Shown: one piece after another, positions 1-64,000 of the stretch
Layout: each line of letters starts with the position of its first letter
How positions within the stretch are numbered: position 1 is the stretch's first letter
IMG/VR virus record: IMGVR_UViG_3300032116_000004
Span: 62,001 to 126,000 of that record
Direction: 5' to 3' (one strand)
DNA: 64,000 bases
Position numbers and translations under genes: made by a program
The notes under the pieces: model-generated
What the model was told of the DNA's origin: nothing
The model's input: only the letters and a program-made list of their open reading frames with translations
Database searches by the model: none

Positions 1-504
1 CAGTTACAAAAACACGGCATCCGGAATTCTACCTTGATGGCCTTGATGCCAGCAGAGACGTCAGCACAGATATCTAACTCTACCAATGGTGTGGAACCTC
101 CTCGCAGTTATGTTTCCATCAAGCAGAGCAAAGATGGTGTGCTCAAACAAGTAGTGCCCGAATATCGCAAACTCAAAAATAAGTATGAACTGCTGTGGGA
201 TCAGAAAAGCCCCGAAGGCTATCTACGCATCATGGCTATCTTGCAGAAGTATATCGACCAAGGCATCTCTGTGAATACATCATACAATCCACAGCACTTT
301 GAAGATGAGAAGATCCCTATGAGTGACATGCTCAAGCACATGATCATGTTCTATAAGTATGGTGGCAAGCAGTTGTATTATTTCAACACCTATGATGGCT
401 CGGGGGAGATCGACGCAGATCGGATGAACAGACAGGAAATCCTGATCGAAGCCCCCGACACTTCGATACAAGCAGATGAAGACTGCGACAGTTGCAAAAT
501 ATAA
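1..504 (+). CDS. nrdA: Class Ia ribonucleotide reductase alpha subunit, C-terminal part (truncated by window)
   Basis: Frame open from base 1; MPAETS..SNSTNG.EP, DQGISVN, KQLYY and C-terminal CDSC; directly upstream of nrdB. Confidence 0.96.
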   Translation, partial: QLQKHGIRNSTLMALMPAETSAQISNSTNGVEPPRSYVSIKQSKDGVLKQVVPEYRKLKNKYELLWDQKSPEGYLRIMAILQKYIDQGISVNTSYNPQHFEDEKIPMSDMLKHMIMFYKYGGKQLYYFNTYDGSGEIDADRMNRQEILIEAPDTSIQADEDCDSCKI

Positions 505-516
505 AGAGAATAATAA

Positions 517-1644
517 ATGAGCGTATTGAATCTAAAAAAGAATCGTGACCACACCAAGAGCTTGGCTTTTCTTGATCCTCAAGGCGGACTAGGCATGCAA
601 AGATATGACACACTGAAGTATCGTCAGTTTGACAAACTCACCGACAAGCAGTTGGGATTTTTCTGGCGTCCAGAAGAAATAGATGTGCTACGTGACTCCA
701 AGGATTTCAAGGATCTCACACCATGGGAACAGCACATCTTTACCAGCAATCTCAAACGCCAGATATTGCTGGATTCTGTGCAAGGTCGTTCACCCAATCT
801 GGCCTTCTTGCCTTTGGTTACACTGCCTGAATTAGAAACCTGGATAGAGACCTGGGCTTTCAATGAGACCATACACAGCCGTAGTTACACACACATCATC
901 CGCAACATCTATTCCGACCCCGGCAAGATATTTGATGAGATGTTGGACATCGAAGATATCGTGACCTGCGGAACAGACTGTTCCAAATACTATGATGACC
1001 TCATACAATACTCCACTGCCTATCAACTGTTGGGAGTTGGCCGGCACACTGTCAACGGCAAGACACTGGAAATCACTGAATATGAACTGAAGAAACGACT
1101 ATGGTTGGCTGTGGCCTCGGTCAATGTGTTGGAAGGCATAAGATTTTATGTTTCGTTCGCTTGCTCGTGGGCATTTGCTGAGTTGAAAAAGATGGAAGGC
1201 AATGCCAAGATCATCAAACTGATCGCACGTGATGAAAACGTCCATCTAGGATTCACACAGACTCTGCTTAAACTGTTGCCACAAGACGATCCAGATTACG
1301 TGAAAATCAAACAAGAAACACAGGCCGACATGATCACCATGTATGAGTCAGCTGTAGAACAAGAAGAACGGTGGGCTGAGTATCTTTTCCGTGACGGAAG
1401 CATGATCGGTCTCAACAAACAGTTGTTGTGCGATTACGTAGAGTGGATCGCCCACAAGCGCATGACAGCCATTGGTTTGCCCAATCGCTATCGCGGCGGA
1501 TCCAACCCTTTGCCATGGACGGCCAAATGGATCGCAGGTGCTGAAGTGCAGGTAGCACCTCAAGAAACTGAGATCACTTCCTATGTGATCGGCGGCACCA
1601 AACAGGATGTCACAGATGCTACTTTTTCTGGTATGAGTCTATGA
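517..1644 (+). CDS. nrdB: Ribonucleotide reductase beta subunit
   Basis: FFWRPEE, ETIHSRSY, LEGIRFYVSF, RDENVH, APQETEITSY motifs. Confidence 0.97.
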   Translation: MSVLNLKKNRDHTKSLAFLDPQGGLGMQRYDTLKYRQFDKLTDKQLGFFWRPEEIDVLRDSKDFKDLTPWEQHIFTSNLKRQILLDSVQGRSPNLAFLPLVTLPELETWIETWAFNETIHSRSYTHIIRNIYSDPGKIFDEMLDIEDIVTCGTDCSKYYDDLIQYSTAYQLLGVGRHTVNGKTLEITEYELKKRLWLAVASVNVLEGIRFYVSFACSWAFAELKKMEGNAKIIKLIARDENVHLGFTQTLLKLLPQDDPDYVKIKQETQADMITMYESAVEQEERWAEYLFRDGSMIGLNKQLLCDYVEWIAHKRMTAIGLPNRYRGGSNPLPWTAKWIAGAEVQVAPQETEITSYVIGGTKQDVTDATFSGMSL

Positions 1645-1910
1645 TGTTGACTGTGTATTCAAAAACCGTTTGCCCGTTTTGTGTCAATGCTAAAAATTAC
1701 TTGAAAAGCAAAGACATACCCTTCGAAGAAATCAACATCGAAAAGGATGAGCAAGCACGCCAGTTCATCCAGGAAAAAGGTCATCGCACGGTGCCGCAGA
1801 TCTATTTTGAAGGCAAATTATTTGTGGAAGGTGGGTTCCAAGGTTTAAGTAAGTTGACGCGAACGGACATCCGCGAGCGCATGAATCTTACAGACCTAGG
1901 AACCATATGA
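1641..1910 (+). CDS. Glutaredoxin
   Basis: CPFC active site, TVPQI, GG motif; follows nrdB. Confidence 0.93.
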   Translation: MMLTVYSKTVCPFCVNAKNYLKSKDIPFEEINIEKDEQARQFIQEKGHRTVPQIYFEGKLFVEGGFQGLSKLTRTDIRERMNLTDLGTI

Positions 1911-2212
1911 ACGTATTCCAAAGAAGCCAAATATACACTCTAAAATTAATCAGCGGTGAAGAAATCACCGCCAAAGTCGTAGAAATCTGCGGCGATGTGA
2001 TAGAAGTTACCCAACCCATCAGCATGGTCCTGGGCCCACAAGGGCTTCAGATGATGCCCAGTTTGTTTTCAGCAAATCAGGACAAAACTGTGCATATAAA
2101 TACTGCTACGATAGTGATGCAGGCAGAAACACGCGAAGACGTCAAGTCCAAATACATTGAGGCTACCACAGGAATCGCCACTCCGCCTGCTAAACAAATC
2201 ATAACAGGATAA
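1907..2212 (+). CDS. Conserved phage protein, possible Sm-like fold
   Basis: TLKLISGEEI start typical of small T4-like phage Sm-like proteins; overlaps the upstream stop. Confidence 0.55.
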   Translation: MNVFQRSQIYTLKLISGEEITAKVVEICGDVIEVTQPISMVLGPQGLQMMPSLFSANQDKTVHINTATIVMQAETREDVKSKYIEATTGIATPPAKQIITG

Positions 2213-2216
2213 CATC

Positions 2217-2507
2217 ATGCCACCATCAGTAAGAATCGGAGACCCAAACATAGCCGGGGGTCTCGCAGTATTCCCCGGCGCTCTCAGCGTGCTGATCAAC
2301 GGTCGTCCGGCCTGCACCACAGGCACTTTAGTCACACCTCATCCTTGTTGCGGTGCACCTGGTTGCGAGATTCATTGCGCCGCTTTGACCACACTGGGCA
2401 GTCTTTCTGTGCTGGCCGAAGGCAAACCCATTGTTTATGTTGGGTCACCTGACACCTGTTTTCATCCTCGGGCATTTGGAAGTCTCGATGTTATAGTAGG
2501 AATCTAA
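2217..2507 (+). CDS. PAAR-repeat spike tip protein (gp5.4-like)
   Basis: RIGD, SVLINGRPA, SVLAEGKPI, GS.DV repeats with Cys/His zinc ligands. Confidence 0.88.
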   Translation: MPPSVRIGDPNIAGGLAVFPGALSVLINGRPACTTGTLVTPHPCCGAPGCEIHCAALTTLGSLSVLAEGKPIVYVGSPDTCFHPRAFGSLDVIVGI

Positions 2508-4712
2508 ATGGCCTGCGCAGGCGCACTCACCTCGATCATAATGACTGCGGTTGGCGCATTTATCGCCAACGGAGGCCTCGCAGAAGTGTTTGGTGGAGCA
2601 CCTGTGGCCGGCGCAGCCGGTAGTGCGGCCGAAGGTTTAGTCACTGTGTATACTCCATCGGGTGAAATCTTTTCCATGAGCACTGCTGAAGCAGTGGCGT
2701 CGGGCATCATTGAAAATACTGCGAGCCAATCGTGGTTCAGCGGTCTCGGAGGTCTGGGAGACACTCTCAATTCCATGACCAACAGTTTTTTAGAATTCAC
2801 TGCGCCCATGAGAGAAGCCTGGAGCAATCTAGCCACCGCCCCGGCCGCAGCCGGCAAACAAGTATTCAATTCAGTTTCTGGAACCTGGGGACCAAAAACA
2901 GCACAATTTTTGTCATCGGTCACAGAAGGGGTGTTCAAGACCGCTATCCAAGAAAGTATCACTTGGGCTAGCCAAACTCTTGGGGGCACTGGTACATTGG
3001 TCGCAGGGGCGTTGGTTGGCGATCCCAAGATCCTAGGTCAGGCTTTCAATGCTGCCAATTCTTTCGCGCAGACAGCCAATGGCTTTATCAACGCAGCCGA
3101 GTCGGCCGGAACCTATCTCAACAAAACCTTCACCAACATGGAAAATACCATCACTGCCGGCGTGGATGGAGTCAGCAAATGGTTTGAAGGTCTGGGCGAT
3201 GACATCAGCAAACTAGGCAACACCGTGGACTGGGCCAAACTTGATTTCCTTGGCTATCCAGGACAACTGATCGCCAACCTTGAAAACAGTGGAACACTGG
3301 GCCCATTCTATGACAAACTGGGCAACATCCAGGTAGATCCCCGCACCGCACAGCAGTTGGGAGTGAACATAACCAATGCTTTATTGGGCCGTGAAGAATT
3401 GCGTCTCAAGGATCTCGGCATTGATCTCAATCAGATAGCGCGACAAGGTGCAAATCTGCCCGCCGGCATACAAAAAGAAATATACACAGAACTGACCAAA
3501 CTCACGCCCACTGAAGTCACACAGGTCAAAGGCATATTGAACAACACACAGGTCGCTGTGCAGAAAGGTCAAGACCTACTTGATCCACAAAAACTTTTTG
3601 CCTCCAGCTCCAGCACACTGACCACGCCTATCCGTGTGGGGTCTGTTGGCTTCCGTGGTATCTATGAAGCAAGTGGCAGCATCAATCCTGAACTCAATGA
3701 CTTAGGAGAAAATCTCAAAGGTATCATACCCGATGACCTGGCAGTGGCCAATTCCGCATTGGGCCGCAGTTTCCTACAGGTCAAGGGTATTTCAAATACC
3801 AGCAGTGATTCATTGGCCGCAAGTGTCCTGGAATTGGAAAACCTCAGAGATTTGCCTTTGATAGCCGGTCAGGAAGAATATGTGACCCAACCGGTGATTG
3901 ACTATTGGAAAAATTACTATGGCGAAGATTTTGGCATACAGTTGACCACTGGCAACAATGGGTCATATGTAGTTTCAGACATCGTGGGATTTGCCGCAGG
4001 TTATAATTCAGGACAGCCTCTCCAGGACAATGGCCCGCTGTTGACCAGCCTCAACGCCAATGGTGCCTTTGCGGAATTCACACAAAGCCAGGGCATCTAC
4101 GAAACCATCCAGCAATTCTGTCTAGGCACATTTGGTCCAACTGCCAACCCCACACCAGTGGATCCGCCCAATGATGATTACCAGATAGAGATCCCTGTGG
4201 GATGGGCAGCCGCGGGCATTTATTATGGCGCTACAGGCAATATTGCCTTTCAAGATGCATGGCTAAATGGAATCATTCCTTATACCGCTGTGGCGTCAAC
4301 AGACATCTACGAAAACTATCCAGATGCGCAAACAGTAAACGCCAACGAAACAATCTGGCAAGAGCAGTATGGCAGAGAATATCTCAACAGACAACGTGCA
4401 GATCTCATCGTCACAGATATCAGAGCGTCTGACACAACTGCCATCAATTTTGGACAGTCCTTGCCTCAATTTGGTAGAAACACTGAATTCGGCGGACCGG
4501 CCATGTGGTTAGAGCGTGTGGCCAATGCCAACAGCCTAGGAGGGCAGGCCTTGATCGCTGCCATGCGCGAGGGTCGCAATCAAGCTAGATTGGATGATGC
4601 AGGCATCAAGACGGACACAGCACTGGCCACAGAACAACCGCAGTTCCCAGGAACGCTGGCGCCGAACACTTTGACCAAAGAAGAAGCCGACGCCCTGGTG
4701 ATTCGTTCCTAG
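2508..4712 (+). CDS. Large hypothetical protein, likely virion/baseplate associated
   Basis: 734 aa, Gly/Ala/Thr/Asn-rich, immediately after PAAR. Confidence 0.5.
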   Translation: MACAGALTSIIMTAVGAFIANGGLAEVFGGAPVAGAAGSAAEGLVTVYTPSGEIFSMSTAEAVASGIIENTASQSWFSGLGGLGDTLNSMTNSFLEFTAPMREAWSNLATAPAAAGKQVFNSVSGTWGPKTAQFLSSVTEGVFKTAIQESITWASQTLGGTGTLVAGALVGDPKILGQAFNAANSFAQTANGFINAAESAGTYLNKTFTNMENTITAGVDGVSKWFEGLGDDISKLGNTVDWAKLDFLGYPGQLIANLENSGTLGPFYDKLGNIQVDPRTAQQLGVNITNALLGREELRLKDLGIDLNQIARQGANLPAGIQKEIYTELTKLTPTEVTQVKGILNNTQVAVQKGQDLLDPQKLFASSSSTLTTPIRVGSVGFRGIYEASGSINPELNDLGENLKGIIPDDLAVANSALGRSFLQVKGISNTSSDSLAASVLELENLRDLPLIAGQEEYVTQPVIDYWKNYYGEDFGIQLTTGNNGSYVVSDIVGFAAGYNSGQPLQDNGPLLTSLNANGAFAEFTQSQGIYETIQQFCLGTFGPTANPTPVDPPNDDYQIEIPVGWAAAGIYYGATGNIAFQDAWLNGIIPYTAVASTDIYENYPDAQTVNANETIWQEQYGREYLNRQRADLIVTDIRASDTTAINFGQSLPQFGRNTEFGGPAMWLERVANANSLGGQALIAAMREGRNQARLDDAGIKTDTALATEQPQFPGTLAPNTLTKEEADALVIRS

Positions 4713-4731
4713 GTCAGTGGGCACTAACCTA
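4710..4731. promoter_or_regulatory. 22-bp palindromic operator-like element, copy 1
   Basis: TAGGTCAGTGGGCACTAACCTA. Confidence 0.75.
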
Positions 4732-4733
4732 CG

Positions 4734-4761
4734 AAAACCCTACAAACAGTAGGGTTTTTTT
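4734..4761 (+). terminator. Intrinsic terminator
   Basis: AAAACCCTAC-loop-GTAGGGTTTT plus T run. Confidence 0.75.
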
Positions 4762-4765
4762 GTGG

Positions 4766-4794
4766 TTGACCAAAAATCGCCATTTTGCTATAAT
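4766..4794 (+). promoter_or_regulatory. sigma70-type early promoter
   Basis: TTGACC-17-TATAAT with extended TG. Confidence 0.85.
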
Positions 4795-4826
4795 ATGAGT
4801 TATAGTAAACAACTTGGAGCCACAGT

Positions 4827-5000
4827 ATGTCTAAGAAACACTTTGAACTACTCGCCAAATACATCGATTCTATCATGGATCCGCATTGCCGTTTGCAAGC
4901 GGCTATCGCGGTGGCATCTGCTTGTAAAGAAGCCAATCGCAGATTTGACTCGGATCGATTCTTTGCCGCTTGCAACATCGGCGCCGCCGAGGTCAAATAA
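4827..5000 (+). CDS. Small early protein (57 aa, MSKKHFELLAKY...)
   Basis: GGAG RBS after the promoter; read manually, not in the ORF track. Confidence 0.7.
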   Translation: MSKKHFELLAKYIDSIMDPHCRLQAAIAVASACKEANRRFDSDRFFAACNIGAAEVK

Positions 5001-5001
5001 C

Positions 5002-5202
5002 ATGGCCTATCACGTTTTCCGACACAACCAGGACTATGGTCCACGATCGGGGCTGGAAGGTCCGTTCCACTATCCCAATGGCCGGGTGCTGTATTATGAT
5101 CCCAAGGCCGGTGAATACTGGGATCCACGCACAGATTTTTATGTGCCAAGAGATGAAGTCGCTGAATTACAGCAAAGCATTTTTGATCAGGTGGCGGCAT
5201 GA
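5002..5202 (+). CDS. Conserved small phage protein
   Basis: GLEGPF..NGRVLYYDPKAGEYWDP motif; ATG right after the upstream stop. Confidence 0.75.
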   Translation: MAYHVFRHNQDYGPRSGLEGPFHYPNGRVLYYDPKAGEYWDPRTDFYVPRDEVAELQQSIFDQVAA

Positions 5203-5375
5203 CACAACGAGATGTCACCTTATCGATCACGTTCACACTGGATGACATCGAGGTGCTCCAGCGCATCTGGAATCGGTATGGTTATGTCATGGACGAGACC
5301 GGCATCATCTCTCACATATTAAACGAATATGAAATGAAGACTGCTGACAGTCTAAATACAAAGGTAAAGGCATGA
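5199..5375 (+). CDS. Small hypothetical protein (58 aa)
   Basis: ATGA overlaps at both ends; read manually. Confidence 0.55.
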   Translation: MTQRDVTLSITFTLDDIEVLQRIWNRYGYVMDETGIISHILNEYEMKTADSLNTKVKA

Positions 5376-6754
5376 CACAGGCACGCGATTGGCACAATGA
5401 TGAATTCAATGGATTAAAAGTGGCGGCAGATTGGATACAAGATCTCGAAGGCTCAGACTCTAGGCTACACAAAGAAGCAGTGATCGAAAAGGCTCTGGTA
5501 GCGGCTCGATTAGGGTCGGCAGGGGCGCAGTGTTTTTTATACAACTGCTACCTGACCTACAATCCTTATTTCGTCTATGGTGTGAAGAAGGTTCCAGAAA
5601 CCCAAGGACTCACAGGAAAAGACAATCCCTGGACTGAGTTCTGGGCTCTCACAGAAGGCCTCCGAACCCGTAGCATCACTGGCAACAAGGCACGTGATAG
5701 GATCGACGAACTGGCCGGTCGTTTTGACTCAGACGAGTGGAACGGCCTGGCCCGTCGTGTGCTGATCAAAGATCTCCGCTGTGGTATTTCAGAAAAGACC
5801 TTAAACAAAGTGCTGGGTAACTCGGAATGGAAGATACCGGTGTTCACTTGCCAACTGGCGCAAGACTCGGGCGATCATCCGGCCAAGATGAAAGGTCGAA
5901 AACGTATCGAATGTAAACTGGATGGTGTGCGTGTGCTGGCAGTGGTCAGCGGTAGCACAGTGAACCTCTACAGCCGCAACGGCAAACCCTTTGACAACTT
6001 TCCGCAGATCGCTGAAGCCATAGAAGATTGCAGGGCTGTGTTCCGTCACGGACTGAACTCAGGTGGTAGATTTGTGTTGGATGGTGAGATCGTGGGAGAG
6101 TCATTCCAGAAACTCATGCGTCAAGCACATCGTAAAAGCGATGCCCAAACTGATGGCATGGTTTATCATATCTTTGATATCATTCCTCTGGAAGATTTTG
6201 AGCGTGGGTTCTGGAACGCACAACAGCACAAGAGACTGGACATACTTAACCGGGCAATGGAACCGCTACAAGAGCAGACCGATTGCCTCCGTATCATGCC
6301 CGGACTGGAAGTGGATCTCGACACCGGAGAAGGTCATGACATCATGGATCGATTCGCCCAAGATGCTGTCACGGCCGGCTATGAAGGTATCATGATCAAG
6401 TCGGTGGATGCGCCCTATGAGTGCAAGCGAACGTCTTTTTGGATGAAGTGGAAACCCACCATAACAGTGGATTTGGAAATCGTGGGTTTCGAACAAGGAA
6501 CTGGTCGCAACGAAAAGCGATTGGGTGCTATAATTTGTGAAGGAGATGACAATGGCAGAAATATTCGTGTTAATGTTGGCAGTGGTTTGTCTGATAGCGA
6601 TAGGGATGACTTCTGGACCGCTCGCGATGACCTACTTGGTCGATTGGTTGAAATCCAAGCGGACGCAGTCACACAAAACCAAGACGGATCATACTCACTG
6701 AGATTTCCACGATTCGTGAGATTCCGTGGGTTTGAACCTGGAGAAAAAATTTGA
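5372..6754 (+). CDS. lig: ATP-dependent DNA ligase
   Basis: KLDGVR adenylation motif, LDGEI, EGIMIK, WMKWK, VGSG, SLRFPRF. Confidence 0.95.
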   Translation: MTQARDWHNDEFNGLKVAADWIQDLEGSDSRLHKEAVIEKALVAARLGSAGAQCFLYNCYLTYNPYFVYGVKKVPETQGLTGKDNPWTEFWALTEGLRTRSITGNKARDRIDELAGRFDSDEWNGLARRVLIKDLRCGISEKTLNKVLGNSEWKIPVFTCQLAQDSGDHPAKMKGRKRIECKLDGVRVLAVVSGSTVNLYSRNGKPFDNFPQIAEAIEDCRAVFRHGLNSGGRFVLDGEIVGESFQKLMRQAHRKSDAQTDGMVYHIFDIIPLEDFERGFWNAQQHKRLDILNRAMEPLQEQTDCLRIMPGLEVDLDTGEGHDIMDRFAQDAVTAGYEGIMIKSVDAPYECKRTSFWMKWKPTITVDLEIVGFEQGTGRNEKRLGAIICEGDDNGRNIRVNVGSGLSDSDRDDFWTARDDLLGRLVEIQADAVTQNQDGSYSLRFPRFVRFRGFEPGEKI

Positions 6755-6882
6755 ATCTGATGATTTGGTTCGCAGTGGTCATATTATCAATGGAGTCATT
6801 GATATCTGGCAACGGTGCGGCATTGGTGGCCGGTTTGACACTGGCTGTAATTGGTATTGTCGTGGAGGCAAGACGAGCATGA
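6751..6882 (+). CDS. Small membrane protein
   Basis: Hydrophobic 43-aa ORF coupled to the ligase stop; read manually. Confidence 0.4.
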   Translation: MNLMIWFAVVILSMESLISGNGAALVAGLTLAVIGIVVEARRA

Positions 6883-6954
6883 GACATATTCCCCGTTCTG
6901 AGTGGTGGGCTTACATCAAATGGCGCATCCGTAAAATGTTTGCCCGACAGAGAT

Positions 6955-7104
6955 ATGAAGTTTAGGATCTATTGGCGCATACTGAGCCCGTGGTTATTGA
7001 TTCCAGCGGCCTTGGTGGCCGTTCCCGTTATTGTAGCCTGGATGTGGATACGTCATCCCCGTCAGTGCTTTGAGGCATGGCGTAACGGCAAAGGAATCTA
7101 TTGA
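6955..7104 (+). CDS. Small membrane protein
   Basis: MKFRIYWRILSPWLLIPAALV..., 49 aa; read manually. Confidence 0.45.
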   Translation: MKFRIYWRILSPWLLIPAALVAVPVIVAWMWIRHPRQCFEAWRNGKGIY

Positions 7105-7391
7105 TGATAGAACTCGATATACGGCTTCGCAATCCATGGCCGCCAAGGCCTTTCCGCAATATTGCCTGTTGGTCTTGGCAGATGTTCCGCAATAAAACCT
7201 TTGAATTGCAGTTCAGCCACTATGCATTTAATTGGCTAGAAGCCAAACTAGATCTCAACTGGCGACAGACTGATCATGCAGGTCCGTGGCTCATGATCAA
7301 TGTTTTTGGGTGGACCATGGATGTCAGGATCTATGATCGTCGTCATTGGGATGATGTTACCAACACCTGGAGAGATGATGCAACCCTGTAA
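7104..7391 (+). CDS. Hypothetical phage protein
   Basis: Trp-rich ORF in a tightly packed operon. Confidence 0.65.
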   Translation: MIELDIRLRNPWPPRPFRNIACWSWQMFRNKTFELQFSHYAFNWLEAKLDLNWRQTDHAGPWLMINVFGWTMDVRIYDRRHWDDVTNTWRDDATL

Positions 7392-7665
7392 AACTGACTA
7401 TTATACCTGTTCGTGCCATTCGGCCGAGCACACTTTGAGATTTGACTATGACCCTGATGATGGTGAACTCTACACCACGGTGTATCTGCTTGCATACAGA
7501 CCCTGGTATCAGCGTGTGTGGTTGGCTGTGAAATATGTGTTTGGACGCAATCGCCGCTATGGTGACTTTGACTGTTTCACTTTGGATCCTCGAGATCGCG
7601 ATCGTTTCGTGAACATGGCAGTGACGTTCCAACGATTCCATGATCGCAACAGCACAGCGGTGTGA
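7375..7665 (+). CDS. Hypothetical phage protein
   Basis: CSCHSAEH motif, GGAG RBS. Confidence 0.65.
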   Translation: MMQPCKTDYYTCSCHSAEHTLRFDYDPDDGELYTTVYLLAYRPWYQRVWLAVKYVFGRNRRYGDFDCFTLDPRDRDRFVNMAVTFQRFHDRNSTAV

Positions 7666-7880
7666 TGCGAGAAGTTTGGCTAGATGACGGCGGTATAGGA
7701 TACGAGCAGGCTGGACAGCGTTTTGAATCAGCGCATCGCTGGGCCAAAAAAAATTGTGTCAGTTATCAAAAACATGAGGTAGTAGACGTGACGGATGTGT
7801 CTCATACCCATGATTTGATCGCTCGGTATTTGTTCCGTGACGAACGGGATGTAATTATGTTTGAATTGAAATGGTCCTGA
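7662..7880 (+). CDS. Small protein of the F-x-L-x-W C-terminal family
   Basis: Ends FRDERDVIMFELKWS. Confidence 0.65.
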   Translation: MMREVWLDDGGIGYEQAGQRFESAHRWAKKNCVSYQKHEVVDVTDVSHTHDLIARYLFRDERDVIMFELKWS

Positions 7881-8380
7881 TGAAAGCATTGGAAGATCCC
7901 GATCTCTCTGCTGAACAAAAGCAGTTACTTAATGAAATACAAGGCATCCGCTATGTTGTGATCAACAAACAACATGGCGGTTTTGGTCTCAGTCCAGACG
8001 CTATCAAACGCTATTTAGAAATCAAGGGCATAGAATACTACGTCGAGGAAAATGATCGATTTGGTGGACTCGTAGGACCCAAACACTGGTTGGTGCCCAA
8101 ACAACAGCAACTACAAGAACCTGATGCTGAAACTTGGCATTCGATGACCATGGCCCAAAGACAACAGCATAATCAACTCTATGATCAACAGGTATTTTCT
8201 GATCGTGACGTAGATAGAGATGACCCTGTGCTGGTGCAAGTGGTGCAGGAAATGGGCGCTGATGCCGGTGGCAGATTTGCGGCATTAAAGGTAGTTGAGA
8301 TCCCCGCCGATGTAGAATGGCAAATAGAAGAATACGACGGTCTGGAGTGGGTGGCCGAAAAGCATAGAACTTGGGATTGA
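7871..8380 (+). CDS. Conserved phage protein
   Basis: VVINKQHGGFGLS and RDDPVLVQVV..LKVVEIP..EYDGLEW motifs. Confidence 0.75.
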   Translation: MVLMKALEDPDLSAEQKQLLNEIQGIRYVVINKQHGGFGLSPDAIKRYLEIKGIEYYVEENDRFGGLVGPKHWLVPKQQQLQEPDAETWHSMTMAQRQQHNQLYDQQVFSDRDVDRDDPVLVQVVQEMGADAGGRFAALKVVEIPADVEWQIEEYDGLEWVAEKHRTWD

Positions 8381-8399
8381 ATTGTGCTATAATAATATC

Positions 8400-8669
8400 A
8401 TGGAACCAGGACTACATCGAATCTACGTCAGCGTCACCACACAAGAGCAATGGTATTCGATCATGCGAGAGTGCCGAGATTGGTTTGGAAAAAACTGGCG
8501 CACACAACCTCGAGTAAAGAGAAAACTCACGGAAAACTCTCGCTACGGGAAAAATCGTCCTGGAGTATCCGTATGGTTTGAAGTGCCTGATCTGCGTTTT
8601 GCTACCTGGATCTCGGTCAAAATGAGTCTACAAGTGGCTGGGGAGGACAAGCATAAAGCCGGTAAATAG
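8400..8669 (+). CDS. Hypothetical protein (possibly leaderless)
   Basis: ATG begins 7 nt after the TGcTATAAT hexamer (8388-8393). Confidence 0.65.
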   Translation: MEPGLHRIYVSVTTQEQWYSIMRECRDWFGKNWRTQPRVKRKLTENSRYGKNRPGVSVWFEVPDLRFATWISVKMSLQVAGEDKHKAGK

Positions 8670-8673
8670 TTCT

Positions 8674-10233
8674 ATGTTTCTCACATACTTGATGCTGGCT
8701 GTGGCGCTGTGCCTCAGCGCCATCGCCGCATTCTATTCGATCATAGGTCTCACTGCCATATTTGCCGCGGCTGTGATTCCTGTGGCCGTCATGGGAACCA
8801 TATTGGAGATAGCCAAACTAACGGTCACTGTATGGTTGCATGAATACTGGCATCGTTGTAAACGAGCCATGAAAATATACTTGGTGCCTGCGGTGGGTAT
8901 GCTGATGTTGATCACTTCCATGGGCATCTTTGGCTTCCTGTCAAAGGCCCATCTAGATCAAGCAGTTCCCACTGGGGATGTGGCCGCACAAGTGGCCTTG
9001 CTAGACGAAAAGATAAAGACACAGCGAGACAACATCGAAGCCGCCCGACGTGCCCTGGCCCAGATGGATGCGGCTGTGGACCAAACACTCAGCAGATCAT
9101 CTGACGAGAAGGGTGCTGACAAAGCCGCGGCACTGCGCCGTGCTCAGGCCCGTGAGCGTGGCAACCTGCAAGGAGACATCTCTCGCGCACAGACCGAGAT
9201 AGCAAAATTAAACGAACAACGGGCACCCATAGCCGCAAATCTACGCAAAGTAGAAGCCGAGGTAGGTCCAATCAAATACATAGCGGCCTTGATCTATGGA
9301 GACAATCCTGATGCCAACTTACTGGAAAAGGCCGTGCGTTGGGTGATCATAATACTTGTGGTAGTGTTTGATCCCTTGGCCATATTCATGTTGTTGGCCG
9401 CCACTGAGAGTTACAAGTGGGAAAAATACGGTGCTCGAGATGATCCCGATGAACCAGAAAATCCGCCACCTGACAGCCCAGTGATGGATCGCATAAACGA
9501 ATGGCGCGACAAAATAAAAAAATGGAGGCAACCCAATGGTACCAATGCTGATGATGGCCAACCTATTGCCCAGGATCTGGCTAGACAACCTGACAGAGAT
9601 GATGCTGATGTTCAACCCACCGCTCCGATGGTGGCTATCCCACCTACGCAATGGGGCGGGCAAGATCTAACAAAACAAATCGTTGAAAATAATCGGCCCG
9701 GTGAACCTGTTTATGTCGACATGCCGGACATTGTCACTGTGCGTCCGGATGTGCAGTATGTAGGTGATGCCGATGAAGAAGAAACTCCTGAAGAAAAAGA
9801 TCCTGTAAAAAGGGCCAAGCGCCAATGGAAAGCGGACAATCCTGATGACACTTTACACAGACACGAAAAATTGTTGGCACAGGGCAAGATAGAACGACTA
9901 CCATGGGAACAGAGTCTACAACTGCAGGCAGATGATCAAGAACAATATGCCAATGTTGATTTTGGAACACGATTCCCTACAACTCCCGGTCGTGGGGATG
10001 CGTTTATCCGTGTAGATTTCCTGCCAACTAAACTGTTCAAATGGAATGGTGCGAAATGGATTGAAGTGGACAAAGAAATCACTGATTCATTCACCTACAA
10101 TGATGAGTATATCGAATATCTAATCGCCAAGATCGGTTCTGGTGAGTATGATGCTGATCTGCTCAACGAAAACGAAAGACAACAAATAGAAGCTAGGCTA
10201 CGAGATGATCCCAAATTCAACGGTCCAGCATGA
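8674..10233 (+). CDS. Membrane protein with coiled-coil and C-terminal soluble domain
   Basis: Three N-terminal TM helices, long coiled coil, further TM helix; TAAATA at 8663-8668. Confidence 0.75.
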   Translation: MFLTYLMLAVALCLSAIAAFYSIIGLTAIFAAAVIPVAVMGTILEIAKLTVTVWLHEYWHRCKRAMKIYLVPAVGMLMLITSMGIFGFLSKAHLDQAVPTGDVAAQVALLDEKIKTQRDNIEAARRALAQMDAAVDQTLSRSSDEKGADKAAALRRAQARERGNLQGDISRAQTEIAKLNEQRAPIAANLRKVEAEVGPIKYIAALIYGDNPDANLLEKAVRWVIIILVVVFDPLAIFMLLAATESYKWEKYGARDDPDEPENPPPDSPVMDRINEWRDKIKKWRQPNGTNADDGQPIAQDLARQPDRDDADVQPTAPMVAIPPTQWGGQDLTKQIVENNRPGEPVYVDMPDIVTVRPDVQYVGDADEEETPEEKDPVKRAKRQWKADNPDDTLHRHEKLLAQGKIERLPWEQSLQLQADDQEQYANVDFGTRFPTTPGRGDAFIRVDFLPTKLFKWNGAKWIEVDKEITDSFTYNDEYIEYLIAKIGSGEYDADLLNENERQQIEARLRDDPKFNGPA

Positions 10234-11429
10234 AAGAAGATACTTCATACGAACTTTGCAGTTTCTGCAACAAACACAAAGACGATGTTAAAAAACTCAT
10301 AGTGGCCAATGATGTGGCCATCTGCAACGATTGCGTGGATCTTTGCCAAAAACTCTTGCAAGAGGATCCGGTAACGAGAGAACACAATCACACAGACATT
10401 GATCCTCAAGAACTCAAACGTTATCTAGATCAGTATGTGATAGGGCAGGACCGTGCCAAGGTTGTCTTGGCAGTGGCCATCGCCAATCATTACAAACGCA
10501 TACAGAATCGCGATCCTGAAATAGAACTAGACAAGGCCAATATCCTGATGCTGGGCCCCACAGGATCGGGCAAGACCCTGCTGGCTCGCACCGTGGCACG
10601 TTATCTCGACGTGCCTTTTGCCATCGCAGATGCCACTAGCATAACCGAAGCCGGATATGTGGGCGATGATGTAGAAAGTCTCATACAGCGATTGCTCACT
10701 GCCGCTGGTGGCGATGTGGAAAAATGTCGTCGTGGTATAATATTTGTTGATGAAATTGACAAGATCGCTCGAAAAAGCGAATCAACATCTATCACCAGAG
10801 ATGTGAGTGGTGAAGGTGTGCAACAGGCCCTGTTGAAGCTGGTAGAAGGCACAGTATGCCGAGTTCCGGCTGGTGGCGGCCGCAAACACCCTGGTGGCGA
10901 AATGATCGAAATAGACACTGCCAATATACTGTTCATTGCCGGCGGCGCATTCGTGGGCCTAGACCAGATAGTGAAGAAACGACTGTTCGGGTCCTCCATG
11001 GGATTCAATGCTGAAGTCAAAGTATCAGGTGACGTGGATCTACAAAAGACCATGCCCGATGATCTGGTAAAATTTGGTCTGATACCTGAATTCGTCGGCC
11101 GTTTCCCTAGTTGGGTCAGCCTAGATGAACTGACCACGGATGATCTGGTGCATGTGCTCACAGATACCAAGAATTCATTGATACGTCAATATCAACACCT
11201 GTTTGCTTCAGACAGCATAGATCTTGATTTCGAGAACGAGGCCTTGACCACCATAGCACAGCGTTCTGCAGATTTCGGTACTGGTGCCCGCGCCTTGCAC
11301 AGCGAACTTGAGCGTGTGTTGATGCCACACATGTTCGCTATCAAACGCTATCGTGATCGGGGGATAAACCGCGTAGTTATTAACCGAGAGCAAATAAATA
11401 ACCCACAACCCGTTTACAAGGAGGAATAG
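10230..11429 (+). CDS. clpX: ClpX ATP-dependent protease ATPase subunit
   Basis: C4 zinc finger (CSFC..CNDC), GPTGSGKT, AGYVG, DEIDK, RDVSGEGVQQALLK, RKH, MGF loop, GAR. Confidence 0.97.
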   Translation: MKEDTSYELCSFCNKHKDDVKKLIVANDVAICNDCVDLCQKLLQEDPVTREHNHTDIDPQELKRYLDQYVIGQDRAKVVLAVAIANHYKRIQNRDPEIELDKANILMLGPTGSGKTLLARTVARYLDVPFAIADATSITEAGYVGDDVESLIQRLLTAAGGDVEKCRRGIIFVDEIDKIARKSESTSITRDVSGEGVQQALLKLVEGTVCRVPAGGGRKHPGGEMIEIDTANILFIAGGAFVGLDQIVKKRLFGSSMGFNAEVKVSGDVDLQKTMPDDLVKFGLIPEFVGRFPSWVSLDELTTDDLVHVLTDTKNSLIRQYQHLFASDSIDLDFENEALTTIAQRSADFGTGARALHSELERVLMPHMFAIKRYRDRGINRVVINREQINNPQPVYKEE

Positions 11430-11430
11430 T

Positions 11431-11643
11431 TTGGGTAAAACAGTGATCGTTCCGGATGGCAATGTAGAAAAGGCCCTGCGCCGATTCAAAAAAAAGATAC
11501 AGAATTCAGGTCTGTTGTTCGAACTCAAAGAACGTGAGACCTATGTCAAACCCACTACCCGCCGTAAACTCAAAGCCTCTGCCGCTAAAAAACGTTGGCA
11601 AAAATATCTACGTAGCCAGCAACTGCCTCCCAAAAAGTTCTAA
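11431..11643 (+). CDS. rpsU: Ribosomal protein bS21
   Basis: EKALRRFKKK..ELKERETYVKPTTRRK..AAKKR. Confidence 0.92.
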   Translation: MGKTVIVPDGNVEKALRRFKKKIQNSGLLFELKERETYVKPTTRRKLKASAAKKRWQKYLRSQQLPPKKF

Positions 11644-11894
11644 TGTATATCCGGTTCCGGTTGCCACAACACGGCGACTATCACCGCACCCTGGAATTCA
11701 TCAAACAGCAGGTGCAAAGTTGGGCTGAACAATATGGTGTGAGATACACGCAAAAAACCATAAAATACGAACATCGTGTGGCTTTTGATCACGACGAAAC
11801 CTATACCATGTGGGCCATGACATGGAACCCACCAGAACAGTTCCGGCGCTGGTTGGAATATGAATTGGTTAATGTGGCCGGCGAGCGATATTGA
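11643..11894 (+). CDS. Hypothetical protein
   Basis: Coupled to the rpsU stop. Confidence 0.6.
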   Translation: MYIRFRLPQHGDYHRTLEFIKQQVQSWAEQYGVRYTQKTIKYEHRVAFDHDETYTMWAMTWNPPEQFRRWLEYELVNVAGERY

Positions 11895-11921
11895 CAACTC
11901 TCAAAAAATCCTGTATAAATA
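11891..11921 (+). promoter_or_regulatory. Composite promoter for hsp20 (sigma70-like plus T4 late-type TATAAATA)
   Basis: TTGACA-17-TATAAA; TATAAATA at 11914-11921. Confidence 0.7.
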
Positions 11922-11925
11922 TATT

Positions 11926-11988
11926 TGTAGGTGCCGATGGTCGGGCCTACATAGTCAACTTGCTTAAAAAAGGAGAATGTTATGACTA
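11926..11988 (+). ncRNA. ROSE-like RNA thermometer in the hsp20 5' UTR
   Basis: Hairpin TGTAGG..CCTACA, then TAGTCA/TGACTA stem enclosing CTTGCTT opposite the AAGGAG SD and covering the start codon. Confidence 0.7.
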
Positions 11989-12419
11989 AAATCACATCTT
12001 TTGATCTCACCCCCTTCTATCGTAATACCATTGGCGTCGACCGCTTGTTCGACCGTATCATGGATCAGTTTGACCATGCCGCGCAAAGCCAGAACTACCC
12101 GCCTTACAACATCCTGAAAACAGGAGAAGACACCTATGAAATCCAGGTGGCAGTGGCTGGGTTTGCCGAAGGTGAAGTGAATGTAGATTTCCATGAAGGA
12201 CAGTTGGTGATCACCGGTGAAAAGAACACCGATGACTCAGAATTGAACTATCTACATCGCGGTATCTCGGCTCGCAAGTTCCTGCGCACATTCCAACTGG
12301 CTGATTATGTAGAGGTTCGCGATGCTGTGATGAAAGACGGCATCTTGAACGTGCATCTACAGCGCATCGTGCCCGAAGAAATGAAGCCAAAGCGTATTGC
12401 AATCTCATACGCAAAATAA
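11982..12419 (+). CDS. ibpA: Small heat shock protein Hsp20 (IbpA-like)
   Basis: IGVDRLF, NYPPYNI, AVAGF, YLHRGIS.RKF.R.F.LA, PEEMKPKRIAI. Confidence 0.95.
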   Translation: MTKITSFDLTPFYRNTIGVDRLFDRIMDQFDHAAQSQNYPPYNILKTGEDTYEIQVAVAGFAEGEVNVDFHEGQLVITGEKNTDDSELNYLHRGISARKFLRTFQLADYVEVRDAVMKDGILNVHLQRIVPEEMKPKRIAISYAK

Positions 12420-12478
12420 TATAATAGCGTAAATACAGTGGAGGGCACCCGCCCTCTACTGAGGACAAAGGGAACGAC

Positions 12479-12799
12479 ATGTCAGAAACTGCTACACAAC
12501 CCAAAACTAAAACAACCGTCAGGCCCAGAGAGGTGCTCAAAGAACCTCCCATGTTCAAAGTTATCTACATCAATGACAATAAAACTGCCATGGAATTCGT
12601 GATTGAAAGCCTGGTAGAACATTTTGATTACAGCCCCTCAACAGCAGAAAAAATCACTTTCGACATCCATGAAGCAGGATCTGCAGTGGTGGCCGTGTTG
12701 CCCTATGAGATAGCCGAACAAAAAGGCATCGAAGTCACTGTGATGGCACGTGGTGCCGGGTATCCTTTACAGGTCAAACTAGAGCCAGATTCGGCCTAG
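12479..12799 (+). CDS. clpS: ClpS N-degron adaptor
   Basis: PPMFKVIYINDNKT.MEFV, IH..GSAVV, EIAEQK, YPLQVKLE. Confidence 0.92.
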   Translation: MSETATQPKTKTTVRPREVLKEPPMFKVIYINDNKTAMEFVIESLVEHFDYSPSTAEKITFDIHEAGSAVVAVLPYEIAEQKGIEVTVMARGAGYPLQVKLEPDSA

Positions 12800-13587
12800 A
12801 GACTTATTTCAATCCTACGAGGGTAATACACAGGCTTGCACCAAGGTGTGTTGCCTCTTCCTCTACAGTTGTTGACATATCTGATGCCTTGTATGGTGGT
12901 ATCAACATCGCCGTGGTAGTGTCCAAAACACCAAGTAGAGATCTTGCTCTCGGTGTCCTCGCCCAATACCTGCGTCATATAACTGTTGCCTGAACAGTTG
13001 ATCCTATAGCTGTCGGCTATCTCGATGTCATGATGTATGAGATCCAAACGCGGTGGAGTATGGGTGATCAACACTATTTTTTTCACGTCTTGATGCGTCT
13101 GCAATCTACGCACTGATCTGGCCAGATAAGCGAAATCCTGCATGCTCATGGATTCTATGGCATCCGAAACTGTCCTATCAACTTGGTATCTGTCTTGGAA
13201 CCACAACCGCGTCTGATCATAGTCCACTCCAGGTTCAAAATCGAAACTCCACCAACCATTGGTACCCAGGAATGCTACACCATCAACGATGACTACATTG
13301 TCTTGGAGATAGGTAACATTGGGTATGTCGCTTATTTCTTCCACTAGACTGCGATAACTGTCCCCAAGATCGTTCAAGGTCCATCGATGCTCGTCGTTGC
13401 CATCTATGAACATCACTGCACGATATCGTTGGCTGAGTTTTTCCAAAGCATCTTTGACCAAGGCACGGTCTCGAGACACATCTCCGGCCACCACACAAAG
13501 AGTAGCAGTGGCCTGTCCTTCCCAATCAAATGGTTGATCCCAAGTTTCCACATGGAGGTCTGAAATTAAATCAAATGCTATTGGCAT
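12796..13587 (-). CDS. Calcineurin-like metallophosphoesterase
   Basis: SDLH, AGD, GNDEH, THT, FGHYH, NCRG. Confidence 0.88.
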   Translation of the reverse strand: MPIAFDLISDLHVETWDQPFDWEGQATATLCVVAGDVSRDRALVKDALEKLSQRYRAVMFIDGNDEHRWTLNDLGDSYRSLVEEISDIPNVTYLQDNVVIVDGVAFLGTNGWWSFDFEPGVDYDQTRLWFQDRYQVDRTVSDAIESMSMQDFAYLARSVRRLQTHQDVKKIVLITHTPPRLDLIHHDIEIADSYRINCSGNSYMTQVLGEDTESKISTWCFGHYHGDVDTTIQGIRYVNNCRGRGNTPWCKPVYYPRRIEISL

Positions 13588-13611
13588 GATACATATTTAA
13601 AAGGATTTTTT

Positions 13612-13986
13612 ATGCACATAATATTTGGCAAAGAAACAGCAGAGGGGTTGAAGGACAAATACACGGTGTTGGAACTGGATCAGATACAGATACAATCCAA
13701 TGGTCCGATTTTGGACAGTTTCTGTGTGTTGGACACTGATGCAGTGAGATTGGAAGAAATAGGTACCATGCCTAATATCATCAATCTCCATGCCAAACTC
13801 ATGGAAAACTATCGCAAGCGGAATTGGGGTTTCTGCGAACAGGCCATAGAACACCTACACGGACGCTGGGGCGGCACGCTGAACAGCTTCTATGATGAAA
13901 TTTCTCAGAGAATCGCTAAGTATAAACACAAGGACCCAGGTCCGGATTGGAACGGCGTATATGAAAAATTTAGTAGCGACCGTTAG
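13612..13986 (+). CDS. Hypothetical protein resembling the C-terminal helical domain of class III adenylate cyclases
   Basis: LELDQI..Y...W..C..AI..L.G...FY...RI...PDWNGV pattern; no catalytic domain. Confidence 0.5.
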   Translation: MHIIFGKETAEGLKDKYTVLELDQIQIQSNGPILDSFCVLDTDAVRLEEIGTMPNIINLHAKLMENYRKRNWGFCEQAIEHLHGRWGGTLNSFYDEISQRIAKYKHKDPGPDWNGVYEKFSSDR

Positions 13987-14353
13987 TGTCGCTTTTTTAC
14001 TGTCGGCTTGTGCTTTATTCCCTAGTTATTTTGACTATAATGAGCAAGCCCGTTTGGTAGACATCATCGAACTGACCAAGACAGATGCAGTATGTGCCAC
14101 TGAAGAAATCAGAACAGTGAGCAGAGATATACGCCACAAAGTAGATTGGCTGACCACATACAGTGCCAGCTTGCCTGACAATTCCAAGATACAAGAGATG
14201 AATCGTAATCTCAGTGAAATAGTGGGAGATTTTGATCAACGCTATCGTGGAGACCGACCACCTAGTAAATTTTTCTGTAGTGCCAAAATTAAAAACATAA
14301 ACGAAGCCGCTCGCAAGATGTTGTCAGTGAGTGGAAGGAGACCTCGAGCATGA
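13961..14353 (+). CDS. Lipoprotein
   Basis: Signal peptide with LSAC lipobox. Confidence 0.7.
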   Translation: MKNLVATVSVAFLLSACALFPSYFDYNEQARLVDIIELTKTDAVCATEEIRTVSRDIRHKVDWLTTYSASLPDNSKIQEMNRNLSEIVGDFDQRYRGDRPPSKFFCSAKIKNINEAARKMLSVSGRRPRA

Positions 14354-14592
14354 ACATTCAACAAGTGGTAGAAAATTTCTGCAGACAAAACAATGCCTTG
14401 GGATATCGAGTGCAAAAAGCCTTGGAATATCGTGATGCATTGTCGCGAGGTGATGTCAACTCAGCAGAATTCCAGGAACTCATGGAAGATCTGCAACGCC
14501 TTGACAACATCCAACTGTCAGCAGATGAACTGGATCAACAGATACTGTTCAACGACTGCATCAATCTGCTAAAAAATATACCAATCTCTTAG
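14350..14592 (+). CDS. Hypothetical protein
   Basis: Coupled ORF. Confidence 0.6.
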   Translation: MNIQQVVENFCRQNNALGYRVQKALEYRDALSRGDVNSAEFQELMEDLQRLDNIQLSADELDQQILFNDCINLLKNIPIS

Positions 14593-14667
14593 TAACAAAT
14601 AAAACTACCGCTTATTTTTTGTCTTGGCTCCGTTAAATATTATGTCGCCTAAGGAGCTAGACAAAAG

Positions 14668-15285
14668 ATGTTTTATAACTATAAAAAACTCTGGGCGGGC
14701 GTAGTTTTATCACTATCTATGACCGCAGTAGTTGCACAGACCGATCCAATCATCACAGATTCCACCAGCAGGTCTACGTCGACTACCAATTCCAGTTCTA
14801 CAACCACTATCAAAAGTCCGCCACCAACGGCAGTGGCACCCGCTGTGACCACCATCAACAATGATGTGTGTGCCGTGGCCGCGTCAGGTGCTGTGCAGAC
14901 TCAGATCCTGGGTATCTCCATGGGGGGAACCATGCGTGACATGAACTGCGAACGCATCAAACTGTCAAAGAATTTATATGACATGGGCATGAAGGTCGCC
15001 GCAGTGGCCACGCTGTGTCAAGATGAACGTATATTTACTGCCATGATGGCCGCTGGCACACCCTGCCCAGTAGAAGGTAAAATTGGCGCCGATGCTCGTG
15101 CTGAGTGGGAACGTAGAGGTGTGCTAGATTCTACCAAGAAAGAAAACGTGGGGCATTATGCTACCAAGCCGCCCGTGATTGACTTGAGCAAGCCCGCAGA
15201 AAAATCTCCACGCCGAGACGATTTTGCCTGTAAAGATTACGCCGGTAACGACCCTACAATCAAAGAAAGAATGGGTTGCAAATAA
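14668..15285 (+). CDS. Exported Cys-containing conserved phage protein
   Basis: Signal peptide; SPPPTAVAP, SGAVQTQILG, NCERIKL, AGTPCP; AGGAG RBS; TAAATA upstream. Confidence 0.75.
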   Translation: MFYNYKKLWAGVVLSLSMTAVVAQTDPIITDSTSRSTSTTNSSSTTTIKSPPPTAVAPAVTTINNDVCAVAASGAVQTQILGISMGGTMRDMNCERIKLSKNLYDMGMKVAAVATLCQDERIFTAMMAAGTPCPVEGKIGADARAEWERRGVLDSTKKENVGHYATKPPVIDLSKPAEKSPRRDDFACKDYAGNDPTIKERMGCK

Positions 15286-16827
15286 ATGAACATCTGGTTG
15301 CGGTTCTGGATCTTCTGGTCAGTGGCCACGTTTGCGCTATGGTTGCACCAGCCGGCACGGGCACAAACAGCTACATCTAATCTGATCAATCCTGCGGGCA
15401 CAGCCTGGGGTATACCTAGTGCCCAGGTCCTGAACACAGCAGGTATCACTGCTGTGGAAGGTGGTGGTGTGTATGTGCCAGGCAGTCCTTACTACAACAG
15501 TGACACCAACACCATTAGATTCAGTTATATCATGGGCACAGTGGCACAGAGCATTGCCATCAACTCGGCTTTGGCCGGCACCGGCATCAAATGGGTGGGC
15601 TATGACTATTCTTGGGAGATACAAAATTCTCCGGGACAGTATGGAGGGACTCTGTTCAGCACTATCTCGCTAAATGGCAACAATGGTAAGGCCTTGGAAT
15701 CATATACTTACAACTATCCGCAAGGTATCACACCAGCATCCTCATGGTTGCTGGATTCAGGACGCAAATTGTTTTCTCAGAGCGGCGGCTATACTACCGG
15801 ACAGGTAACCAGTCTCGACGTTACCTGGACTGGCAAGGACAGTCTTTTCTGGATGGGTCTTTATGGTCCGCGTGTGCGCAACACTGATGTGAGACTGTTG
15901 TATGATGCGGACCAGTGTGCGATCAATCCCATCAGTGATCCCACTTGCCCTGGCTACCAGACTGCGATGTGTAGCGCCAATCCTCTTTTCAGTGCTTCTT
16001 GTCCGGGATATGCCCAGGCATTTCTCACACAACAATGTAGCATCTCTGCCTTGTATGATCCTTCATGTCCGGGCTATCAACAGGCCTATTTTACGCAACA
16101 ATGCACGGCCAATCCCTTGTATGATCGTTCCTGTCCTGGTTACAACACAGCCTACGTCACGCAACAAAACACACAGGCCGCATCAACGACCACGACAACC
16201 ACATCTACGACCACCAGCTCGGTATCATTGACTGGAACTGTATCTACCACAGAACCTACCTTGACCATAGCCACTGACGGCTCGGTATCTACCGGCGTGG
16301 CAGTTGTACCTGACAGCCAAGTCAACACTGTGGTTACCAAGAAAGTTGAAACCACTGCCAGCCCTACTGGCACATTGAGCATACAGATCCAGACCAAACC
16401 CTCTGCCGAGTCAGAACAGCAGAAAAAAGGTCGAGAAGCCACTGCGGCCGAGCGTGAACTCGCACTGAAAGAAGAAAAGAAACGCGAAGAAGAATCTAGC
16501 GACCGACGCAAACAATTGGCCGAACGCCAGCGTCGTGCTGCCATGGAAAATGCTGTGGCACGTGGTCGCGAAGCCATACGTGAAGCCGATTCGGCCAAGA
16601 CCTTGGATGAGCAGATGGCCAATCAATCTTATGTAGTGGCCACCATGAGTTTTGTGCCGGGCTTTGAAGCCTATGGTCAGGCTCGCCTACCAGATGCACA
16701 ATTTTACGCACCTAGAGAAATCTATCGTGGACAACAGAACGTGGATAACCGCAGATTGTTGCAGGGACTCACTGGTGCTTCGGACCGACGCCATGCAGAC
16801 ATGGTCGACAGACAGTATGCGAGATGA
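15286..16827 (+). CDS. Exported protein with Cys-rich tandem repeats and Thr/Ser linker
   Basis: Signal peptide; four C-x9-CPGY units; poly-Thr; charged coiled coil. Confidence 0.75.
   Translation: MNIWLRFWIFWSVATFALWLHQPARAQTATSNLINPAGTAWGIPSAQVLNTAGITAVEGGGVYVPGSPYYNSDTNTIRFSYIMGTVAQSIAINSALAGTGIKWVGYDYSWEIQNSPGQYGGTLFSTISLNGNNGKALESYTYNYPQGITPASSWLLDSGRKLFSQSGGYTTGQVTSLDVTWTGKDSLFWMGLYGPRVRNTDVRLLYDADQCAINPISDPTCPGYQTAMCSANPLFSASCPGYAQAFLTQQCSISALYDPSCPGYQQAYFTQQCTANPLYDRSCPGYNTAYVTQQNTQAASTTTTTTSTTTSSVSLTGTVSTTEPTLTIATDGSVSTGVAVVPDSQVNTVVTKKVETTASPTGTLSIQIQTKPSAESEQQKKGREATAAERELALKEEKKREEESSDRRKQLAERQRRAAMENAVARGREAIREADSAKTLDEQMANQSYVVATMSFVPGFEAYGQARLPDAQFYAPREIYRGQQNVDNRRLLQGLTGASDRRHADMVDRQYAR
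15910..16155 (+). repeat. Intragenic Cys-rich repeat (four units, e.g. CSANPLFSASCPGY)
   Basis: Visible in translation. Confidence 0.85.
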
Positions 16828-17267
16828 TCATGGAGATACCCAAAGATTTATCCGGTGGCCTGAATGCCTTGAAACAGGCCAAGAAACTGGGAGATGACAC
16901 CAGTAAATTTGTTGGCGAAATACAAGGCGACATGGAGAAAACTGTTCAGAATGAACAGAAAAAGCGAGTCCAGGAACGGCGCCAACAAGAACAACTCTTG
17001 ATCAATGCAGAACTCACAGCCATACGTAAATTTGAAGAAGAACTACAACGAGAAGAGTTAGTAAAAAAATTAAAAACAGATTTGACTGCGAAGCATGGCA
17101 AGGATGCTTGGAATCAAGTGCAGAAGATCAAGACGGAGATACAGACGCAGAATGCACAAGACATGAAGTTTATTGACAGAGATCGCCATCGGGTGCAGGA
17201 TCTGTTCTGGTACTGCGTGGGCGTGGCTGCTTTGCTCACATATTTTTTCAAACTATATAAGGTATGA
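16824..17267 (+). CDS. Coiled-coil protein with C-terminal TM anchor
   Basis: Charged helix plus hydrophobic tail. Confidence 0.65.
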   Translation: MIMEIPKDLSGGLNALKQAKKLGDDTSKFVGEIQGDMEKTVQNEQKKRVQERRQQEQLLINAELTAIRKFEEELQREELVKKLKTDLTAKHGKDAWNQVQKIKTEIQTQNAQDMKFIDRDRHRVQDLFWYCVGVAALLTYFFKLYKV

Positions 17268-17447
17268 TCGTGGCCAAATTATTTGCCGTGGTAGCAGTGC
17301 TAGTGGGTTTGTTGGGCATCTGGTTGGAGCATCAGAGCATAGCAATAAAACAAGGCACGATACAGAATAGATCTCAATGAACAGAGGTCTGATCAAGTCG
17401 CTAAAAAATTACAACGCCAACGAGGCGTGCAATAAAAGGAGAAGGAA

Positions 17448-17927
17448 ATGGGAGAAGAAATCAAAGACGTAAACAAAAAGATCGATGACATGGATGCGGC
17501 GGTGAAAAAATACGCCAGCAAAGACACAGTGATCTCCATTGGAGGTTATGAGTTTACGCCAGCTAAACTCATGGTGGCTGCCACCATAGTATCGTCTGTG
17601 TTGGGCGGATTGTATGGAGCTTTTGAAGTATACAAAGACTACCAGAGCATGAAGAAAAAGATCGCTGAGTATGTCACGCCAGATCTAACAGAAATTTACA
17701 AGAAACTGGAACTGGTGCAACAGAGTTCAGAAAAAGGCACACAGTATACGCAAGACATCAAGAACGATCTCAAGCAAGATATCCGCAGGCTAGAAAATGT
17801 GGTAGAACAAGTAGAGCGCAGTAGCAAACAAAGCCAGCGCGAAACTGAAAAAGATGTGCGCGAACTGCGACGAGAAGTAGACGACAAGATCAAAAAAGCC
17901 CTAGATAATCCCTTGGCAGGCAAATAA
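17448..17927 (+). CDS. Membrane-anchored coiled-coil protein
   Basis: One TM helix then coiled coil; AGGAG RBS. Confidence 0.7.
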   Translation: MGEEIKDVNKKIDDMDAAVKKYASKDTVISIGGYEFTPAKLMVAATIVSSVLGGLYGAFEVYKDYQSMKKKIAEYVTPDLTEIYKKLELVQQSSEKGTQYTQDIKNDLKQDIRRLENVVEQVERSSKQSQRETEKDVRELRREVDDKIKKALDNPLAGK

Positions 17928-17934
17928 GCGCTCG

Positions 17935-17955
17935 ACCCGCTTCGGCGGGTTTTTT
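17935..17955 (+). terminator. Intrinsic terminator
   Basis: ACCCGC-TTCG-GCGGGT plus T run. Confidence 0.9.
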
Positions 17956-17989
17956 GTTAAATACAGCAAACAATAAACTAGGAGCTCGA

Positions 17990-18259
17990 ATGAACGATCG
18001 TAAACTGTTCAAATGGTTGGCCTTGCTGATTTTCATGCCCTTGATGCTGGCCATATTTGGCGGTGATAGATTCCGCTATCCCTGCCAAGATCCTGCCAAC
18101 TGGGACAAAGACATGTGTAAGTTACCCGCTTGTGATGTCACAAGGACCTGCCCAGATCACATATTCAAAGGTGGCCGCGATCCACGTCTAGGCCCGCCCA
18201 GTGCTGGAACTACGACTGCATCGGCACCCCAAACAACTCTAGGAGCGAATTGCAAATGA
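17990..18259 (+). CDS. Small membrane-anchored Cys-rich protein
   Basis: FRYPCQDP.NW...CK...C...TCP; TAAATA at 17958-17963. Confidence 0.7.
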   Translation: MNDRKLFKWLALLIFMPLMLAIFGGDRFRYPCQDPANWDKDMCKLPACDVTRTCPDHIFKGGRDPRLGPPSAGTTTASAPQTTLGANCK

Positions 18260-18792
18260 TTTTTAAATTTTTCAAAGAAAAAGATCAAGAAGATCCATTT
18301 ATCTACACCGAAGATCAGCTCATGGCCCGCCTGCGTTTTTTCATAGGTGTTTGCTTGGCGCTGACACTGACAGGCATAGTGTTTGTGGTGCTGTATTCAA
18401 TCATATTCGTCACCCAGCCACTCAACGCTATGAGCCCCATAGATCAGAAGTTTTTTGAACTGATCATACCCATTGCTACGTTCCTTACCGGTACGCTGTC
18501 GGGCATCATGTTGGCCGGCAAAGACGATAAAGAAGCCAAGATGAAAGCCCTGGAAGCGGCCACGAGATCTACTCCTGTGAGTGGTAATCCCAGCAACAGC
18601 GGCACCAGTGGCATGGGAGGCCTGAGTGCATCTGCCAGTTTTGGCGGAGCATCAATGAGTTTTAACAAGCCCATGGGCGGATTCGGCGCACCCGGTGCCG
18701 CACCTACAGCACCCAGTTTTGGAGCACCTGCACCATTTGTAGCATCCTCGGGCAAGATGGGACCAGCACAGGATCCACACCCTGAGATCTGA
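18256..18792 (+). CDS. Two-TM membrane protein with low-complexity tail
   Basis: Two hydrophobic helices, Gly/Pro/Ala tail. Confidence 0.7.
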   Translation: MIFKFFKEKDQEDPFIYTEDQLMARLRFFIGVCLALTLTGIVFVVLYSIIFVTQPLNAMSPIDQKFFELIIPIATFLTGTLSGIMLAGKDDKEAKMKALEAATRSTPVSGNPSNSGTSGMGGLSASASFGGASMSFNKPMGGFGAPGAAPTAPSFGAPAPFVASSGKMGPAQDPHPEI

Positions 18793-18822
18793 TGAGCTGG
18801 TTCAAACACAGCCCTCACAGAT

Positions 18823-19143
18823 ATGAAAAAAATCATCGCCCTCATCCTCGCCATCCTACCGATCTCAGCGATGGCGAGCGAGTGGACCGAGCGGGACAAA
18901 CCAGTGACCTGCGGCCCATTCCGGGAGATAGTGGAAACTTTGATGAAAGACAAGTATCGAGAGTTTCCACTGTGGATCGGAAAAAGTAGTCAAGACACCA
19001 GCCAATTCAGTCTTTTTCTCAATGAAACCACCGGAGCCTGGACTCTGGTGCAGTATGGTCGCGTCACCGGTTGTATCTTGGGCGTGGGTGAATCCTCTGA
19101 CATCGTAAATGGGAATTTTCTTCCAAAATCTCAGCGATTTTGA
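18823..19143 (+). CDS. Exported hypothetical protein
   Basis: Signal peptide; KPVTC..TGAWTLV..CILG.G. Confidence 0.7.
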   Translation: MKKIIALILAILPISAMASEWTERDKPVTCGPFREIVETLMKDKYREFPLWIGKSSQDTSQFSLFLNETTGAWTLVQYGRVTGCILGVGESSDIVNGNFLPKSQRF

Positions 19144-19319
19144 TTCTGAAGAAACTTTTTTTGACAACCACCAAAAAATACCATAAAATAAACCTTGTAT
19201 GAGACAAATTCAGGGCCGGTTGGTTAAATATAGCCCATTTTGTAATATACGCCGATATCTGTGGTAATATTGGATTTACATATTACTACGGTTCGAAACC
19301 TGTAAACAAGGAGGAAGTT

Positions 19320-19925
19320 ATGACAGAGACAACATCAAAGTCAAGAACGCACCAAGTTGACATGGCCAAACTTTTTGTAAGTCTGCCCCGTGTGATCGGC
19401 CTAATGATCGTAGCATCGATCTTGATCACAGTCACCAATTTGCGTCTGGATGCTCTTGCATCTGACAACGAAGCGGCCTCATGGCGCCAAGGCTTCGTGT
19501 CCACAGCGGATCGCTCCAAGCAACTAGAATGCTTGGCCCGCAATATCTATTGGGAAGCCGCCTCTGAGCCTTTTGAAGGCAAAGTGGGTGTGGCCCAAGT
19601 CACTATCAATCGCGTAGAAGACGGTCGTTTTGGCAAGGACGTCTGTGGAGTGGTTTATCAAAAGAACGTGGTATACGAAAAGGTCGTATGCCAATTCTCT
19701 TGGTACTGTGAACCACATCACAAGGTCCGACCCATACACCCTGCACTATGGGATGAGAGCATGGAAGTGGCCAAGAAGGTCCTATTAGAGGGATTCCGAC
19801 TGCCCAGCCTCAAGGAGGCCCTGTATTTCCATGCTGACTATGTAAATCCGGGTTGGCCCAACATGCAATACGTGGGCAAGTTTGGAGCACACAGATTCTA
19901 CAAGAAGAAGGAGAAGGGCGCATGA
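19320..19925 (+). CDS. SleB/Hydrolase_2 family cell wall hydrolase
   Basis: CLARNIYWEA..E...GK..VAQVT.NRV, CQFSWYC, YFHADYV.P.W, H.FY. Confidence 0.92.
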   Translation: MTETTSKSRTHQVDMAKLFVSLPRVIGLMIVASILITVTNLRLDALASDNEAASWRQGFVSTADRSKQLECLARNIYWEAASEPFEGKVGVAQVTINRVEDGRFGKDVCGVVYQKNVVYEKVVCQFSWYCEPHHKVRPIHPALWDESMEVAKKVLLEGFRLPSLKEALYFHADYVNPGWPNMQYVGKFGAHRFYKKKEKGA

Positions 19926-20245
19926 GCAAGTTTTTCCAATTCATAGGAAATGTCCGAGCAGGATTCAGCCAATATCTCGCCAATCAGTTACACACGGTCT
20001 CAGCCGAAACACTGGGATGGCTGGCAGTGATCCTGATCCACTCGGCCACCATACCCACATTGCTGGCCATACTCACGGGACTCAGTGATCGCACTCCTTC
20101 TGTAGACGTGGTGCTGTTTATGTGGGCTGGTCTGGTGCTGTTGTTTGGACGAGCAGTGGTGCTCAAGGATACGTTAAACATTGTCACAATTGGTGCCGGA
20201 TTCATCATCCAGGCTGTGATCATGGCGCTGATATTGTTCAAGTGA
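19922..20245 (+). CDS. Three-TM membrane protein
   Basis: Hydrophobic; coupled to the hydrolase. Confidence 0.65.
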   Translation: MSKFFQFIGNVRAGFSQYLANQLHTVSAETLGWLAVILIHSATIPTLLAILTGLSDRTPSVDVVLFMWAGLVLLFGRAVVLKDTLNIVTIGAGFIIQAVIMALILFK

Positions 20246-21475
20246 CCCTTGGTTGAGTCGTAGATGTCTGACCAGGTGCAAGGTGTATTTGTTAGATCGC
20301 GGACTCTGAGGCAAGTGTTGCTTTCGCCATTGACGCACATACCACCAGTATGAAGGATCCAATTTGTTCTGGGTCCTTCCATATGCTTGCATGACGTTAT
20401 GGTAAAGTTCATCTTTTATGAATTTCAGGAAATTATCCGAAAAGAACCGTTGTTTATTTCTCTGGGCCACGGCCCAGCAATGAGCAAGTATTTCATTGAG
20501 TTGTTCGGGAGCCATTGAAGACAACCTGTCAACCTCTTTGAGTATGAGATCAAGGCGGGTGGAATGATCGGACTCATGATCGTATGACTCATCAATCCAA
20601 GGGCTAAAAGTCTCAAATCCATAGTATTTTAACACTGCCAGGGCGCCGGGTCCGGCAGCCAAGATAAATGGATGTCCGCAGGCTATGGGCCTGAGTGTTT
20701 TCTCAGTCAAGTGTATCCTTGGATCTTCAAACAGAGTTTCCAAGATCAGGCTTATACCAGTCTTGCAAAAATCTTCACTGTTATAATAGGCGCTGGCCAT
20801 GGCATCTGCTGTTGTAGGATTTGCAAAATCACATTGTCCATTGTGTTTTAGATGATCCATGACCTGTTGGCGATATTGTCTGGTACCAGTCTGATCTCTG
20901 CAATATATCAAAAATATTTTTTTGATCTTTTTTCTCTCGAGACTTTGATCATGTTGGGCAAATCTATACCAATCACGGGCAATCAACGCATGGCTCCACC
21001 AGTAAGCGCCGCAATAACGACCAGTGGATTCATATTTTTGCAGTTGAGGGGAATTGATTTCAGAATGCAATAGGATCCATTGTTTTTGCCAAGACCATAC
21101 TATGGTGTTTCTGAGATTTTGATCCTGCACAGGAAAGTTATAATCCTGTCGATTGAACTCTTCGGTTTTGTGTAACAACGGCTGTCCATCTTGATACAGT
21201 TCATAATTCAGTGGTTCTTGATCATGACAAAACAATACCGGTTGGAAATTCCTAGCCAATGAAAATCTGCTTAGTCCTATCTGATCTGGATCTAAGAAGG
21301 TTTCTCCCAGCAGATTATCTATGCCATTGGGTCCTTTTGTGTGTTCATAGTCCTTTTGGTAGTCCAAAACGTTCTTGAGATCTTTATTACCCCATTGGTA
21401 AAAATACAACAACCAGAAACGTTTTTCTGTGACCTGATGTATAAAATCGTATAAATTATGAGCAGGCACTGTCAT
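20174..21475 (-). CDS. Glycosyltransferase-like (GT-B-type C-terminal region) phage protein
   Basis: LILET..HLTEKTLRPI..GHPFI..GFETF..IDESYD. Confidence 0.55.
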   Translation of the reverse strand: MTVPAHNLYDFIHQVTEKRFWLLYFYQWGNKDLKNVLDYQKDYEHTKGPNGIDNLLGETFLDPDQIGLSRFSLARNFQPVLFCHDQEPLNYELYQDGQPLLHKTEEFNRQDYNFPVQDQNLRNTIVWSWQKQWILLHSEINSPQLQKYESTGRYCGAYWWSHALIARDWYRFAQHDQSLERKKIKKIFLIYCRDQTGTRQYRQQVMDHLKHNGQCDFANPTTADAMASAYYNSEDFCKTGISLILETLFEDPRIHLTEKTLRPIACGHPFILAAGPGALAVLKYYGFETFSPWIDESYDHESDHSTRLDLILKEVDRLSSMAPEQLNEILAHCWAVAQRNKQRFFSDNFLKFIKDELYHNVMQAYGRTQNKLDPSYWWYVRQWRKQHLPQSPRSNKYTLHLVRHLRLNQGSLEQYQRHDHSLDDESGTNCDNV

Positions 21476-21490
21476 TTAATGGAGGAAACA

Positions 21491-22735
21491 ATGAATATAG
21501 GTTTTATTGGTCTAGGAAAACTGGGTCTAGACTGTGCAGAGGTATTTGCTGAACGTTACACAGTCCGAGGGTATGATATATATCCGAGGTATAGTGATAC
21601 CGTTGAAGTTTGTGGCATTGACGAAGTGGTCAAAAAAAGCGACTGGATCTTTATCGCTGTGCCAACTCCACACGCCGAGGGCTATGATGGATCAGTGCCC
21701 AGCTCGCACATGGAGCCTCGAGACTTTGGGCATGATGCGGTGAAAGACGCTATTAGTCAGATCAATGAACATGCTGACACACCCAAGCGTGTGGTATTGA
21801 TCTCTACAGTGTTGCCGGGAACCACACGCAGACATTTTGCCAACTTGTTGGGTCCACAGCATCAGTTCCTTTATAATCCTTACCTCATAGCCATGGGCTC
21901 GGTCAAATGGGATATGGCCAATCCCGAAATGGTCATGATCGGGACAGAAACTGGTGATGCATCTGAGATGCGTGATCTAATCGATCTATATCGCCCGTTG
22001 ATGAAAAACAATCCCCGTTATGTCACAGGTACCTGGGACGAGTGCGAAGCCATCAAGATTTTCTACAACACATTCATTTCTGCCAAGGTTGGACTGGTGA
22101 ACATGATACAGGATTTTGCGCTGAAGATTGGCAACATCAATGTGGATGTTGTGACCGATGCCCTTGCCCAATCAACCATGCGTATCATGGGACCCAAATA
22201 CATGACCGCGGGCATGGGCGATGCAGGTGCTTGCCATCCTCGAGACAACATCGCCTTGCGTTGGTTGGCCGAAGAGTATGACATTGGCTATGACTTGTTT
22301 GACACCATCATGCATGCTCGAGAAATACAAGCAAAAAATCTAGCACACTTTTTAGTAGACCAAGCCAAAGAAAAGAATTTGCCTATAGTCATACATGGCA
22401 AGGCATACAAGCCTGATGTTGCCTACTGTATCGGTAGCTACTCCACGTTGATAGGATTCTATATCAAGGAGGCCGGTTATTCTGTGAAATACTTAGATCC
22501 CTTGGCAGATGACAGCGACGATGTAGTCCAATCGATCACTGGTCCTTGTGTATTGTTGCTGGCACACAATCGACAAATCACCTATGGATACACTGGTGAT
22601 GTGAGAGATGACACGTTCTATTCTCCCATAGCCTATGGTTCTGTCATTGTTGATCCTTGGCGGAAAATGCCTTCTACACCACAATATAATGTGATCCATT
22701 ATGGCAACACACGAGATGGCCGGACTGGATTATAA
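21491..22735 (+). CDS. ugd: UDP-glucose/GDP-mannose dehydrogenase family protein
   Basis: GFIGLGKLG, IAVPTP, STVLPG, NPY, KIFYN, GACHPRD, AYKP. Confidence 0.88.
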   Translation: MNIGFIGLGKLGLDCAEVFAERYTVRGYDIYPRYSDTVEVCGIDEVVKKSDWIFIAVPTPHAEGYDGSVPSSHMEPRDFGHDAVKDAISQINEHADTPKRVVLISTVLPGTTRRHFANLLGPQHQFLYNPYLIAMGSVKWDMANPEMVMIGTETGDASEMRDLIDLYRPLMKNNPRYVTGTWDECEAIKIFYNTFISAKVGLVNMIQDFALKIGNINVDVVTDALAQSTMRIMGPKYMTAGMGDAGACHPRDNIALRWLAEEYDIGYDLFDTIMHAREIQAKNLAHFLVDQAKEKNLPIVIHGKAYKPDVAYCIGSYSTLIGFYIKEAGYSVKYLDPLADDSDDVVQSITGPCVLLLAHNRQITYGYTGDVRDDTFYSPIAYGSVIVDPWRKMPSTPQYNVIHYGNTRDGRTGL

Positions 22736-23234
22736 AATTTACAGTTTGGATGTTTTTTGGGATGATGAATTCAAGCATCTAGATTACATCCAAGAGCCGT
22801 TCAACGATTCAGAAGATGTGAGACGATGGATGGCCCAAGGATATCAACCCAAAATATGTGGATCCATGGCAGACATGAAAGGACGTCAACCCAGTTGGAA
22901 TCATCTTTTCGTAGACTATTTTTCTGCCATGGGGTGGAAAGATATTGGAACATCTTACTATAGAATGACTTCCGGAACAGTGATGCCAGTGCATCAAGAT
23001 CGTTATGTAAAGTATGTAAAATTGTTTGGACTGGAAGGTCAAGAATACAACATACGCCGGGCATTGGTGATGTTGGAAGATTGGCAGTCGGGACACTATC
23101 TAGAAGTGCAGGGCGATCCTGTGGTCAAATGGCATGCAGGCACAGTGGCAGAATGGATTTATGATGTGCCGCACATGGCAGCCAACATCGGTCTTGAAGA
23201 TCGTTACACTCTACAAATAACAGGACATCTGTGA
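22716..23234 (+). CDS. Cupin/2OG-Fe(II) oxygenase-like protein
   Basis: MPVHQD (HxD) and distal H (PHMAAN), R.TLQITG. Confidence 0.7.
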   Translation: MAGLDYKIYSLDVFWDDEFKHLDYIQEPFNDSEDVRRWMAQGYQPKICGSMADMKGRQPSWNHLFVDYFSAMGWKDIGTSYYRMTSGTVMPVHQDRYVKYVKLFGLEGQEYNIRRALVMLEDWQSGHYLEVQGDPVVKWHAGTVAEWIYDVPHMAANIGLEDRYTLQITGHL

Positions 23235-24151
23235 AAATATCTAGCTACAATGAATGGGATCCTTTGCGATCCATAGTGATAGGATCTGCCAAGCATGCCA
23301 ATTGGCCTAGCCAAGATCCTGTGTTTGCCCTGGAAAGTGAAAAGACCTTGTGGAAAGAAACACCAGTTCCATCAGGTCCTGTGCCACAATGGATAGTGGA
23401 TGAAGCAGAATCTGAACTGGATGATCTCGCACACAAACTCACTGGGCTAGGTGTAGAAGTATACCGTCCACAAGAAATAGATTTTGTTGCCTTGGGAGGG
23501 ATGTATAACTATTGCCCCAGAGATAGATTATTGGTAGCCGGCGAAACCATAGTGGATCCTGCCATGATGTATCCTTGCAGAGACATGGAATTGGCGGCCT
23601 ATCATGATGTAGTTGATTCTTGTGAAAGATATCTGCACATGCCGCGCAACGAAGGCATGATATTGGACGCAGCCAATGTGTGCAGACTTGGCGATACTTG
23701 GCTATATCTAGAAAGTGCATCGGGCAATCGTAAAGCCTATGAATGGCTGTGCGAACAATTTCCACATATCACGATAGAACTTTGCAATTTTTATTCTGGC
23801 GTGCATATAGATTCTACCATAGTCCCGATCAGAGAAGGATTGGTCATTGTCAATGCCGCACGAGTCACACCAGAAAATCTGCCTAGGGCCTTGAAAGATT
23901 GGGAAGTGCTCTACGTTGACTATGTCAAAGAACAGGGATTTTATCAATACCCCTATGCTTCTAAATGGATAGCCTTAAATATGCTCGTGGTAGATCCTAA
24001 CACAGTGATCATGGACAGTGATCAACGGGTGCTACAAAGAGAGTTAGAAAAACACGGTATCACAGTGATAGGACACCGATTGAGTCACAGTCGCACCTTG
24101 GGCGGTGGTTTCCATTGCGTGACGCTGGACCTATGGAGAGAGCATGCTTGA
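23231..24151 (+). CDS. Amidinotransferase (StrB1/glycine amidinotransferase-like)
   Basis: EWDPL, CPRD, DAA, HID, GGGFHC catalytic motifs. Confidence 0.9.
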   Translation: MKISSYNEWDPLRSIVIGSAKHANWPSQDPVFALESEKTLWKETPVPSGPVPQWIVDEAESELDDLAHKLTGLGVEVYRPQEIDFVALGGMYNYCPRDRLLVAGETIVDPAMMYPCRDMELAAYHDVVDSCERYLHMPRNEGMILDAANVCRLGDTWLYLESASGNRKAYEWLCEQFPHITIELCNFYSGVHIDSTIVPIREGLVIVNAARVTPENLPRALKDWEVLYVDYVKEQGFYQYPYASKWIALNMLVVDPNTVIMDSDQRVLQRELEKHGITVIGHRLSHSRTLGGGFHCVTLDLWREHA

Positions 24152-25436
24152 CGCACAACAACTGGCACACATAGTCGAACAAGAAATACGCAACGAAGCA
24201 CGACTGCAGGTGCAACAGGCAGTGAGTCAACCCGAATGGCTCCAGGATCTCGAACAGCAGATCATTGGGTTCGTGCAGGATCGTATCACGGCTAGATTCA
24301 GCAATATCGGAACCTTGCCTGATCTCGTGACCACTGTGGAACACAAAGTAGGCGAAATGTTTGCCAGCGGATTTGTTCCTGATTTGAATTCCTATGTTGA
24401 TCAGGACAAGATCCGCCAGACAGTGGATCTAGCCGTAGAACGTTTTGTTGAAAATACCATCAACAATCTGTCTGTGGATCCGCAATGGGTTACCAAAATT
24501 GAAACGCTGATAGCACAGCGCACAGAAGATCGCCTACGCAATCTCTTGAGAGATATAGATCTAAATGCCAAGATTTCTCAGGCCATAATGGAAAACAAAG
24601 ACCAGTTGATCACTGCTATCAAGAGAGATTTCCGCACTGCGGGCATAGTTGATCAATCCGGCTCCACCCAACTCACAGTCATGGACGGAGTGGTGGTCAT
24701 CGAGCACGAAACTGTCACACACGATCTCACAGTGGAACATAACGTGAAGATCAACGGAGATGTCTTGGTCCAAGGTGACCTGGGCATACAAGGTCGCATC
24801 AACACTGACAACCAAACCTGGCAGGATCTCAGCCGCCATGTGGGCAATGTTACCTATGACCGCATCAAACAGGATTTCGCCAGCGAATTGATCGCCACAG
24901 TGATTGATTCTACCAAATCCGGCATTGAAATCGAAAACATCACAGTGGATGGGCACCCATTGGTCACGGGCAACACTCTCAGTGCCGGAGTGGTCAATAG
25001 CAATATCAAGAAACTAGGCACAGTGGAAAATCTCGAAGTATCGGGGACCACAAATCTAGCCAAGACTTTAACTGTGCAAAAAAATCGCGTTGGCGTCAAC
25101 ACACAAGAACCTGACAGCGCACTCAGCGTATGGGACGAAGAAACCAATCTCGCTCTGGGCAAATACAGCAAGAACACCAGTTTCATTGGCAGCAATCGAA
25201 AACAAAATTTGGTGATCGGTGTCAATCGCCAGAATCACATAGAAGTAGACAGTGATGGCATGGTCACTGTGCAACAACTGCGGATAGCACGTAATCGCTT
25301 GTCATGGAGCACTGAAGTGCCCGGTTACAGTGGCACCAAGGGTGACATAGTGTTTAATACCAATGCCAGTGATGGTATCTTTGCATGGGTATGTCTTGGT
25401 GCATTCCGTTGGCAAACTGTGAGGATGTCACAGTGA
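24144..25436 (+). CDS. Hypothetical, probably structural protein
   Basis: Beta-rich C-terminus (RVGVNT.EP, GTKGDIVFN..WVC) resembling fibre-associated domains. Confidence 0.55.
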   Translation: MLDAQQLAHIVEQEIRNEARLQVQQAVSQPEWLQDLEQQIIGFVQDRITARFSNIGTLPDLVTTVEHKVGEMFASGFVPDLNSYVDQDKIRQTVDLAVERFVENTINNLSVDPQWVTKIETLIAQRTEDRLRNLLRDIDLNAKISQAIMENKDQLITAIKRDFRTAGIVDQSGSTQLTVMDGVVVIEHETVTHDLTVEHNVKINGDVLVQGDLGIQGRINTDNQTWQDLSRHVGNVTYDRIKQDFASELIATVIDSTKSGIEIENITVDGHPLVTGNTLSAGVVNSNIKKLGTVENLEVSGTTNLAKTLTVQKNRVGVNTQEPDSALSVWDEETNLALGKYSKNTSFIGSNRKQNLVIGVNRQNHIEVDSDGMVTVQQLRIARNRLSWSTEVPGYSGTKGDIVFNTNASDGIFAWVCLGAFRWQTVRMSQ

Positions 25437-25981
25437 GGATAGTGTGTGTGCTGGCCGACGAGTTCTCGGCAACTCATATCGAGCCTGGGCAACTCAAAGA
25501 CATAGGGGCTCTCTGGGGATCTTGGCGCACATGGCGTGCCTGGCAGACAGACAATGTTCTGTGCCACGATTTTTCCAAGGCCGACGAATTGATAAAAAGA
25601 GCGTTCCATGCTGTGTGCAATCTCTACATACCCAACAAGAACTATGGTGCGTTGAACAGACCTTCCAAGGTAAATCTATATGATGGAGATTTTCCAGGAG
25701 AGTTCGACCACCCTGAAGAGATCGTGTCCATGCATCTCGTGGCTGACTCCGCAGATTTGGTTTTGCTTTTTGGTTACGATGTCAGCAAGATTACCGAAAC
25801 AGACAAGTTCCAAAAGCATAAGAAAACCAATTACCTTAATGCTTTTCGGGCCACCCTAAATACCTATCCTCAAACCCAATTTGTCTTGATTGATCATGCC
25901 AATGATTTGGATGCAAGCCTGACCAAAATCCCCAATCTCACTTGCGATAAATTTGAAGCCGTGTTACAATTACTTAATTGA
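25433..25981 (+). CDS. Hypothetical protein
   Basis: GTG overlapping the upstream stop; LLFGYD motif. Confidence 0.6.
   Translation: MRIVCVLADEFSATHIEPGQLKDIGALWGSWRTWRAWQTDNVLCHDFSKADELIKRAFHAVCNLYIPNKNYGALNRPSKVNLYDGDFPGEFDHPEEIVSMHLVADSADLVLLFGYDVSKITETDKFQKHKKTNYLNAFRATLNTYPQTQFVLIDHANDLDASLTKIPNLTCDKFEAVLQLLN
25942..25970 (+). promoter_or_regulatory. Possible sigma70 promoter for uvsE
   Basis: TTGCGA-17-TACAAT. Confidence 0.45.
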
Positions 25982-25999
25982 TAACTCTTCTAGGCTTTC

Positions 26000-27019
26000 A
26001 TGACTGCTCGAATTGGTTTTTGTTGTAAATGGTTAGACGATCCCAGTGAAACTGCTGGCATGAAAGTCAATGCCAAGAATCGTGAACTCAATGGGCGGAG
26101 CACTACCATGCGTTGGTTGCGTGAGCATGCAGACCAAGCAGAACAGCGCCAGTGGGACATCATGAATCACAATGCACAGGCCGCTCTCAACATGGTAGAA
26201 CGTGTGGGCAGTCTACCTCATCATCTACGCATGGTTCGACTGGGGTCTGAAATGCTACAAGGCTACACAGAACCCAACTGGATTGACTGGTGGCAACAAG
26301 CAGACATCCAACGACACCTAGAAAAGATCTTTGCTCCTGTGGGTGCCCGTGCCCGAGAGTTGGGAGTAAGACTTTCATTCCATCCTGGACAGTTCTGTGT
26401 GTTAGCATCAGAGAACGACGGCATCGTGGAACGTAGCATCCAAGAGTTTGAATATCATGCAGACATGGCCCGCTGGATGGGCTATGGCGCCACCTGGCAT
26501 GATCATGGCTTCAAGATCAATGTTCACCTGTCGGGCAAGGGTGGGCCTGAAAAATTCTTGCGTAGCCTGGGCAAACTTAGCCCCGAGGCACGCAATCTCA
26601 TAACTATCGAAAACGACGAGATATCAAATGGTTTGGACCTTACTTTGCTTGTGGCTGATAACGTGGCTCTTGTGCTGGACATTCATCACCATTGGGTCAA
26701 AACAGGAGAATACATCGATCCCCAAGATGATCGTGTTCAGCGTGTGGTTGAGTCTTGGCGTGACGTTCGCCCTGCTATGCATTACAGTGTTAGTCGCGAA
26801 GATATTCTTGTTGATCATGATCCCCGAGTTCGCCCAGATCTTGCTGGACTTCTTGCACGAGGTCATAAAAAACAGCAACTCCGCGCCCACTCGGATTTCT
26901 ATTGGAATTCGGCTGTGAACGACTGGGCCGCTGGTTTCTCCGATCAGTTTGACATCCAGTGCGAGGCCAAAGGTAAAAATCTAGCAAGAGATGGTTTCGC
27001 CAAGCACGTCACTGTGTGA
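26000..27019 (+). CDS. uvsE: UV damage endonuclease
   Basis: RIGFCC, RLSFHPGQF.VL.S, IENDE, LDIHHH, HYS, RAHSD, EAK.K. Confidence 0.93.
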   Translation: MTARIGFCCKWLDDPSETAGMKVNAKNRELNGRSTTMRWLREHADQAEQRQWDIMNHNAQAALNMVERVGSLPHHLRMVRLGSEMLQGYTEPNWIDWWQQADIQRHLEKIFAPVGARARELGVRLSFHPGQFCVLASENDGIVERSIQEFEYHADMARWMGYGATWHDHGFKINVHLSGKGGPEKFLRSLGKLSPEARNLITIENDEISNGLDLTLLVADNVALVLDIHHHWVKTGEYIDPQDDRVQRVVESWRDVRPAMHYSVSREDILVDHDPRVRPDLAGLLARGHKKQQLRAHSDFYWNSAVNDWAAGFSDQFDIQCEAKGKNLARDGFAKHVTV

Positions 27020-27785
27020 TATCCCTTTTGATGTAGAAGTTCCCTATGCCATGCGGCCGCACATGCGACCTTGGCAACCCGGTGAGTCCATACTGACCAC
27101 GGACAGGGATTTTGATCGATATCAAGACGCCAAACTCAACAACTACAATCCGGTATATGGAGATTCAGCCAGTCGTGAACTGGTTTATCAAGCCGTAGAT
27201 GCACTGAGAAAATATGATCCCACTGCACCTGTGATCCAAGGAGATGCTCCTGTGTGGCAACTAACTCGGGCACTACAGGAAGACTTTGTGATATGGGCAC
27301 CCAATCGTGCCGGCGAACTCTCTGCACAGATACTGAGTGTGTGCTTGCCATCGGGGTGGGATCCTCAAACCAAAGTCAACAAGACTTTCCTTGAAATACA
27401 TGAACCCGTGCCAGACTTTGACATAGTCAACAAGGCATCTGGACACATCGCACGTATGATCACTACCCGGGGTCCTTTCATAAGATCAGTGTGGAGTATA
27501 GCCAACCGTCCTGCGTTGAGCAGACATCCCAGTGGTGTAGAAGCATGGTCCACGGAGACAATAGATGACATGTGGTTCAGATCGGAACGCCAGACCACTA
27601 TACCCATACACAGTCAAGCCGCGCTGTTTTTGATCAGAGTCTACATGATACCACTACGGGATGTGTTCCAAGACGCAGATAAAAAACAAAGGATCATCAG
27701 CAGTGTGATGAGCATGACTGATGCTGTGATCGAATACAAAGGCCTAGGATACTTGCGGAGTTATTTCGCTAATCGGCGTGTCTAG
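26991..27785 (+). CDS. Heme-dependent oxidative N-demethylase alpha-subunit-like protein (DUF3445-type)
   Basis: QEDF, VCLPSGW, K..K.F.EIH.PVP, R..W, RSERQT, LF.IRVY. Confidence 0.72.
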   Translation: MVSPSTSLCDIPFDVEVPYAMRPHMRPWQPGESILTTDRDFDRYQDAKLNNYNPVYGDSASRELVYQAVDALRKYDPTAPVIQGDAPVWQLTRALQEDFVIWAPNRAGELSAQILSVCLPSGWDPQTKVNKTFLEIHEPVPDFDIVNKASGHIARMITTRGPFIRSVWSIANRPALSRHPSGVEAWSTETIDDMWFRSERQTTIPIHSQAALFLIRVYMIPLRDVFQDADKKQRIISSVMSMTDAVIEYKGLGYLRSYFANRRV

Positions 27786-28131
27786 TCAGGAAATTGACAC
27801 GCATCTTTCTGGGATGGAAATATTCATCGACCACGGCCTTGGCAGTTTCAATATCAAAAGTTCTGCAACTGAACACATCAAAATAGGCCGTGCCATCTAG
27901 TTCCATGAAATGGCCACAGATATTTGATGTGGTGATCAACTGCATGAGGCTGTAGCCCTGTTTGGGGTCTCCGGGCAGGAGATGTTCGATCACGGGTTCT
28001 CCGTGTGCTGTCATATCGATACGATCCACTAGATCCTTGACGAATCTATAGATGTTGTCGCGGTTGGATATAGATTCAATATCACAACCACTACAATCCA
28101 ACATCAGATGATAACCCCAGTGGGAACTCAT
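27769..28131 (-). CDS. speD: S-adenosylmethionine decarboxylase proenzyme (phage type)
   Basis: WGYHL.LDC, QLITTSNICGH self-cleavage region, DVFSC. Confidence 0.85.
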   Translation of the reverse strand: MSSHWGYHLMLDCSGCDIESISNRDNIYRFVKDLVDRIDMTAHGEPVIEHLLPGDPKQGYSLMQLITTSNICGHFMELDGTAYFDVFSCRTFDIETAKAVVDEYFHPRKMRVNFLTRHAD

Positions 28132-28361
28132 TTGGCAGCAGGTTTCTTGGCTCTCACTGCTTTGGCACGGACAGCAGGTTTCTTTTCCCCAGCAGGTTTT
28201 TTGGCAGCCGGTTTTTTCTTAGGCGCCGCAGCCTCGGAGTATTGTGTGGACATAGGTATCACACCAGGTGTGGTCTGTGGTGCTTCAACTTTGTAAGGGG
28301 CCTCTGGGCAAGGACTTACGGTGGGCTTGGAACCAAAAAACTTTTTTAAAAATGCGAGCAT
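28128..28361 (-). CDS. Small Lys/Ala/Pro-rich protein
   Basis: APYKVE plus KKPAA repeats; GGAG RBS; late motif upstream. Confidence 0.7.
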
Positions 28362-28419
28362 TGCAGTCTCCTTTGTTTTATATAGTGTATTTACACAGCA
28401 TATTATCGAAACCTAGCAT

Positions 28420-28443
28420 ATTGCACTGCAATGTAACTAAATA
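28420..28443 (+). promoter_or_regulatory. PhaR-box-like palindrome next to a late-type TAAATA upstream of aceA
   Basis: ATTGCA-C-TGCAAT at 28420-28432; TAAATA at 28438-28443. Confidence 0.55.
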
Positions 28444-28468
28444 TCCTGGCTCAACAGGAGGAAACACC

Positions 28469-29746
28469 ATGCAAGACCGTAGATGGAAGGTATACAAACT
28501 GCAACAAGAATGGACAGAAAACCCGCGCTGGACCGGAATCAAACGTGATTATTCAGCCGAGGACGTGGTGCGTTTGCAAGGTTCCAACCCCATAGAATAC
28601 AGTCTGGCACGGCGTGGCGCCGAAAAATTGTGGCGTTTGCTACATGAACAAGATTATGTCAACACCCTGGGAGCACTCACGGGCATGCAAGCCCTGCAAC
28701 AGGTCAAGGCCGGTTTGAAGGCTATATATTTGAGTGGGTGGCAAGTGGCCGCTGATGCCAACTTGGCTGGCGCCATGTATCCTGATCAGAGCCTGTATCC
28801 CGCAGACTCTGTGCCAGCAGTGGTGCGTAGGATCAACAATGCTTTTACCAGAGCAGATCAGATCGCCTGGATGGAAGACCAAGAAGATCGAGATTTTTTC
28901 GCACCCATCGTGGCTGACGCAGAGGCAGGATTTGGTGGTGTGCTCAATGCGTTCGAACTCATGAAGGCCATGATCGAAGCCGGGGCCGCAGGTGTGCATT
29001 TTGAAGATCAATTAGCGTCCGTAAAGAAATGCGGACACATGGGAGGAAAAGTCCTTGTTCCAACACGAGAAGCCATCAATAAACTTATTGCCGCTCGTCT
29101 CGCTTCTGATGTTATGGGAGTGCCTAGTCTTGTTATTGCTAGAACAGATGCCGAAGCCGGCGATCTTATCACTTCAGATATTGATCCTAACGACGTTCCT
29201 TTTCTTACTGGTGAAAGAACTGTGGAGGGTTTCTATCGGACCCGAGCAGGATTCGACCAAGCAGTCAGTAGAGCCCTGGCCTACTGTCCTTACGCAGATC
29301 TCGTATGGTGCGAAACAGGCAAACCCGACCTCGACTTCGCCAAGCGATTCGCCGAAGCCATACACCGACAGTTTCCGGGCAAGATGTTAGCCTACAACTG
29401 CTCACCATCATTCAACTGGAGGAAGAACCTAGATGCAGACACAATTGGCCGTTTCCAACGTGAACTTGGAGCAATGGGTTACCGTTTTCAATTCATCACA
29501 CTTGCTGGATTCCATGCTCTTAATCATGGCATGTTTGACCTTGCTCATGGCTATGCTAGGGACGGCATGTCTGCTTTCGTGGAGTTACAAGAGCGTGAGT
29601 TCGCGGATGCGAGCCGTGGTTTCGAAGCTGTCAAACATCAGAGAGAAGTAGGAACCAGTTACTTTGACCGCGTGACTACCACAGTGGAGGCTGATGCTTC
29701 CACCCAGGCTCTCAAAGGCTCAACAGAAGAAGAACAGTTCCACTGA
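28469..29746 (+). CDS. aceA: Isocitrate lyase
   Basis: [31 protein letters not shown] catalytic loop, [16 protein letters not shown]; AGGAGG RBS. Confidence 0.97.
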
Positions 29747-29852
29747 TGGCAAGCACTTGGTCTAGAGTATCTCGACGCAAAAAGATCAAATACGCTGTGA
29801 TCTCGGTATTATGGTGTGCAGGTCTGGCCATTGCGATATGGATCAATCTGCA

Positions 29853-30047
29853 ATGATGCGTAGCATTGAACGCATCTGGGCTCGAGCCACAGGTCATGTC
29901 ATGGGCAACACTGACGAAGACCGCCCTAGAGTGCCCATCTTGACCATGAGAGAAGCAAGGGTAGCACTCTGCCTCAAAACGTTCTGGATAGTGATCCATG
30001 TGATCACTTGCGGATTCATAATAGCAAATGTCATAAGGCACTGGTAA
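29853..30047 (+). CDS. Small membrane protein
   Basis: IWARATGH.MG..D..P motif with C-terminal TM helix. Confidence 0.6.
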   Translation: MMRSIERIWARATGHVMGNTDEDRPRVPILTMREARVALCLKTFWIVIHVITCGFIIANVIRHW

Positions 30048-30048
30048 A

Positions 30049-30678
30049 ATGTTAGAAACCATATGTGAAACATTAGTAGAGGCATACCGCCGCAACTGGA
30101 TCACCAGTCGAGACGGCAACGTCAGCATTCGGCATCATGATCGAGATCATTTCTACATCACACCATCAGGAGTGAGAAAGCAGACCCTACAACCAGACCA
30201 GTTCAAGAAGATCATGATTCTTGAAAATGGTCCAGTGTCTCTCTGGCGAGAAGATTATTACACTGACATCAGCGCCAATCTCAAACCCAGCGGCGAGATT
30301 CCTTTGCACTTTGGACTGCAACGACGCATGGGACAACATGCCTCGGAGGTGCGTGTGGTAGTTCACTTGCATCCAACATACTGTGTGGCGGCCATGCACC
30401 GTGGCATCAATTTAGGCGACATTGTTGCGGACTTTCCAGAACTCAGTAGATATACCAAGGTAGCACCCAATGTGGGAGATGTGCCGCCTATAAGCCAAGA
30501 ACTGGCAGATCGTTGCCACGAAAATTTACAATTAGATCAACAAGGCAACATCGCCTTTGACATCGTGGGCATCCGTGGACATGGTGTGGTTGCTATCGAT
30601 ACCTCACCGTGGCGTGCGTTTGAACACATAGAACGGCTGGAACATATCTGCAAGATAGTGTTGGCCTCGGGAGCGTGA
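30049..30678 (+). CDS. Class II aldolase/adducin family protein
   Basis: DGNVS.R, ITPSG, PSGE..LH, HLHP, GHG. Confidence 0.88.
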   Translation: MLETICETLVEAYRRNWITSRDGNVSIRHHDRDHFYITPSGVRKQTLQPDQFKKIMILENGPVSLWREDYYTDISANLKPSGEIPLHFGLQRRMGQHASEVRVVVHLHPTYCVAAMHRGINLGDIVADFPELSRYTKVAPNVGDVPPISQELADRCHENLQLDQQGNIAFDIVGIRGHGVVAIDTSPWRAFEHIERLEHICKIVLASGA

Positions 30679-31289
30679 TGCAGTTCGTCAGCGATCGCGA
30701 CGTGTATGACTCATGCCCACCACAGTGGTTGTGGGTCTATGACAAACTCATAGTGGCACGAAGACAGGGCATCGCCGCTGGACCGGCTGGTATTCCCGTA
30801 CCATGGTCCGGAGAATATGTGATAAGACCTATCACCAACATCCGCATGATGAGTCGAGGTGCGCAGATCGTGTGGATGGAAAAAGGTGACAGTGACACAG
30901 TGCCCGATGGATTTTTCTGGACCCAGGTGCTCGAAGGTCCGCATGTGTCAGTGGACTACCATTGGGGCCAACAGCATCTCACGGTGCAAGGTTTCAGAGA
31001 TGATCCTCGGAGATTGGATCGTTTTTCACGGTGGTGTCGAACGGATTTAGATCGGCCTTTTCCTGGGATGTTGCACGATCTCAAGTATTATCAGGAATGG
31101 ATCAACGTAGAATACATCGGCGATACAGTGATCGAAGTGCATCTACGATACAATGATGATTTCGCCAATCATGATAGTGATGAGATCTGGCCTGTATGGC
31201 CCGAATCCAGCCAACAACAGCCTCCCGGTACACAGTGGTATCACAGCCCTGCTGGTAGTAGATTGGGCTTCTGGATCAAGGATAAGTAA
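30675..31289 (+). CDS. Conserved phage protein, possible ATP-grasp-like fold
   Basis: YVIRPI.N..M, H.SVDY, INVE.I...IEVHLR. Confidence 0.55.
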   Translation: MMQFVSDRDVYDSCPPQWLWVYDKLIVARRQGIAAGPAGIPVPWSGEYVIRPITNIRMMSRGAQIVWMEKGDSDTVPDGFFWTQVLEGPHVSVDYHWGQQHLTVQGFRDDPRRLDRFSRWCRTDLDRPFPGMLHDLKYYQEWINVEYIGDTVIEVHLRYNDDFANHDSDEIWPVWPESSQQQPPGTQWYHSPAGSRLGFWIKDK

Positions 31290-31293
31290 TTTG

Positions 31294-32004
31294 ATGCTCC
31301 TATTCATATACATCCTGGTGATGACACACATCACCATAGCTTGTGTCACACTTTACTTGCATCGTAGCCAGGCACATAGAGGTGTGACATTTGATCCACG
31401 TGTGGCACATTTCATGAGATTTTGGCTGTGGCTCACCACAGGCATGGTCACCAAACAGTGGGTGGCCACACACAGAAAACATCACAGATTCACTGACGCG
31501 GAAGGTGATCCGCACAGTCCGCAAAATGAAGGAATTTGGCAGATTTTATTAGGCGGTGCTTTTTACTATGCCTGGGCCGCAAAAGACAAAGCCATGGTCA
31601 ACCAGTATGGTGTGGGCACGCCCGATGACTGGGTAGAGCGTCACATCTATGCACCATTCAACTGGTTGGGGGTGACCTTGATGTTCTTTATCAACTGCAT
31701 GATTTGGGGCTGGGACTGGGGTTGGTTGCCTTGGCTATGGCAGATGATTTGGATCCCACTGTGGGCAGCCGGCGTCATAAACGGCCTGGGACACTGGTGG
31801 GGTTATAGGAACACTCAAACCAAAGACTATTCCACTAATATTGTGCCCTGGGCATTCTTCATCGGTGGTGAAGAACTACACAACAATCATCATGCTGATC
31901 CAGCTTCGCCTAAACTCAGCCAAAAACCCTGGGAATGGGATCTAGGATGGACTTATATCAAAGGGCTAGAACGATTTGGTTTGGCCTACAACATCAAGTC
32001 TTAG
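31294..32004 (+). CDS. Membrane fatty acid (acyl-CoA delta-9-type) desaturase
   Basis: His boxes HRSQAH, HRKHH, HNNHH; DPHSP. Confidence 0.92.
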   Translation: MLLFIYILVMTHITIACVTLYLHRSQAHRGVTFDPRVAHFMRFWLWLTTGMVTKQWVATHRKHHRFTDAEGDPHSPQNEGIWQILLGGAFYYAWAAKDKAMVNQYGVGTPDDWVERHIYAPFNWLGVTLMFFINCMIWGWDWGWLPWLWQMIWIPLWAAGVINGLGHWWGYRNTQTKDYSTNIVPWAFFIGGEELHNNHHADPASPKLSQKPWEWDLGWTYIKGLERFGLAYNIKS

Positions 32005-32374
32005 AAAACTTCATATTGATCGTGCCACCGGATTCAAATCCGTTCCAAGGCACCACAGTGGCTCCACCGTTTTGGGTCTGTGAGAATCCTGTGCCATTGA
32101 CATCGGCATCCAAGCGGATGGTCTGATCCGTGGGTGCCATCCAGCCACGGTCCATGTATACTCCGGCCATGGGACCATAGGCCACTGAACCTTGCATATA
32201 CCACTGTTCCGGAACTGTCCAAAAACGCAAGGCGTTGGTATTGTTTGGATCAGATGTGGTCCAGGACCATGACTGACCAGGTGCGATAGTAGTTAAATCA
32301 CCCACTGTGTTGTGGTTAACGGTTAGGTTATATTGGGTGTTGTTGACGATGTTGAGTGTAGCAGTCCAAGCCAT
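31994..32374 (-). CDS. Hypothetical beta-rich protein
   Basis: GGAGG RBS; Thr/Asn/Trp-rich. Confidence 0.6.
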   Translation of the reverse strand: MAWTATLNIVNNTQYNLTVNHNTVGDLTTIAPGQSWSWTTSDPNNTNALRFWTVPEQWYMQGSVAYGPMAGVYMDRGWMAPTDQTIRLDADVNGTGFSQTQNGGATVVPWNGFESGGTINMKFSKT

Positions 32375-32429
32375 GCAGTCCTCCATTTTGATAAAATTAC
32401 TTAGCCAAAACACTATTATCTGGGTAGAT

Positions 32430-32465
32430 TAATTATTGTGCAGTGCAATAATTATCATATATAAT
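32430..32465 (+). promoter_or_regulatory. Phasin promoter with PhaR-box-like TGCAGTGCA over the -35
   Basis: TAATTATTG-TGCAGTG-CAATAATTA inverted repeat; TATAAT at 32460-32465. Confidence 0.6.
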
Positions 32466-32473
32466 AGTTCAAA

Positions 32474-32541
32474 GGAGATGCCGCATGGGGCGGGTCTCTA
32501 GCAGTAAACTCGCTTAACTCAAGGAGAAACACTATGTTTAC
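32474..32541 (+). ncRNA. ROSE-like RNA thermometer in the phasin 5' UTR
   Basis: GGAGAT..GTCTCT hairpin, then GTAAAC/GTTTAC stem enclosing CTCGCTT opposite AAGGAG. Confidence 0.6.
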
Positions 32542-32809
32542 ATTAGACGCGACCATCGATGCAGTCCAGACCGGCAAGAAGCAATTTGTCAAGACTTTCG
32601 TAACTGACGAAAAGATTGCCACAGCATTGAATGAGTTCATTGACAACCAATCCGAATATACCAAAAAAGCCGCCAAGGCCACTTTGGATGCTGGCACCAC
32701 GGTTGTGCAAGAAACCATCAAGCATGCCCAGGAAGCCGCTAAATTTGACTATGTCAAATTCGGTGAGGGTATCATGAAAGCCTACACATCCCAGACCAAA
32801 ACCAAGTAA
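32534..32809 (+). CDS. Phasin-like (PHA granule-associated) protein
   Basis: Amphipathic Ala/Lys/Thr-rich helix (IDAVQTGKKQFVKTFV..LNEFID.Q.EYTK); family assignment from memory. Confidence 0.55.
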   Translation: MFTLDATIDAVQTGKKQFVKTFVTDEKIATALNEFIDNQSEYTKKAAKATLDAGTTVVQETIKHAQEAAKFDYVKFGEGIMKAYTSQTKTK

Positions 32810-32837
32810 TTTGGTAAAAAAACGGTTAACCGGTCAC

Positions 32838-32886
32838 TAGACCAAAAATCCTACTTGTGTAATAATACACACATAGTAGGATTTTT
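32838..32886 (+). promoter_or_regulatory. Promoter embedded in a long inverted repeat (may also terminate phasin mRNA)
   Basis: AAAAATCCTACT/AGTAGGATTTTT arms with inner TGTGT/ACACA; TAGACC-17-AATAAT. Confidence 0.5.
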
Positions 32887-32911
32887 TATGACCAATCTTT
32901 AAGGAGTTCGC

Positions 32912-33037
32912 ATGAAGCACTTGGTTTTTGCAGTATTGGTGGCCAGCCTTTTGGTTGGTTGTGGCACGATCGGTGGCGCGGTTTCCGGCGCCGGCCAAGA
33001 TCTTTCCAAAGCCGGAGAATGGATCAAAAACAAATGA
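32912..33037 (+). CDS. Entericidin EcnA/B-like lipoprotein
   Basis: LVGC lipobox, T.GG..SG.GQD...AG; AAGGAG RBS; not in the ORF track. Confidence 0.75.
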   Translation: MKHLVFAVLVASLLVGCGTIGGAVSGAGQDLSKAGEWIKNK

Positions 33038-33714
33038 ACAAGTCAATCCTAGCCATGGCCTTGATCGCCGCCCTGGGTCTTTCGGCCTGTAGTTCTACCA
33101 AGACCACAGACGTAGGTCCCAATCGCACAGTGAACCCAGGCCCACAACAGGCTATCTCTGAGCAACGTGCCGCATCGGACTTCAAACGTGAAGGTGTCAA
33201 AGTCATCTATTCACTGTTGGGTGACCTGGATGCTGTAGAAGCCACTGGCTATGCTCCAGTTCAAGGCAACTCGGAACGTGCAGTGCAATCGGCCACCGAA
33301 GCGGCCTATGTGCTGGCCAAAGATCGCATGAGTTCGTTCTTGCATCCTGAGACCATCAATTCCAAAAGGTTCCTGGACACAGTGACCAAGAATTTAGAAA
33401 AGGCTCGCGACAACAAGACCAACAAGTTCGCCACAAACAAGAATCAGGATTTCGCTTTTGAAACATCTGATGAAGAAGCCGCTCGATCTGGCGAGATCAA
33501 TCGCGAAGAGAACACAGCCGTGCGCAACGATGCTGTGAACATCCAGAGCAATCTACGCAAAACAGTATCTATCCAGCGTTCAGGTATCTTGGGCGGTGTG
33601 GTATTCAAAGAAGGCCGCATCATCAATGATGGTCGCAACGTGCAGGTAACAGTGCGTTGGGATAGGAAAGACAACAGCCAGCGCCGGATCATACTCAATG
33701 AAATGATGCGATAA
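33034..33714 (+). CDS. Lipoprotein (LPP20-like)
   Basis: LSAC lipobox; EATGYA..A...A...AK pattern. Confidence 0.65.
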   Translation: MNKSILAMALIAALGLSACSSTKTTDVGPNRTVNPGPQQAISEQRAASDFKREGVKVIYSLLGDLDAVEATGYAPVQGNSERAVQSATEAAYVLAKDRMSSFLHPETINSKRFLDTVTKNLEKARDNKTNKFATNKNQDFAFETSDEEAARSGEINREENTAVRNDAVNIQSNLRKTVSIQRSGILGGVVFKEGRIINDGRNVQVTVRWDRKDNSQRRIILNEMMR

Positions 33715-34814
33715 TGCGTATTGTCGCTCTAGCACTGGCCACTACCTTGTTGGTCAGTGCGCCAGTGGTGGCACAGAGTGCCCCTGATTCGCTGAAGCCC
33801 AATCCTGTCAGCATCATCATACAGGTGGTTCCTTGGTTGCTCAAAGATGGCCATCCACATTACTTCGTGACCGCACGAGGGCATGGGCGCACCACAGAAG
33901 AAGCCCGCATACAGGCCCTGAGAGCCGCGGTGGATCAAGCAGTGGGGTCGGTCATAGCATCCGAACGCGAAGTGCAAGATCGAACACTGACAAGATCTGA
34001 AGTGGTAGCCCATGCGGCCGGTTTCGTGGACAGTTATGAAGTCAAAAGCGTAGAGCAACAAAACGGTCTAGTGGTCATGACCGTGGATGTGTGGGTGCGC
34101 CGCAGCCGATTGGCTGATCGTTTGTTGGGCGAACATCGAAAACCCGGACACATAGACAACGATCGTTTGACTGCCCAGGCCCAAACTCTAGATCACAGCC
34201 GCAAAAATGGCGATGCTCTGTTGCGCCAGGTCTTGGTGGATTTTCCGCACCGGGCCTATGACATAGAAAAACTGCCATCCAGGGTGTATTACAGTGACGA
34301 TCGCCAGAAGAAACTGGAGTTGAATTTCGTGGTGCGCTGGCGCCCCACCTATGTGCAAAGCCTCAACGAAGCACTGGGCCAGGTGAGCCAAAACGCCAAT
34401 GCCGGAGACTGCCTGGGCAGATATCGCCGTGATTGCCAATATCAAGGCTACGTCACTATCAAGGCCCGACCGGGCACACATGGATGGAGCCGGACCGCGG
34501 CTTTTGATGATTCCATAACGCTGGCCTTGGTGCGCCAACACTTGATACACAGCAGACCCGCGGTGTTGTTTACTTTTTGGGACCAAAATCGCAACATGAT
34601 CTGGCGTGGATGCCATCGTTATTCGGATCTGGACAATCAGCAAGCGGGCATGCTGAACAATGAACGCTTGGCGCAACCCACGGATCAAGGGGTGCAGATC
34701 AATACCTATATTGGATGGGCGGGCCGAGCAGGATTTAACCTTGACAGCGCCAACCCACCCGCTTTAGATCGCTACGAAATCGCAGTGGTGCGCGGAGATC
34801 AGTGCCCTAATTAA
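33714..34814 (+). CDS. Exported protein with LPP20/FlgT-N-like domain
   Basis: Signal peptide; G.G.T.EEA...ALR.AV.QAVG. Confidence 0.6.
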   Translation: MRIVALALATTLLVSAPVVAQSAPDSLKPNPVSIIIQVVPWLLKDGHPHYFVTARGHGRTTEEARIQALRAAVDQAVGSVIASEREVQDRTLTRSEVVAHAAGFVDSYEVKSVEQQNGLVVMTVDVWVRRSRLADRLLGEHRKPGHIDNDRLTAQAQTLDHSRKNGDALLRQVLVDFPHRAYDIEKLPSRVYYSDDRQKKLELNFVVRWRPTYVQSLNEALGQVSQNANAGDCLGRYRRDCQYQGYVTIKARPGTHGWSRTAAFDDSITLALVRQHLIHSRPAVLFTFWDQNRNMIWRGCHRYSDLDNQQAGMLNNERLAQPTDQGVQINTYIGWAGRAGFNLDSANPPALDRYEIAVVRGDQCPN

Positions 34815-34905
34815 ACTAGCCTATTTTGGATTTGCTCATAAGTAGTATGCAATCCAAAAAAATTTGTTATAATATGCGTATATAACGAATTCACTACTCA
34901 AAAAT

Positions 34906-35487
34906 ATGTCGACCATGATCCAAGACAAAGACGATGTTGCATACTCGCCAGGTGACGATCTCAAAAAAAGTGGCATCTACACTTTTATGGGTGAAGTAGA
35001 CGCTGAGTCCATGTTGCCCATCATTGAGTGGATCTTGCATGAAAACTACATAGTCAAGAAAAAGAAAAAAGAACTCATACTGATGATCTGCAGTCGTGGC
35101 GGAGACATGGAAGAGGCCTTTGCGCTGATCGATGTCATGAACAGCAGTTCGATCCCCATCAAAACCGTGGGCCTGGGTCAGATAGCCAGTTGTGGTCTGT
35201 TGATATTCCTGGCAGGCACCAAAACTCGCAGAGTGCTCACGCCCAACACTTCCATACTCAGCCACCAGTATTCATGGGGCAGTGATGGCAAGCATCACGA
35301 ACTGTTTGCTATAACCAAGGAATTTGGATTGGCCCAACAACGGATGATCGATCACTACAGTGCTACCACTGGGCTGGATGAAGATACCATCAAAACCAAA
35401 TTGTTGCCTGCCAATGATGTTTGGCTCAGCGCCGAGGAAGCACTGGCACTGGGCATCTGTGATCACATAGCCAACGTCAGCCGTTAG
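34906..35487 (+). CDS. Divergent ClpP-family (S14) protease
   Basis: ICSRGG, GQIASCG (Ser), ILSHQ (His), DVWLSAEEA (Asp). Confidence 0.88.
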   Translation: MSTMIQDKDDVAYSPGDDLKKSGIYTFMGEVDAESMLPIIEWILHENYIVKKKKKELILMICSRGGDMEEAFALIDVMNSSSIPIKTVGLGQIASCGLLIFLAGTKTRRVLTPNTSILSHQYSWGSDGKHHELFAITKEFGLAQQRMIDHYSATTGLDEDTIKTKLLPANDVWLSAEEALALGICDHIANVSR

Positions 35488-37040
35488 AAGTTCTTGCGGC
35501 GTTTTCTTCCTAGACCTCGTTCATCACCCACTGCCACTGTGTCTGACGCTTTGATGTCGGATCTTGGCGCTTGATAATCGGCGATGTCCTGATCGCTACC
35601 GGGTTCAGTGCCGCCTGATGTGTCTGCGTTGGCCACGGCCTTGGGTTCTTTGTTGATGTTGAACACCAACTTGCCACCCGAACTTGAAGTAGAACTGTAA
35701 CTCTTCTCTGCTTCTATGGTCACTTGTGTGAACAATTTGCTGGGCCACACAGTGCGGAAACCCTTGATGATGATGTCCGTGCCTTTCTTGGCAGCTTCAG
35801 TATACATCTGCACAAAGGCCGAATTGTTGAGGATGTCTGCGGCCGCGTCAGAGAAATTGGTTCTTGTGTTGATCTCGTTGCAGACTTTGTATGCCAGGCT
35901 GGCCACCATGTGCTCCAAAGGAACCACCTTGCTGGCATCTTTGACGGTTCTGTCATTGTAGATCTGGCGTAGATTGTCAGTCAATCCTTGGACCTTGCGG
36001 ATGTCCACAGACTGGGTCAAAGGCGTGAGCGTGGGTATGATGGCACCGGCTTCGGCTTCGTCGATGATACCCAACTGTGTGGCCAGTTCAATGGGTCCGC
36101 TCCAGTGATTGCCTTGTTCTATGGTTTCCAAGATATCTATCACTGATTGATATTGATCCACTATGTCTCCAAGGCCTGCATCGCGCAGTTCTCGGGCAGA
36201 CTTCAACAAGTTGATCACTGATGCCATGGCGCCTTTGGCGCCTTTGGAACTGAGTTTGATCTGCTTGCCATTGGGAGCGATCAACAGACTGTCAAACAGG
36301 CCACCACTCACGCCTTCGTTGAACGATACCACGCAATCAGAATAATTTCCACCCAAGAACACTTCGGCGGCTTTGCCAGCGTTGCCTGTGATGGGTTTGC
36401 CCTGGATCAAGGCCACGGGCTGTAGCATCTCGCAGAAGTAGTCCCGGAATCCGTTGAAATCAATGCCTTCGCCGGGCACGATGATGGGAAAGTCTGTGGC
36501 TTGGTAGAATATGCGAGTGGCTTGACCAATGGGGCTGTCTTCTCCGAACTTGGCCATGATCTGTTGATAGATAGATTCTGGTGTTTGGCTCCGGAATTCC
36601 GTGAGCACTTGGCTGGGCTTGTAACCCACAGTTTCTTTTTCGCCACGTGCTGTCTTGTAGGTAAACTCTCCAGGTATGTCTGCGGTCTGGAAAAATGTGT
36701 TCTTGGTCCGTATTGGGTTGATCTCTTTGGCAAATTTTACCAGGTATCTGCGGCCCACTGCTGTATCAAAAGTGGCCAAGCCAAATGCTTTGGTGCCGGC
36801 TGTGGGGCGATTTATGGGCTCTACACCGGGTTTTAGTTTGGCCTTGAGTTTGTCAAAAACCTGCATCATTTCTTCAGAACTGTCATAGGCACCAGATTCG
36901 GGATAGAATTGCAGGCCCTGGAACACTATGAGATCGTCTTGCTCTTTGCTCCCGGTGCGCACGAATTCCTCACCGGGATTCCTGGCGCTGAGTCCACGTG
37001 ATTCTTCTAGGTTTTCTATGATATCGATTAGGTTTCTCAT
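35484..37040 (-). CDS. Hypothetical, probably virion (internal head) protein
   Basis: MRNLIDIIENLEES leader typical of T4-type processed head proteins; TAAGTA upstream. Confidence 0.55.
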   Translation of the reverse strand: MRNLIDIIENLEESRGLSARNPGEEFVRTGSKEQDDLIVFQGLQFYPESGAYDSSEEMMQVFDKLKAKLKPGVEPINRPTAGTKAFGLATFDTAVGRRYLVKFAKEINPIRTKNTFFQTADIPGEFTYKTARGEKETVGYKPSQVLTEFRSQTPESIYQQIMAKFGEDSPIGQATRIFYQATDFPIIVPGEGIDFNGFRDYFCEMLQPVALIQGKPITGNAGKAAEVFLGGNYSDCVVSFNEGVSGGLFDSLLIAPNGKQIKLSSKGAKGAMASVINLLKSARELRDAGLGDIVDQYQSVIDILETIEQGNHWSGPIELATQLGIIDEAEAGAIIPTLTPLTQSVDIRKVQGLTDNLRQIYNDRTVKDASKVVPLEHMVASLAYKVCNEINTRTNFSDAAADILNNSAFVQMYTEAAKKGTDIIIKGFRTVWPSKLFTQVTIEAEKSYSSTSSSGGKLVFNINKEPKAVANADTSGGTEPGSDQDIADYQAPRSDIKASDTVAVGDERGLGRKRRKNF

Positions 37041-37070
37041 TGCAGATATTTTCAGTGTATGCTATACTTA
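37040..37070. promoter_or_regulatory. Overlapping divergent promoters
   Basis: Plus strand TTGCAG-17-TATACT (clpP); minus strand TAAGTA at 37065-37070. Confidence 0.5.
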
Positions 37071-37102
37071 TCTAGGATACTTACTTACAACAAGGAGAAA
37101 CA

Positions 37103-37693
37103 ATGCCCAATCTAGTGCCTATCGTGCTGGAACAGACTAGCCGTGGAGAACGCAGTTATGACATCTACAGCCGCCTGCTGAGAGATCGCATCATCATGCT
37201 GGATACAGACGTAAACTCACATTCAGCCAGCCTCATAGTGGCGCAGATGCTGTTCCTAGAAGCGGAAAATCCTGACAGAGACATCTTGTTCTATATCAAC
37301 TCACCAGGCGGGTCAATCACAGCGGGCATGAGCATCTATGATACCATGCAGTTCATCAAGTGTGATGTTTCTACCATAGTGTGTGGATTGGCCGCGTCGA
37401 TGGGCTCCATGCTGGCCTGCGCCGGCACTGCTGGCAAGCGGTTCATCCTGCCACACAGCCAGCACATGATCCATCAACCTCTGGGTGGAGCTGAAGGACA
37501 GGTCACTGAAGTGGAGATCCGTTACAAAGAACTCATGCGCTGGAAGAAGACCTTGACTGAACTCTATGTCCAGCACACCGGCAAAGACTATGCGACTCTG
37601 GAGAAAGATATGGATCGAGACAACTGGATGACAGCACAACAGGCCGTGGAGTATGGCCTAGCTGATCGCATCATCACCCAACGAGATGTCTAA
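37103..37693 (+). CDS. clpP: ClpP protease proteolytic subunit
   Basis: [46 protein letters not shown]. Confidence 0.97.
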
Positions 37694-39008
37694 TCAAAGA
37701 ATATTCTGCAACAGCCCGTGGTATGAATTACATATCTACTGGGACGGCGCTTTGGCGTTTTGCTGTCATGCCACTCCCAATGTTCCCTATGATACATCGC
37801 TGAAACAGCGATACAACATCAGGAACATGTCCATAAAGGAGTGGTATGATTCTGTGCCCATGCGTGAAGCTAGATTACAAGTGCTAGGGGATCAGCAATG
37901 GAATCATTGTGCTAGATGCTGGCACGAAGAACAGGTCAGTGACACCAGTCGTCGGCATCGTAGCAATCAGAAATCAGTGATATTCACCAAGCAGAATTTT
38001 GCAGAAAGTTACCAGCAAAGTCCTGGGTTCGAAAAATTTGAACACAGTCGATCCAACGCAGGTGCATATGATGGCATGCCAATCGATCTGCACATTGATC
38101 TTGGCAACTACTGCAATCTCGCCTGCAAGATGTGTAACCCGTCAGCATCCAGCCGCATCGCCAGCCAACATCGTCAATGGAACATGATCAGTGCTGTATC
38201 ACAGGATTGGACCGCTGATCCAGAAGTATGGAATAGATTCCGCGAGGAGTTAGTATCAATATCCAAACTCAAGAACATACATTTCATGGGCGGGGAGACC
38301 ATAATACAACCTCGGTTCCATGATCTAGTGGATTTCCTGATCGATCATGGTCGCACAGATGTGTGCATGAGTTTCGTGACCAATGGCACTTCCTTTGACA
38401 AAAAGATCATCGAAAAACTCAAACGGTTCCCCAGGGTGGGTCTTGAGATCAGCATAGAAACTCTGGACACGCTCAATGAATACACTCGCCAGGGCACAGA
38501 TAATAGCATGGTGCTGGCCAACATCGAGAATTACATCAATGAGTGCAATGGCACCACGATCACAGTGACCTTGAGACCAGCACCGGGATTGCTGACAGTG
38601 CGCAGTTATTGGCAAGTCATTGAGTTGGCTTTGCAAAAGGGGTTGTTGATCAAAAGCAATCTCTGCACAGATCCAGATTTCCTTGATATCACTGTGGTAC
38701 CCAAAAACATAAGAGATCAGTATCGACTGCCATATCTTGATTTGTTGACAAGATATGCACTGGATGAAGCCGATGTGTGGTCTGACTATAACGAAAGTGA
38801 CCCCAACAACTTCCGCAGGGTGGCCAAAAATCAGATATTACAAATACTGCGGATATTGGATCTACCAGAACCTGATGATCGAGATCGTCGTTGGTCAGCA
38901 TTGGTACAGCATCTCGATCGCTGGGATCGTGTGTTTGGATTTGACGCTCGTGTGTTGTATCCAGAATTTGCCCACATACTTGACAAGCATGGCTACCTAC
39001 AGAACTAA
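37686..39008 (+). CDS. Radical SAM protein with N-terminal SPASM/Twitch-like Cys cluster
   Basis: [14 protein letters not shown]; N-terminal C..PW...CC...CxxC. Confidence 0.88.
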
Positions 39009-39456
39009 GATCGATATCGAAATCGATTCTGTGTGGCATGAGGAACTGCCTGAGATAATCGTGAAGATAGGCCCAGAATGGCGCTGGGCCGGCCCTCTCG
39101 AAAAAGCCACCCATTTTTCCCATACATGGGAATCCGGCAAAGGTGATGCCAAAGTTTCAGTTGAATTGCTCAACAAACAAGATTCAGACACAGTGGGGAA
39201 CAAAGACAAAGCCGTGGTAATAAAGGGTGTGAGATTAAACGATATCAGCACTGACAAATTACTATGGCAAGGACGTTATCGTCCTCGATACCCAGAACCC
39301 TGGGCCACTGAACAACGGAAGTCTGGACAGGATCTACCAGAATATCTATCTGCTCACACTTACCTGGGATGGAATGGAATCTGGACACTGGATTTCGACA
39401 TCCCAGTGTTTACTTGGATACACCGGATCGAGGATCTGGGTTGGATCTACGATTAG
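38989..39456 (+). CDS. Hypothetical protein
   Basis: Ends YLGWNG.W.L.F..PVFTWIH. Confidence 0.65.
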   Translation: MATYRTKIDIEIDSVWHEELPEIIVKIGPEWRWAGPLEKATHFSHTWESGKGDAKVSVELLNKQDSDTVGNKDKAVVIKGVRLNDISTDKLLWQGRYRPRYPEPWATEQRKSGQDLPEYLSAHTYLGWNGIWTLDFDIPVFTWIHRIEDLGWIYD

Positions 39457-39527
39457 TTAGGTTTGCGACTGGGATAGTTCAATTGTTCCCACTCTTCGTC
39501 GGTGTAAGGCCACCAATTTAACAGCAT
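39453..39527 (-). CDS. Putative 24-aa micro-protein MLLNWWPYTDEEWEQLNYPSRKPN
   Basis: Overlaps the stop of the upstream small ORF; GGAG upstream; read manually. Confidence 0.4.
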   Translation of the reverse strand: MLLNWWPYTDEEWEQLNYPSRKPN

Positions 39528-39652
39528 TGGCTTTTTTCTCCCATTATACGCTGAGCCGTTTTGTAATTTCCTTGTCGGGCGTGGAAGCTGGCCGCTCTGG
39601 CCCGTGCTATGGATTCAAAAAAACAATATACAGAATTCCAAAAATTTTTCAT
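39518..39652 (-). CDS. 44-aa small protein MKNFWNSVYCFFESIARARAAS...
   Basis: AAGGAA RBS; TATAAATA at 39683-39690 on the minus strand. Confidence 0.6.
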   Translation of the reverse strand: MKNFWNSVYCFFESIARARAASFHARQGNYKTAQRIMGEKSQCC

Positions 39653-39730
39653 CTTTATTTCCTTTCTCATGGTTTCTACTGATATTTATATGTTGCACTA
39701 CCACAAAATGTTAAAATATTATGACAACCA

Positions 39731-39795
39731 AGGTTAGTGCGCACTAACCCAGTGTTTTTGCCCAGGTTGACCAGAAATCGCCATTTTGCTATAAT
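39731..39795 (+). promoter_or_regulatory. Palindrome plus early promoter cassette, copy 2
   Basis: Perfect GGTTAGTGCGCACTAACC (39732-39749); TTGACC-17-TATAAT. Confidence 0.88.
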
Positions 39796-39824
39796 TTGGG
39801 TATAGTGATACACAAGGAGCAACA

Positions 39825-40199
39825 ATGAGCGACTTTAAATCTTGGGAAGAAATGTCAGATCTAGAACGTGCATCATGCACTTTCTGGGACATGTATAAAG
39901 ACGCCTACGGTGTGCGCCCACGTGGCATCGACACCAGCGGCTGGACCTTGGCGGATTTCGACCGCGAGTTTGCATCCCTAGGTCAGGTCATCGAAGCCGA
40001 AGAAGCCCAACGCCGCGAAAGCGAAGCCGAGGCCACGGCCCGGGTGGAGAAAGCCATTGACACCCTGATGCGTTCAGGTGCCCGGGATCGTGCGACAGCG
40101 ATACGTTGGTTGCATGAATCACACGATACCCAGGGAGACGATGAGTATCTCTGTTTCCAACTGGGCCTGCCTTACGGTTATTTCCGTAAGGCGGCTTGA
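39825..40199 (+). CDS. Conserved early phage protein
   Basis: WDMYKDAYGVRPRG; GARDRATAIRW; GLPYGYF. Confidence 0.8.
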   Translation: MSDFKSWEEMSDLERASCTFWDMYKDAYGVRPRGIDTSGWTLADFDREFASLGQVIEAEEAQRRESEAEATARVEKAIDTLMRSGARDRATAIRWLHESHDTQGDDEYLCFQLGLPYGYFRKAA

Positions 40200-40310
40200 T
40201 GTTTGAGGCCGTGATAGGCAGGTGCCTGCCTTGGGGAGCCTTGATACCCCAGAACCCGAAGCAGTCTATTTTTGCTGATTATAGACTATAAAGAAAAATC
40301 AGCACTTATT
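40200..40310 (+). ncRNA. Candidate structured RNA (two hairpins plus H-type pseudoknot)
   Basis: AGGCAGG/CCTGCCT; TGGGG/CCCCA; AGTCTAT/ATAGACT crossing TGCTGATT/AATCAGCA. Confidence 0.5.
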
Positions 40311-40329
40311 ATATCACAAGGAGATACAC

Positions 40330-40605
40330 ATGCCCACAATCAGCGAAGTCAATCACGAAATCATGCACGGCGATTTCACCAATGATCAACTCAATGCCAT
40401 CGCCCTGGCCATCAAGTATCGCCGGCGCCAGATTGGACAAGAAGTAAAAGTCACCATCCGTGTGGGCACTCCGGTGAAGTTCTATCATCCCAAACTGGGC
40501 CAGGACATCTTTGGCACCGTGGACCGTGTGAAGCAGAAATTTATCCTGGTGCAGACACTGGGTGGTCGCTACAATGTTCCGGCCAACCTTTTGGAACGAG
40601 TATGA
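40330..40605 (+). CDS. Small early protein, SH3-like C-terminus
   Basis: AAGGAG RBS; G..VKF...GTV..VK.K...V......V...LL. Confidence 0.7.
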   Translation: MPTISEVNHEIMHGDFTNDQLNAIALAIKYRRRQIGQEVKVTIRVGTPVKFYHPKLGQDIFGTVDRVKQKFILVQTLGGRYNVPANLLERV

Positions 40606-41057
40606 AACAGCAGATCCGATACGATCATACCTTTGAGTTTGACCTCACGGGCCGGGTGCAGTTTGGTGATCTGCCCATAGATACCGTGCATGACTTGTTC
40701 CAGGATGGTCGTGTGGCCAGCAAGTTCCTGGAGAACATCTTGCCAGTATGGTTCGAAGATCTAGAATACGTGGATCAAGACGGCTATGATCATGTGCAGA
40801 CATCCACTGGTCGCAGGCTGGACCTCAAAGGCTTCACCCGCGGTGGTGCCAGTTATGCTCCCAGCAACATGCTGGGTGCCGGGCGCAAGATCGATAGAGA
40901 GAAATTGCATGAGCATGCTCTCACCATCGACTACATACTGAGTGATATCACAGAATTCCCCCGGGTGCGCATCGTGTTCAAACGTGGAACCGAATTGGTA
41001 GAAAACTATCCTGCGGGCAAGATACCCACACAAGAACGAGAACGACTGTTTGGATAA
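40602..41057 (+). CDS. Putative PD-(D/E)xK type II restriction endonuclease (PvuII-like)
   Basis: DLFQD..., GYD-x10-DLK, C-terminal KIP; directly upstream of an MTase. Confidence 0.5.
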   Translation: MKQQIRYDHTFEFDLTGRVQFGDLPIDTVHDLFQDGRVASKFLENILPVWFEDLEYVDQDGYDHVQTSTGRRLDLKGFTRGGASYAPSNMLGAGRKIDREKLHEHALTIDYILSDITEFPRVRIVFKRGTELVENYPAGKIPTQERERLFG

Positions 41058-41844
41058 AAATAACATCATATTGCAGGACTGCGTTACAGGCATGCAGGCC
41101 TTGCCCGAAGCCAGTGTCGATATCTGCGTGACTTCTCCGCCCTACAACCTGGGCATTGGTTACAGCACCTATCGCGACGACCGGCCACGGCAGGACTATC
41201 TCCGATGGCTGGGGTCGGTGTTCGGCGAGATCAAAAGAGTGCTGACCGATGACGGACACTTCTGGCTCAACGTAGGTTACAGCAATCAAGATCCCTGGGT
41301 GGCACAAGACGTGGCGCAGGTGGCTCGTGATCATTTCGTGCTCCAGAATTCCGTGATGTGGGTCAAATCGATCTATGTCAACGGAAAGACATCGGGACAC
41401 TTCAAACCAGTGAACTCCGAACGTTACATCGCTCCCACATGGGAGCATGTGTTCCATTTCACCAAGGCAGGTCGGAGCCCATTGGACAAACTCACCATTG
41501 GTGTGCCCTACGAATACTATGCGGAGAATCTACGCAATCCCAAGACTGCCGGAACCAAACCCAATCTACGCTGTCGTGGCAACACCTGGTTCATACCCTA
41601 TGAGACCATCAGCAACCGGGCCAAGCATCGAGGCGATCATCCGGCCACTTTTCCTGTGGCCTTGGCCGAAAATTGCATCCGTGTGTCAGGCATCACATCA
41701 GGCACTGTGCTGGACCCATTCATGGGATCAGGCACTACTGCCATCGCGGCCCATCGCTGTGGTCTGTCATGGATGGGCTTTGAAATTGATGCAAACTACA
41801 GGGACTTTGCCCTGGATCGCATAGCCGCAGAAACCGCTGGTTGA
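41050..41844 (+). CDS. Beta-class DNA methyltransferase (N4-C/N6-A)
   Basis: TSPPY, HPATFP, VLDPFMGSGTT. Confidence 0.93.
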   Translation: MDKNNIILQDCVTGMQALPEASVDICVTSPPYNLGIGYSTYRDDRPRQDYLRWLGSVFGEIKRVLTDDGHFWLNVGYSNQDPWVAQDVAQVARDHFVLQNSVMWVKSIYVNGKTSGHFKPVNSERYIAPTWEHVFHFTKAGRSPLDKLTIGVPYEYYAENLRNPKTAGTKPNLRCRGNTWFIPYETISNRAKHRGDHPATFPVALAENCIRVSGITSGTVLDPFMGSGTTAIAAHRCGLSWMGFEIDANYRDFALDRIAAETAG

Positions 41845-41870
41845 CCAGAAATAGTGATTTCGGTTATAAT
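41841..41870 (+). promoter_or_regulatory. Early promoter (no palindrome)
   Basis: TTGACC-18-TATAAT. Confidence 0.75.
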
Positions 41871-41876
41871 ATGGGT

Positions 41877-42107
41877 ATGCTAAGAAATGACCGAATCACC
41901 TGGGGCCTCAAATGGGCCGGAACTATCGTAACCCTGGCTGGAGCACTCTGCACCAGCCTCCGCATTGATCCTTTGAACGTATATCTGCTGAATCTAGGCA
42001 GTTTGGTTTTTGTGCTATGGGCCGTGCGTATCCGCGACCGTGCCATGATCACTGTGAACGTGGGCTTATTGTCCATATACCTTGTAGGGTTATTTTTCAC
42101 TAGGTAA
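41877..42107 (+). CDS. Three-TM small membrane protein (possibly leaderless)
   Basis: Hydrophobic; ATG begins 7 nt after the -10 hexamer. Confidence 0.7.
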   Translation: MLRNDRITWGLKWAGTIVTLAGALCTSLRIDPLNVYLLNLGSLVFVLWAVRIRDRAMITVNVGLLSIYLVGLFFTR

Positions 42108-42156
42108 GTGCGCACTAACCTAGCGGTTGACCAAAAAAGCCATTTTCGGTTATAAT
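42100..42156 (+). promoter_or_regulatory. Palindrome plus early promoter cassette, copy 3
   Basis: CTAGGTAAGTGCGCACTAACCTAG; TTGACC-18-TATAAT. Confidence 0.88.
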
Positions 42157-42185
42157 ATAGGTATAGTAAACATCAAGGAGCAGAT

Positions 42186-42464
42186 ATGTCATATTACATC
42201 ATAGTCAAAGCCACAGGACTCATCGTTTCGGATGGCCCAAATCGCACTCGTGCCTATCGCACTCAAGGTGCCGCCAAGGCCACCATCACTAGATTGGTCA
42301 AGAAAGCCGGTTGGAAGGGCAACGAGTTTGAAATCACTCACACCCGCGATTACCAACCACGCATGGTCACTCGTCGGAATTTGATGTCAGGCCAGGAGTT
42401 CCAAGAAGATGTGAACACTCCTTACTTCTGCTCGCCTGCATCCGAATCCTACTGGAGCATGTGA
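42186..42464 (+). CDS. Conserved early phage protein
   Basis: NLMSG.EF.E..NTP..CSP.SE.YWSM motif. Confidence 0.8.
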   Translation: MSYYIIVKATGLIVSDGPNRTRAYRTQGAAKATITRLVKKAGWKGNEFEITHTRDYQPRMVTRRNLMSGQEFQEDVNTPYFCSPASESYWSM

Positions 42465-42862
42465 TCGTGGCGCTGAAGATCATGCGCGAAGTCACTGAAT
42501 GGAAGGGCGTGGAATATCGCCTGCCCAACCATGTGTATCTCATGGATGGCGACAAGGTCTATGCCTACTCCAAATGGGGTCAAAGCGAGCCCCAATACAT
42601 GAAGACCTTTCTCCGCATGGATCGCAGGGGCAGAAAGTTTGAAGAAGTCAAAAAGAACACCTGGAAGTTCGATCTATCAATACAGACCGAAGCCCCTGCC
42701 AAAGAGCCAGAACCTCAAGGTGAGATCTGGACTGTGCAAGGGAGCAAAGGCAACCAATATTTTGTCAATCTTTCGGCCGGACACTGGTCATGCACCTGTC
42801 CCGGATTTGGATTCCGACGCCATTGTCGGCATGTGGACGAACTGCAAACTGCCCAAAAATAA
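42461..42862 (+). CDS. SWIM zinc-finger protein
   Basis: VQGSKG..Y.V, CTCPGF.FRRHCRH. Confidence 0.82.
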   Translation: MIVALKIMREVTEWKGVEYRLPNHVYLMDGDKVYAYSKWGQSEPQYMKTFLRMDRRGRKFEEVKKNTWKFDLSIQTEAPAKEPEPQGEIWTVQGSKGNQYFVNLSAGHWSCTCPGFGFRRHCRHVDELQTAQK

Positions 42863-42883
42863 ACCGCCTCAAGGGCGGTTTAT
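42859..42883. terminator. Hairpin between convergent genes (bidirectional terminator)
   Basis: ATAAACCGCC/GGCGGTTTAT. Confidence 0.7.
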
Positions 42884-42909
42884 CCTTTCGAAAACCCGGT
42901 GAGCCTGGA

Positions 42910-43068
42910 TTACTTCTTGGCTTCTTTCTTTTCGTCTTTCTTGTCCTTCTTTTCTTCTTTCTTCACTTCGGCTTTTTTTGGCTCTTCTTTCTTAGCAGGA
43001 GCGGGTGTCTGGGCGACGGCCACACCAGCGGCAAAAAGACCAGCGATAAGAGTTGCGATTGCTTTCAT
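42910..43068 (-). CDS. Small exported Lys/Glu-rich protein (acid-shock/Asr-like composition)
   Basis: Signal peptide, KKEE repeats, GGAGG RBS. Confidence 0.7.
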   Translation of the reverse strand: MKAIATLIAGLFAAGVAVAQTPAPAKKEEPKKAEVKKEEKKDKKDEKKEAKK

Positions 43069-43260
43069 GATTCCTCCAATTGGATAAAAGCGGTGTGAGC
43101 AAGACCATCCTGCCCACAATGCTATATATCACGTTTCAATGATACAAGATGGGTAAACTCACAGCAGTAATTCTACCAAAATCGTAGATCTTACTGCCGA
43201 CATAGTGTATTATTATAACACGCTGTAAAACACAGCGACTTACTATAGAAAGGTAATACT

Positions 43261-43530
43261 GTGAAATTTATCAATCCCGAAACCAAGACGTTCCGTGTGC
43301 TCAAAGCACTGCAAAATGGTCAACCCGTGACCGAATCCAAGGCCAAGAAAATGGGCATCGGCAATCTCAACGCCGAAATCCATCGCATCCGCCAGCATGG
43401 ATTCGCTGTCTACACCAACCGTCGCACCGCAGGTAATGGTGTGAACGTGACTGAGTATGTGTTGGGCAAACCAAGCCGTAACATGGTTGCTTTGGCATAC
43501 AAAGCACAGGCCATGGGTATCACGGTCTAA
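43261..43530 (+). CDS. Winged helix-turn-helix DNA-binding protein
   Basis: VL.ALQ.G..VT....GI.N..AEI.RIR..G..VY pattern. Confidence 0.7.
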   Translation: MKFINPETKTFRVLKALQNGQPVTESKAKKMGIGNLNAEIHRIRQHGFAVYTNRRTAGNGVNVTEYVLGKPSRNMVALAYKAQAMGITV

Positions 43531-43571
43531 TCAAAGGTTCGCTGGCCAACCCAAATTGGTCACCCTTGTCC

Positions 43572-43601
43572 AAAAGGCTACCACGGTAGCCTTTTTTTTT
43601 T
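43572..43601 (+). terminator. Intrinsic terminator
   Basis: AAAAGGCTACC/GGTAGCCTTTT plus T run. Confidence 0.88.
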
Positions 43602-43603
43602 GA

Positions 43604-43632
43604 TTGACCGGTAATTTCTTTTTTGCTATAAT
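43604..43632 (+). promoter_or_regulatory. Early promoter
   Basis: TTGACC-17-TATAAT. Confidence 0.75.
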
Positions 43633-43637
43633 TAGAT

Positions 43638-44102
43638 ATGCTAAAAAAACTCATGCAACGATTAGGACGACATCGGGTGATCATGGATCGCCAGGACGAC
43701 GAACCTTATCTGGAAAGATATTATCTATTCCTCAAGGATCGCCAACGGTTTCCGTTCAATGTGTTCTTGCACCGATTCCTCAAGGGTGATCCCCACGATG
43801 TGCATGATCATCCCTGGCCCTATGCCACTCTGATATTGAAAGGCGGATACTATGAATGGGTTCCACAGTTTGATAGCCAAGGGCGCAAATCCAGTGAGAT
43901 TCGTCACTGGCGTGGCCCCGGACATTTCCGCATCTGTGGTGCTGGCAGTTACCATCGCATTGAACTCAAACCGGGTGTGACTGCCTGGACCTTGTTCATG
44001 CCCGGACCACATCGACGCGAATGGGGATTTTTGTTTAACAACAAGTGGATCCCCCACAACGAATATTTCCAACTGAGACGTTTGCTAAACAACAAGGAGT
44101 AA
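43638..44102 (+). CDS. Cupin-like conserved phage protein
   Basis: YLERYYL, HDHPW, GGYYE, HRIEL, WGF. Confidence 0.75.
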   Translation: MLKKLMQRLGRHRVIMDRQDDEPYLERYYLFLKDRQRFPFNVFLHRFLKGDPHDVHDHPWPYATLILKGGYYEWVPQFDSQGRKSSEIRHWRGPGHFRICGAGSYHRIELKPGVTAWTLFMPGPHRREWGFLFNNKWIPHNEYFQLRRLLNNKE

Positions 44103-44106
44103 GGCC

Positions 44107-44640
44107 ATGCCCAACTGGTGTTCCAACACTTTGACCCTGTCGCACGAAGATCCTGCACAAATACGTCGCGCGGCCGATGCGTTCCAACGCGGAGAACTCC
44201 TACAAGAATTGGTGCCCAATCCCAGCAGTGAATGGAACTATGAATGGTCATGCGAACATTGGGGAACCAAATGGGACGTGGGCGGCAAAGATTATGGTGA
44301 ACCTGACATCTCTGATGATGGTCGAAGCATGACCGTGAACTTTGATTCGGCTTGGGCACCGCCCACAGCGGCCTATGATGTCATGCTCGATCAAGGATTT
44401 GATGTGGAAGCCATGTATTATGAGCCTGGTTGTGCGTTCGCAGGGATCTACTCTGGCGGTTCAGACGACAACTACGATCTCACAGACATGGACAGCAAGG
44501 CCGCCAAAGAAGCCTTGCCCCCGGATCTAGACGATTGGTTCGCCATCTCAGAAACCATGGCCGAATACGAAGACGAAGAGCCCTTGACAGAATGGTATAT
44601 ACAAGGTGCCAAAGACAAAGGACTGATCAAAGATGAGTGA
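44107..44640 (+). CDS. YubB/ferredoxin-like domain phage protein
   Basis: MPNWCSN, WGTKW, FDSAWAPP, YYEPG. Confidence 0.8.
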   Translation: MPNWCSNTLTLSHEDPAQIRRAADAFQRGELLQELVPNPSSEWNYEWSCEHWGTKWDVGGKDYGEPDISDDGRSMTVNFDSAWAPPTAAYDVMLDQGFDVEAMYYEPGCAFAGIYSGGSDDNYDLTDMDSKAAKEALPPDLDDWFAISETMAEYEDEEPLTEWYIQGAKDKGLIKDE

Positions 44641-45001
44641 TTTTATTGTAGGTGGTATCCTGGGCATGCTCCTGGGCATATGGCTGTTCTATCTTGTGAT
44701 GAAAATGGCCGTGCATATCACTGTGGCCCGAGCCAGCAAAGAATTACAGGACCTAGAGAAGGCCATAGAGCAATATCACGAAGAAGACATGATACCGTGC
44801 CGTGTGGAGTCGCATCAAGGCATGTTTTTCGTGTATAATGATCAAACCAATGAATTTATGGCACAAGGCAATACCTTGACCGAACTGAGAGAGCGCATCA
44901 AAGCCCGCTGGTCCAACATACGTGTGAGCGTGGTGGCCGGTGACGAAGCAGTTCTCCAACAACTGAAAGAGCAATTAAATGAAAGTAGCAGTAGCCAGTG
45001 A
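44633..45001 (+). CDS. Membrane-anchored hypothetical protein
   Basis: N-terminal TM helix; FMAQG motif. Confidence 0.65.
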   Translation: MSDFIVGGILGMLLGIWLFYLVMKMAVHITVARASKELQDLEKAIEQYHEEDMIPCRVESHQGMFFVYNDQTNEFMAQGNTLTELRERIKARWSNIRVSVVAGDEAVLQQLKEQLNESSSSQ

Positions 45002-45860
45002 TGTGCATCTGGAATTTGGAGATTGTGATATCCCCAACACAGAGTCAGCCGATGTGCTGATCCTATCGGGCGATATCTGTGTAGCCCGCGACATCGGTCG
45101 CCCGGATACCACCAATTTCATGGAAGGTGCTCGTAGCCAACGCATACGAGATTTCTTCCAGCGTGTAAGCGAGGCATTCCCTCATGTGATTTTTGTCATG
45201 GGCAATCATGAACACTATCACGGAGACTTTGCAAAGAGTTACAGCATCCTGAAAAACATGTTGGCCGACACCCATCTCCACAATGTTTACCTTTTGGAAA
45301 AAGCGTGCCGGGATATAGATGGTTGGACATTCATCGGTGGCACCTTGTGGACAGACTTTAACGGAGCCGATCTTCAGACCATGCAACATGCGTCATGGGG
45401 CATGAACGATTATCACGGAATCCGCAATTCTAATTCTGGGCATGCTTCGGGCATCTGGAAACTGATCCCCGAGCATACCTTGCGAGACCATTATGCCATG
45501 CGAGATTACATCCGGGTGGTGCTGGACAACCGCAGAGATCAAGGTCTGCGCGATCGCCGGGTGGTAGTGGTTGGACATCATGCGCCCAGCCGTTCCTCAA
45601 CACACCCACGCTATCGACATGACATCCTGATGAATGGTTGCTACTCCACACCCATGGACGAGTTCATCCTAACACACCCGGAGATCGTGTTATGGACACA
45701 TGGTCACACTCACGAAGATTTTGATTACATGATCGGATCAACCCGTGTGGTATGCAACCCACGCGGCTACATTGGACACGAAGAAAGGGCCGACCGATGG
45801 CAGGCAAAATACATAGATTTGGACAGTATGTCCGCTACAGCGGAGTCAGTGTCATTGTAG
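44979..45860 (+). CDS. Calcineurin-like metallophosphoesterase
   Basis: SDVHLE, GD, GNHE, HHAPS, HGHTH, NPRGY. Confidence 0.9.
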   Translation: MKVAVASDVHLEFGDCDIPNTESADVLILSGDICVARDIGRPDTTNFMEGARSQRIRDFFQRVSEAFPHVIFVMGNHEHYHGDFAKSYSILKNMLADTHLHNVYLLEKACRDIDGWTFIGGTLWTDFNGADLQTMQHASWGMNDYHGIRNSNSGHASGIWKLIPEHTLRDHYAMRDYIRVVLDNRRDQGLRDRRVVVVGHHAPSRSSTHPRYRHDILMNGCYSTPMDEFILTHPEIVLWTHGHTHEDFDYMIGSTRVVCNPRGYIGHEERADRWQAKYIDLDSMSATAESVSL

Positions 45861-46000
45861 CACTAAATCCACTGTGGTGGAAGGTGTTACCCTGGGCCAG
45901 GAATGAAACGGTAGCAGAATGGGGAGCCGCAGAACACACCTACGCCTGCGGCTTCCTTGGTGTTACTATTCGGGTTTGGATCGACTCGGGAGATTGGTAA
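45797..46000 (+). CDS. Small hypothetical protein
   Basis: YSG....LNP..W..WIDSGDW. Confidence 0.5.
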   Translation: MAGKIHRFGQYVRYSGVSVIVALNPLWWKVLPWARNETVAEWGAAEHTYACGFLGVTIRVWIDSGDW

Positions 46001-46070
46001 TGGCCACAGAGATCACAGTGGCAAAGAAAAATATTTTAGACTATTTGATTTTAATTGGATATACTGAGAG

Positions 46071-46099
46071 TTGACAATAATAAATATCTTTGCTATACT
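46071..46099 (+). promoter_or_regulatory. sigma70 promoter of the AT-rich gene
   Basis: TTGACA-17-TATACT with TG extension. Confidence 0.8.
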
Positions 46100-46105
46100 A
46101 ATGGC

Positions 46106-46185
46106 ATAGTATTAAAAATCAGTTTGATACTATTATTTTATTACATCTGAAGATGTAATCTAGCTAGGTCTGAAGATTTAGTTAG
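46106..46185 (+). ncRNA. Triple-hairpin 5' leader
   Basis: Three consecutive stems; two share TC-TGAA-GA; G-U pairs present. Confidence 0.5.
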
Positions 46186-46211
46186 TGATACAAGCATTCT
46201 ACAAAGGAGAA

Positions 46212-47225
46212 ATGATGCTTACTAAAACTACCCCACAATCGTGGCATGCCCACACACCTATCCCGCAAACTCGCATAGTTGATCCTATCGAACTCGACGA
46301 TGAACTGAAATCATTGCCGCTGTTTGGTGCACCTCCGAGAGGAGTTATGGCCGGTTACGAACGAGTATCAGTTAATGCTCCAATGGCAATAGCTCAGCGA
46401 CCTTTTCATCCAAAAAATGTTCGCAAAAACATTATAAAAACTAAAGGCCAGATTGATTGGAATTTGTTTGGTGTAGCTACTGCTGTTCGAAACAAAAAAA
46501 CAGGCGAAACATGCATTATCAACGGGCAACATCGTATTAGTCTTATTAAGACTTTGGATCCCAGCATTAAAGATGTTCCAGCACACATCATCGAAGAAGA
46601 TGACGAAGTTTATGTAGCCAAATTATTTGGTTATATGAACGGTGGAGCCAGTGATGCGGTTACTCGTGAAGAAAGACTTTGGGCAGATATTGTTGCTCAA
46701 GACCCACAGGCCTTGAATATTGAGCGTATATTAGTTAAATGTGGTCTTGGATGCGGAATTGTAAATGAGCTCGACTCCAAAGGAAATAGAAATATACAAG
46801 TCAATGTCGCAGGATTTGAAAAATGTATTGCTATAGGAGAGGACGAAACAATCAGAGCACTTGCTTTGATACGCAAAGCCTACCCACAGGAGAAAAAAAA
46901 TATTGATCAACAACTTCTGGGATTGACTACGTTTCTTGGTATTAGAGAATACGACAAGATCATGGACCCAACAACTAAACTAAGTCAAAGATTTGATGAG
47001 TGGTTTATCAACGTAGTTCCTCAAAGTTTATCTTTTGACAAAGGTTTAAAGTTTTTTGCCAACAGAAATTGGGCACCAAGTTGGGAAGATGCGATAGCAT
47101 ACGGTATTGCTAAAAAGTTTAGATTTTGGTTAGGAGTTCGTGGATTCCCTCAAATCGGAATGACTACGTTAAACGATCTTAAACGCCGTCATAGCAAGAA
47201 ATTTGAAGACGAGGATGAAGAATAA
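46212..47225 (+). CDS. ParB/Srx-like (DGQHR-type) domain protein
   Basis: QRP...., IINGQHR, VPAHI, A.LF..MN; AT-rich codon usage. Confidence 0.7.
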   Translation: MMLTKTTPQSWHAHTPIPQTRIVDPIELDDELKSLPLFGAPPRGVMAGYERVSVNAPMAIAQRPFHPKNVRKNIIKTKGQIDWNLFGVATAVRNKKTGETCIINGQHRISLIKTLDPSIKDVPAHIIEEDDEVYVAKLFGYMNGGASDAVTREERLWADIVAQDPQALNIERILVKCGLGCGIVNELDSKGNRNIQVNVAGFEKCIAIGEDETIRALALIRKAYPQEKKNIDQQLLGLTTFLGIREYDKIMDPTTKLSQRFDEWFINVVPQSLSFDKGLKFFANRNWAPSWEDAIAYGIAKKFRFWLGVRGFPQIGMTTLNDLKRRHSKKFEDEDEE

Positions 47226-47409
47226 TACCAACGATCCATGTTGGAAAAGCCCGGGTCACGAAATGCGTGCCTGGGCCGAAGAATGGGAAAAAGAGATAGG
47301 TAATCAAGGTCACGGCCTTGGGGATTTATCTCAACCTTGTCAGGCAAAACCAGGAGAAATTTGTCCAGCCTGCGACAAAGAATGGCAATGGCCGCAACAA
47401 TTACCTTGA
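47215..47409 (+). CDS. Small hypothetical protein
   Basis: GAGG RBS; CPAC. Confidence 0.4.
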   Translation: MKNNTNDPCWKSPGHEMRAWAEEWEKEIGNQGHGLGDLSQPCQAKPGEICPACDKEWQWPQQLP

Positions 47410-47585
47410 CAAGAAAACAGTTAGAACGTATAATAACACACATGGCTCTTGATGATGGCATTGAGAGTGTGACTATTTTTGAAACTAACACATCCGGCAT
47501 TGGTGCTAGCCATCATGCCTTGTTTAATAAAAGTCAGATCGAACGCAGTTTCGAAGATGATATAACAGACGTGGAGGTGTGGTAA
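47388..47585 (+). CDS. Small hypothetical protein
   Basis: TSGIG, DITDVEVW. Confidence 0.6.
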   Translation: MAATITLTRKQLERIITHMALDDGIESVTIFETNTSGIGASHHALFNKSQIERSFEDDITDVEVW

Positions 47586-47785
47586 TGCACGAAAGATTTA
47601 AGCAACTTAGTTTGATGGCAGGCGGCAGCCATTATCCTAGTATCAACCCAGATCTACAGCAACGATTTGGCGAGTTGATCGTGCAGGAGTGCATTGAGCA
47701 ACTGCTAGAGTGGAAGAACGAACCTTTTCCATTTGATGAGAAAACCGCTGTGTGGATTTTAAAAGAACATTTTGGAGTCAAATGA
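47585..47785 (+). CDS. Small phage protein, F.ELI..EC...KEHFGV family
   Basis: Paralog of the next gene. Confidence 0.7.
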   Translation: MHERFKQLSLMAGGSHYPSINPDLQQRFGELIVQECIEQLLEWKNEPFPFDEKTAVWILKEHFGVK

Positions 47786-47994
47786 ACCAACGGATTAGAG
47801 AACTTGCTGAACAGGCCAATCTGACTATCGCGACCAGTCCACTGTGGGAACACAAAGTTCAAGAATTCGCCCAGTTGATTGTTAAAGAGTGTGCTGAGAT
47901 TGCCGATGTAGAACGACCTAGTTCGCTTGGATGTGGATATATCACCAAGACCAAAGGCATGTTGATCAAAGAACATTTTGGAGTCAAAGAATGA
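47782..47994 (+). CDS. Small phage protein, MN.RIRELAEQA...KEHFGV family
   Basis: Paralog of the previous gene. Confidence 0.7.
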   Translation: MNQRIRELAEQANLTIATSPLWEHKVQEFAQLIVKECAEIADVERPSSLGCGYITKTKGMLIKEHFGVKE

Positions 47995-48716
47995 AAGTTT
48001 ACATTTCTAACTATCGCCATCACTGGTATAGTCCTTACAAGATCCTAGAATATACATTTTTCTGGACTGACTGGAGCCGTTGTGGTCGCTGGAATCTCAC
48101 GCAAACTCTTGAAGACGAAAAGAGAGAAAAGAGCCAGTGGGTGGACCATCCTGAGTGGGTGGACCGCTGGGCGGATAGGATCGAACCCATGAGCCGCGCC
48201 ATCCAGTGGGTGTTGGACAAGATCCATCCGCCCGTGAACTATGTCAAGATCGATCACTGGGATACCTGGTCCATGGATTCCACCCTGGCCCAGATCGTGT
48301 TGCCCATGTTGCGACAACTGCAAGACACCAAGCATGGTGCTCCGTTTGTGGATGATGCAGACGTGCCTGAGCATCTGCGTAGCACTGCCGCTCCGCCCCG
48401 AGAAAACGAGTATGACACTGATGCCAATCACTTCCTGCGTTGGGACTGGGCTATTGGTGAAATGATCTATGCATTTGAAATGAAGAACAAAGATGATTGG
48501 GCCTCAGAGTTTCATTCAGGCGAGATTGATATGCTGTGGGTGCCAGTGGACAAAGATGGCAACGAAGTCGCCAAAGGCGAACACAAATATATGGAGATGC
48601 GCCGTGGTCCCAAGGACACACATGAAATCGACATGGACGGCATGAAGGCTGTGCAGGATCGCATCTCCAACGGATTCCGATTGTTTGGCAAATACTATGA
48701 GGCACTATGGGACTGA
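47991..48716 (+). CDS. Conserved phage protein
   Basis: DTWSMD.TLA.I..PML.QL...KHGAP, GFRLFGKYY..LWD. Confidence 0.8.
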   Translation: MKVYISNYRHHWYSPYKILEYTFFWTDWSRCGRWNLTQTLEDEKREKSQWVDHPEWVDRWADRIEPMSRAIQWVLDKIHPPVNYVKIDHWDTWSMDSTLAQIVLPMLRQLQDTKHGAPFVDDADVPEHLRSTAAPPRENEYDTDANHFLRWDWAIGEMIYAFEMKNKDDWASEFHSGEIDMLWVPVDKDGNEVAKGEHKYMEMRRGPKDTHEIDMDGMKAVQDRISNGFRLFGKYYEALWD

Positions 48717-49420
48717 CCGCAAACGCACCCCGCACCATCCATGAATTGCTGTCAGAATGGGTGGATGATGTGCGAGATAAAAAACCCGTGCAAGAACTGG
48801 CCTTTGCCGATGATCCCATCGCTCTAAGCTGGGCCAGTTATCATGTATGGCAGAAATTTCCTACCAGACGCTGGGTCAATCTCAACGAAGTGGATGCCCA
48901 TCAACATGATCGTGAGATAGCGGCAGTGACTCGCAGATACTATAGAGATCGCTTTACCATGCAGGTGCTTAGAGGCAAACCATTGACAGCGTTCCAGACC
49001 GTGCTGTATGGCATCGTGTCGGGCGAACAGTCTATCATGTCAGACCAGATGGGTGCGCTGATGAAGATTCCATATTTTTACATAGAGGATGTGGCGCTGG
49101 ACGCCATGGTAACCCAGACCCAAAGCGTTGATCTCCCGGGTGGTTATGCAGTGACCGCCCACGAACAGACTATCACGCCTCTGACCTATGTGTTCGCCAG
49201 TCGCAAGAACCAGGAAAGCCATCAATGGTGGTGGACTGATCCCGAAGGTCATGCAGTGCAGTGGTCCGTGAACACTGCAAATCCCTTGGCCAGCGTGGTG
49301 CGCAGTCTCTATGAGCGAGGTCAGCCCGTCGGTGTGCGAGCGTCTTGGCATCCCACTCGCCATCGCGGCACCCGGCAGAGCACAGTGTATTTCAGGATCA
49401 GCAACGTGGAGTTGATATGA
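48707..49420 (+). CDS. Hypothetical protein
   Basis: Coupled ORF, 237 aa. Confidence 0.7.
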   Translation: MGLTANAPRTIHELLSEWVDDVRDKKPVQELAFADDPIALSWASYHVWQKFPTRRWVNLNEVDAHQHDREIAAVTRRYYRDRFTMQVLRGKPLTAFQTVLYGIVSGEQSIMSDQMGALMKIPYFYIEDVALDAMVTQTQSVDLPGGYAVTAHEQTITPLTYVFASRKNQESHQWWWTDPEGHAVQWSVNTANPLASVVRSLYERGQPVGVRASWHPTRHRGTRQSTVYFRISNVELI

Positions 49421-49656
49421 GTTTGAAACATGCCGTGGATGAACTCACACTGGCACTGCATGGTAGAACAGCCCGGCAGACTCTGACACGAGATACATAC
49501 CAACAATGGGACAGAGGATTCATCTTCGATGCCATGCGCGATCAGCGATATGGCCAGGCGTTCTGCAACGAGTTTGGAATCACGGACAATTTCTTGTATT
49601 ATGAACGAGACATACAACGTGCCCGAGAGCGCATACACCGGCACTATCTGCTGTGA
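49417..49656 (+). CDS. Hypothetical protein
   Basis: RYGQAFCNEF motif. Confidence 0.65.
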   Translation: MSLKHAVDELTLALHGRTARQTLTRDTYQQWDRGFIFDAMRDQRYGQAFCNEFGITDNFLYYERDIQRARERIHRHYLL

Positions 49657-49853
49657 AATATCAAGTGAGATTCCGGCAACAACAGCAGAACTGTTGTCCA
49701 CCTAAAAAATATTGGTTGGTAAGGACCGAAGTCGTAGAAGCAGATTCTCCTGAGCAGGCCCAACAACAGGTTGAACATGCATGGAGATACAACCATGCCA
49801 TAGAAATCAAGACAGTAGAGGAAATCAATGACAAGCAACACAAAGGAATCTAA
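49653..49853 (+). CDS. Hypothetical protein
   Basis: VEADSPEQA motif. Confidence 0.5.
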   Translation: MKYQVRFRQQQQNCCPPKKYWLVRTEVVEADSPEQAQQQVEHAWRYNHAIEIKTVEEINDKQHKGI

Positions 49854-50315
49854 GTGAAACTGTATTTCGCCTATGGTGCCAATCTCAGCCACGAAAGCAT
49901 GGCCCATCGCTGTCCTCGTGCCCGCCCATTCCAATCATTCTATCTGCGTGGTTGGCAACTGGATTTTGCCACGCATGCCACAATACGACCCAACCCAGGA
50001 CGATCGGTGCCCGGTGCGCTGTGGCGCATCACTGACGACTGCGAAGCCAGTTTGGATGCCTTTGAAGGTTACCCTCTCTATTATTCCAAAAGGATCCTGG
50101 CGCAGGACGGCTACGAATTCATGGTCTATATCATGAACCGACCCCAATATGGATCAACCTATTGGAGTTATGTAGACCTCATAGCCCAAGGCTATCAGGA
50201 TTGGAATCTGGATACCGAGCCACTTTGGCAACAGGTTGACCAGATATTGCTTCCTGCGTATAATGAAAAAGAACAGTGGACGAAGTCACCAGACAAAGAT
50301 TCCGTGCCGTTTTAG
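49854..50315 (+). CDS. Gamma-glutamylcyclotransferase (AIG2-like)
   Basis: YFAYGANL, M..RCP, LDAFEGYP..Y. Confidence 0.85.
   Translation: MKLYFAYGANLSHESMAHRCPRARPFQSFYLRGWQLDFATHATIRPNPGRSVPGALWRITDDCEASLDAFEGYPLYYSKRILAQDGYEFMVYIMNRPQYGSTYWSYVDLIAQGYQDWNLDTEPLWQQVDQILLPAYNEKEQWTKSPDKDSVPF
50236..50264 (+). promoter_or_regulatory. Internal early promoter
   Basis: TTGACC-17-TATAAT. Confidence 0.6.
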
Positions 50316-50542
50316 CGGCCAATGGTTACCAAGTGCGCGACGGGGACAGTTTCCGCCATGCCACCGAAGTGATCAAACCATTTGGTGCCATAGACGACAT
50401 CATACGATGGTGCAAGTCCGAATGCCGCGAAGATTGGCGTTGGCAGATGGTGGATATGAGTTCTGATCATCGTCCGGGTAGATATATTTTTTACTTTGAC
50501 AGCGATCAGGATTATTTTGCTTTTACTTTGAAATGGAGTTGA
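50276..50542 (+). CDS. Small protein of the F-x-L-x-W C-terminal family
   Basis: WC......W, FYFDSDQDYFAFTLKWS. Confidence 0.7.
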   Translation: MDEVTRQRFRAVLAANGYQVRDGDSFRHATEVIKPFGAIDDIIRWCKSECREDWRWQMVDMSSDHRPGRYIFYFDSDQDYFAFTLKWS

Positions 50543-50544
50543 CT

Positions 50545-50799
50545 ATGAACATACGAGGTTTTTTACGTTGGCAGTTTGAAGGCACACTGAGCAGTCCCAG
50601 TTTTTATGGCTTTGCGTTGACCATCCTGGCTTTGGTTGCACTAGCGGCCGGATGCCCCAAACCCTGGCCCATGATCATGACGATCCTAGGTGGTGCTATC
50701 GTGGTCATTGACGCGGCCCGTGCTTGGTTTCGTTTCAGTTACACTCTATACGATCTAGAGCAGAAACAGATCGAGCGCGAATTGAAAGGTCGACAATAA
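50545..50799 (+). CDS. Two-TM membrane protein
   Basis: Hydrophobic. Confidence 0.6.
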   Translation: MNIRGFLRWQFEGTLSSPSFYGFALTILALVALAAGCPKPWPMIMTILGGAIVVIDAARAWFRFSYTLYDLEQKQIERELKGRQ

Positions 50800-50951
50800 T
50801 GAAAATCCTTGCTATCTTGATCGCTGGCTTGTCTGGCGCCATGTTTGCCCTGACCTGGAACACCCCAGCGGCCGTGGCCTGGGCCATAGCCTTCTGTGGA
50901 TGGGTGCCACACTGTTTCAGTTCCGAGGAGAGCATCAATGGCAACTCGTAA
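50799..50951 (+). CDS. Small membrane protein
   Basis: Hydrophobic, coupled. Confidence 0.5.
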   Translation: MKILAILIAGLSGAMFALTWNTPAAVAWAIAFCGWVPHCFSSEESINGNS

Positions 50952-51960
50952 ACAGAAACAAGATTTGATCAATACTTTGAAATTCACCCCTCGCACCTAT
51001 CGTGTGGAGTTGGGTGCCTATGGCGGTGAAGTGTATGCTGGTCGCGTTGATCGCAAAATCTACCAATACTTCCAGAGCCGCAATATTGATTTAGACGAAT
51101 TCGCATCTGACTGGGACAACGAACTAGAAGTGCCCGATGAAATGCAACCTTTTCCTCCTGGATCGCCCTACGAATGCGATGGCTTAGTGCATGCATCAGG
51201 CGCAACCATGGACGATACCAACTATATCACTGTGTATGACGAAAACGGTGAAGAAGTTTGGCGACACAGCCTAGATCTCAATGCCCTGGACGATTCTGAG
51301 ATTCCAGTCAATGAGTGGGAATCATTTACCATGGACGATCTCAAAAACGGTGAAGTGGCCTACTGGGGAGCACAGGGTGAAAAGGGTCTGTTGTTCGGTG
51401 GCGAATTTGAAATCAAGGAACCGTTTGATCCCAAGAAACTCATGTTGAATTTCTCCAATGCTGATGGATGGTATATCTGCAACGGAGTTGACTACGACGG
51501 TGAGTCCATCGACAACAACGATCTCAGCACCACAGGCAAGTGGGGCGAGAACAAATGGATCTTTGGTGGAGACGAAGAAGCCTATGATCCCTCTGATGCT
51601 GTTCCAGAAGGCGAAGAAAACGGTGGTGCGGGTTGGCCAGCCAGTTACTACCCCGATGATGATGAAAAGATTTCTTTCAAGTTTAAAAAACACAAACCGG
51701 TGCATCAAGGCTGGTATGAATGCAACTGGGGCTATGGTAACACCTTTGGCAAACTGTATTGGAACGGCACGGCATTTGTAGATTTTGAATACAACAAAGA
51801 GCAATCCATCGATCAGGATGGTGTGGTTTCATGGACAGGATTGAACTGGGACACGTCTGACTGGAACAACTGTCCACAATCAGATGAGCCAGACGAACCA
51901 TGGGATCCGGCCTTTGAAACTGGCCAAACAGTGGCATCCAAAAAATCCTGGCCTTTTTAA
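50938..51960 (+). CDS. Acidic hypothetical protein
   Basis: GGAG RBS; YGGE, EKG..F, PFDPKKL. Confidence 0.75.
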   Translation: MATRKQKQDLINTLKFTPRTYRVELGAYGGEVYAGRVDRKIYQYFQSRNIDLDEFASDWDNELEVPDEMQPFPPGSPYECDGLVHASGATMDDTNYITVYDENGEEVWRHSLDLNALDDSEIPVNEWESFTMDDLKNGEVAYWGAQGEKGLLFGGEFEIKEPFDPKKLMLNFSNADGWYICNGVDYDGESIDNNDLSTTGKWGENKWIFGGDEEAYDPSDAVPEGEENGGAGWPASYYPDDDEKISFKFKKHKPVHQGWYECNWGYGNTFGKLYWNGTAFVDFEYNKEQSIDQDGVVSWTGLNWDTSDWNNCPQSDEPDEPWDPAFETGQTVASKKSWPF

Positions 51961-51981
51961 ACTTCAATTTAATTTCTCATC

Positions 51982-53121
51982 ATGACATCATATTTTAAAA
52001 CTGCAACCAAAGGCACCAATCCATTTGCACCTCCTCCCAAAGACATCCAGACACCTTTGGTATCTACGGGCAATATCTACGAACCTCTGGTACAACGTGC
52101 CATGGGCATCGCCAACGAAGATGTAATTGAAAAAGCCATTGAATCGCTGAAGGCTAGACTTGGTGGTCAGCGATACAAACAGGAACACTTCGGTCGCCTA
52201 GAACTGATTGATCCAAATCTGATTGACATCAACATTGATATCCAACGTCTGCTGGAAAAAGCGCACATCGGTGGCAACATCATTGAACTGTTTGATCCCA
52301 GGATCATGCAACCTTTGAACGTGATCTACATCAAGGCCACTGGTCGCTACAGTGCCTGGGAGGGCCAACAGAGTGGAACAGCCTTTGCACTGATGTTTTA
52401 CTTTGGATTGATCGATCCAGACACACTGATTCAGTGCAAGGTTGTGGATGATGATCTTGAGGTTCCAGGATCCACACTTCGAGGTGAAGCAGTGGGCAAC
52501 TATGGTTTCCGTTGCATCAACTACAAAGGTCGCAAAGAGCCCGATCTGTTCTATATTTTCCGTAGCATGGTCAATGGTGTCAGATTGTATGACAGTGAAC
52601 TTACTGAAGACCTGCAGGCCAATGAGATACAGAACATGCTACAATCGCACAACATGTTTGCCGCTCCCGGAGTAGAAGCACAAGGTCAACGAGCCAAACC
52701 CGGTATGGTAACCCATGTCAGTAGCATGCTCAAGCTGGCCGGACATGGCACTGAACCTGACCACTTTGAAGTGACCAAGGGTGATCTTGACTGGGTGCTC
52801 AAGTGGCATGATCAGTTCTATGCCAGCGAAAAAGGTGTAGATGGCGGCTATCTCATCACGTTTGGTAGATTCGCTGTGCTGTGTCGCAACCAAGGCATAG
52901 AAATCACTCGCGAGCATGAACTAGAATTCTACAAGCACATGAAACGCTATGGGTCGCCTAAAGCGTTCCATCAAGACTGCTGGCAACGCTACAAAAAATG
53001 GGCCGGATCGGGATGGAAGGATGCCTGTCTGTTGCCCATCTGGATCAAAGACTACATGAAAAAAGGAGGCACACTGCCTCTGCCCACAGTGCCAAACTAT
53101 GACGAATACAAGTCTCTCTGA
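51982..53121 (+). CDS. Divergent ParB/Srx-like domain protein
   Basis: IDIQR.L...HI...I...FDP..., WEGQQ in place of DGQH. Confidence 0.55.
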   Translation: MTSYFKTATKGTNPFAPPPKDIQTPLVSTGNIYEPLVQRAMGIANEDVIEKAIESLKARLGGQRYKQEHFGRLELIDPNLIDINIDIQRLLEKAHIGGNIIELFDPRIMQPLNVIYIKATGRYSAWEGQQSGTAFALMFYFGLIDPDTLIQCKVVDDDLEVPGSTLRGEAVGNYGFRCINYKGRKEPDLFYIFRSMVNGVRLYDSELTEDLQANEIQNMLQSHNMFAAPGVEAQGQRAKPGMVTHVSSMLKLAGHGTEPDHFEVTKGDLDWVLKWHDQFYASEKGVDGGYLITFGRFAVLCRNQGIEITREHELEFYKHMKRYGSPKAFHQDCWQRYKKWAGSGWKDACLLPIWIKDYMKKGGTLPLPTVPNYDEYKSL

Positions 53122-53467
53122 CGCACATAATTTTTACCTTTGGCGCCATCGTTATGTGGACGATGATACCGAAGCAGTGATCACACGCACCTGTTTTGGT
53201 ATCACTGGCAATCTCGATTCCAGGCAAAATGGCTATGAAGGTCATGTGGGACACGCAGTGCGCTGGGCGGCCACTTGGTCTGGGCCCGAACGCCCTATCC
53301 GAGAACTGGAACATCGTCTCAAGGCAGCCTTCCGTGATTATCTCGTCAGCGGACACAATGACTATGTATATGAGTGGGTGGACGAAACCATACCATTCGA
53401 AACCATCCGCAACTGGGTGGAGTGGGAAGTAGAAAACACATTTTCTGATATCCGCCGTGACACATAG
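53099..53467 (+). CDS. GIY-YIG/T5orf172-like small protein
   Basis: FYLW...FGIT....R...Y...ELE..LK...EW. Confidence 0.5.
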   Translation: MTNTSLSDAHNFYLWRHRYVDDDTEAVITRTCFGITGNLDSRQNGYEGHVGHAVRWAATWSGPERPIRELEHRLKAAFRDYLVSGHNDYVYEWVDETIPFETIRNWVEWEVENTFSDIRRDT

Positions 53468-54182
53468 CATCTACCAGCAGGACTGTGTAGTGGGCATGCA
53501 GGAACACGTGGCCGATGGCACAGTAGATCTCATATTCACTGATCCGCCCTATGGCATAGCCGGTGATCAACTAGACACGCACTACAATCGAGACGACAGC
53601 AAGGTCATCGCCGGTTATGTGGATGTGCCCAGAGATCAATATGCCCAATGGTGTCATGCCTGGATCCAGGAATGTGAGCGAGTGTTGCGGCCCGGTGGAT
53701 CCTTGTATATCGTGTCTGGCTATTCAAATCTACATCATATTCTCAACGCCTTGCACTACACACAACTCGAAGAAATCAATCATATCATCGCCCAATACAC
53801 CTTTGGAGTATACACCAAAAAGAAATGGGTCTCGAGCCATTACCATGTGCTGTTCTGGTCCAAGCGAGAACGAGGCCAACAGAAGAGGATCTTCAACACA
53901 CATTGTCGTTTTGCTGATACCACAGAATCATACAACGACCGACTCAGTGTGCAGACCTTGCCTAGAGAATACAAGACGGGCGAGATCCGCAACAACAATC
54001 AGTTGGCCGAATCGTTCATTGAAAAGTTCATCGATTACAGTTCCAATCTAGGAGACTTGGTGCTGGATCCCTTTGGAGGATCGTTCTCCACGGGCCGTGC
54101 CGCTCTCCGGTTGGGACGTAGATTCGTTGGATTCGAACTCAACCCACACGCATACCAACATTTTGGGCAGACCCTAGGTTAG
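53457..54182 (+). CDS. Beta-class DNA adenine methyltransferase
   Basis: TDPPY, VLDPFGGSFST, GFELN. Confidence 0.9.
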   Translation: MTHSIYQQDCVVGMQEHVADGTVDLIFTDPPYGIAGDQLDTHYNRDDSKVIAGYVDVPRDQYAQWCHAWIQECERVLRPGGSLYIVSGYSNLHHILNALHYTQLEEINHIIAQYTFGVYTKKKWVSSHYHVLFWSKRERGQQKRIFNTHCRFADTTESYNDRLSVQTLPREYKTGEIRNNNQLAESFIEKFIDYSSNLGDLVLDPFGGSFSTGRAALRLGRRFVGFELNPHAYQHFGQTLG

Positions 54183-54229
54183 TGCCCACTGACCCCGCGG
54201 TTGACCAGAAATAGCCATTTTGCTATAAT
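54175..54229 (+). promoter_or_regulatory. Palindrome plus early promoter cassette, copy 4
   Basis: TAGGTTAGTGCCCACTGACC (reverse complement of copy 1); TTGACC-17-TATAAT. Confidence 0.85.
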
Positions 54230-54255
54230 TAGGACATACTTTAAAAAGGAGCCCT

Positions 54256-54522
54256 ATGAAACTGGACCCATGGACGCAGTTCAATCTCAGCAGAGAAGAT
54301 CAACAGTTCTTCACAGCATTCGCCAGCCCCACCACAGAATCCAGCCTAGTCAAAGATGTGCCCATTGGCGCCCTGGAACAGGTGCGCCCTATCCTGGCCC
54401 GCATCCGAGCCCTCAGCGGACGCAAGACCTACATCATGTTCCGTGGGCGCAAAAATCGATACCACGGGCAAAGCACCACTTGGAAACAAGATGCCAACCG
54501 TTTTGCGGTGTATTTTAGGTAA
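54256..54522 (+). CDS. Early hypothetical protein
   Basis: AAGGAG RBS. Confidence 0.7.
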   Translation: MKLDPWTQFNLSREDQQFFTAFASPTTESSLVKDVPIGALEQVRPILARIRALSGRKTYIMFRGRKNRYHGQSTTWKQDANRFAVYFR

Positions 54523-54582
54523 GTGGGCACTAACCTACGGGTTTTTGCCCAGGTTGACCGAAATTTACCATTTTGCTATAAT
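54516..54582 (+). promoter_or_regulatory. Palindrome plus early promoter cassette, copy 5
   Basis: TAGGTAAGTGGGCACTAACCTA; TTGACC-17-TATAAT. Confidence 0.88.
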
Positions 54583-54614
54583 ATAGGTATAGTAAATGAT
54601 AAGGAGTTAGCCCT

Positions 54615-54914
54615 ATGTTAAAAAGAACACTGAAATTCACCAATGCCGCGGACATCGATGACATCATCCGTGCATACGATTTCAAACCCATGGCAGGTCG
54701 TGAAGACTGCTATGTGGAAGGCAAGGTCATCACCAAAGGTTACAATCCTGAAATGGGTTATTCATGTTTCTGCATCAAAGCCACCCGTGACGTGTTCGGT
54801 GGTGAAGACCAGCCCGAAGGAACCCGAGGTAGCCGAGTAGGCAAACTGGTCTACGTGCCTTTTGAAGTTGATTTCCTCGAGCACGATGCTCGTATCATGA
54901 ACCTTTCCAAGTAA
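54615..54914 (+). CDS. Early hypothetical protein
   Basis: IRAYDFKP...DCYVEG. Confidence 0.75.
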   Translation: MLKRTLKFTNAADIDDIIRAYDFKPMAGREDCYVEGKVITKGYNPEMGYSCFCIKATRDVFGGEDQPEGTRGSRVGKLVYVPFEVDFLEHDARIMNLSK

Positions 54915-54924
54915 GGAGCCCAAA

Positions 54925-55266
54925 ATGGAATACACTCAAGATCAAGTGAACGCAATCGTGGCCGAAGCCAAAAGCGAAGCATTCAAGGCCGCAGACAATT
55001 TTTTCCAGACTCGTTTGGGCGGCCGAGACCAGATGGCCTGTGGTTTTGCCTGGGTTGACATCTTTGGTATCAAAGGTAATACCCGATTGGGTCGCATGCT
55101 CAAGACAGCAGGTCTGCGCAAGAGTTACTCAGGCGGTCTGCAGATCTGGAACCCAGCCAATTATGGTTGCCAGAACGTTGACACTCTTGAAGCCGGTGCC
55201 GAAGCGGCCGCCAAGATTTTTGAGAAGTATGGTTTCCGTGCCTATGCTGGTAGCCGCTTAGACTAA
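54925..55266 (+). CDS. Conserved early phage protein
   Basis: CGFAWV, Q....EAGA.A.A..F..YG..A...SRLD. Confidence 0.8.
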   Translation: MEYTQDQVNAIVAEAKSEAFKAADNFFQTRLGGRDQMACGFAWVDIFGIKGNTRLGRMLKTAGLRKSYSGGLQIWNPANYGCQNVDTLEAGAEAAAKIFEKYGFRAYAGSRLD

Positions 55267-55275
55267 GGAGACAGC

Positions 55276-55467
55276 ATGAAATTTGAAGACATCAAAGCCG
55301 AAATCTCCCGTAGCGACATCGTGGTGTTGAAACAAAGATACGAACTGTATCGTGATCTCAAAAGCATGGGAGTGGTTGACATCATGGTGCGAGATTTGCT
55401 AGAATTAGAACTTGCTCGCCGGGGTGTGTTTGAAGACCTTGGCCCTTATCGAACCATCAATAGTTAA
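55276..55467 (+). CDS. Hypothetical protein
   Basis: AAGGAG RBS. Confidence 0.65.
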   Translation: MKFEDIKAEISRSDIVVLKQRYELYRDLKSMGVVDIMVRDLLELELARRGVFEDLGPYRTINS

Positions 55468-55476
55468 GGAGACAAT

Positions 55477-55944
55477 GTGAACTGTTCACCTACACTGACC
55501 GCAGAAGAATTCAAAGTGTTGCACAACAGCCTCTGTGCTTTGAGCACTATCGACCATCCTCGAGTGTCTGAATTAGTCGAACGCATCCGCGAGGTAGCCC
55601 TCAAAGGTGCCTACGAGCAAGATTCGGCGGCATTCGACCGCAAATGGAAACAATATGATCATTGGCGTGGGCACTACGGGCTGACCAGCACCTGGAGCAT
55701 CTACGAAGTGGACAACATGACCCTATGCCATCCCTACAAGGACGCAGAGTATGTGGTCTATGATCAGCACTGGGGCGACGGTGGTGAAGTGGTTCGCAAG
55801 ATCGAAGGCCGAGATTGGAATGCCTTGTATCGCGCCGCTGACTCTGCCATACAAGCCTCGGGCGATGGCCATCATTGCTTCATCGAATCATTTGAGCCCA
55901 TCGCTGATAAACCCGGGCATCTGCGGTTGAGCACCGGCAGTTGA
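55477..55944 (+). CDS. Hypothetical protein
   Basis: W..LY.AAD..I..SGD.HH.FIE.F motif. Confidence 0.75.
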   Translation: MNCSPTLTAEEFKVLHNSLCALSTIDHPRVSELVERIREVALKGAYEQDSAAFDRKWKQYDHWRGHYGLTSTWSIYEVDNMTLCHPYKDAEYVVYDQHWGDGGEVVRKIEGRDWNALYRAADSAIQASGDGHHCFIESFEPIADKPGHLRLSTGS

Positions 55945-55945
55945 T

Positions 55946-56284
55946 ATGAGCAAGACCGTGGCGCTGATGTGGGATTGTCTGGGCTTGGAGGCCGCTGTGA
56001 ATGTCACTGACATCAATCAGCAAAGAATGTGGGCCGCACTAAAAGGGCAGGATCTGACCAAAGTGCGAACCGAGCCCAACCTCATGCACTGGCGTTTACG
56101 AGCCCAGGCCAACACGCAAAGGCACTACGAGATCTATCTCTTGGAAATAGAGGATGACATCACTGTGGAAGATATCACTCAGGCATTCGAAGATGCTCCA
56201 CAACAGATGGCCGATACTGTGCGGAGGATTGGTCATAAATTTTATTCAGATCGAGCGAGAGAGGATACAATAAAGATTAGGTAA
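55946..56284 (+). CDS. Hypothetical protein
   Basis: WDCLGLE, LRAQANTQRHYEIY. Confidence 0.75.
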   Translation: MSKTVALMWDCLGLEAAVNVTDINQQRMWAALKGQDLTKVRTEPNLMHWRLRAQANTQRHYEIYLLEIEDDITVEDITQAFEDAPQQMADTVRRIGHKFYSDRAREDTIKIR

Positions 56285-56293
56285 GGAGAAGAT

Positions 56294-56491
56294 ATGCAAG
56301 TGAAACAAGGAAGTCTGTGGAGCAGTAGCGACGGCAAAGAATTCGTGGTGCTCCATGTGGTAGATGTAGATGGACACACCTGGGTGCATTATCGTGACCA
56401 GGAGTGCCCTGAATGTCATGAACATTCATGTTATATAGAAAGTTTCTTAGAACGTTTCACACCAATAATCAATGACCGGAGGACGAGATAA
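56294..56491 (+). CDS. Hypothetical protein
   Basis: WVHY, SCYIESF..RF. Confidence 0.7.
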   Translation: MQVKQGSLWSSSDGKEFVVLHVVDVDGHTWVHYRDQECPECHEHSCYIESFLERFTPIINDRRTR

Positions 56492-56901
56492 TGGGTCTAG
56501 ACATGTATGCTTACGCGGCCGCCCGCGCTGGACAACAAAAAGAATTCTGGGACACGGCTGAGTTGGCCCAAGGTAGCAACGAATATGAGAGCAAGACCGT
56601 GGCCCGACCCAGAGAGATCGCCTACTGGCGCAAGCATCCCAACCTACACGGCTGGTTTCGGGCCGAATGGGAAAGCCTGGGCAACGAAGGTTCGTTCAAT
56701 GGTGATGAACTGGAGATCACCTGGGACATGCTGGAACGCCTGGAATACGATGTGCGGAATGGCGAACTGCCCCAGACACAAGGTTTCTTCTTCGGCAACA
56801 ACTCCGATGCTGACTACTACAACGATGACTTAGAGTTTATCAAAAACGCCCGTGCGGAATTGTTCATGGGTCTCAAAGTATTCTACAATTCATCATGGTA
56901 A
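56491..56901 (+). CDS. Conserved phage protein
   Basis: MGLDMY, YWRKHPNLHGW, LP.TQGFFFG, YNSSW. Confidence 0.82.
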   Translation: MGLDMYAYAAARAGQQKEFWDTAELAQGSNEYESKTVARPREIAYWRKHPNLHGWFRAEWESLGNEGSFNGDELEITWDMLERLEYDVRNGELPQTQGFFFGNNSDADYYNDDLEFIKNARAELFMGLKVFYNSSW

Positions 56902-57116
56902 AAGAAACCGATTTCAGACTTTGGTTGCGCCACATGTGGTTGGCCAATTGCGAAGAGCATGATGCTTATGGTGAACCACCTTATTCCATGACGGAATACT
57001 GGCGCCAGTATCGATGGTTCTTGCGCACTCAGTATCGCCGACACAAGAATCGCCCGCAGTATATTTCTCCAGAAATCCGGAGCATCATGCGCCCACCGCA
57101 GGACGCAGGGTGCTAG
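56895..57116 (+). CDS. Hypothetical protein
   Basis: Coupled ORF. Confidence 0.6.
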   Translation: MVKETDFRLWLRHMWLANCEEHDAYGEPPYSMTEYWRQYRWFLRTQYRRHKNRPQYISPEIRSIMRPPQDAGC

Positions 57117-57118
57117 AA

Positions 57119-57186
57119 CTAGGTAAGTGCGCACTAACATAGCGATTTTAGGGTGGTTGACCAGAAATGGCATTTTCGGTTATAAT
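57119..57186 (+). promoter_or_regulatory. Palindrome plus early promoter cassette, copy 6
   Basis: CTAGGTAAGTGCGCACTAACATAG; TTGACC-18-TATAAT. Confidence 0.88.
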
Positions 57187-57215
57187 ATAGGTATAGTAAA
57201 TGATTGGAGCCACTT

Positions 57216-57926
57216 ATGTATAGAACTTATTTCCGCCCAATGACAGCCCGTAGCCGCAAACCTCGCCAACAGCCCGCTGATGCAGTGGTATCAGCTGAAA
57301 CAGTATGGGGTGCCGCGGCTCATGCGGACAGGGTCAACGGTGGTGAGTATCGCAAGGAGCCCGAATATCGTGTGCGCGAAGATGGCACCATCACTGACGA
57401 AGTGGTGCGCCAGCCCAACAAGGTCCACATGTGGGCGGCCATCCGCGACAACTCCCTGATCACTGACGCAGATCGTGATACCGGTCGTGCCGCTTTGGAT
57501 TATGTCCGCAAGAATCTGATTATCAAAGGTCTCAAAGGATCTATGTCAGATTTCGATCGTTCTTTGACCTCAGTGGTTGACATCACTGAATTCCAGACCG
57601 GTGCAGATCGCTATGAAATCGCTCTTGTGACCAGCCAGATCCGTGCATTCCGTGAAGGCACACGCATCGAAGCCGTGATGGACGATGTGAACCGGGCTCC
57701 GTTGGCTGACGTGGGTGCCAAGGTATCGGGACATGCCCGAGTGATCCGCGTGGTCTACAGCACCAATTACAATGTCTACTTCGTCACTGCCAAGACTGAT
57801 ACCAATCACATGGTGTTCTTCAGTTACAGAGAGCGCCTGGCAGTGGACAGTGAGATCGATTTCCGTGGCACCGTGAAAGCACACAGACCGGATGCCACCC
57901 AACTCAATCGTGTGCGTTTGGCATAA
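57216..57926 (+). CDS. Early protein with C-terminal OB-fold-like domain
   Basis: GTVKAH...TQLNRV C-terminus. Confidence 0.7.
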   Translation: MYRTYFRPMTARSRKPRQQPADAVVSAETVWGAAAHADRVNGGEYRKEPEYRVREDGTITDEVVRQPNKVHMWAAIRDNSLITDADRDTGRAALDYVRKNLIIKGLKGSMSDFDRSLTSVVDITEFQTGADRYEIALVTSQIRAFREGTRIEAVMDDVNRAPLADVGAKVSGHARVIRVVYSTNYNVYFVTAKTDTNHMVFFSYRERLAVDSEIDFRGTVKAHRPDATQLNRVRLA

Positions 57927-57935
57927 GGAGACCGT

Positions 57936-58061
57936 ATGCAATTCTTGATAGGTATCGTGGTAGGCATCGTGATCGCCACTGCTGGTTTCAGCGGTGTGGC
58001 TCGCATGCTGGACCGTGGAGTAGAAGCAGTGAAAACCCAAACCGAGGAACTTACCAAATGA
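57936..58061 (+). CDS. Small membrane protein
   Basis: AAGGAG RBS; MQFLIGIVVGIVIATAGFSG; read manually. Confidence 0.65.
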   Translation: MQFLIGIVVGIVIATAGFSGVARMLDRGVEAVKTQTEELTK

Positions 58062-58396
58062 GTCTTGACCCTTTGACTGACGCCAACTTTGATCTAGAAC
58101 AACAGATCCTGCGATGCTGGAACATCGTGGATGACATCAGAGAGATCGTGGAAGATCTCCAAAGCGGACACATGGACCAGGCCGAAATGGTAGAGGCACT
58201 GACAGCCTACCGACAGGTCTATGCCAACCGTTTTGAGCGCACCTTCCGCACCTATGAAACCGTGTGTCGTGGCCTGCATGGGCTCAGGGCACAGGTCCGA
58301 GACTTTGAACTTGCCCAAACTGCTGGCCCAAAATCCGGCAAAATGGGCAAATCAAAGAAGCAGAAACCGGTTGACACAAAATCGGAATCTTGCTAA
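58058..58396 (+). CDS. Hypothetical protein
   Basis: FDLEQQIL.CWNIVDD. Confidence 0.7.
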   Translation: MSLDPLTDANFDLEQQILRCWNIVDDIREIVEDLQSGHMDQAEMVEALTAYRQVYANRFERTFRTYETVCRGLHGLRAQVRDFELAQTAGPKSGKMGKSKKQKPVDTKSESC

Positions 58397-58399
58397 AAT
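58371..58399 (+). promoter_or_regulatory. Early promoter
   Basis: TTGACA-17-TAAAAT with TG extension. Confidence 0.7.
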
Positions 58400-58475
58400 A
58401 TGGGTATGCTAAGAAATTGGCATATCAAGTTTAATTTAAATTCAACTTTAGGCAACTTAGAAAGGCAATTTTATT

Positions 58476-58811
58476 ATGGCAACTGAAAAACTCTTTACTG
58501 TAGCAGGCACAGCAACAAACCCAGATGGCACAACCAAGGCTCGTTTCGCCAACGACATGGTAGCCCGCGTCAAGATCTTGACCAAGGCCAAGTGCTCCAA
58601 CATCAACCTCGTGGAACTTCCACGTGCCATGACCAAACTCGAGGCATTGCAGTATCTGCAAGAGCAAGGTCAGACTGGTGATGCTGGCTATGCAGTAGCC
58701 AACAAGTTGGCTGAGAAGACCAAGATCGCCAAGCGTGGCGAGATCAAGGTCGCGGCCAAGCCCAAGGCTGTGAAAGCCAAGCAGACCACTGCTGTGGCCG
58801 ACGAAGCCTAA
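58476..58811 (+). CDS. Basic conserved phage protein
   Basis: FTVAG, K.RFAND..R.K.L, L.ELP..MTK. Confidence 0.75.
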   Translation: MATEKLFTVAGTATNPDGTTKARFANDMVARVKILTKAKCSNINLVELPRAMTKLEALQYLQEQGQTGDAGYAVANKLAEKTKIAKRGEIKVAAKPKAVKAKQTTAVADEA

Positions 58812-58829
58812 TCGCTGTCAGCGATCTAC

Positions 58830-58859
58830 AAAAGCGGCTCCAGCAGGGCCGCTTTTTTT
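58830..58859 (+). terminator. Intrinsic terminator
   Basis: AAAAGCGGC..GCCGCTTTTTTT. Confidence 0.85.
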
Positions 58860-58890
58860 ATGACTTCAAAAAGGATTAAATAACTACACC

Positions 58891-59160
58891 ATGGATCGTC
58901 AAGAAGATCTGGCATTTGAAATACTCAACGAAGAAGCCGTAAGAGAGTTGGTGGTAAACCTCTGTTGGGTCCTTACCGAACATGGCATAACCGAGATCCA
59001 CGTGGGTGGGCTCATGCGGTTGGTAGGAATAGATTGCGAAACTGCCTCCGACTACGATGGTGATGTAATGGTCATCACGGACATACAACAAAAAATAAAA
59101 GAAGAAGGCGAAACCAGCGAGTTGATTGAAACACGCCCAGCCGACAGCACTTTACACTGA
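58891..59160 (+). CDS. Hypothetical protein
   Basis: TAAATA at 58877-58882; HVGGLMRLVG. Confidence 0.7.
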   Translation: MDRQEDLAFEILNEEAVRELVVNLCWVLTEHGITEIHVGGLMRLVGIDCETASDYDGDVMVITDIQQKIKEEGETSELIETRPADSTLH

Positions 59161-59384
59161 TGAACGAACCACTTTATATCGTGATCTTCCGTGGATCCGA
59201 TGCCCAGAAGCACCTCTTGTCTTGGGCAAAACAACACGGATTGGATCAACGTCATGTTGACAAAAACCGATTGAATCTCTATAATCAAAACATGCTTGAT
59301 AAATTCCGTATGACCTGGACCCAGACCTGGAGTGCCGTGACCATATGGGATTGCTGGAACAAGCGCCACCTAGAGGTCCGCTGA
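59160..59384 (+). CDS. Hypothetical protein
   Basis: Coupled ORF. Confidence 0.65.
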   Translation: MNEPLYIVIFRGSDAQKHLLSWAKQHGLDQRHVDKNRLNLYNQNMLDKFRMTWTQTWSAVTIWDCWNKRHLEVR

Positions 59385-59666
59385 TTGCAACGATTCCGAG
59401 AATTCTGGAGTGCCAGTTTGCACTCAGACCCCCGTGCTTTTGCCTTAGAGATAACCAGTTTCGTGTTCACCGTGATAGCCAGCGTTTGGTTGGCTGTTTC
59501 GGCAGTGGCACCTAACATGGCCTTGATTTATCCAATCTTTTTTATTGGTAGCGCCGCTGGCTGTTGGGGCTACTACCGGCGCCAGTTGATCTGGCCCATG
59601 TTGCTCACGGCTTACTTCATGATCATCAATGTGTATGGTTTTGGTGTGGCTGTGCTCTGGTGGTGA
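59385..59666 (+). CDS. Three-TM small membrane protein
   Basis: Hydrophobic; YP.F..GS. Confidence 0.65.
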   Translation: MQRFREFWSASLHSDPRAFALEITSFVFTVIASVWLAVSAVAPNMALIYPIFFIGSAAGCWGYYRRQLIWPMLLTAYFMIINVYGFGVAVLWW

Positions 59667-59676
59667 TAAAAACCAC

Positions 59677-59705
59677 TTGACAACCCTGCAACATTCATAC
59701 ATAAT
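59677..59705 (+). promoter_or_regulatory. sigma70-type promoter
   Basis: TTGACA-17-CATAAT. Confidence 0.6.
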
Positions 59706-59725
59706 ATCGCAAGCAAGGAGTTGAA

Positions 59726-59896
59726 ATGGACAACGCACAATTTACCGAACAGATCAAGATATTGCTGGACGAATATCGGTCACTCAGTAGATCACTGGCC
59801 ACGGCCCAAGACCCCGATGCAGTCAAGCAACAGATGCACGACAACGTGCGCAGGCAGAATGCCTTGCGCCAACAAGCAAAAACACAAGGAGAATAG
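59726..59896 (+). CDS. Small helical protein (56 aa)
   Basis: AAGGAG RBS; read manually. Confidence 0.55.
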   Translation: MDNAQFTEQIKILLDEYRSLSRSLATAQDPDAVKQQMHDNVRRQNALRQQAKTQGE

Positions 59897-59897
59897 T

Positions 59898-60086
59898 ATG
59901 AGCAATCACGACGCAATCAAAACCGCTTTTGAAACCTACATCGCCGAGAACGACAAGTTCGCAGGCAAAGGTGTCAAAGCCGCCGCGGCCCGGGCCCGCA
60001 AAGCCCTGCAAGAAATGTCAAAGGCCATCAAGGAACGCCGCAAAGAAATCACGGCTGAAAAAGAGGCCATGGCAGCTACCAAATAA
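59898..60086 (+). CDS. Histone H1-like (Hc1-type) small basic protein
   Basis: KF..KGVKAAAARARKALQE..K..KERRKEI. Confidence 0.75.
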   Translation: MSNHDAIKTAFETYIAENDKFAGKGVKAAAARARKALQEMSKAIKERRKEITAEKEAMAATK

Positions 60087-60097
60087 GGAGCATCACT

Positions 60098-60766
60098 ATG
60101 TCTACATTATCAGCCGCACAGAGTCTCAACACCGCAGTGGCCGGAGTCTTGGGTCGCATGGCCGGGGGAGTGTTTGCTACCTTGGTATTCGCAGCCTTGG
60201 TTGCTGGCATGGGCCTGGTTCCTGTGCTGTTCTCAGGTATCCTAGGCTACGTGATCATATTCGCACCTTTGCTGATGAGTTTATTTCTCATGTGGAAAGG
60301 TGACAGTCTCACTGAGCAAGGTATCAAACTGTGGTTCTTTGCCTTCGCGGCAGCCATGGGTCTGAGCCTCAGCCTGTTGTTCGCTGTGTATACCACCGGA
60401 TCCATAGTGCAGGCCTTGGTTGGCACCACTGTGAGTTTCACTGCGTTAGCGGGTTGGGGATATTTCACCAAACGAGACATCTCGGGTTGGGGTCCGTTCC
60501 TGTTCGCAGGTGTGATCGGTTTGATCATCGCCAGCGTGATCGGTATGTTCGTGGCATCCACTGCCCTGCAGATGACCATAAATGTATTGACCATCCTGAT
60601 ATTCCTGGGACTCACTGCCTATGACATGAATCGCATCCGTGACATGTTCTGGTCGGCCAGTGAGCAGGAAATAGGTCGCATGCAATGGTTTGGTGCATTG
60701 AGCCTATATATCAACTTCATCAACATCTTCGTGAGCCTGTTGCAACTGTTTGGTAATCGAGAATAG
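60098..60766 (+). CDS. Bax inhibitor-1/YccA family membrane protein
   Basis: About 7 TM helices; GY.TKRD.S..G, F.GLTAYD, ALSLYI.FINIF..LL. Confidence 0.9.
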   Translation: MSTLSAAQSLNTAVAGVLGRMAGGVFATLVFAALVAGMGLVPVLFSGILGYVIIFAPLLMSLFLMWKGDSLTEQGIKLWFFAFAAAMGLSLSLLFAVYTTGSIVQALVGTTVSFTALAGWGYFTKRDISGWGPFLFAGVIGLIIASVIGMFVASTALQMTINVLTILIFLGLTAYDMNRIRDMFWSASEQEIGRMQWFGALSLYINFINIFVSLLQLFGNRE

Positions 60767-60768
60767 CC

Positions 60769-60975
60769 ATGATTTTTCTCACTCCCGAAGAGTGGAAATC
60801 ACTCCGAGATAAAATGATCAAAGCCGCACCCAAGACCCTGCTGGTCTTGGCTGTGCTGGTCATTGGTTATTGGGCAGGATGGTATATGAAGGGCAGTGAC
60901 ATCGCTTTGGATTGCAAGTATGCCAATTCATTTAGAGTGGAAACCAGCGCCTTTACCTGCACCAGGAAAATATGA
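60769..60975 (+). CDS. Small membrane-anchored protein
   Basis: One TM helix plus two Cys. Confidence 0.55.
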   Translation: MIFLTPEEWKSLRDKMIKAAPKTLLVLAVLVIGYWAGWYMKGSDIALDCKYANSFRVETSAFTCTRKI

Positions 60976-61154
60976 CGCAGACAACTTGGTCTGCTGAAGT
61001 GGTAGAAGATCCTGACACCGGAGAACTGATGCTGGACCTTGGTCTGGCGCTGTGCGACCAATTGGGTTGGCAGCCAGGTGATGAGGTGGAATGGGTCGAC
61101 AACAAGGACGGAACATGGACTATACAAAAGAAGACACCTTCTCAATCGATCTAG
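60972..61154 (+). CDS. AbrB/MazE-like small protein
   Basis: ED..TGEL.L......LGW..GD...W. Confidence 0.6.
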   Translation: MTQTTWSAEVVEDPDTGELMLDLGLALCDQLGWQPGDEVEWVDNKDGTWTIQKKTPSQSI

Positions 61155-61552
61155 GCAATATTTCTTGCGACACCTCTATGAGTTCCACTGGTATTGCGTG
61201 GGATCCTCATTACGGCGCCATACCTTCCATCACAGTTTCACCCAACACGTGGTCCACAACGTCTGCGGGACAGTGGACCCTGGACGAGTCCAGGTTGGTA
61301 GCACCCAACTCAGCCAAGATACAACTCACAGGCGAAAACGCTGACATAGAGATCAACGGACGCAGTGTCATGCAGATCTTAGACGGCATCGAAAGTCGCC
61401 TGGGCCTGCTACATGCCCGTGAAGATCTAGAAAACGAGTGGTCGGAACTCCGGGTCCTGGGCGATCGCTATCGCGACATGGTGCGCAACATAGAAGAAAA
61501 ATCAAAGATGTGGGACACACTGAAAAAGATGCCACCACCTGAAATCAAATGA
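61115..61552 (+). CDS. Hypothetical protein
   Basis: ADIEING.S, LE.EW.EL..LG..Y. Confidence 0.7.
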   Translation: MDYTKEDTFSIDLGNISCDTSMSSTGIAWDPHYGAIPSITVSPNTWSTTSAGQWTLDESRLVAPNSAKIQLTGENADIEINGRSVMQILDGIESRLGLLHAREDLENEWSELRVLGDRYRDMVRNIEEKSKMWDTLKKMPPPEIK

Positions 61553-62316
61553 CACCAAAACAACGTATCAACTACATTACAAAGTGGATTAAAAGTTATG
61601 CCACCAGACACAAAATCAATACCTTGGTGGTGGGTGTATCGGGCGGCATAGATTCGGCCGTGGTATCCACGCTGTGTGCTCGTGCAGGACTGTATGTCAT
61701 TGCTGTGAGCATGCCCATCCGGCAAAGCGAACACACACATGATCTCAGCATGCGGCATGGACAGTGGCTGAAAGACACGTTTGAACTGGTGGATCACTTT
61801 GTTATCGATCTCACATCCGCCTTTGAACAATTTGAACATGCTACCCGTGTGTTCAGCGATGAACTGGCCTATGCCAACAGTCGTGCTAGATTACGCATGA
61901 TGACCTTGTATCAATTAGCGCAAGCCAACTCCGGCATCGTTGTGGGCACAGGCAACAAGGTTGAAGACTTTGGAGTGGGGTTCTTTACCAAGTATGGCGA
62001 CGGTGGTGTGGATATCAGTCCCATTGGAGACTGCATGAAAACTGAAGTGTGGGCCATGGGTCGTGAACTGGGCGTGTTGCAAGATATCATTGATGCCGCT
62101 CCCACTGATGGTTTATGGGCAGATGGTCGCACTGACGAACAACAGTTAGGCATGACCTACGCCGACCTTGAAGTGGCCATGCGCATGGACCAGGGCGAAA
62201 TACAGTGCGATAACAAAGAGCTCAAGAAAAATCTAAAACGATATCGAGAGATCCGTGCTCGCAATCTACACAAGATGCAGGCTATTCCGGTGTGTAAATT
62301 CAAAGATCAAGAATGA
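61549..62316 (+). CDS. nadE: NH3-dependent NAD+ synthetase
   Basis: GVSGGIDSA, N.RARLRM, GTGN..E, FFTKYGDG, PTDGLW, TDE. Confidence 0.93.
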   Translation: MTPKQRINYITKWIKSYATRHKINTLVVGVSGGIDSAVVSTLCARAGLYVIAVSMPIRQSEHTHDLSMRHGQWLKDTFELVDHFVIDLTSAFEQFEHATRVFSDELAYANSRARLRMMTLYQLAQANSGIVVGTGNKVEDFGVGFFTKYGDGGVDISPIGDCMKTEVWAMGRELGVLQDIIDAAPTDGLWADGRTDEQQLGMTYADLEVAMRMDQGEIQCDNKELKKNLKRYREIRARNLHKMQAIPVCKFKDQE

Positions 62317-63719
62317 CGCCTTGGCAGGAATTTTATCTAAGCATAAAAGATTCATCATGGCCGGACTGCGACCATGAACAAGATTTTTTATCTCTACCAC
62401 AGTGGATACAGGATGAGTGTCAACAAGTTCATGGTTATGTGATAGGTAGTTACAGAAATCAGCCTCGATATCAACACAAAACATTTCCCATAAAAACTGC
62501 CACAGCTTGTCAACTCAAATGGAACTGGAGCACAGTTTATCTTACGACAGAAAATACTGCCAGTTGTCATCGCACCAATCATCACAAGTTTGATATCGAT
62601 GTATTTGATTTTCACAACACTCCTAGCAAGTTGGACGATAGATCTCGCATGCTCCAGGGATTTTGGCCCGAAAAAGGTTGTGGTTATTGTCGAGATATAG
62701 AAACGGCCGGAGGACAAAGTGACAGGATAACCAATCTTGATATGCCTGGAATGTTTGCTCCGCCAGAACTGGATGATGATCTTGTTGCTATCCAAGTCAC
62801 TCCTCGTATATTAGAAGTTTACTTTGACAATGTCTGTAATTTGAAATGTGTGTATTGCGGTCCGCATTTCAGCAGTTTATGGGATGCTGAAAACAAAAAA
62901 CATGGTAAGTTTGAAAAAAATGGTTTGATCATCTCGAATACATTTAAGAAAAGTCCTGATATCGCAAAAAATAAAACCAAGATGTTTGAGTGGATATCGC
63001 AACACGGACATAGCCTTACCAACTTTAATTTCCTTGGCGGCGAGCCTTTGTTCCAAAAAGATCTCGATGATTGTCTGGATTTTTTTGATCACAACCCAAT
63101 GCCGGAACTAGAGTTCCAGATTTTTACCAATCTCAATGCTACTCCGGCTCGAGTGTCTGCGGTGGTAAGCAAAATTAAAAATCTCATTGACAAACAACAT
63201 CTCAAAACTTTTGTGGTAACTGCCAGTCTCGATTGCTGGGGACCTGAACAAGAATATGCACGTTTTCCTCTCAAACTAGACATTTGGGAAAAAAATTTCC
63301 GATACCTGCTTGATCAATCTTGGATTAGATTAATAGTAGGTAGCACACTGACTCCTCTCACTATCAAGACTCTGCCTGATCTTATTGAGCGCATCAATCA
63401 ATGGAGAAAGATACGCCATGTATCTCATTACATGAACAGTGCAGAATCACCGTTGCACATGCATGTTGATATTTTAGGCGATGTTTTCGTGGATGATTTT
63501 AATAGAGCTATCCAGATCATGCCCGAGAATGATGCGGAGCAGATCAATATCAAAAAATATCTGCAAGGCATTGCTCAAGAAAGCGCCAGCAAAGGATTTG
63601 ACACAGAGGAAATCATAAAGCTCCGAGAATTTTTAACCGAACTCGATCGGCGTAGAGCAACCAATTGGCAACGAGTTTTTCCTTGGTTAGAGCCTATTTT
63701 TCAGCAGGTTGACCAATAA
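62313..63719 (+). CDS. Radical SAM protein with N-terminal Cys cluster
   Basis: CNLKCVYC, GGEP; N-terminal CQLKW..SCH..C.YC. Confidence 0.88.
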   Translation: MTPWQEFYLSIKDSSWPDCDHEQDFLSLPQWIQDECQQVHGYVIGSYRNQPRYQHKTFPIKTATACQLKWNWSTVYLTTENTASCHRTNHHKFDIDVFDFHNTPSKLDDRSRMLQGFWPEKGCGYCRDIETAGGQSDRITNLDMPGMFAPPELDDDLVAIQVTPRILEVYFDNVCNLKCVYCGPHFSSLWDAENKKHGKFEKNGLIISNTFKKSPDIAKNKTKMFEWISQHGHSLTNFNFLGGEPLFQKDLDDCLDFFDHNPMPELEFQIFTNLNATPARVSAVVSKIKNLIDKQHLKTFVVTASLDCWGPEQEYARFPLKLDIWEKNFRYLLDQSWIRLIVGSTLTPLTIKTLPDLIERINQWRKIRHVSHYMNSAESPLHMHVDILGDVFVDDFNRAIQIMPENDAEQINIKKYLQGIAQESASKGFDTEEIIKLREFLTELDRRRATNWQRVFPWLEPIFQQVDQ

Positions 63720-63737
63720 TCCAAAAGGTATTATAAT
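63709..63737 (+). promoter_or_regulatory. Early promoter
   Basis: TTGACC-17-TATAAT. Confidence 0.7.
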
Positions 63738-63766
63738 AATACAATGATAACATTTTGGAGTCATCA

Positions 63767-64000
63767 ATGACCATGCACTTGGAAGGCCCTTGGTTGACCA
63801 CCACTGGCAAAGTAAAAAGCAAACGCCGCCGGTGGGCATCTGCTGATGCGGCCCGCCGAGCCCGTGATCTCAAAGCCGAGTGGGAGCAACGACAACTGGA
63901 ATGGGCCAAACTGGCTCCTAATTTTTCCGGTAAAAAAGTTTCTGTGACTGTGAGCAAAAAATTTCCATCCTACGGTCCGCCACCCGGACGCGAGACTCCT
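63767..64000 (+). CDS. Hypothetical phage protein, truncated by window
   Basis: GGAG RBS; MTMHLEGPWLTTTGK... Confidence 0.65.
   Translation, partial: MTMHLEGPWLTTTGKVKSKRRRWASADAARRARDLKAEWEQRQLEWAKLAPNFSGKKVSVTVSKKFPSYGPPPGRETP

What the first reader, a model, noticed from the sequence alone, without database searches (positions are those of the whole stretch)
28420..32809. Candidate PHA-reserve hijack module: PhaR-like boxes on phage aceA and phasin promoters
Seen: ATTGCACTGCAAT (28420-32) abuts the TAAATA upstream of an intact isocitrate lyase (KKCGH). TGCAGTGCA (32439-47) sits inside a longer inverted repeat over the -35 of a phasin-like gene. A degenerate copy (TGGTAGTGCAACA, minus strand, about 39691-39703) abuts TATAAATA before two micro-ORFs. 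Known: PhaR binds TGC-N3-GCA-type sites, represses phasin genes and is titrated off DNA by PHA granules, and isocitrate lyase channels acetyl-CoA from PHA breakdown into biosynthesis. Inference: the phage reads the host carbon-storage state through host PhaR and expresses glyoxylate-shunt and granule proteins when PHA is available. Malate synthase and a depolymerase are not in this window.
Basis: partly seen in the sequence, partly recalled or inferred. Interest (0 to 1): 0.8.

Follow-up and report, generated by a model that had tools for sequence, protein, structure and literature searches.

The report
Host PhaR-type operators on phage promoters
A giant freshwater phage and dozens of its relatives carry, on the promoters of an isocitrate lyase operon and of a very highly transcribed small helical protein, a DNA box that matches the binding site of the bacterial regulator PhaR, which senses stored PHB, so the phage probably ties these genes to its host's carbon reserve.

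Summary
Both palindromes are at the stated coordinates. Plain TGC-N3-GCA is not enriched in the window, but the extended box is real. ATGTTGC-RNY-GCAACAT, or a close variant, lies upstream of the 91-aa gene in 63 of 67 distinct related phages. It fits the published PhaR/PhbF sites of H. seropedicae, C. necator and S. meliloti at every specified position. The same box lies before a bona fide phasin gene next to a bona fide phaR, and is 6-fold enriched upstream of bacterial aceA, mostly Burkholderiales, the phage ICL's closest kin. No PhaR gene was found in 1.74 Mb of related phage DNA. Host PhaR reading these promoters is therefore the best explanation, though untested. The "phasin" call is weak: only sub-threshold Phasin_2 hits and failed profile comparisons. 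The protein is amphipathic and all-helical, and its monocistronic transcript (32473-32888) is the only full-length exact piece in four lake metatranscriptomes. Its 5'UTR is a ROSE-like RNA thermometer shared with the phage Hsp20 gene. The window has no phaC, phaZ or aceB. The host is unknown.

The parts
28419..28433 (.). Box 1: PhaR-type operator tATTGCACTGCAATg, centre 28426, in the divergent intergenic region between the 77-aa minus-strand gene and ICL
   Evidence: The core TTGC-ACT-GCAA is perfect; outer positions -6, +6 and +7 deviate from the consensus. Homologous boxes adjoin NATAAATA before ICL in 20 of 31 distinct phage loci.
28438..28443 (+). TAAATA promoter element of the ICL operon (NATAAATA / T4-late-like type; no -35 hexamer)
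   Evidence: Other TAAATA promoters in the window lack the box.
28469..29746 (+). Isocitrate lyase (aceA), intact
   Evidence: Pfam ICL 360 bits. NCBIfam PRK15063 equivalog 786 bits, cutoff 562. KKCGH motif. Closest cellular relatives are Burkholderiales at 74-81% identity.
29811..30047 (+). 78-aa protein (phrog_1679), in the ICL operon
   Evidence: Syntenic in L008, L086 and L117.
30049..30678 (+). Class II aldolase/adducin-family protein, in the ICL operon
   Evidence: Pfam Aldolase_II 98.5 bits. Follows ICL in many phage loci at 71-82% identity.
30675..31289 (+). 204-aa protein of phrog_3577 (unknown function), in the ICL operon
31294..32004 (+). Fatty-acid-desaturase-family membrane protein, last gene of the ICL operon
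   Evidence: Pfam FA_desaturase 53.6 bits. Follows ICL in more than 20 phage loci and directly precedes the 91-aa gene in 5.
32436..32450 (.). Box 2: PhaR-type operator TTGTGCAGTGCAATA, centre 32443, at -30 from the transcript's 5' end; lies within the longer inverted repeat 32430-32454
32460..32465 (+). TATAAT -10 hexamer of the 91-aa gene promoter
   Evidence: The metatranscriptome contig starts at 32473, 7 nt downstream.
32473..32533 (+). 5'UTR: ROSE-like RNA thermometer. Hairpin 1 is GGAGAUGCCG...CGGGUCUCU; hairpin 2 pairs CUC-G-CUU with the AAGGAG Shine-Dalgarno (SD) sequence, with a bulged G.
   Evidence: Rfam ROSE_3, 26.9 bits, E 5.8e-4, full model length, below the gathering score of 43. 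MFE fold. Covariation over 62 sequences.
32534..32809 (+). 91-aa amphipathic three-helix protein (p91); phasin-like only by weak leads
   Evidence: Negative tests.
32844..32888 (+). Intrinsic terminator of the 91-aa gene
   Evidence: Hairpin of -18.7 kcal/mol, z -6.3, followed by a U run. A 409-nt metatranscriptome contig ends at 32888.
39691..39705 (-). Box 3, degenerate: TGTGGT-AGT-GCAACA. The right half is perfect; the left half matches 4 of 6.
   Evidence: Full boxes occur at the homologous promoter in other phages.
39683..39690 (-). TATAAATA promoter element abutting box 3
39518..39670 (-). Micro-ORF (50 aa) behind the conserved leader AGTAGAAACCATGA; the micro-protein operon
11925..11981 (+). 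Second copy of the ROSE-like 5'UTR, before the phage Hsp20 gene (11982-12419). This promoter has no PhaR box.
   Evidence: Rfam ROSE_3, 24.7 bits, E 1.5e-3. phrog_432 Hsp20, E 1.8e-39. TTGACA-N17-TATAAA promoter.

Best explanation
The palindromes are copies of a 15-17 bp operator with family consensus ATGTTGC-RNY-GCAACAT. This is the binding site of the PHB-granule-responsive repressor PhaR (PhbF/AniA) of Beta- and Alphaproteobacteria. In this roughly 315-kb freshwater phage and its relatives the operator sits on three promoters.

(1) The sigma-70-type promoter of a monocistronic, very strongly transcribed 91-aa amphipathic helical protein. The box is centred at -30, over the -35 region.
(2) The NATAAATA-type promoter of an operon of isocitrate lyase, a class II aldolase, phrog_3577 and a fatty-acid desaturase.
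(3) The promoter of a micro-protein operon.

The phage has no PhaR gene in the DNA examined. The most likely mechanism is therefore that the host's own PhaR occupies these promoters when the cell has no free PHB granule surface. When PhaR is titrated onto granules it leaves the promoters, and this small phage regulon follows the host's carbon-storage state. Isocitrate lyase would then route acetyl-CoA, the end product of PHB breakdown, into biosynthesis. The 91-aa protein may act at the granule surface. Its translation is additionally gated by a ROSE-like RNA thermometer that it shares with the phage Hsp20 gene.

Shown: the sequences, their conservation, the motif match, ICL identity, the transcript ends and the RNA structure covariation.
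Inferred: PhaR binding, repression rather than activation, the granule role of the 91-aa protein, and the metabolic purpose.
For: Conservation:
- Of 67 distinct upstream regions of the 91-aa gene, 45 have a strict TGC-N3-GCA box, 10 have one core mismatch, 8 have an N4 variant and 4 have none.
- The half-sites are fixed while the centre varies: -1 is R in 45/45, +1 is Y in 44/45, -7 is T in 44/45 and +7 is A in 42/45.
- The box occurs in either orientation, as expected for a site bound by a protein dimer.

Specificity:
- High-scoring boxes in 139 loci plus the window fall almost only before p91, ICL and the micro-ORF leader.
- Seven other TAAATA promoters in the window lack the box.
- 38 IMG/VR hits to box+ATAAATAC lie mostly before the micro-protein family; one lies before ICL and one before a p91 homolog.

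Motif identity:
- H. seropedicae PhbF, confirmed by footprinting: TG[N]TGC[N]3GCAA (PMC3206438).
- C. necator (R. eutropha): YTKNTGCRNYGCANMAR, with positions 1-4 and 7 conserved (PMC12849132).
- S. meliloti: WNWDDNYGCRNYGCRNHHWNW (PMC12542648).
- The phage consensus fits all three.

- A Phasin_2 gene (73 bits) lies beside a bona fide PhaR (PHB_acc_N, 101 bits) on a P. veronii plasmid. Its upstream region contains TTTGTTGCGGTGCAATAAT and TTTTTTGCGATGCACAAAT.

Host lineage:
- The closest cellular ICLs are Burkholderiales.
- TGC-RNY-GCA is 6-fold enriched within 300 nt upstream of bacterial aceA: 23 found against 3.8 expected, P 2e-11.
- An ICL-family protein is in the PhaR-repressed module of S. 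meliloti.

No phage PhaR found:
- Pfam scans of window ORFs found none.
- A PhaR profile found only 7 IMG/VR contigs, none of them a p91 or ICL contig.
- tblastn of 20 PhaRs against 1.74 Mb of phage DNA gave a best E of 0.12.

Transcript:
- Exact metatranscriptome contigs cover 32473-32840 and 32480-32888. This places the box at -30.
Against: - No binding experiment has been done.
- The host is unknown, so its PhaR and PHB status are untested.
- The 91-aa protein fails the Phasin_2 gathering score. The best member reaches E 1.2e-4, and a longer homolog scores 19 bits against 24.9. hhalign against three real phasins and a phasin family alignment gave probabilities of 0.1-5%.
- The window's ICL box deviates from the consensus at -6, +6 and +7.
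- Eight relatives have an N4-spaced variant, which a rigid dimer should not tolerate.
- TGC-N3-GCA is not enriched in the window.
- The 91-aa transcript is abundant in lake metatranscriptomes, so any repression is often relieved or is weak.
- The window has no phaC, phaZ, malate synthase or phaR.
- C. necator PhaR can also activate (PMC12849132), so the sign of regulation at the ICL promoter, which has no -35 hexamer, is open.
Confidence: 0.55

Rival explanations
1. The box is a true operator, but it is read by another dimeric regulator. This could be a phage-encoded one located outside the 64-kb window, or a host factor other than PhaR that also controls aceA in Burkholderiales. In that case the regulon has nothing to do with PHB.
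For: Only 64 kb of a roughly 315-kb genome was scanned for PhaR-type and other regulators. The window does encode an HTH_39 winged-helix protein and an Hc1-like protein. The N4-spaced variants hint at a reader with different spacing rules. No publication found here names aceA as a PhaR target in Burkholderiales.
Against: The box fits three independently defined PhaR consensus sequences position by position. The same box stands before a bona fide phasin gene beside a bona fide phaR. The box is conserved across phages whose p91 proteins are only 56% identical, which suggests an outside, conserved reader. The box is also enriched upstream of bacterial aceA, where no phage factor exists.
Confidence: 0.2
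2. PhaR does read the promoters, but the 91-aa protein is not a granule protein. It would be an abundant stress-type or other helical protein, co-regulated with Hsp20 through the ROSE-like thermometer. Possible roles are chaperone-like, nucleoid-associated or virion-associated. Under this reading the 'PHA hijack' shrinks to carbon-state timing of expression.
For: There is no family hit at threshold in Pfam, NCBIfam or PHROGs. hhalign against phasins was negative. Weak Bac_DNA_binding (HU) hits appear in 16 of 35 members, best E 2e-3. The 5'UTR is shared with Hsp20. Structure searches gave only non-specific helical matches.
Against: Phasin_2 is the only family hit repeatedly in two sets of family members: 12/35 and 6/95. 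Among the 100 nearest named Atlas clusters, the Pfam families listed are all PHA-granule families (Phasin_2 69, PHB_acc 4, PHA_synth_III_E 1, PhaP_Bmeg 1; 25 have no common family), at scores of 0.80-0.88. The protein is amphipathic along its whole length. Its charge is near neutral (13 K against 12 D+E), which is unlike HU. A PhaR box over the -35 region is the classical setting of a phasin gene.
Confidence: 0.4
3. The palindrome is part of a general phage promoter class (for example a MotA-box-like middle promoter element or a sigma-54 -12 element), not a gene-specific operator.
For: The left half TGTTGC lies where a -35 or MotA box would be. The phage looks T4-like: it has Hsp20 and NATAAATA promoters.
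Against: Only 2-3 of at least 12 promoter-like sites in 64 kb carry the box. Both halves are equally conserved and the orientation flips between phages. The same box occurs in bacterial aceA and phasin promoters. There is no GG at the -24 position.
Confidence: 0.03
4. The matches are chance palindromes in AT-rich intergenic DNA.
For: TGC-N3-GCA is not enriched in the window. A third 12-mer copy at 33278 lies inside a gene and is not conserved.
Against: Conservation in 63 of 67 distinct relatives, against an expectation of about 3.
Confidence: 0.01

Closest known systems
PhaR/PhbF/AniA-phasin circuit of PHB-storing bacteria (C. necator phaP1, H. seropedicae phaP1/phbF, S. meliloti phaP1/2)
   Same: The operator sequence is the same (TG-N-TGC-RNY-GCAA with AT-rich arms). 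It has the same position over the -35/-10 region of a small, highly expressed helical protein gene. An ICL-family gene belongs to the S. meliloti modulon.
   Different: Here the operators are on phage promoters, and no phaR is seen in the phage. The target protein is half the size of typical phasins and does not meet the Phasin_2 threshold. One target promoter is of the NATAAATA (T4-late-like) type. Binding is untested.
Phage metabolic genes placed under a host nutrient-sensing regulator (cyanophage pstS/phoA with PhoB boxes, NtcA sites in cyanophage promoters, LexA boxes in temperate phages).
   Same: The logic is the same: the phage borrows a host transcription factor's site so that its auxiliary genes follow the host's physiological state.
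   Different: The sensed state would be the carbon storage polymer (PHB granule surface), read through PhaR. I found no such report for any phage in the searched library.
Isocitrate lyase as an auxiliary metabolic gene of huge phages (bioRxiv 10.1101/2025.02.27.640493; marine viromes, PMC4053976)
   Same: An intact aceA on a phage genome of more than 200 kb from freshwater.
   Different: That work reports gene presence (98 ICL genes, 22 with malate synthase) and says nothing about regulation. In this window there is no malate synthase; ICL instead heads an aldolase-desaturase operon behind a PhaR-type box.
ROSE RNA thermometers (Rfam RF02523 ROSE_3) before small heat-shock genes
   Same: A two-hairpin layout in which U(U/C)GCU pairs with the SD sequence and leaves a bulged G. 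One copy precedes an Hsp20 gene.
   Different: The scores are below Rfam's gathering threshold (24.7 and 26.9 against 43). The element is in a phage, and the second copy controls a protein that is not a heat-shock protein.

Membership tests
PhaR/PhbF operator | Palindromic core TGC-N3-GCA | tested here: met
   Present in window boxes 1 and 2 and in 45 of 67 distinct relatives. Box 3 keeps only the right half.
PhaR/PhbF operator | R at -1 and Y at +1, with a single free central base (C. necator and S. meliloti consensus) | tested here: met
   R in 45/45 and Y in 44/45 sites that were selected only for TGC-N3-GCA. Window sites: A-C-T and A-G-T.
PhaR/PhbF operator | Outer positions: T at -7, K at -6, T at -4 and their mirror (TG-N-TGC...GCAA; YTKN...NMAR) | tested here: met
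   Family consensus: T-7 in 44/45, G-6 in 38/45, A+5 in 35/45, C+6 in 36/45, A+7 in 42/45. Window box 2 fits 13 of 14 specified positions and box 1 fits 11 of 14 (sequence).
PhaR/PhbF operator | Lies over the -35/-10 region of the regulated promoter | tested here: met
   The centre of box 2 is at -30 from the transcript's 5' end at 32473. The ICL boxes adjoin NATAAATA.
PhaR/PhbF operator | Bound by PhaR protein and released by PHB | not testable with these tools
   Needs EMSA or footprinting, and reporters in phaR and phaC mutants.
PhaR/PhbF operator | A PhaR is present in the cell (host or phage) | tested here: inconclusive
   No phage PhaR in the window or in 1.74 Mb of related DNA. The host is not identified. 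ICL kinship points to Burkholderiales, where PhaR/PhbF has been characterised in C. necator and H. seropedicae.
Phasin_2 (PF09361) / TIGR01841 phasins | Score at or above the curated threshold | tested here: not met
   The window protein has no hit in Pfam at E 0.01 or in NCBIfam at E 10. The best family member reaches E 1.2e-4, and a 120-aa homolog scores 19 bits against 24.9.
Phasin_2 (PF09361) / TIGR01841 phasins | Profile-level homology to bona fide phasins | tested here: not met
   hhalign probability of 0.1-5% against C. necator PhaP2, its family alignment, and the Polaromonas and P. veronii phasins.
Phasin_2 (PF09361) / TIGR01841 phasins | Small amphipathic alpha-helical protein | tested here: met
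   AF2 model with three helices, pLDDT 81.8. Mean hydrophobic moment 0.34 against 0.196±0.036 in shuffles. This feature is not specific to phasins.
Phasin_2 (PF09361) / TIGR01841 phasins | Binds PHA granules | not testable with these tools
   Needs localisation or in-vitro granule binding.
Isocitrate lyase (AceA) | Equivalog-level score and the catalytic KKCGH motif | tested here: met
   NF011645, 786 bits against 562. KKCGH is read directly.
ROSE RNA thermometer (RF02523) | Rfam gathering score | tested here: not met
   26.9 and 24.7 bits against 43, with full model length aligned. No hit at gathering score in the window or in 12 loci.
ROSE RNA thermometer (RF02523) | SD sequence paired to U(U/C)GCU with a bulged G, preceded by a stabilising hairpin, supported by covariation | tested here: met
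   MFE fold. 91.8% of cells paired; 60 compensatory cells against 16 in shuffles (0 of 500 shuffles reach this); well above the slid controls.
ROSE RNA thermometer (RF02523) | Temperature-dependent translation | not testable with these tools
   Needs reporter fusions at different temperatures.

The most novel reading that the evidence does not exclude
A widespread clade of large freshwater phages uses the host's PHB-granule sensor PhaR as an input to a small viral regulon. The regulon comprises a virus-encoded granule-surface (phasin-like) protein made in very large amounts, an isocitrate lyase-aldolase-desaturase operon and a micro-protein operon. The phage would then detect and exploit its host's carbon store. 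The same analysis implies that aceA is a direct PhaR target in many Burkholderiales.
Probability: 0.35. Interest if true: 0.85.

Novelty: new variant of a known kind. Interest (0 to 1): 0.75.

Why it matters
Phage auxiliary metabolic genes are usually catalogued by presence alone. Cases where it is known how a phage decides when to use them are few; phosphate sensing through PhoB in cyanophages is one example. Here a sequence-defined operator, conserved in dozens of uncultured large phages, points to a specific and testable input: the host's PHB storage state, read through PhaR. If confirmed, this links viral infection to carbon-storage polymers in abundant freshwater Betaproteobacteria. It would also assign a function to one of the most highly transcribed genes of these phages, which is currently unknown, and add aceA to the PhaR regulon of Burkholderiales. 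The ROSE-like element would be a phage-borne RNA thermometer; none is reported in the library searched here.

Tried and rejected
- Enrichment of plain TGC-N3-GCA or of the 13-mer in the window: none.
- An over-loose regex scan: uninformative.
- megablast of 28000-33000 and tblastn of p91 against 50,697 phage records: no match, so there is no cultured relative.
- PDB sequence search with the p91 profile: nothing significant; histone-fold protein at E 0.087.
- AFDB fold search: only non-specific helical matches, best E 0.29; a phasin-domain protein at rank 14.
- hhalign against real phasins: negative.
- Rfam at gathering score on the window and on 12 loci: nothing.
- The upstream region of C. 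necator phaP2 showed no clean box, so it was not used as a control.
- The internal 12-mer copy at 33278-33289: not conserved in homologs, judged to be chance.
- Terminator or hairpin reading of the palindrome: rejected. The loop is only 1-3 nt, there is no T run, and it lies upstream of the transcript's 5' end.
- Sigma-54 and MotA-box readings: rejected (see rivals).
- My first desaturase synteny query was out of frame. It was redone in frame.

Full report
**1. Observation**

- ATTGCACTGCAAT lies at 28420-32. It is a perfect 6+1+6 palindrome, 5 nt before TAAATA and 37 nt before the ICL start codon at 28469.
- TGCAGTGCA lies at 32439-47, inside the inverted repeat TAATTATTG-N7-CAATAATTA, 13 nt before TATAAT.
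- On the minus strand, TGGTAGTGCAACA (39703-39691) abuts TATAAATA ahead of micro-ORFs.

ICL is intact: NCBIfam equivalog 786 bits against a cutoff of 562, with KKCGH present. As bare patterns the boxes are not special. TGC-N3-GCA occurs 20 times against 28 expected, and the 13-mer with up to 3 mismatches is also not enriched. The case rests on position and conservation.

**2. The window**

It is a slice of a large freshwater phage. The same DNA is found on IMG/VR contigs of 104-316 kb. The window encodes:
- both ribonucleotide reductase subunits, DNA ligase, ClpX, ClpP (two hits), ClpS and UDP-glucose dehydrogenase;
- NAD synthase, ribosomal protein S21, an Hc1-like protein and Hsp20;
- a tape-measure-like protein and a virion structural protein.

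No cultured phage record matches it. No PhaR, PhaC, PhaZ or malate synthase domain was found among the window ORFs scanned with Pfam.

**3. The box is conserved and specific**

The 91-aa protein (p91) has about 900 close homologs, all phage, many on contigs of 200-350 kb. I fetched 80 loci and read their upstream regions.
- Of 67 distinct upstream regions, 45 carry TGC-N3-GCA, against 0.043 expected per 140 nt.
- Ten more have one core mismatch, 8 have an N4-spaced variant and 4 have nothing.
- The consensus is ATGTTGC-RNY-GCAACAT. The half-sites are nearly invariant while the central base is free. R at -1 is found in 45/45 and Y at +1 in 44/45, although the sites were selected only for TGC/GCA.
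- Asymmetric variants occur in both orientations. This is the signature of a site bound by a protein dimer.
- In about 0.9 Mb of these loci, every exact TGTTGC-N3-GCAACA is at the p91 promoter.

Phage ICL genes of the freshwater clade form one clade in the tree. Of 31 distinct upstream regions, 20 carry a box-like element fused to NATAAATA, and 10 of those have strict TGC-N3-GCA.

A weighted scan of 139 loci plus the window finds high scores almost only before p91, before ICL and before a conserved leader AGTAGAAACCATGA.

A collection-wide search for the box plus ATAAATAC gave 38 loci. About 29 lie before a 50-58 aa micro-protein family, one before ICL and one before a longer p91 homolog.

Seven other TAAATA-type promoters in the window have no box. 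The box is therefore a gene-specific operator with a small regulon, not a general promoter element.

**4. Whose operator is it?**

Three published PhaR sites fit:
- H. seropedicae PhbF, confirmed by footprinting: TG[N]TGC[N]3GCAA (PMC3206438).
- C. necator (R. eutropha): YTKNTGCRNYGCANMAR, with positions 1-4 and 7 from the centre conserved (PMC12849132).
- S. meliloti: WNWDDNYGCRNYGCRNHHWNW (PMC12542648).

The phage consensus satisfies every specified position of all three. Window box 2 fits 13 of 14 positions and box 1 fits 11 of 14.

It has a Phasin_2 gene (73 bits) beside a bona fide PhaR (PHB_acc_N 101 bits; named PhaR by its sources). Upstream of the phasin gene are TTTGTTGCGGTGCAATAAT and TTTTTTGCGATGCACAAAT. 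A Polaromonas phasin gene has TGGTGC-GAT-GCACCA.

The phage ICL's closest cellular relatives (74-81% identity) are overwhelmingly Burkholderiales. In those bacterial loci TGC-RNY-GCA is 6-fold enriched within 300 nt upstream of aceA: 23 found against 3.8 expected, P 2e-11, in 22 of 78 loci. It often takes the form CTGCTGC-RNY-GCAGCAG. In S. meliloti an ICL-family protein is in the PhaR-repressed module.

A PhaR profile finds only 7 IMG/VR contigs. None of them carries p91 or ICL, and all are 20-50 kb, six of the seven with the match near a contig end. tblastn of 20 PhaRs against 1.74 Mb of related phage DNA gives nothing better than E 0.12.

Host PhaR is therefore the best candidate reader. 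This is inference; no binding was tested.

**5. The 91-aa protein**

- It has no hit at threshold in Pfam, NCBIfam or PHROGs.
- AlphaFold gives three helices with pLDDT 81.8. The fold search is non-specific.
- Phasin_2 is the only family hit repeatedly, but always below threshold: 12/35 and 6/95 members, best E 1.2e-4, and a 120-aa homolog at 19 bits against 24.9.
- The named language-model neighbours that carry a Pfam family are all PHA-granule families: Phasin_2 69, PHB_acc 4, PhaE 1 and PhaP_Bmeg 1, of the 100 listed. Their scores of 0.80-0.88 make them leads only.
- hhalign against three real phasins and a phasin family alignment is negative.
- The protein is amphipathic along its whole length.

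I file it as 'phasin-like by context and weak leads; membership not shown'.

**6. Expression signals**

In four freshwater metatranscriptomes from different studies, the only full-length exact-match pieces across 28300-33000 are the p91 transcript: 32473-32840, 32480-32888, 32481-32784 and 32510-32824. There is also one 172-nt piece in the aldolase gene.
- The 5' end at 32473 lies 7 nt after TATAAT.
- The 3' end at 32888 is at a strong terminator (-18.7 kcal/mol, z -6.3).
- The box centre is therefore at -30, a typical repressor position.

These are assembled contigs, not reads, so the ends are approximate.

**7. A second control layer**

The p91 5'UTR matches Rfam ROSE_3 over the full model length (26.9 bits, below the gathering score of 43). 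So does the 5'UTR of the phage Hsp20 gene at 11925-11981 (24.7 bits).

The fold is a stabilising hairpin followed by a second hairpin in which CUC-G-CUU pairs with the AAGGAG Shine-Dalgarno (SD) sequence, leaving a bulged G. Across 62 sequences, 91.8% of cells pair and there are 60 compensatory cells against 16 in shuffles (0 of 500 shuffles reach this). This is far above the slid controls. It works like a ROSE thermometer, although formal Rfam membership is not met.

**8. Module anatomy**

ICL, a 78-aa protein, a class II aldolase, phrog_3577 and a fatty-acid desaturase are co-directional with overlapping or adjacent ends. No terminator-like site turned up between them in the scan. Aldolase and desaturase follow ICL in many phages, and the desaturase directly precedes p91 in five. 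Both full boxes lie in divergent intergenic regions, so they could also affect the minus-strand genes 28128-28361 and 31994-32375.

**9. Verdict**

The operator reading is strongly supported by comparative evidence. The phasin identity and the 'reserve hijack' physiology are plausible but unproven.

Phage ICL itself is already known (10.1101/2025.02.27.640493). I found no report of PhaR boxes, phasin-like genes or ROSE elements in phages in the searched library. In kind, this is a new variant of 'phage auxiliary genes wired to a host nutrient-state regulator'.

Noticed in passing
window 11925-11981 and 32473-32533; L004-L080, about 70 nt upstream of the p91 gene: A ROSE-like two-hairpin RNA thermometer precedes both the phage Hsp20 gene and the 91-aa gene. 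It is supported by covariation but scores below Rfam's gathering threshold.
   Followed up: yes
L011-L079, about 20-40 nt upstream of the PhaR-type box (for example L020 around 5880): A second palindrome, TTAGTGA-N4-TCACTAA, recurs upstream of the box in many relatives but is absent from the window. It is not a terminator, because it is followed by an A run rather than a T run. It may be another regulator's site.
   Followed up: no
L007, L025, L027, L030, L031, L045, L055, L056 (p91 upstream): An 'N4' variant of the box, ATGCTGCGACCGCACAT, keeps the 17-nt span but moves one base into the spacer. It occurs in both orientations, and L027 carries two inverted copies. No explanation so far accounts for it.
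   Followed up: partly
L221-L258; window 39518-39690 (minus strand): A family of 50-58 aa micro-proteins (motif SYQ..L-D/E-.Y..SK.P..A.E-V/I-E.W) lies behind box+ATAAATAC and a conserved leader AGTAGAAACC, in about 29 phage contigs. It has no Pfam hit. The window keeps the leader and a different micro-ORF.
   Followed up: partly
L140-L219, 50-320 nt upstream of aceA: Burkholderiales aceA promoters contain the PhaR-type box and also other conserved elements: the palindrome GTCTTATATAAGAC and repeats of the type TTTCAYNATGNGAAA. This points to multi-factor control that I did not analyse.
   Followed up: partly
window 33278-33289: The 12-mer GTGCAGTGCAAT, identical to part of box 2, lies inside the 251-aa lipoprotein gene. 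It is not conserved in homologs, so it is probably chance.
   Followed up: yes
window 32912-33037: A 41-aa ORF right after the p91 terminator has a weak Entericidin hit (E 1.2e-4, just below the cutoff). It is followed by a 251-aa lipoprotein-like ORF and a 366-aa ORF that are syntenic with p91 in many phages.
   Followed up: no
window 10230-11429 (ClpX); the other ORFs are not resolved to coordinates: The window encodes a full Clp set (ClpX, two ClpP-family hits, ClpS). It also encodes ribosomal protein S21, an Hc1 histone-like protein, NAD synthase, AdoMet decarboxylase, a Bax1-I protein and a PAAR protein, an unusually rich auxiliary repertoire.
   Followed up: no
window 28128-28361 (minus) and 31994-32375 (minus): Both full boxes lie between divergently transcribed genes. 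The scan finds a minus-strand promoter-like site, TGCACA-N16-GATAAT (32442-32415), that overlaps box 2, so the operator may control both directions.
   Followed up: no
L261-L267: The only IMG/VR contigs with a PhaR homolog are 20-50 kb, and six of the seven have the gene near a contig end. They are probably prophage flanks carrying host DNA rather than phage-encoded PhaR.
   Followed up: no

What the first reader, a model, noticed from the sequence alone, without database searches (positions are those of the whole stretch)
40200..40310. Intergenic structured RNA ending in a classic H-type pseudoknot
Seen: a 130-nt gap within an otherwise packed early operon. It holds hairpins AGGCAGG/CCTGCCT (40216-31) and TGGGG/CCCCA (40232-51). 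Then S1 AGTCTAT(40263-69)/ATAGACT(40281-87) crosses S2 TGCTGATT(40273-80)/AATCAGCA(40297-304), with L1=TTT, L2=0 and an A-rich L3, ending about 13 nt before the SD of 40330. Known: U-rich L1 with A-rich L3 is typical of triple-stabilised pseudoknots, and T4 gene 32 uses a pseudoknot as translational operator. Inference: a riboswitch-like element, RNase barrier or operator controlling the downstream genes, which include the putative nuclease.
Basis: partly seen in the sequence, partly recalled or inferred. Interest (0 to 1): 0.6.

Follow-up and report, generated by a model that had tools for sequence, protein, structure and literature searches.

The report
Conserved double-pseudoknot RNA of jumbo phages
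The pseudoknot is real: it is the 3' half of a ~100-base RNA element with two pseudoknots that uncultured T4-type giant phages keep as one strongly conserved copy among otherwise shuffled early genes; what it does, most likely control of the adjoining message, is still unknown.

Summary
On its own, the 7+8 bp crossing pair is only marginally beyond chance: about 0.19 are expected per 316-kb genome. Comparative data settle the question. The 130-nt gap holds a ~100-nt sense-strand RNA element (40205-40304). I found it in at least 55 distinct sequence contexts from uncultured phages. Compensatory changes occur in all five helices, including both crossing helices S1 and S2.

The phage is a 316-kb T4-type myovirus. 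Each of six genomes that are 80% or more complete carries exactly one copy. The copy always lies in sense orientation inside the early-gene array, but between unrelated genes. The 3' pseudoknot is the constant module. The 5' domain comes in at least four sequence types of the same topology.

There is no Rfam match. Neither of two exact motifs occurs in 185,579 prokaryote genomes, and no cultured phage matches. The function is not established. My best guess is a cis-acting leader or operator placed 8-21 nt before a ribosome-binding site. A processed trans-acting RNA is nearly as likely. Membership in the riboswitch, gene-32 operator and terminator families is not supported.

The parts
40205..40304 (+). 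Whole conserved RNA element: two consecutive H-type pseudoknots
   Evidence: Alignment A1 of 24 homologues has 82% mean column identity. The covariance model R1 scores the window copy at 124 bits and finds it only once in the genome.
40205..40209 (+). 5' arm of the 5' pseudoknot (GAGGC). It pairs with 40238-40242.
   Evidence: Invariant in type A. A variant lineage (L270, L289, L307) changes AAGGC/GCCUU to AUGGU/ACCAU, so 2 of 5 pairs change on both sides.
40216..40231 (+). Hairpin 1: 6 bp with a GUGC tetraloop, embedded in loop 1 of the 5' pseudoknot
   Evidence: 4 of 6 pairs show changes on both sides. Conserved G.U pairs fix the RNA to the + strand.
40232..40251 (+). Hairpin 2: UGGGG/CCCCA with a 10-nt loop. 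Loop bases 40238-42 (GCCUU) form the 3' arm of the 5' pseudoknot.
   Evidence: The loop is invariant in type A. The stem covaries in L050, L263 and L289: 3 of 5 pairs change on both sides in A3.
40263..40287 (+). S1 of the 3' pseudoknot: 40263-69 pairs with 40281-87. L1 (40270-72) and the 5' arm of S2 (40273-80) lie inside it.
   Evidence: A 5-bp core is conserved. The fifth pair reads UA in 16 sequences, AU in 11 and GU in 4. The outer pair reads AU in 33, GU in 5 and GC in 1. The two inner pairs form only in some lineages.
40273..40304 (+). S2 of the 3' pseudoknot: 40273-80 pairs with 40297-304. The A-rich L3 is 40288-96.
   Evidence: 98% of cells are paired across 39 distinct sequences. Pair 2 reads GC in 28, AU in 8 and GU in 3. 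Pair 6 reads GC in 37 and AU in 2, the window being one of the AU cases.
40305..40329 (+). A/U-rich linker, SD AAGGAG (40318-23) and spacer before the ATG at 40330
   Evidence: In 28 of 31 distinct copies an SD-like motif starts 8-21 nt after S2.
39767..39795 (+). Context: sigma-70 early promoter of the transcription unit (TTGACC-17-TATAAT), preceded by a terminator hairpin at 39732-49
   Evidence: The same cassette recurs genome-wide.
39825..40199 (+). Context: upstream ORF, 124 aa, phrog_21968, function unknown
40330..40605 (+). Context: downstream ORF, 91 aa, no family match

Best explanation
SHOWN: bases 40205-40304 encode a sense-strand RNA of about 100 nt that folds into two consecutive H-type pseudoknots. 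In the 5' one, (G)AGGC pairs with GCCU(U) in the loop of hairpin 2, crossing the UGGGG/CCCCA stem, and hairpin 1 is embedded in its loop 1. It is a conserved module of uncultured T4-type jumbo phages. One copy was found in each of six genomes that are 80% or more complete. It sits in the hyperplastic early region between unrelated ORFs and is transcribed as part of early mRNA from sigma-70 promoter cassettes. INFERRED (mechanism, about 0.4): it acts in cis on the message that carries it. The constant 3' pseudoknot sits 8-21 nt upstream of a Shine-Dalgarno sequence, separated by an A/U-rich single-stranded linker. There it would sit on the 30S platform side of the initiation site. It could serve as a docking or nucleation site for a trans-acting factor (a phage protein, ribosomal protein S1 or the 30S subunit). 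It could also be a mechanically stable block to 5'-to-3' decay. Either way it would set translation and/or lifetime of the downstream cistron in a variable cargo slot. The upstream pseudoknot(s) would be auxiliary, insulating the 3' pseudoknot from ribosomes that terminate at the stop codon, which lies 0-10 nt from the element.
For: Structure: 94.7% of cells are paired. Ten pairs change on both sides, and 0 of 500 shuffles reach the covariation score. Sliding the partners by 1-3 columns drops pairing to 38-54%. The same holds for the 3' pseudoknot in 39 distinct sequences of all types and for the 5' pseudoknot with the variant lineage. G.U pairs are conserved on the + strand only. One- and two-base indels between copies exclude a coding reading. 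Estimated stability: the stacking energies of S1 and S2 sum to about -23 kcal/mol, against -7.8 kcal/mol for the best nested fold; loop penalties are my own estimate. Cis role: an SD follows at 8-21 nt in 28 of 31 distinct copies. In most copies the downstream ORF has no promoter of its own, so transcription must run through the element. In L050 a sigma-70 promoter lies directly upstream, so the element is a 5' leader there. The RBS-proximal pseudoknot is the constant part, while the 5' domains are swapped. Copy number: one copy in each of G000-G005.
Against: The regulated gene differs from phage to phage and no shared function is visible. That is odd for a cis regulator kept as a single copy. 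Among the 31 distinct copies scored, three have no adjacent RBS: L190/191 and L218 (a promoter follows) and L029. L202/208, which that scan did not score, also has a promoter next. Tight spacing on both sides may only reflect genome compaction, and the SD-plus-spacer consensus is general in these phages. No binding partner is identified.
Confidence: 0.4

Rival explanations
1. An independent non-coding RNA gene. The element would be cut out of the early polycistronic transcript, or made from its own promoter, and would act in trans. For example, it could be a decoy or inhibitor of a host or defence factor, or a cofactor of a phage protein.
For: There is exactly one copy per genome, however the neighbours change. 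Sequence conservation is stronger than in the flanking genes: 100% for the element against 84% for the downstream gene in L031. In L190, L202 and L218 a promoter follows, and in L050 a promoter lies directly upstream, so the element behaves like a gene cassette in a PeSL-shuffled region (PMC2839356). The family was found only in viral sequence.
Against: Most copies have neither a promoter nor a terminator of their own, so an unproven processing step is required. No target or partner is known. ARAGORN finds nothing tRNA-like or tmRNA-like. The constancy of the RBS-proximal module is not explained.
Confidence: 0.3
2. A transcription terminator or attenuator. S2, followed by a U-tract, would stop part of the early transcription. 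The pseudoknot, or an extended S2 hairpin, would be the alternative conformer.
For: Most type-A copies carry CUUUUU or CUUAUU right after S2. In the type-A consensus S2 can extend to a 12-bp hairpin of -14.3 kcal/mol that competes with S1. Three copies end a transcription unit.
Against: The window copy has no U-tract (the tail is CUUAUUAUAU) and cannot form the extension. In types B and C the U run lies 4-5 nt from the stem. The S2 loop is 16-20 nt long. The terminator scan did not flag it. The phage's ordinary terminators look quite different.
Confidence: 0.1
3. A riboswitch whose pseudoknot aptamer senses a small molecule.
For: The H-type pseudoknot with a U-rich L1 and an A-rich L3 resembles the preQ1-I and SAM-II/V aptamers. 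It sits next to an RBS. It has conserved loop nucleotides.
Against: No Rfam family matches, even at E up to 10. The junction positions are base-paired in some lineages and unpaired in others. The SD is not sequestered. The downstream genes are unrelated small ORFs. The 5' domain is replaced wholesale in types B and C.
Confidence: 0.07
4. A DNA-level site: interleaved inverted repeats bound by a protein, or a recombination site. Alternatively, a chance arrangement.
For: Inverted repeats are symmetric in DNA. The single-genome statistic is weak: 0.19 expected per genome.
Against: Conserved G.U pairs would be C.A mismatches on the other strand. Compensatory changes keep the pairing rather than the half-site sequence. 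The orientation is always sense. Dozens of homologues exclude chance.
Confidence: 0.03

Closest known systems
T4/RB69 gene 32 translational operator (pseudoknot plus UUAAA-rich leader; PMC535899)
   Same: T4-type phage. An H-type pseudoknot with coaxial stems and (almost) no L2. It lies 5' of an A/U-rich single-stranded stretch that leads into the RBS.
   Different: The gene-32 operator has a pseudoknot of about 28 nt and more than 40 nt of UUAAA/UAAA repeats, and it sits before the SSB gene. Here a 42-nt pseudoknot is preceded by a second pseudoknot, the linker is 8-21 nt without such repeats, the downstream genes vary, and no gp32-family gene was detected.
H-type pseudoknot riboswitch aptamers (preQ1-I, SAM-II, SAM-V)
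   Same: Topology, a U-rich L1, an A-rich L3 of the form ...CUAUAAA(G/A)AAA..., and closeness to the SD.
   Different: No match to any covariance model. P2 is 8 bp long. There is no conserved ligand pocket, no SD sequestration and no link to matching metabolic genes.
Strings of pseudoknots in other RNAs (upstream pseudoknot domain of tobamovirus 3' UTRs, tmRNA PK1-PK4); from my own knowledge
   Same: Two or three consecutive H-type pseudoknots with A-rich loops. One of them lies about a dozen nucleotides before a start or resume codon.
   Different: There is no tRNA-like domain. This is a DNA phage, the RNA is embedded in mRNA, and there is no sequence similarity.
PeSL promoter-terminator cassettes of T4-type hyperplastic regions (PMC2839356, PMC4122927)
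   Same: The same genomic habitat. The window has such cassettes at 39732-39795 and before 42186, which explains the shuffled neighbours.
   Different: PeSLs are multi-copy DNA signals (a terminator hairpin plus a sigma-70 promoter). This element is single-copy, has no promoter hexamers on its strand and is conserved as an RNA fold.
Bulk catalogue of 8,495 unnamed candidate structured RNAs from IMG/VR (PMC10690425)
   Same: The same data source and the same kind of object: an intergenic phage RNA with covariation.
   Different: I could not check whether this motif is listed, because no supplement is held. It is not in Rfam 15.

Membership tests
T4 gene 32 translational operator | RNA pseudoknot at the 5' edge of the translation initiation region | tested here: met
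   S1/S2 covary and lie 13 nt before the SD.
T4 gene 32 translational operator | An unstructured stretch of more than 40 nt with UUAAA/UAAA repeats between the pseudoknot and the AUG (PMC535899) | tested here: not met
   The linker plus RBS is 25 nt in the window, with no UUAAA repeat. The SD starts 8-21 nt after S2 in relatives.
T4 gene 32 translational operator | Lies directly upstream of the SSB gene (gene 32), which represses it | tested here: not met
   The downstream gene is a 91-aa ORF with no family match and differs between phages. PF08804 found nothing in the genome, but the control genomes were also silent, so that search is weak.
Known riboswitch or other Rfam family | Match to the family covariance model | tested here: not met
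   cmscan at E up to 10 on the window region and at E up to 1 on seven homologous loci gave no relevant hit.
preQ1-I / SAM-II-type pseudoknot aptamer | Conserved unpaired pocket nucleotides at the helical junction, with the SD sequestered in P2 | tested here: not met
   The junction columns are paired in the window and in L220-225 but unpaired in most others. The SD lies outside the fold.
preQ1-I / SAM-II-type pseudoknot aptamer | Ligand binding | not testable with these tools
   Needs in-line probing or ITC.
Intrinsic terminator | A G+C-rich hairpin with a short loop, followed at once by a U-tract | tested here: not met
   In the window S2 has 3 G-C pairs out of 8 and a 16-nt loop, and the tail is CUUAUUAUAU. 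The scan did not flag it. The feature is partly met in type-A relatives, which carry CUUUUU.
PeSL cassette | A terminator stem-loop followed by a sigma-70 early promoter, in multiple copies | tested here: not met
   There is no + strand promoter in 40200-40330 and the element is single-copy.
tRNA / tmRNA-like RNA | Recognised by ARAGORN | tested here: not met
Exoribonuclease-resistant RNA / 5' stabiliser | Blocks a 5'-to-3' exonuclease in an assay | not testable with these tools
   Only the topology, a compact pseudoknot, is compatible.

The most novel reading that the evidence does not exclude
A previously undescribed class of phage-specific tandem-pseudoknot non-coding RNA. It would be kept as a single essential copy in T4-type jumbo phages, released from early mRNA, and would act in trans. 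For instance, it could sequester or mimic a host factor such as a ribonuclease, a ribosomal protein or a defence effector.
Probability: 0.25. Interest if true: 0.85.

Novelty: new variant of a known kind. Interest (0 to 1): 0.66.

Why it matters
Pseudoknot leaders are known in phage biology; the T4 gene 32 operator is the textbook case. This element is a separate, widespread family. It has two or three pseudoknots and robust covariation, and it has no Rfam entry. No cultured phage carries a detectable copy and no bacterial genome carries either of its two exact motifs. Every near-complete jumbo genome tested has exactly one copy, although the surrounding genes are shuffled. That pattern implies strong selection on the RNA itself. 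It gives a well-defined, small and easily synthesised target for structure probing, reporter assays and partner pull-downs. It could reveal how giant T4-type phages control, or protect, part of their early programme. The modular design, a constant 3' pseudoknot with interchangeable 5' pseudoknots of the same topology, is also a neat natural experiment in RNA fold evolution.

Tried and rejected
(1) Near-identity search in GenBank phages: nothing. A blastn search with a type-A and a type-B element also found nothing.

(2) Rfam: only chance-level hits outside the element.

(3) Sigma-70 promoter, MotA-box or late-promoter readings of the AT-rich part. There is no + strand promoter. TATAAAG differs from the phage's own TAAATA late motif. 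The segment is conserved as paired arms rather than as hexamers. Rejected.

(4) A second copy or a repeat family in the genome: none by blastn, descriptor scan or covariance model.

(5) Small ORFs in the gap, stop-codon readthrough or frameshifting of the upstream gene. Indels of 1-2 nt exclude coding. The in-frame extension hits a TGA after 4 codons, there is no slippery heptamer, and the position of the stop relative to the element varies in frame. Rejected.

(6) Synteny or a shared neighbour function: none.

(7) Host clue from prokaryote genomes: two exact-pattern scans found nothing.

I did not try to get reads another way.

(9) Checking the IMG/VR csRNA catalogue: no supplement is held.

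(10) Searching five further relatives with the model: four showed no element, but these are 48-68% complete fragments, so this is uninformative.

(11) A formal pair count for the type-B 5' pseudoknot was not run. MAFFT shifted three rows by one column, so that covariation is reported by eye only.

Full report
OBSERVATION. The window is bases 62001-126000 of a 315,778-bp IMG/VR virus record. One search confirms each arm at the stated coordinates. The gap is 130 nt (40200-40329), lying between a 124-aa ORF that ends at 40199 and a 91-aa ORF that starts at 40330. Hairpin 1 is really 6 bp around a GUGC tetraloop. The nested MFE fold is unremarkable, z = -0.64. Rfam gives nothing relevant. A descriptor scan finds a perfect 7+8 bp H-type arrangement only here on both strands of the genome. 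Markov-1 simulations yield 0.19 per genome, and 14% of simulated genomes have one. The genome is not enriched in weaker pseudoknots: 7 against 10.3 expected at 6+6 bp. Gaps of this size are also common, with 109 gaps of 60 nt or more in my crude gene call.

GENOMIC SETTING. The phage has a T4-type major capsid gene, PF07068 with E = 4e-100. Upstream regions genome-wide show two recurring signals. One is a terminator hairpin followed by TTGACC-N17-TATAAT, for example before window 39825, 42186 and 54615 (for the first). The other is a TAAATA late-promoter-like motif. The first signal corresponds to the PeSL cassettes that mediate gene shuffling in the hyperplastic regions of T4-type phages (PMC2839356, PMC4122927). 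The finding lies inside one early unit, running from the promoter at 39767-95 to a terminator near 42110. The neighbours are ClpP, a radical SAM protein, a DNA methylase, DUF6552 and small ORFs with no family match.

RELATIVES. Homologues of the 91-aa gene in IMG/VR at 73% identity or less lack the element. They are preceded by another ORF or by a bare promoter cassette. In L016 and L017 the homologues of the two flanking genes abut. Metagenome contigs gave the key. L031 carries an identical element although its downstream gene is only 84% identical at the DNA level.

Two pattern scans of IMG/VR followed. The invariant 16-mer of the hairpin-2 loop matched 38 contigs, about 30 of them true homologues of the whole element. 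In all I count at least 55 distinct sequence contexts. The window's own phage is seen in 53 blocks of the assembly collection. No cultured phage matches. Neither of two exact motifs occurs in 185,579 prokaryote species genomes. Seven homologous loci gave no Rfam hit.

STRUCTURE. I aligned 24 type-A copies (A1). On A1, 94.7% of pair cells are standard pairs. Ten of 31 pairs change on both sides, and no shuffle out of 500 reaches the covariation score. Sliding the partners by 1-3 columns drops pairing to 38-54%. Hairpin 1 covaries at 4 of 6 pairs and keeps G.U pairs that would be C.A on the other strand, so the RNA is the + (sense) strand.

The 3' pseudoknot was tested in 39 distinct sequences of all types (A2). 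The S1 core is 5 bp; its fifth pair reads UA 16, AU 11 and GU 4. S2 is 8 bp and 98% paired; its second pair reads GC 28, AU 8 and GU 3. Both crossing helices therefore carry compensatory changes. The window's two extra S1 pairs, and hence L2 = 0, are a lineage feature. Most copies have two unpaired U residues there.

Bases 40205-09 pair with 40238-42 in the otherwise invariant loop of hairpin 2. This pairing is invariant in type A, but in a variant lineage it changes from AAGGC/GCCUU to AUGGU/ACCAU (A3). That is essentially one evolutionary event, so the support is moderate. Hairpin 2 itself covaries in L050, L263 and L289. Indels of 1-2 nt exclude a coding reading. The stacking energies of S1 and S2 sum to about -23 kcal/mol, against -7.8 kcal/mol for the best nested fold. 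With usual loop penalties (my estimate) the pseudoknot should be favoured.

MODULARITY. The covariance model R1 also found copies in which the same 3' pseudoknot is preceded by a different 5' domain. Type B has a GGUCU/AGACC stem crossing a UGGC/GCCA stem, with a small hairpin in loop 1. By eye the second stem covaries, reading GUGC/GCAC in L266 and GGG/CCC in L326. Type C has three pseudoknots in tandem. All the 5' domains share one topology: an H-type pseudoknot with a hairpin embedded in loop 1. The constant part is the RBS-proximal 3' pseudoknot.

COPY NUMBER AND CONTEXT. R1 finds exactly one copy in the window's genome and one strong match in each of five other jumbo genomes of 289-357 kb, which are 80-100% complete. 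G005 has one further match at chance level (12 bits, E 0.5). Blast and a descriptor scan find no other copy in the window's genome. Four fragments that are 48-68% complete lacked it, which is uninformative.

Genes within 5 kb on either side are not homologous between the window's phage and the other five, apart from one 92-aa ORF. Upstream genes fall into at least five families, and downstream genes are diverse small ORFs, one of them MazG-like. In G001, G003 and G004 the homologue of the 91-aa gene lies 13-30 kb from the element.

The element is always in sense orientation. Its 5' edge lies 0-10 nt from the upstream stop codon. In 28 of 31 distinct copies an SD-like motif starts 8-21 nt after S2. 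The exceptions are L190/191, L202/208 and L218, where a promoter follows, and L029.

INTERPRETATION. It is shown that this is a conserved, phage-specific, sense-strand RNA with two pseudoknots, single-copy, in a shuffled early region. Its function is inferred.

I favour a cis-acting leader or operator (about 0.4). The constant module sits next to an RBS behind an A/U-rich linker. Transcription must pass through it to reach a promoter-less downstream gene. In L050 it is a 5' leader.

A processed trans-acting RNA is nearly as likely (about 0.3). One copy is kept whatever the neighbours are, and some copies are bracketed by promoters like a gene cassette.

A terminator or attenuator (about 0.1) has some support: U-tracts follow S2 in many type-A copies, and the consensus allows an alternative 12-bp extended hairpin. 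The window copy has neither feature. A riboswitch (about 0.07), a DNA-level site and chance are unlikely, for the reasons given under the rival explanations.

COMPARISON WITH KNOWN SYSTEMS. The closest analogue is the gene-32 operator of T4 and RB69, a pseudoknot of about 28 nt followed by more than 40 nt of UUAAA/UAAA-rich leader before the SSB gene (PMC535899). The present element shares the architecture but fails two defining features. It has no long UUAAA leader, and it does not precede an SSB gene. PF08804 gave no hit, although the control genomes for that search were silent too.

It resembles preQ1-I and SAM-II aptamers in topology only. A bulk catalogue of 8,495 unnamed IMG/VR candidate RNAs exists (PMC10690425). 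I could not check whether this motif is among them.

LIMITS. The homologues were collected with exact sequence patterns, so conservation of those segments is overstated and more diverged members are missed. The host is unknown.

Noticed in passing
window 39732-39795; about 42110-42185; about 54540-54614; many sites genome-wide: A repeated cassette: the terminator hairpin GGTTAGTGCGCACTAACC with a T-run, followed by TTGACC-N17-TATAAT and a standard leader with AAGGAG. These look like the PeSL shuffling cassettes of T4-type phages.
   Followed up: partly
G000 upstream regions, e.g. before genome positions 53472, 130094, 134203, 155934, 288674, 307076: A TAAATA motif lies about 15-30 nt before many start codons. 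It is probably this phage's version of the T4 late promoter TATAAATA.
   Followed up: no
window 40336-40308 (minus strand): A promoter-like site, TGGGCA-17-TATAAT with an extended TG, would drive antisense transcription into the element. I did not check it for conservation.
   Followed up: no
window 40167-40194: An 11-bp terminator-like hairpin lies inside the last codons of the upstream ORF. Its tail is poor in T, and the hairpin does not seem conserved in the homologue in L133.
   Followed up: partly
type-A relatives, e.g. L190:5341-5401(-), L198:5310-5370: In the type-A consensus S2 can extend to a 12-bp hairpin (-14.3 kcal/mol) followed by CUUUUU. This competes with S1 and could be an alternative conformer. 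It is absent from the window copy.
   Followed up: partly
L226:2520-2680; also L244, L245, L279, L292, L310, L248, L303: These are three-pseudoknot versions of the element. The middle module again has a hairpin in loop 1 and the AGACUAUAAAGAAA signature.
   Followed up: partly
window 37103-37693, 10230-11429, 37686-39008, 62313-63719, 5372-6754, 21458-22735, 41050-41844: The phage encodes ClpP and a ClpX-like ATPase, two radical SAM proteins (one with a SPASM domain), an ATP-dependent DNA ligase, a UDP-glucose dehydrogenase and an N6/N4 DNA methylase.
   Followed up: no
L016, L017 (match 3001-3261 and the bases just before it): In these small contigs the homologues of the 124-aa and 91-aa genes abut with overlapping stop and start signals and no element between them. 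So the window's gene pair exists both with and without the RNA.
   Followed up: partly
G000 213600-226700 (outside the window): Upstream-region listings show tRNA-like sequences, which points to a tRNA gene cluster far from the element.
   Followed up: no

What the first reader, a model, noticed from the sequence alone, without database searches (positions are those of the whole stretch)
40602..41844. Phage-borne type II restriction-modification pair with a PvuII-like nuclease
Seen: a 151-aa ORF overlaps a beta-class TSPPY methyltransferase in an early operon. The ORF contains DLFQD, GYD-x10-DLK and a terminal KIP. Known (from memory of R.PvuII, about 157 aa): DIFQD, GND-x9-ELK and PKIP, with a cognate beta-class N4-C methyltransferase. 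Inference: an intact R-M system used against host or competing phage DNA. The recognition site is unknown. CAGCTG does occur in the window (1349, 57292).
Basis: partly seen in the sequence, partly recalled or inferred. Interest (0 to 1): 0.62.

Follow-up and report, generated by a model that had tools for sequence, protein, structure and literature searches.

The report
Phage RsaI-like restriction-modification gene pair
A 316-kb freshwater T4-like phage carries an intact two-gene restriction-modification cassette, a small RsaI-family nuclease with a PvuII-like fold plus an N4-cytosine-type methyltransferase; the same pair is already annotated in a few marine cyanophages, so it is a solid but fairly ordinary find.

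Summary
A 151-aa ORF (40602-41057, +) overlaps by 8 nt a 264-aa beta-class TSPPY DNA methyltransferase (41050-41844).

The nearest named relatives are cyanophage genes annotated "R.RsaI endonuclease" (Syn19 43% identity). Each is followed by a methyltransferase 56% identical to this one.

Across relatives the nuclease sits beside four unrelated methyltransferase families, or is fused to one in both orders. That strongly supports a restriction-modification role.

The likely site is GTAC, not CAGCTG. Published work shows M.RsaI makes GTA(m4C). GTAC is also the most avoided 4-mer in this genome (72 seen, 711 expected). A control cyanophage lacking the gene avoids GTAC too, so the site stays inferred.

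Verdict: a new member of a known kind. The closest named family is RsaI, not PvuII.

The parts
40602..41057 (+). Restriction endonuclease gene, 151 aa. RsaI-family, PD-(D/E)XK fold, predicted homodimer.
   Evidence: ORF. 172 homologues and 622 clusters. AF2 pLDDT 95.1, pTM 0.89. Foldseek top hits are PvuII at prob 0.99. The unbiased fold search gives only PD-(D/E)XK nucleases at the top. PADLOC REase_II PDLC03550 at E 3.6e-8. 43% identity to Syn19 'R.RsaI endonuclease'. Dimer ipSAE 0.78 against 0.01 for the best control.
40788..40829 (+). Codons for the catalytic motif D63 ... D74-L-K76.
   Evidence: D63 and K76 are invariant or near-invariant. Position 74 is D or E in all members read. They fall on model strands 62-66 and 72-79, the canonical beta2 and beta3 positions.
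41050..41844 (+). Cognate DNA methyltransferase gene, 264 aa. Beta-class, probably N4-cytosine. TTG start overlaps the nuclease stop by 8 nt.
   Evidence: PF01555 at E 2.5e-46. phrog_67 at 3e-57. PADLOC MTase_II PDLC03295 at 2e-83 over full length. Closest solved chains are N4-cytosine methyltransferases 8s9m/8s9n at 1e-21. 56% identity to the methyltransferases downstream of R.RsaI-like genes in Syn19 and ACG-2014j.
41134..41145 (+). Codons for SPPY (motif IV, catalytic) of the methyltransferase.
   Evidence: Translation. The motif is kept in all beta-class partners of the family.
41713..41733 (+). Codons for DPFMGSG (motif I, AdoMet binding) of the methyltransferase.
   Evidence: Motif I lies after motif IV, the beta-class order.
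39767..39795 (+). Consensus sigma-70-type promoter-like site (TTGACC-17-TATAAT) upstream of the gene string that includes the pair.
   Evidence: One of 26 such sites, all on the + strand, against 0.25 expected. Its function is inferred.
40330..40605 (+). Upstream 91-aa ORF whose stop overlaps the nuclease ATG (ATGA). It is context, not part of the mobile pair.
   Evidence: It is found only in the same phage (L009, L010), not beside other homologues. It has no Pfam, PHROG or PADLOC hit, so it is not a recognisable controller protein.
41841..41870 (+). Next consensus promoter-like site, at the methyltransferase stop. It marks the downstream limit of the pair.

Best explanation
This is a Type IIP restriction-modification cassette carried in the early region of a freshwater T4-like jumbo phage.

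Shown or strongly supported: gene 1 encodes a small PD-(D/E)XK endonuclease of the RsaI family. Its model has a PvuII/NhoI-like architecture with catalytic D63, D74 and K76. It is predicted to form a homodimer through its N-terminal strand and helices (residues 15-49).

Inferred: as a homodimer it would cut a short palindrome, most probably GTAC, giving blunt ends as RsaI does. Gene 2 is translationally coupled to gene 1 and encodes a beta-class SPPY methyltransferase. It most probably makes GTA(m4C), as M.RsaI does, and so protects phage DNA. Virion DNA would enter a cell already methylated. The nuclease, made early, would cut any unmethylated GTAC DNA in the cell, whether host chromosome or co-infecting phage. 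The methyltransferase would then keep newly replicated phage DNA protected. The phage has purged about 90% of its own GTAC sites, which lowers both its exposure to host GTAC restriction and the risk of cutting itself.

For: Sequence-level match to a curated Type II restriction enzyme model: PDLC03550 at 3.6e-8. The Syn19 protein hits the same model at 1.6e-11.

Named relatives: Syn19_153 and ACG-2014j gp047 are annotated 'R.RsaI endonuclease'. Both show the same R-then-M overlapping order, and their methyltransferases are 56% identical to this one.

Functional linkage: in 20 of 27 distinct contexts the homologue is next to, or fused with, a DNA methyltransferase. Four unrelated families are involved:
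- PF01555 with SPPY
- phrog_5172 with NPPF (PADLOC MTase_II 1e-47)
- phrog_799 with NPPW
- Dam-like PF02086
Fusions occur in both orders: P0219, P0258 and P0272 as R-M, and P0235 as M-R. Flanking genes are not conserved with the pair, as expected of a mobile two-gene module.

Dimer: ipSAE 0.78 in three runs against 0.01 for the best of three controls. The mark was reached by 20 of 30 proteins solved as pairs of one chain and 1 of 23 solved as single chains. The runs agree in at least 96% of contacts and partner pLDDT is at least 88.

Site: M.RsaI makes GTA(m4C) (PMC3287169, PMC6256690), and GTm6AC also blocks RsaI (PMC4357717). That fits both the m4C-type and the adenine-type partners. GTAC is the most under-represented of all 256 tetramers in the genome (72 against 711, z -31). 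It is depleted in all three codon phases. It has the lowest pooled O/E in two of three groups of homologue-bearing loci.
Against: No biochemical data exist. I could not fetch the sequence of R.RsaI itself, so the RsaI link rests on depositors' annotation plus an unnamed PADLOC REase_II model.

GTAC avoidance is not specific to carriers. Syn9, which has no homologue, shows 30 against 141. In Syn19 and ACG-2014j, AGCT and TGCA are avoided more than GTAC. AGCT is also strongly avoided in this genome (271 against 747).

Seven of 27 contexts show no methyltransferase within 3 kb. Two of these records hold a PF01555 methyltransferase 3.7 kb and about 21 kb away, and the others are fragments 4-14% complete.

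The methyltransferase orthologue also occurs without the nuclease, in ACG-2014f, inside a methyltransferase cluster.

Confidence: 0.75

Rival explanations
1. It is a true restriction-modification pair, but the recognition site is not GTAC. AGCT or another short palindrome containing both A and C would be candidates.
For: AGCT is the second most avoided tetramer here (271 against 747). It is avoided more than GTAC in the carriers Syn19 and ACG-2014j. Specificity can shift within restriction enzyme families. At 34-43% identity to the 'R.RsaI' cyanophage genes, identical specificity is not guaranteed.
Against: GTAC avoidance is far stronger in this genome (O/E 0.10 against 0.36). GTAC has the lowest pooled O/E in two of three groups of homologue-bearing loci, while AGCT does not stay low (0.74 in one group). 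The annotated relatives are named for RsaI. M.RsaI is an m4C enzyme, as this methyltransferase appears to be (PMC3287169).
Confidence: 0.15
2. The two genes are functionally independent. The methyltransferase would be an orphan anti-restriction enzyme protecting the phage from host enzymes. The small nuclease would have another job, such as homing-type endonuclease, junction resolvase or non-specific degradation of host DNA.
Against: Association with four unrelated methyltransferase families, plus fusions in both orders, is hard to explain without functional coupling. The genes overlap and are co-inherited at 34-73% (R) and 54-62% (M) identity. The nuclease matches a Type II restriction enzyme model. 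The genome has its own T4-type recombination genes.
Confidence: 0.07
3. It is a member of the PvuII family cutting CAGCTG or a close variant.
For: PvuII is Foldseek's best match. Size, motif spacing and an N-terminal dimer interface are similar. The partner is a beta-class SPPY methyltransferase, as is M.PvuII.
Against: No member of the family hits any Pfam model, PvuII's included. Single-sequence and profile searches of the PDB do not find PvuII even at E 10. M.PvuII is only a weak C-terminal hit for the methyltransferase (2.8e-9 against 1e-21 for other N4C enzymes). CAGCTG is not avoided beyond its AGCT core (27 against 32).
Confidence: 0.02
4. It is a modification-dependent nuclease like NhoI or Eco15I, cutting methylated DNA rather than unmethylated DNA.
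Against: The Z difference from PvuII and I-Ssp6803I is under 1, so they are tied. Regular pairing and fusion with methyltransferases would be self-destructive for a methyl-dependent enzyme. It matches a Type II restriction enzyme model.
Confidence: 0.01

Closest known systems
RsaI restriction-modification system (R.RsaI / M.RsaI, Rhodobacter blasticus 28/5; GT^AC, GTA(m4C)), with the 'R.RsaI endonuclease' plus methyltransferase pairs of cyanophages Syn19, Syn2 and ACG-2014j
   Same: A small nuclease of about 150-170 aa, 43% (Syn19) and 34% (ACG-2014j) identical. The same R-then-M overlapping order. Methyltransferases 56% identical. An m4C-type partner, as published for M.RsaI (PMC3287169, PMC6256690). 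The RsaI family was predicted to be PD-(D/E)XK (PMC2441816, lowest reliability class), which the model here bears out.
   Different: The host is a 316-kb freshwater T4-like phage, not a marine cyanophage or a bacterium. The bacterial R.RsaI sequence was not compared directly. Specificity is untested. GTAC purging is far more extreme here (O/E 0.10) than in Syn19 (0.51) or ACG-2014j (0.37).
PvuII endonuclease (PDB 1PVI, 1PVU, 1F0O; Pfam Endonuc-PvuII) with M.PvuII
   Same: Best Foldseek match (prob 0.99, TM 0.45-0.50). Similar size. D...(D/E)xK on beta2/beta3. N-terminal dimerisation region. Beta-class SPPY N4C-type partner.
NhoI / Eco15I N-terminal domain (PDB 8Q5N, 8RPX, 8Q5O), methyl-directed PD-(D/E)XK nucleases
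   Different: Those enzymes need methylated targets. This family is paired or fused with methyltransferases, which implies it is blocked by methylation.
Virus-borne GTAC systems: chlorella virus R.CviQI / M.CviQI (GT(m6A)C)
   Same: A virus carrying its own Type II system for GTAC. An adenine methyltransferase protects the same site (PMC3287169, PMC4357717), as the adenine-type partners of this family may do.
   Different: A eukaryotic algal virus. No sequence comparison was made here, and homology is unknown.

Membership tests
PD-(D/E)XK nuclease superfamily | Core alpha-beta-beta-beta-alpha-beta fold | tested here: met
   AF2 model pLDDT 95.1 with H36-50, E54-59, E62-66, E72-79, H99-106, E110-118. 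In the search of 48,161 chains the first 13 matches are all PD-(D/E)XK nucleases, and most lower ones are too.
PD-(D/E)XK nuclease superfamily | Acidic residue at the start of beta2 and (D/E)xK on beta3 | tested here: met
   D63 and D74-L-K76. D63 and K76 are invariant or at least 90% conserved, and position 74 is D or E, across 35-63 diverse members.
PD-(D/E)XK nuclease superfamily | Divalent-metal-dependent phosphodiester hydrolysis | not testable with these tools
   Needs an enzyme assay.
Type II restriction-modification system | Separate nuclease and DNA methyltransferase genes side by side | tested here: met
   8-nt overlap, same strand. The methyltransferase matches PF01555 at 2.5e-46 and PADLOC MTase_II at 2e-83. 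The nuclease matches PADLOC REase_II at 3.6e-8.
Type II restriction-modification system | Nuclease-methyltransferase association conserved across unrelated genomes | tested here: met
   20 of 27 contexts, four methyltransferase families, and fusions in both orders.
Type II restriction-modification system | Site-specific cleavage blocked by the cognate methylation | not testable with these tools
   Only indirect evidence: GTAC at 72 against 711 expected, confounded by avoidance in phages without the gene.
Type II restriction-modification system | Homodimer acting on a palindrome (subtype P) | tested here: inconclusive
   Predicted dimer ipSAE 0.78 against 0.01 for the best control. The mark was reached by 20 of 30 proteins solved as pairs of one chain and 1 of 23 solved as single chains. 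The runs agree in at least 96% of contacts and partner pLDDT is at least 88. This is a prediction, not a measurement.
RsaI family of restriction endonucleases (REBASE; Orlowski and Bujnicki 2008) | Significant sequence similarity to R.RsaI or its annotated homologues | tested here: inconclusive
   43% identity (E 1e-32) to Syn19_153 and 34% (E 3e-10) to ACG-2014j gp047, both deposited as 'R.RsaI endonuclease'. R.RsaI of R. blasticus 28/5 itself could not be fetched.
RsaI family of restriction endonucleases (REBASE; Orlowski and Bujnicki 2008) | Cognate methyltransferase makes m4C at GTAC | tested here: inconclusive
   SPPY motif, and the nearest solved relatives are N4-cytosine methyltransferases. 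The target base and site were not measured.
RsaI family of restriction endonucleases (REBASE; Orlowski and Bujnicki 2008) | Recognition of GTAC with a blunt cut | not testable with these tools
   Needs a digestion assay.
PvuII family (Pfam Endonuc-PvuII) | Match to the family's sequence profile | tested here: not met
   No Pfam family for the window protein at E<=1. None of 35 members hit Endonuc-PvuII at E<=10; only scattered single hits to unrelated families appeared. PvuII chains are absent from phmmer and profile searches of the PDB at E<=10.
PvuII family (Pfam Endonuc-PvuII) | PvuII-like three-dimensional architecture | tested here: met
PvuII family (Pfam Endonuc-PvuII) | CAGCTG specificity | tested here: inconclusive
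   CAGCTG is 27 against 32 expected given its AGCT core, so there is no selective avoidance. Not assayed.

The most novel reading that the evidence does not exclude
The RsaI-like nuclease family may be mainly a weapon of aquatic T4-like phages rather than a bacterial defence. It would be used offensively, early in infection, against host or rival-phage DNA. Self-protection would come from interchangeable methyltransferases (four families, plus fusions) combined with near-total purging of the target site from the phage's own genome. In this phage only 72 GTAC sites remain, and 66 of them lie in a GGTAC context. That bias would point to a second, still unidentified layer of protection or a flank preference of the enzyme.
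Probability: 0.25. Interest if true: 0.6.

Novelty: new member of a known kind. Interest (0 to 1): 0.32.

Why it matters
Complete restriction-modification systems on lytic phages are uncommon, and their role is poorly tested. They might degrade the host genome, exclude rival phages, or simply behave as selfish modules.

This case adds four things:
- A confident structural model for the RsaI family, which has no solved structure and no Pfam model.
- Evidence that the family is large (622 clusters) and, in the contexts sampled, phage-borne.
- Comparative evidence for its restriction-modification role: four methyltransferase partner families and fusions in both orders.
- A phage genome with extreme GTAC purging, which could serve as a test bed.

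The system itself is of a known kind, and the same pair has been annotated in cyanophage Syn19. The gain is incremental.

Tried and rejected
Searches that found nothing:
- blastn of the 3.1-kb region against 50,697 phage records: no match.
- tblastn of the nuclease against 72,556 plasmids: no match.
- Scan of GTDB genome contigs with the family alignment A1: six pattern matches, none confirmed.
Relatives cannot be drawn for a virus record. So I could neither reach bacterial members nor compare with R.RsaI itself.
- Pfam, PHROG and NCBIfam gave nothing for the nuclease.
- PDB sequence searches gave only chance hits, to F5/8 type C domain and Fyn SH3 chains at E>0.01.
- Cluster look-ups gave only 'hypothetical protein' names.
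- The supplement of Orlowski and Bujnicki 2008 is not held.
- No RNA run holds the locus. Read laying was not used, since contigs cannot show expression or methylation.

Ideas rejected:
- A controller (C) protein upstream. The 91-aa ORF at 40330-40605 overlaps the nuclease start but is not conserved with the pair and has no helix-turn-helix hit.
- A methyltransferase-free nuclease plus SAM-lyase strategy in L024/L025. A PF01555 methyltransferase lies about 21 kb away in the same record.
- The ACG-2014f gene next to the methyltransferase orthologue as a hidden nuclease homologue. It is methyltransferase-like (hhalign probability 0.1%).

Full report
**What is there.** The window holds ORF 40602-41057 (+, 151 aa) and ORF 41050-41844 (+, 264 aa, TTG start). 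The nuclease stop (TAA, 41055-41057) lies inside the first codons of the second gene, an 8-nt overlap. The nuclease ATG in turn overlaps the stop of an upstream 91-aa ORF as ATGA. That protein is a DNA methyltransferase. It matches PF01555 at E 2.5e-46, phrog_67 at 3e-57 and PADLOC MTase_II PDLC03295 at 2e-83 over its full length. SPPY comes before DPFMGSG, the beta-class order.

**The genome.** The window is bases 62001-126000 of a single 315,778-bp virus record, 91% complete by CheckV. tblastn with core proteins of cyanophage ACG-2014j finds T4-type terminase, sheath, portal, prohead protease, major capsid protein, DNA polymerase, primase-helicase, clamp loader, gp46/47, gp55, UvsW and UvsX at 25-38% identity. 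It is therefore a T4-like jumbo myovirus. Near-identical DNA occurs in lake and freshwater metagenomes from 17 studies, and no RNA run holds it. The genome carries 26 TTGACN-N16-18-TATAAT sites, all on the + strand, against 0.25 expected. Nine of them lie in the 20-kb bin that holds the pair, and they flank the pair at 39767 and 41841. That fits an early region, but expression timing is inferred.

**The nuclease family.** Pfam, PHROGs and NCBIfam have no model for it, and none of 35 diverse members hits the PvuII family in Pfam. The word search finds 172 homologues at 55-99% identity. The exhaustive profile search finds 622 clusters at E<=1e-3 and 275 at E<=1e-10. Across 63 diverse members the near-invariant residues are D35-G36-R37, D63, K76, T79, G82, S88, G92, R95, P120, G129 and F150. 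Position 74 is D or E in every sequence read. PADLOC's curated model REase_II PDLC03550 matches the window protein at 3.6e-8, the Syn19 homologue at 1.6e-11 and the ACG-2014j homologue at 1.4e-3.

**Fold.** An AlphaFold2 model built on 55 sequences has mean pLDDT 95.1 and pTM 0.89. D63 opens strand 62-66, and D74-x-K76 lies on strand 72-79. These are the canonical PD-(D/E)XK positions.
- Foldseek against the PDB puts PvuII chains at ranks 1-7 (prob 0.97-1.00, E 1.5e-3 to 1e-2, TM 0.43-0.50, 12-18% identity).
- Neither phmmer nor a family profile finds PvuII in the PDB at E<=10.
- A two-copy prediction gives ipSAE 0.78 in three runs against 0.01 for the best of three controls. The mark was reached by 20 of 30 proteins solved as pairs of one chain and 1 of 23 solved as single chains. 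The runs agree in at least 96% of contacts, and partner pLDDT is at least 88. The symmetric interface uses residues 15-49. This supports, but does not show, a homodimer of the kind Type IIP enzymes form.

**Named relatives.** tblastn against 50,697 phage records finds only five records from three phages. They are Syn19 (two records) and Syn2 (43% identity over 96%, E 1e-32) and ACG-2014j (two records; 34%, E 3e-10). In Syn19 and ACG-2014j the gene is deposited as 'R.RsaI endonuclease' and is followed by an overlapping methyltransferase gene. Those methyltransferases are 56% identical to the window's. Orlowski and Bujnicki (PMC2441816) listed an RsaI family of 11 members as PD-(D/E)XK by sequence analysis, at their lowest reliability class. 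The model here agrees. I could not fetch R.RsaI itself, so this link rests on depositors' annotation.

**Is it a restriction-modification pair?** I read 27 distinct genomic contexts of homologues.
- Ten have a PF01555 SPPY methyltransferase adjacent. In one it lies upstream, and in one a single ORF intervenes.
- Two have an unrelated NPPF protein adjacent: P0121 in L001, and L032. It matches phrog_5172 and PADLOC MTase_II PDLC03255 at 1e-47.
- Four are fusions of the nuclease with that NPPF domain: P0219, P0258 and P0272 as nuclease-methyltransferase, and P0235 in the reverse order.
- Three have a small NPPW methyltransferase of phrog_799.
- One has a Dam-like PF02086 enzyme.
- Seven show no methyltransferase within 3 kb. 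In two of these records a PF01555 gene lies 3.7 kb and about 21 kb away. The others are fragments 4-14% complete.

Genes flanking the window's pair are not found beside other homologues. Repeated pairing with four unrelated methyltransferase families, plus fusions in both orders, is strong comparative evidence that methylation controls this nuclease.

**Which site?**
- Published SMRT data show that M.RsaI makes GTA(m4C) and M.CviQI makes GT(m6A)C (PMC3287169; PMC6256690). GTm6AC also blocks RsaI (PMC4357717; PMC2588503). GTAC holds one A and one C per strand, so both cytosine-type and adenine-type partners can protect it.
- The window's methyltransferase has SPPY, and its closest solved relatives are N4-cytosine enzymes (1e-21). 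M.PvuII is a weak partial hit (2.8e-9).
- In the 316-kb genome GTAC is the most under-represented of all 256 tetramers: 72 against 711 expected, z -31. In the window it is 16 against 135.
- The deficit is present in all three codon phases. GTA-CNN is 23 against 235, NGT-ACN is 36 against 338, and NNG-TAC is 13 against 280. Gly-Thr is written GGC-ACN 287 times but GGT-ACN only 26 times, although GGT and GGC are used equally overall. So selection acts on the DNA word.
- CAGCTG (27 against 32) is not avoided beyond its AGCT core.
- Pooled over homologue-bearing viral loci, GTAC has the lowest O/E in two of three groups, at 0.27 and 0.44.

The caveat matters. Syn9, which has no homologue, also avoids GTAC (30 against 141). 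In Syn19 and ACG-2014j, AGCT and TGCA are avoided more than GTAC. Avoidance may therefore reflect host enzymes. I put GTAC at roughly 0.6-0.65.

**Mechanism proposed.**
- Shown: an intact PD-(D/E)XK nuclease gene is translationally coupled to an intact beta-class methyltransferase gene. The pair is conserved and sits on a T4-like phage.
- Inferred: packaged phage DNA is already methylated at its few GTAC sites. The dimeric nuclease, made early, cuts unmethylated GTAC in the host chromosome or in co-infecting phages. The methyltransferase keeps replicating phage DNA protected. Purging of GTAC lowers the risk of self-cleavage and of host restriction.
- The methyltransferase orthologue also occurs alone, in a methyltransferase cluster of ACG-2014f. 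So protection from host GTAC enzymes is probably the older function, and the nuclease an added weapon or selfish partner.

**Comparison and novelty.** This is a member of the RsaI-like family already annotated in marine cyanophages. It works like a Type IIP enzyme and has a PvuII/NhoI-like architecture. It fails the sequence test for the PvuII family. New here are the freshwater jumbo-phage carrier, the confident structural model, the breadth of the family, the partner swapping and the extreme GTAC purging. I rate it a new member of a known kind, interest about 0.3.

**Open point.** Of the 72 remaining GTAC sites, 66 lie in GGTAC/GTACC context against 43% expected. This bias is absent from the four cyanophage pieces, and I have no tested explanation for it.

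Noticed in passing
whole genome G000; in the window GTAC at 2992, 9539, 11278, 13262, 13763, 16306, 17210, 18491, 19703, 20883, 22029, 30798, 31228, 38697, 38904, 52090: 66 of the 72 remaining GTAC sites are in GGTAC/GTACC context, against 43% expected. The bias is not seen in the Syn19, ACG-2014j, Syn9 or S-PM2 pieces. The reason is unknown.
   Followed up: partly
whole genome G000: Other strongly avoided words: AGCT 271 against 747, GCAGC/GCTGC 131 and 135 against 346 and 304, GTGCAC 16 against 73, AGCGCT 1 against 33, GCGCGC 0 against 11. This suggests pressure from several restriction systems.
   Followed up: no
window 53457-54182 (+): A second beta-class DNA methyltransferase, with DPPY (adenine type), and no nuclease gene recognised beside it. 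PF01555 at 2.6e-33; PADLOC MTase_II PDLC03296 at 5e-79.
   Followed up: partly
window 28268-29746 (+): An isocitrate lyase family ORF (PF00463, E 3.5e-107) in a phage genome. It may be an auxiliary metabolic gene.
   Followed up: no
window 37686-39008 (+): A radical SAM plus SPASM-domain protein of 440 aa, about 1.6 kb upstream of the pair.
   Followed up: no
window 4766, 39767, 41841, 42127, 43604, 47406, 50236, 54201, 54554, 57157, 59257, 63709 (+): Near-consensus sigma-70 promoters (TTGACN-N16-18-TATAAT). There are 26 in the genome, all on the + strand, against 0.25 expected. They cluster at window 38-58 kb.
   Followed up: partly
proteins P0219, P0258 (L031:4001-5314), P0272, P0235: Natural fusions of the RsaI-like nuclease with an NPPF methyltransferase domain, in both orders. 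None has a Pfam hit.
   Followed up: partly
L024:3454-3993 and L025: A nuclease homologue is followed by an S-adenosylmethionine lyase family gene (PF23780, 1.5e-15). There are 0 GTAC in 6.4 kb against 18 expected. A PF01555 methyltransferase lies about 21 kb away.
   Followed up: partly
L028:3001-3456: A nuclease homologue is inserted between the gp44 and gp62 clamp-loader genes of a T4-like phage, with no methyltransferase within 3 kb.
   Followed up: no
L012:1794-2318: Between the nuclease homologue and its SPPY methyltransferase lies a 174-aa ORF that matches a different Type II restriction enzyme model (PADLOC PDLC03511, 5e-13). That makes two nuclease genes for one methyltransferase.
   Followed up: no
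window 41841-42107 and 42461-42862 (+): Downstream neighbours are a DUF6552 small membrane-like protein (8e-9) and a protein with a weak SWIM zinc-finger hit (E 0.0018, just under Pfam's cut-off). Neither travels with the pair as a unit; only L017 holds weak homologues of both, in a different arrangement.
   Followed up: partly
window 40740-40767 (+): A weaker promoter-like site (TTGCCA-16-TAGAAT, 10 of 12) lies inside the nuclease gene. It could give methyltransferase-only transcripts. Untested.
   Followed up: no
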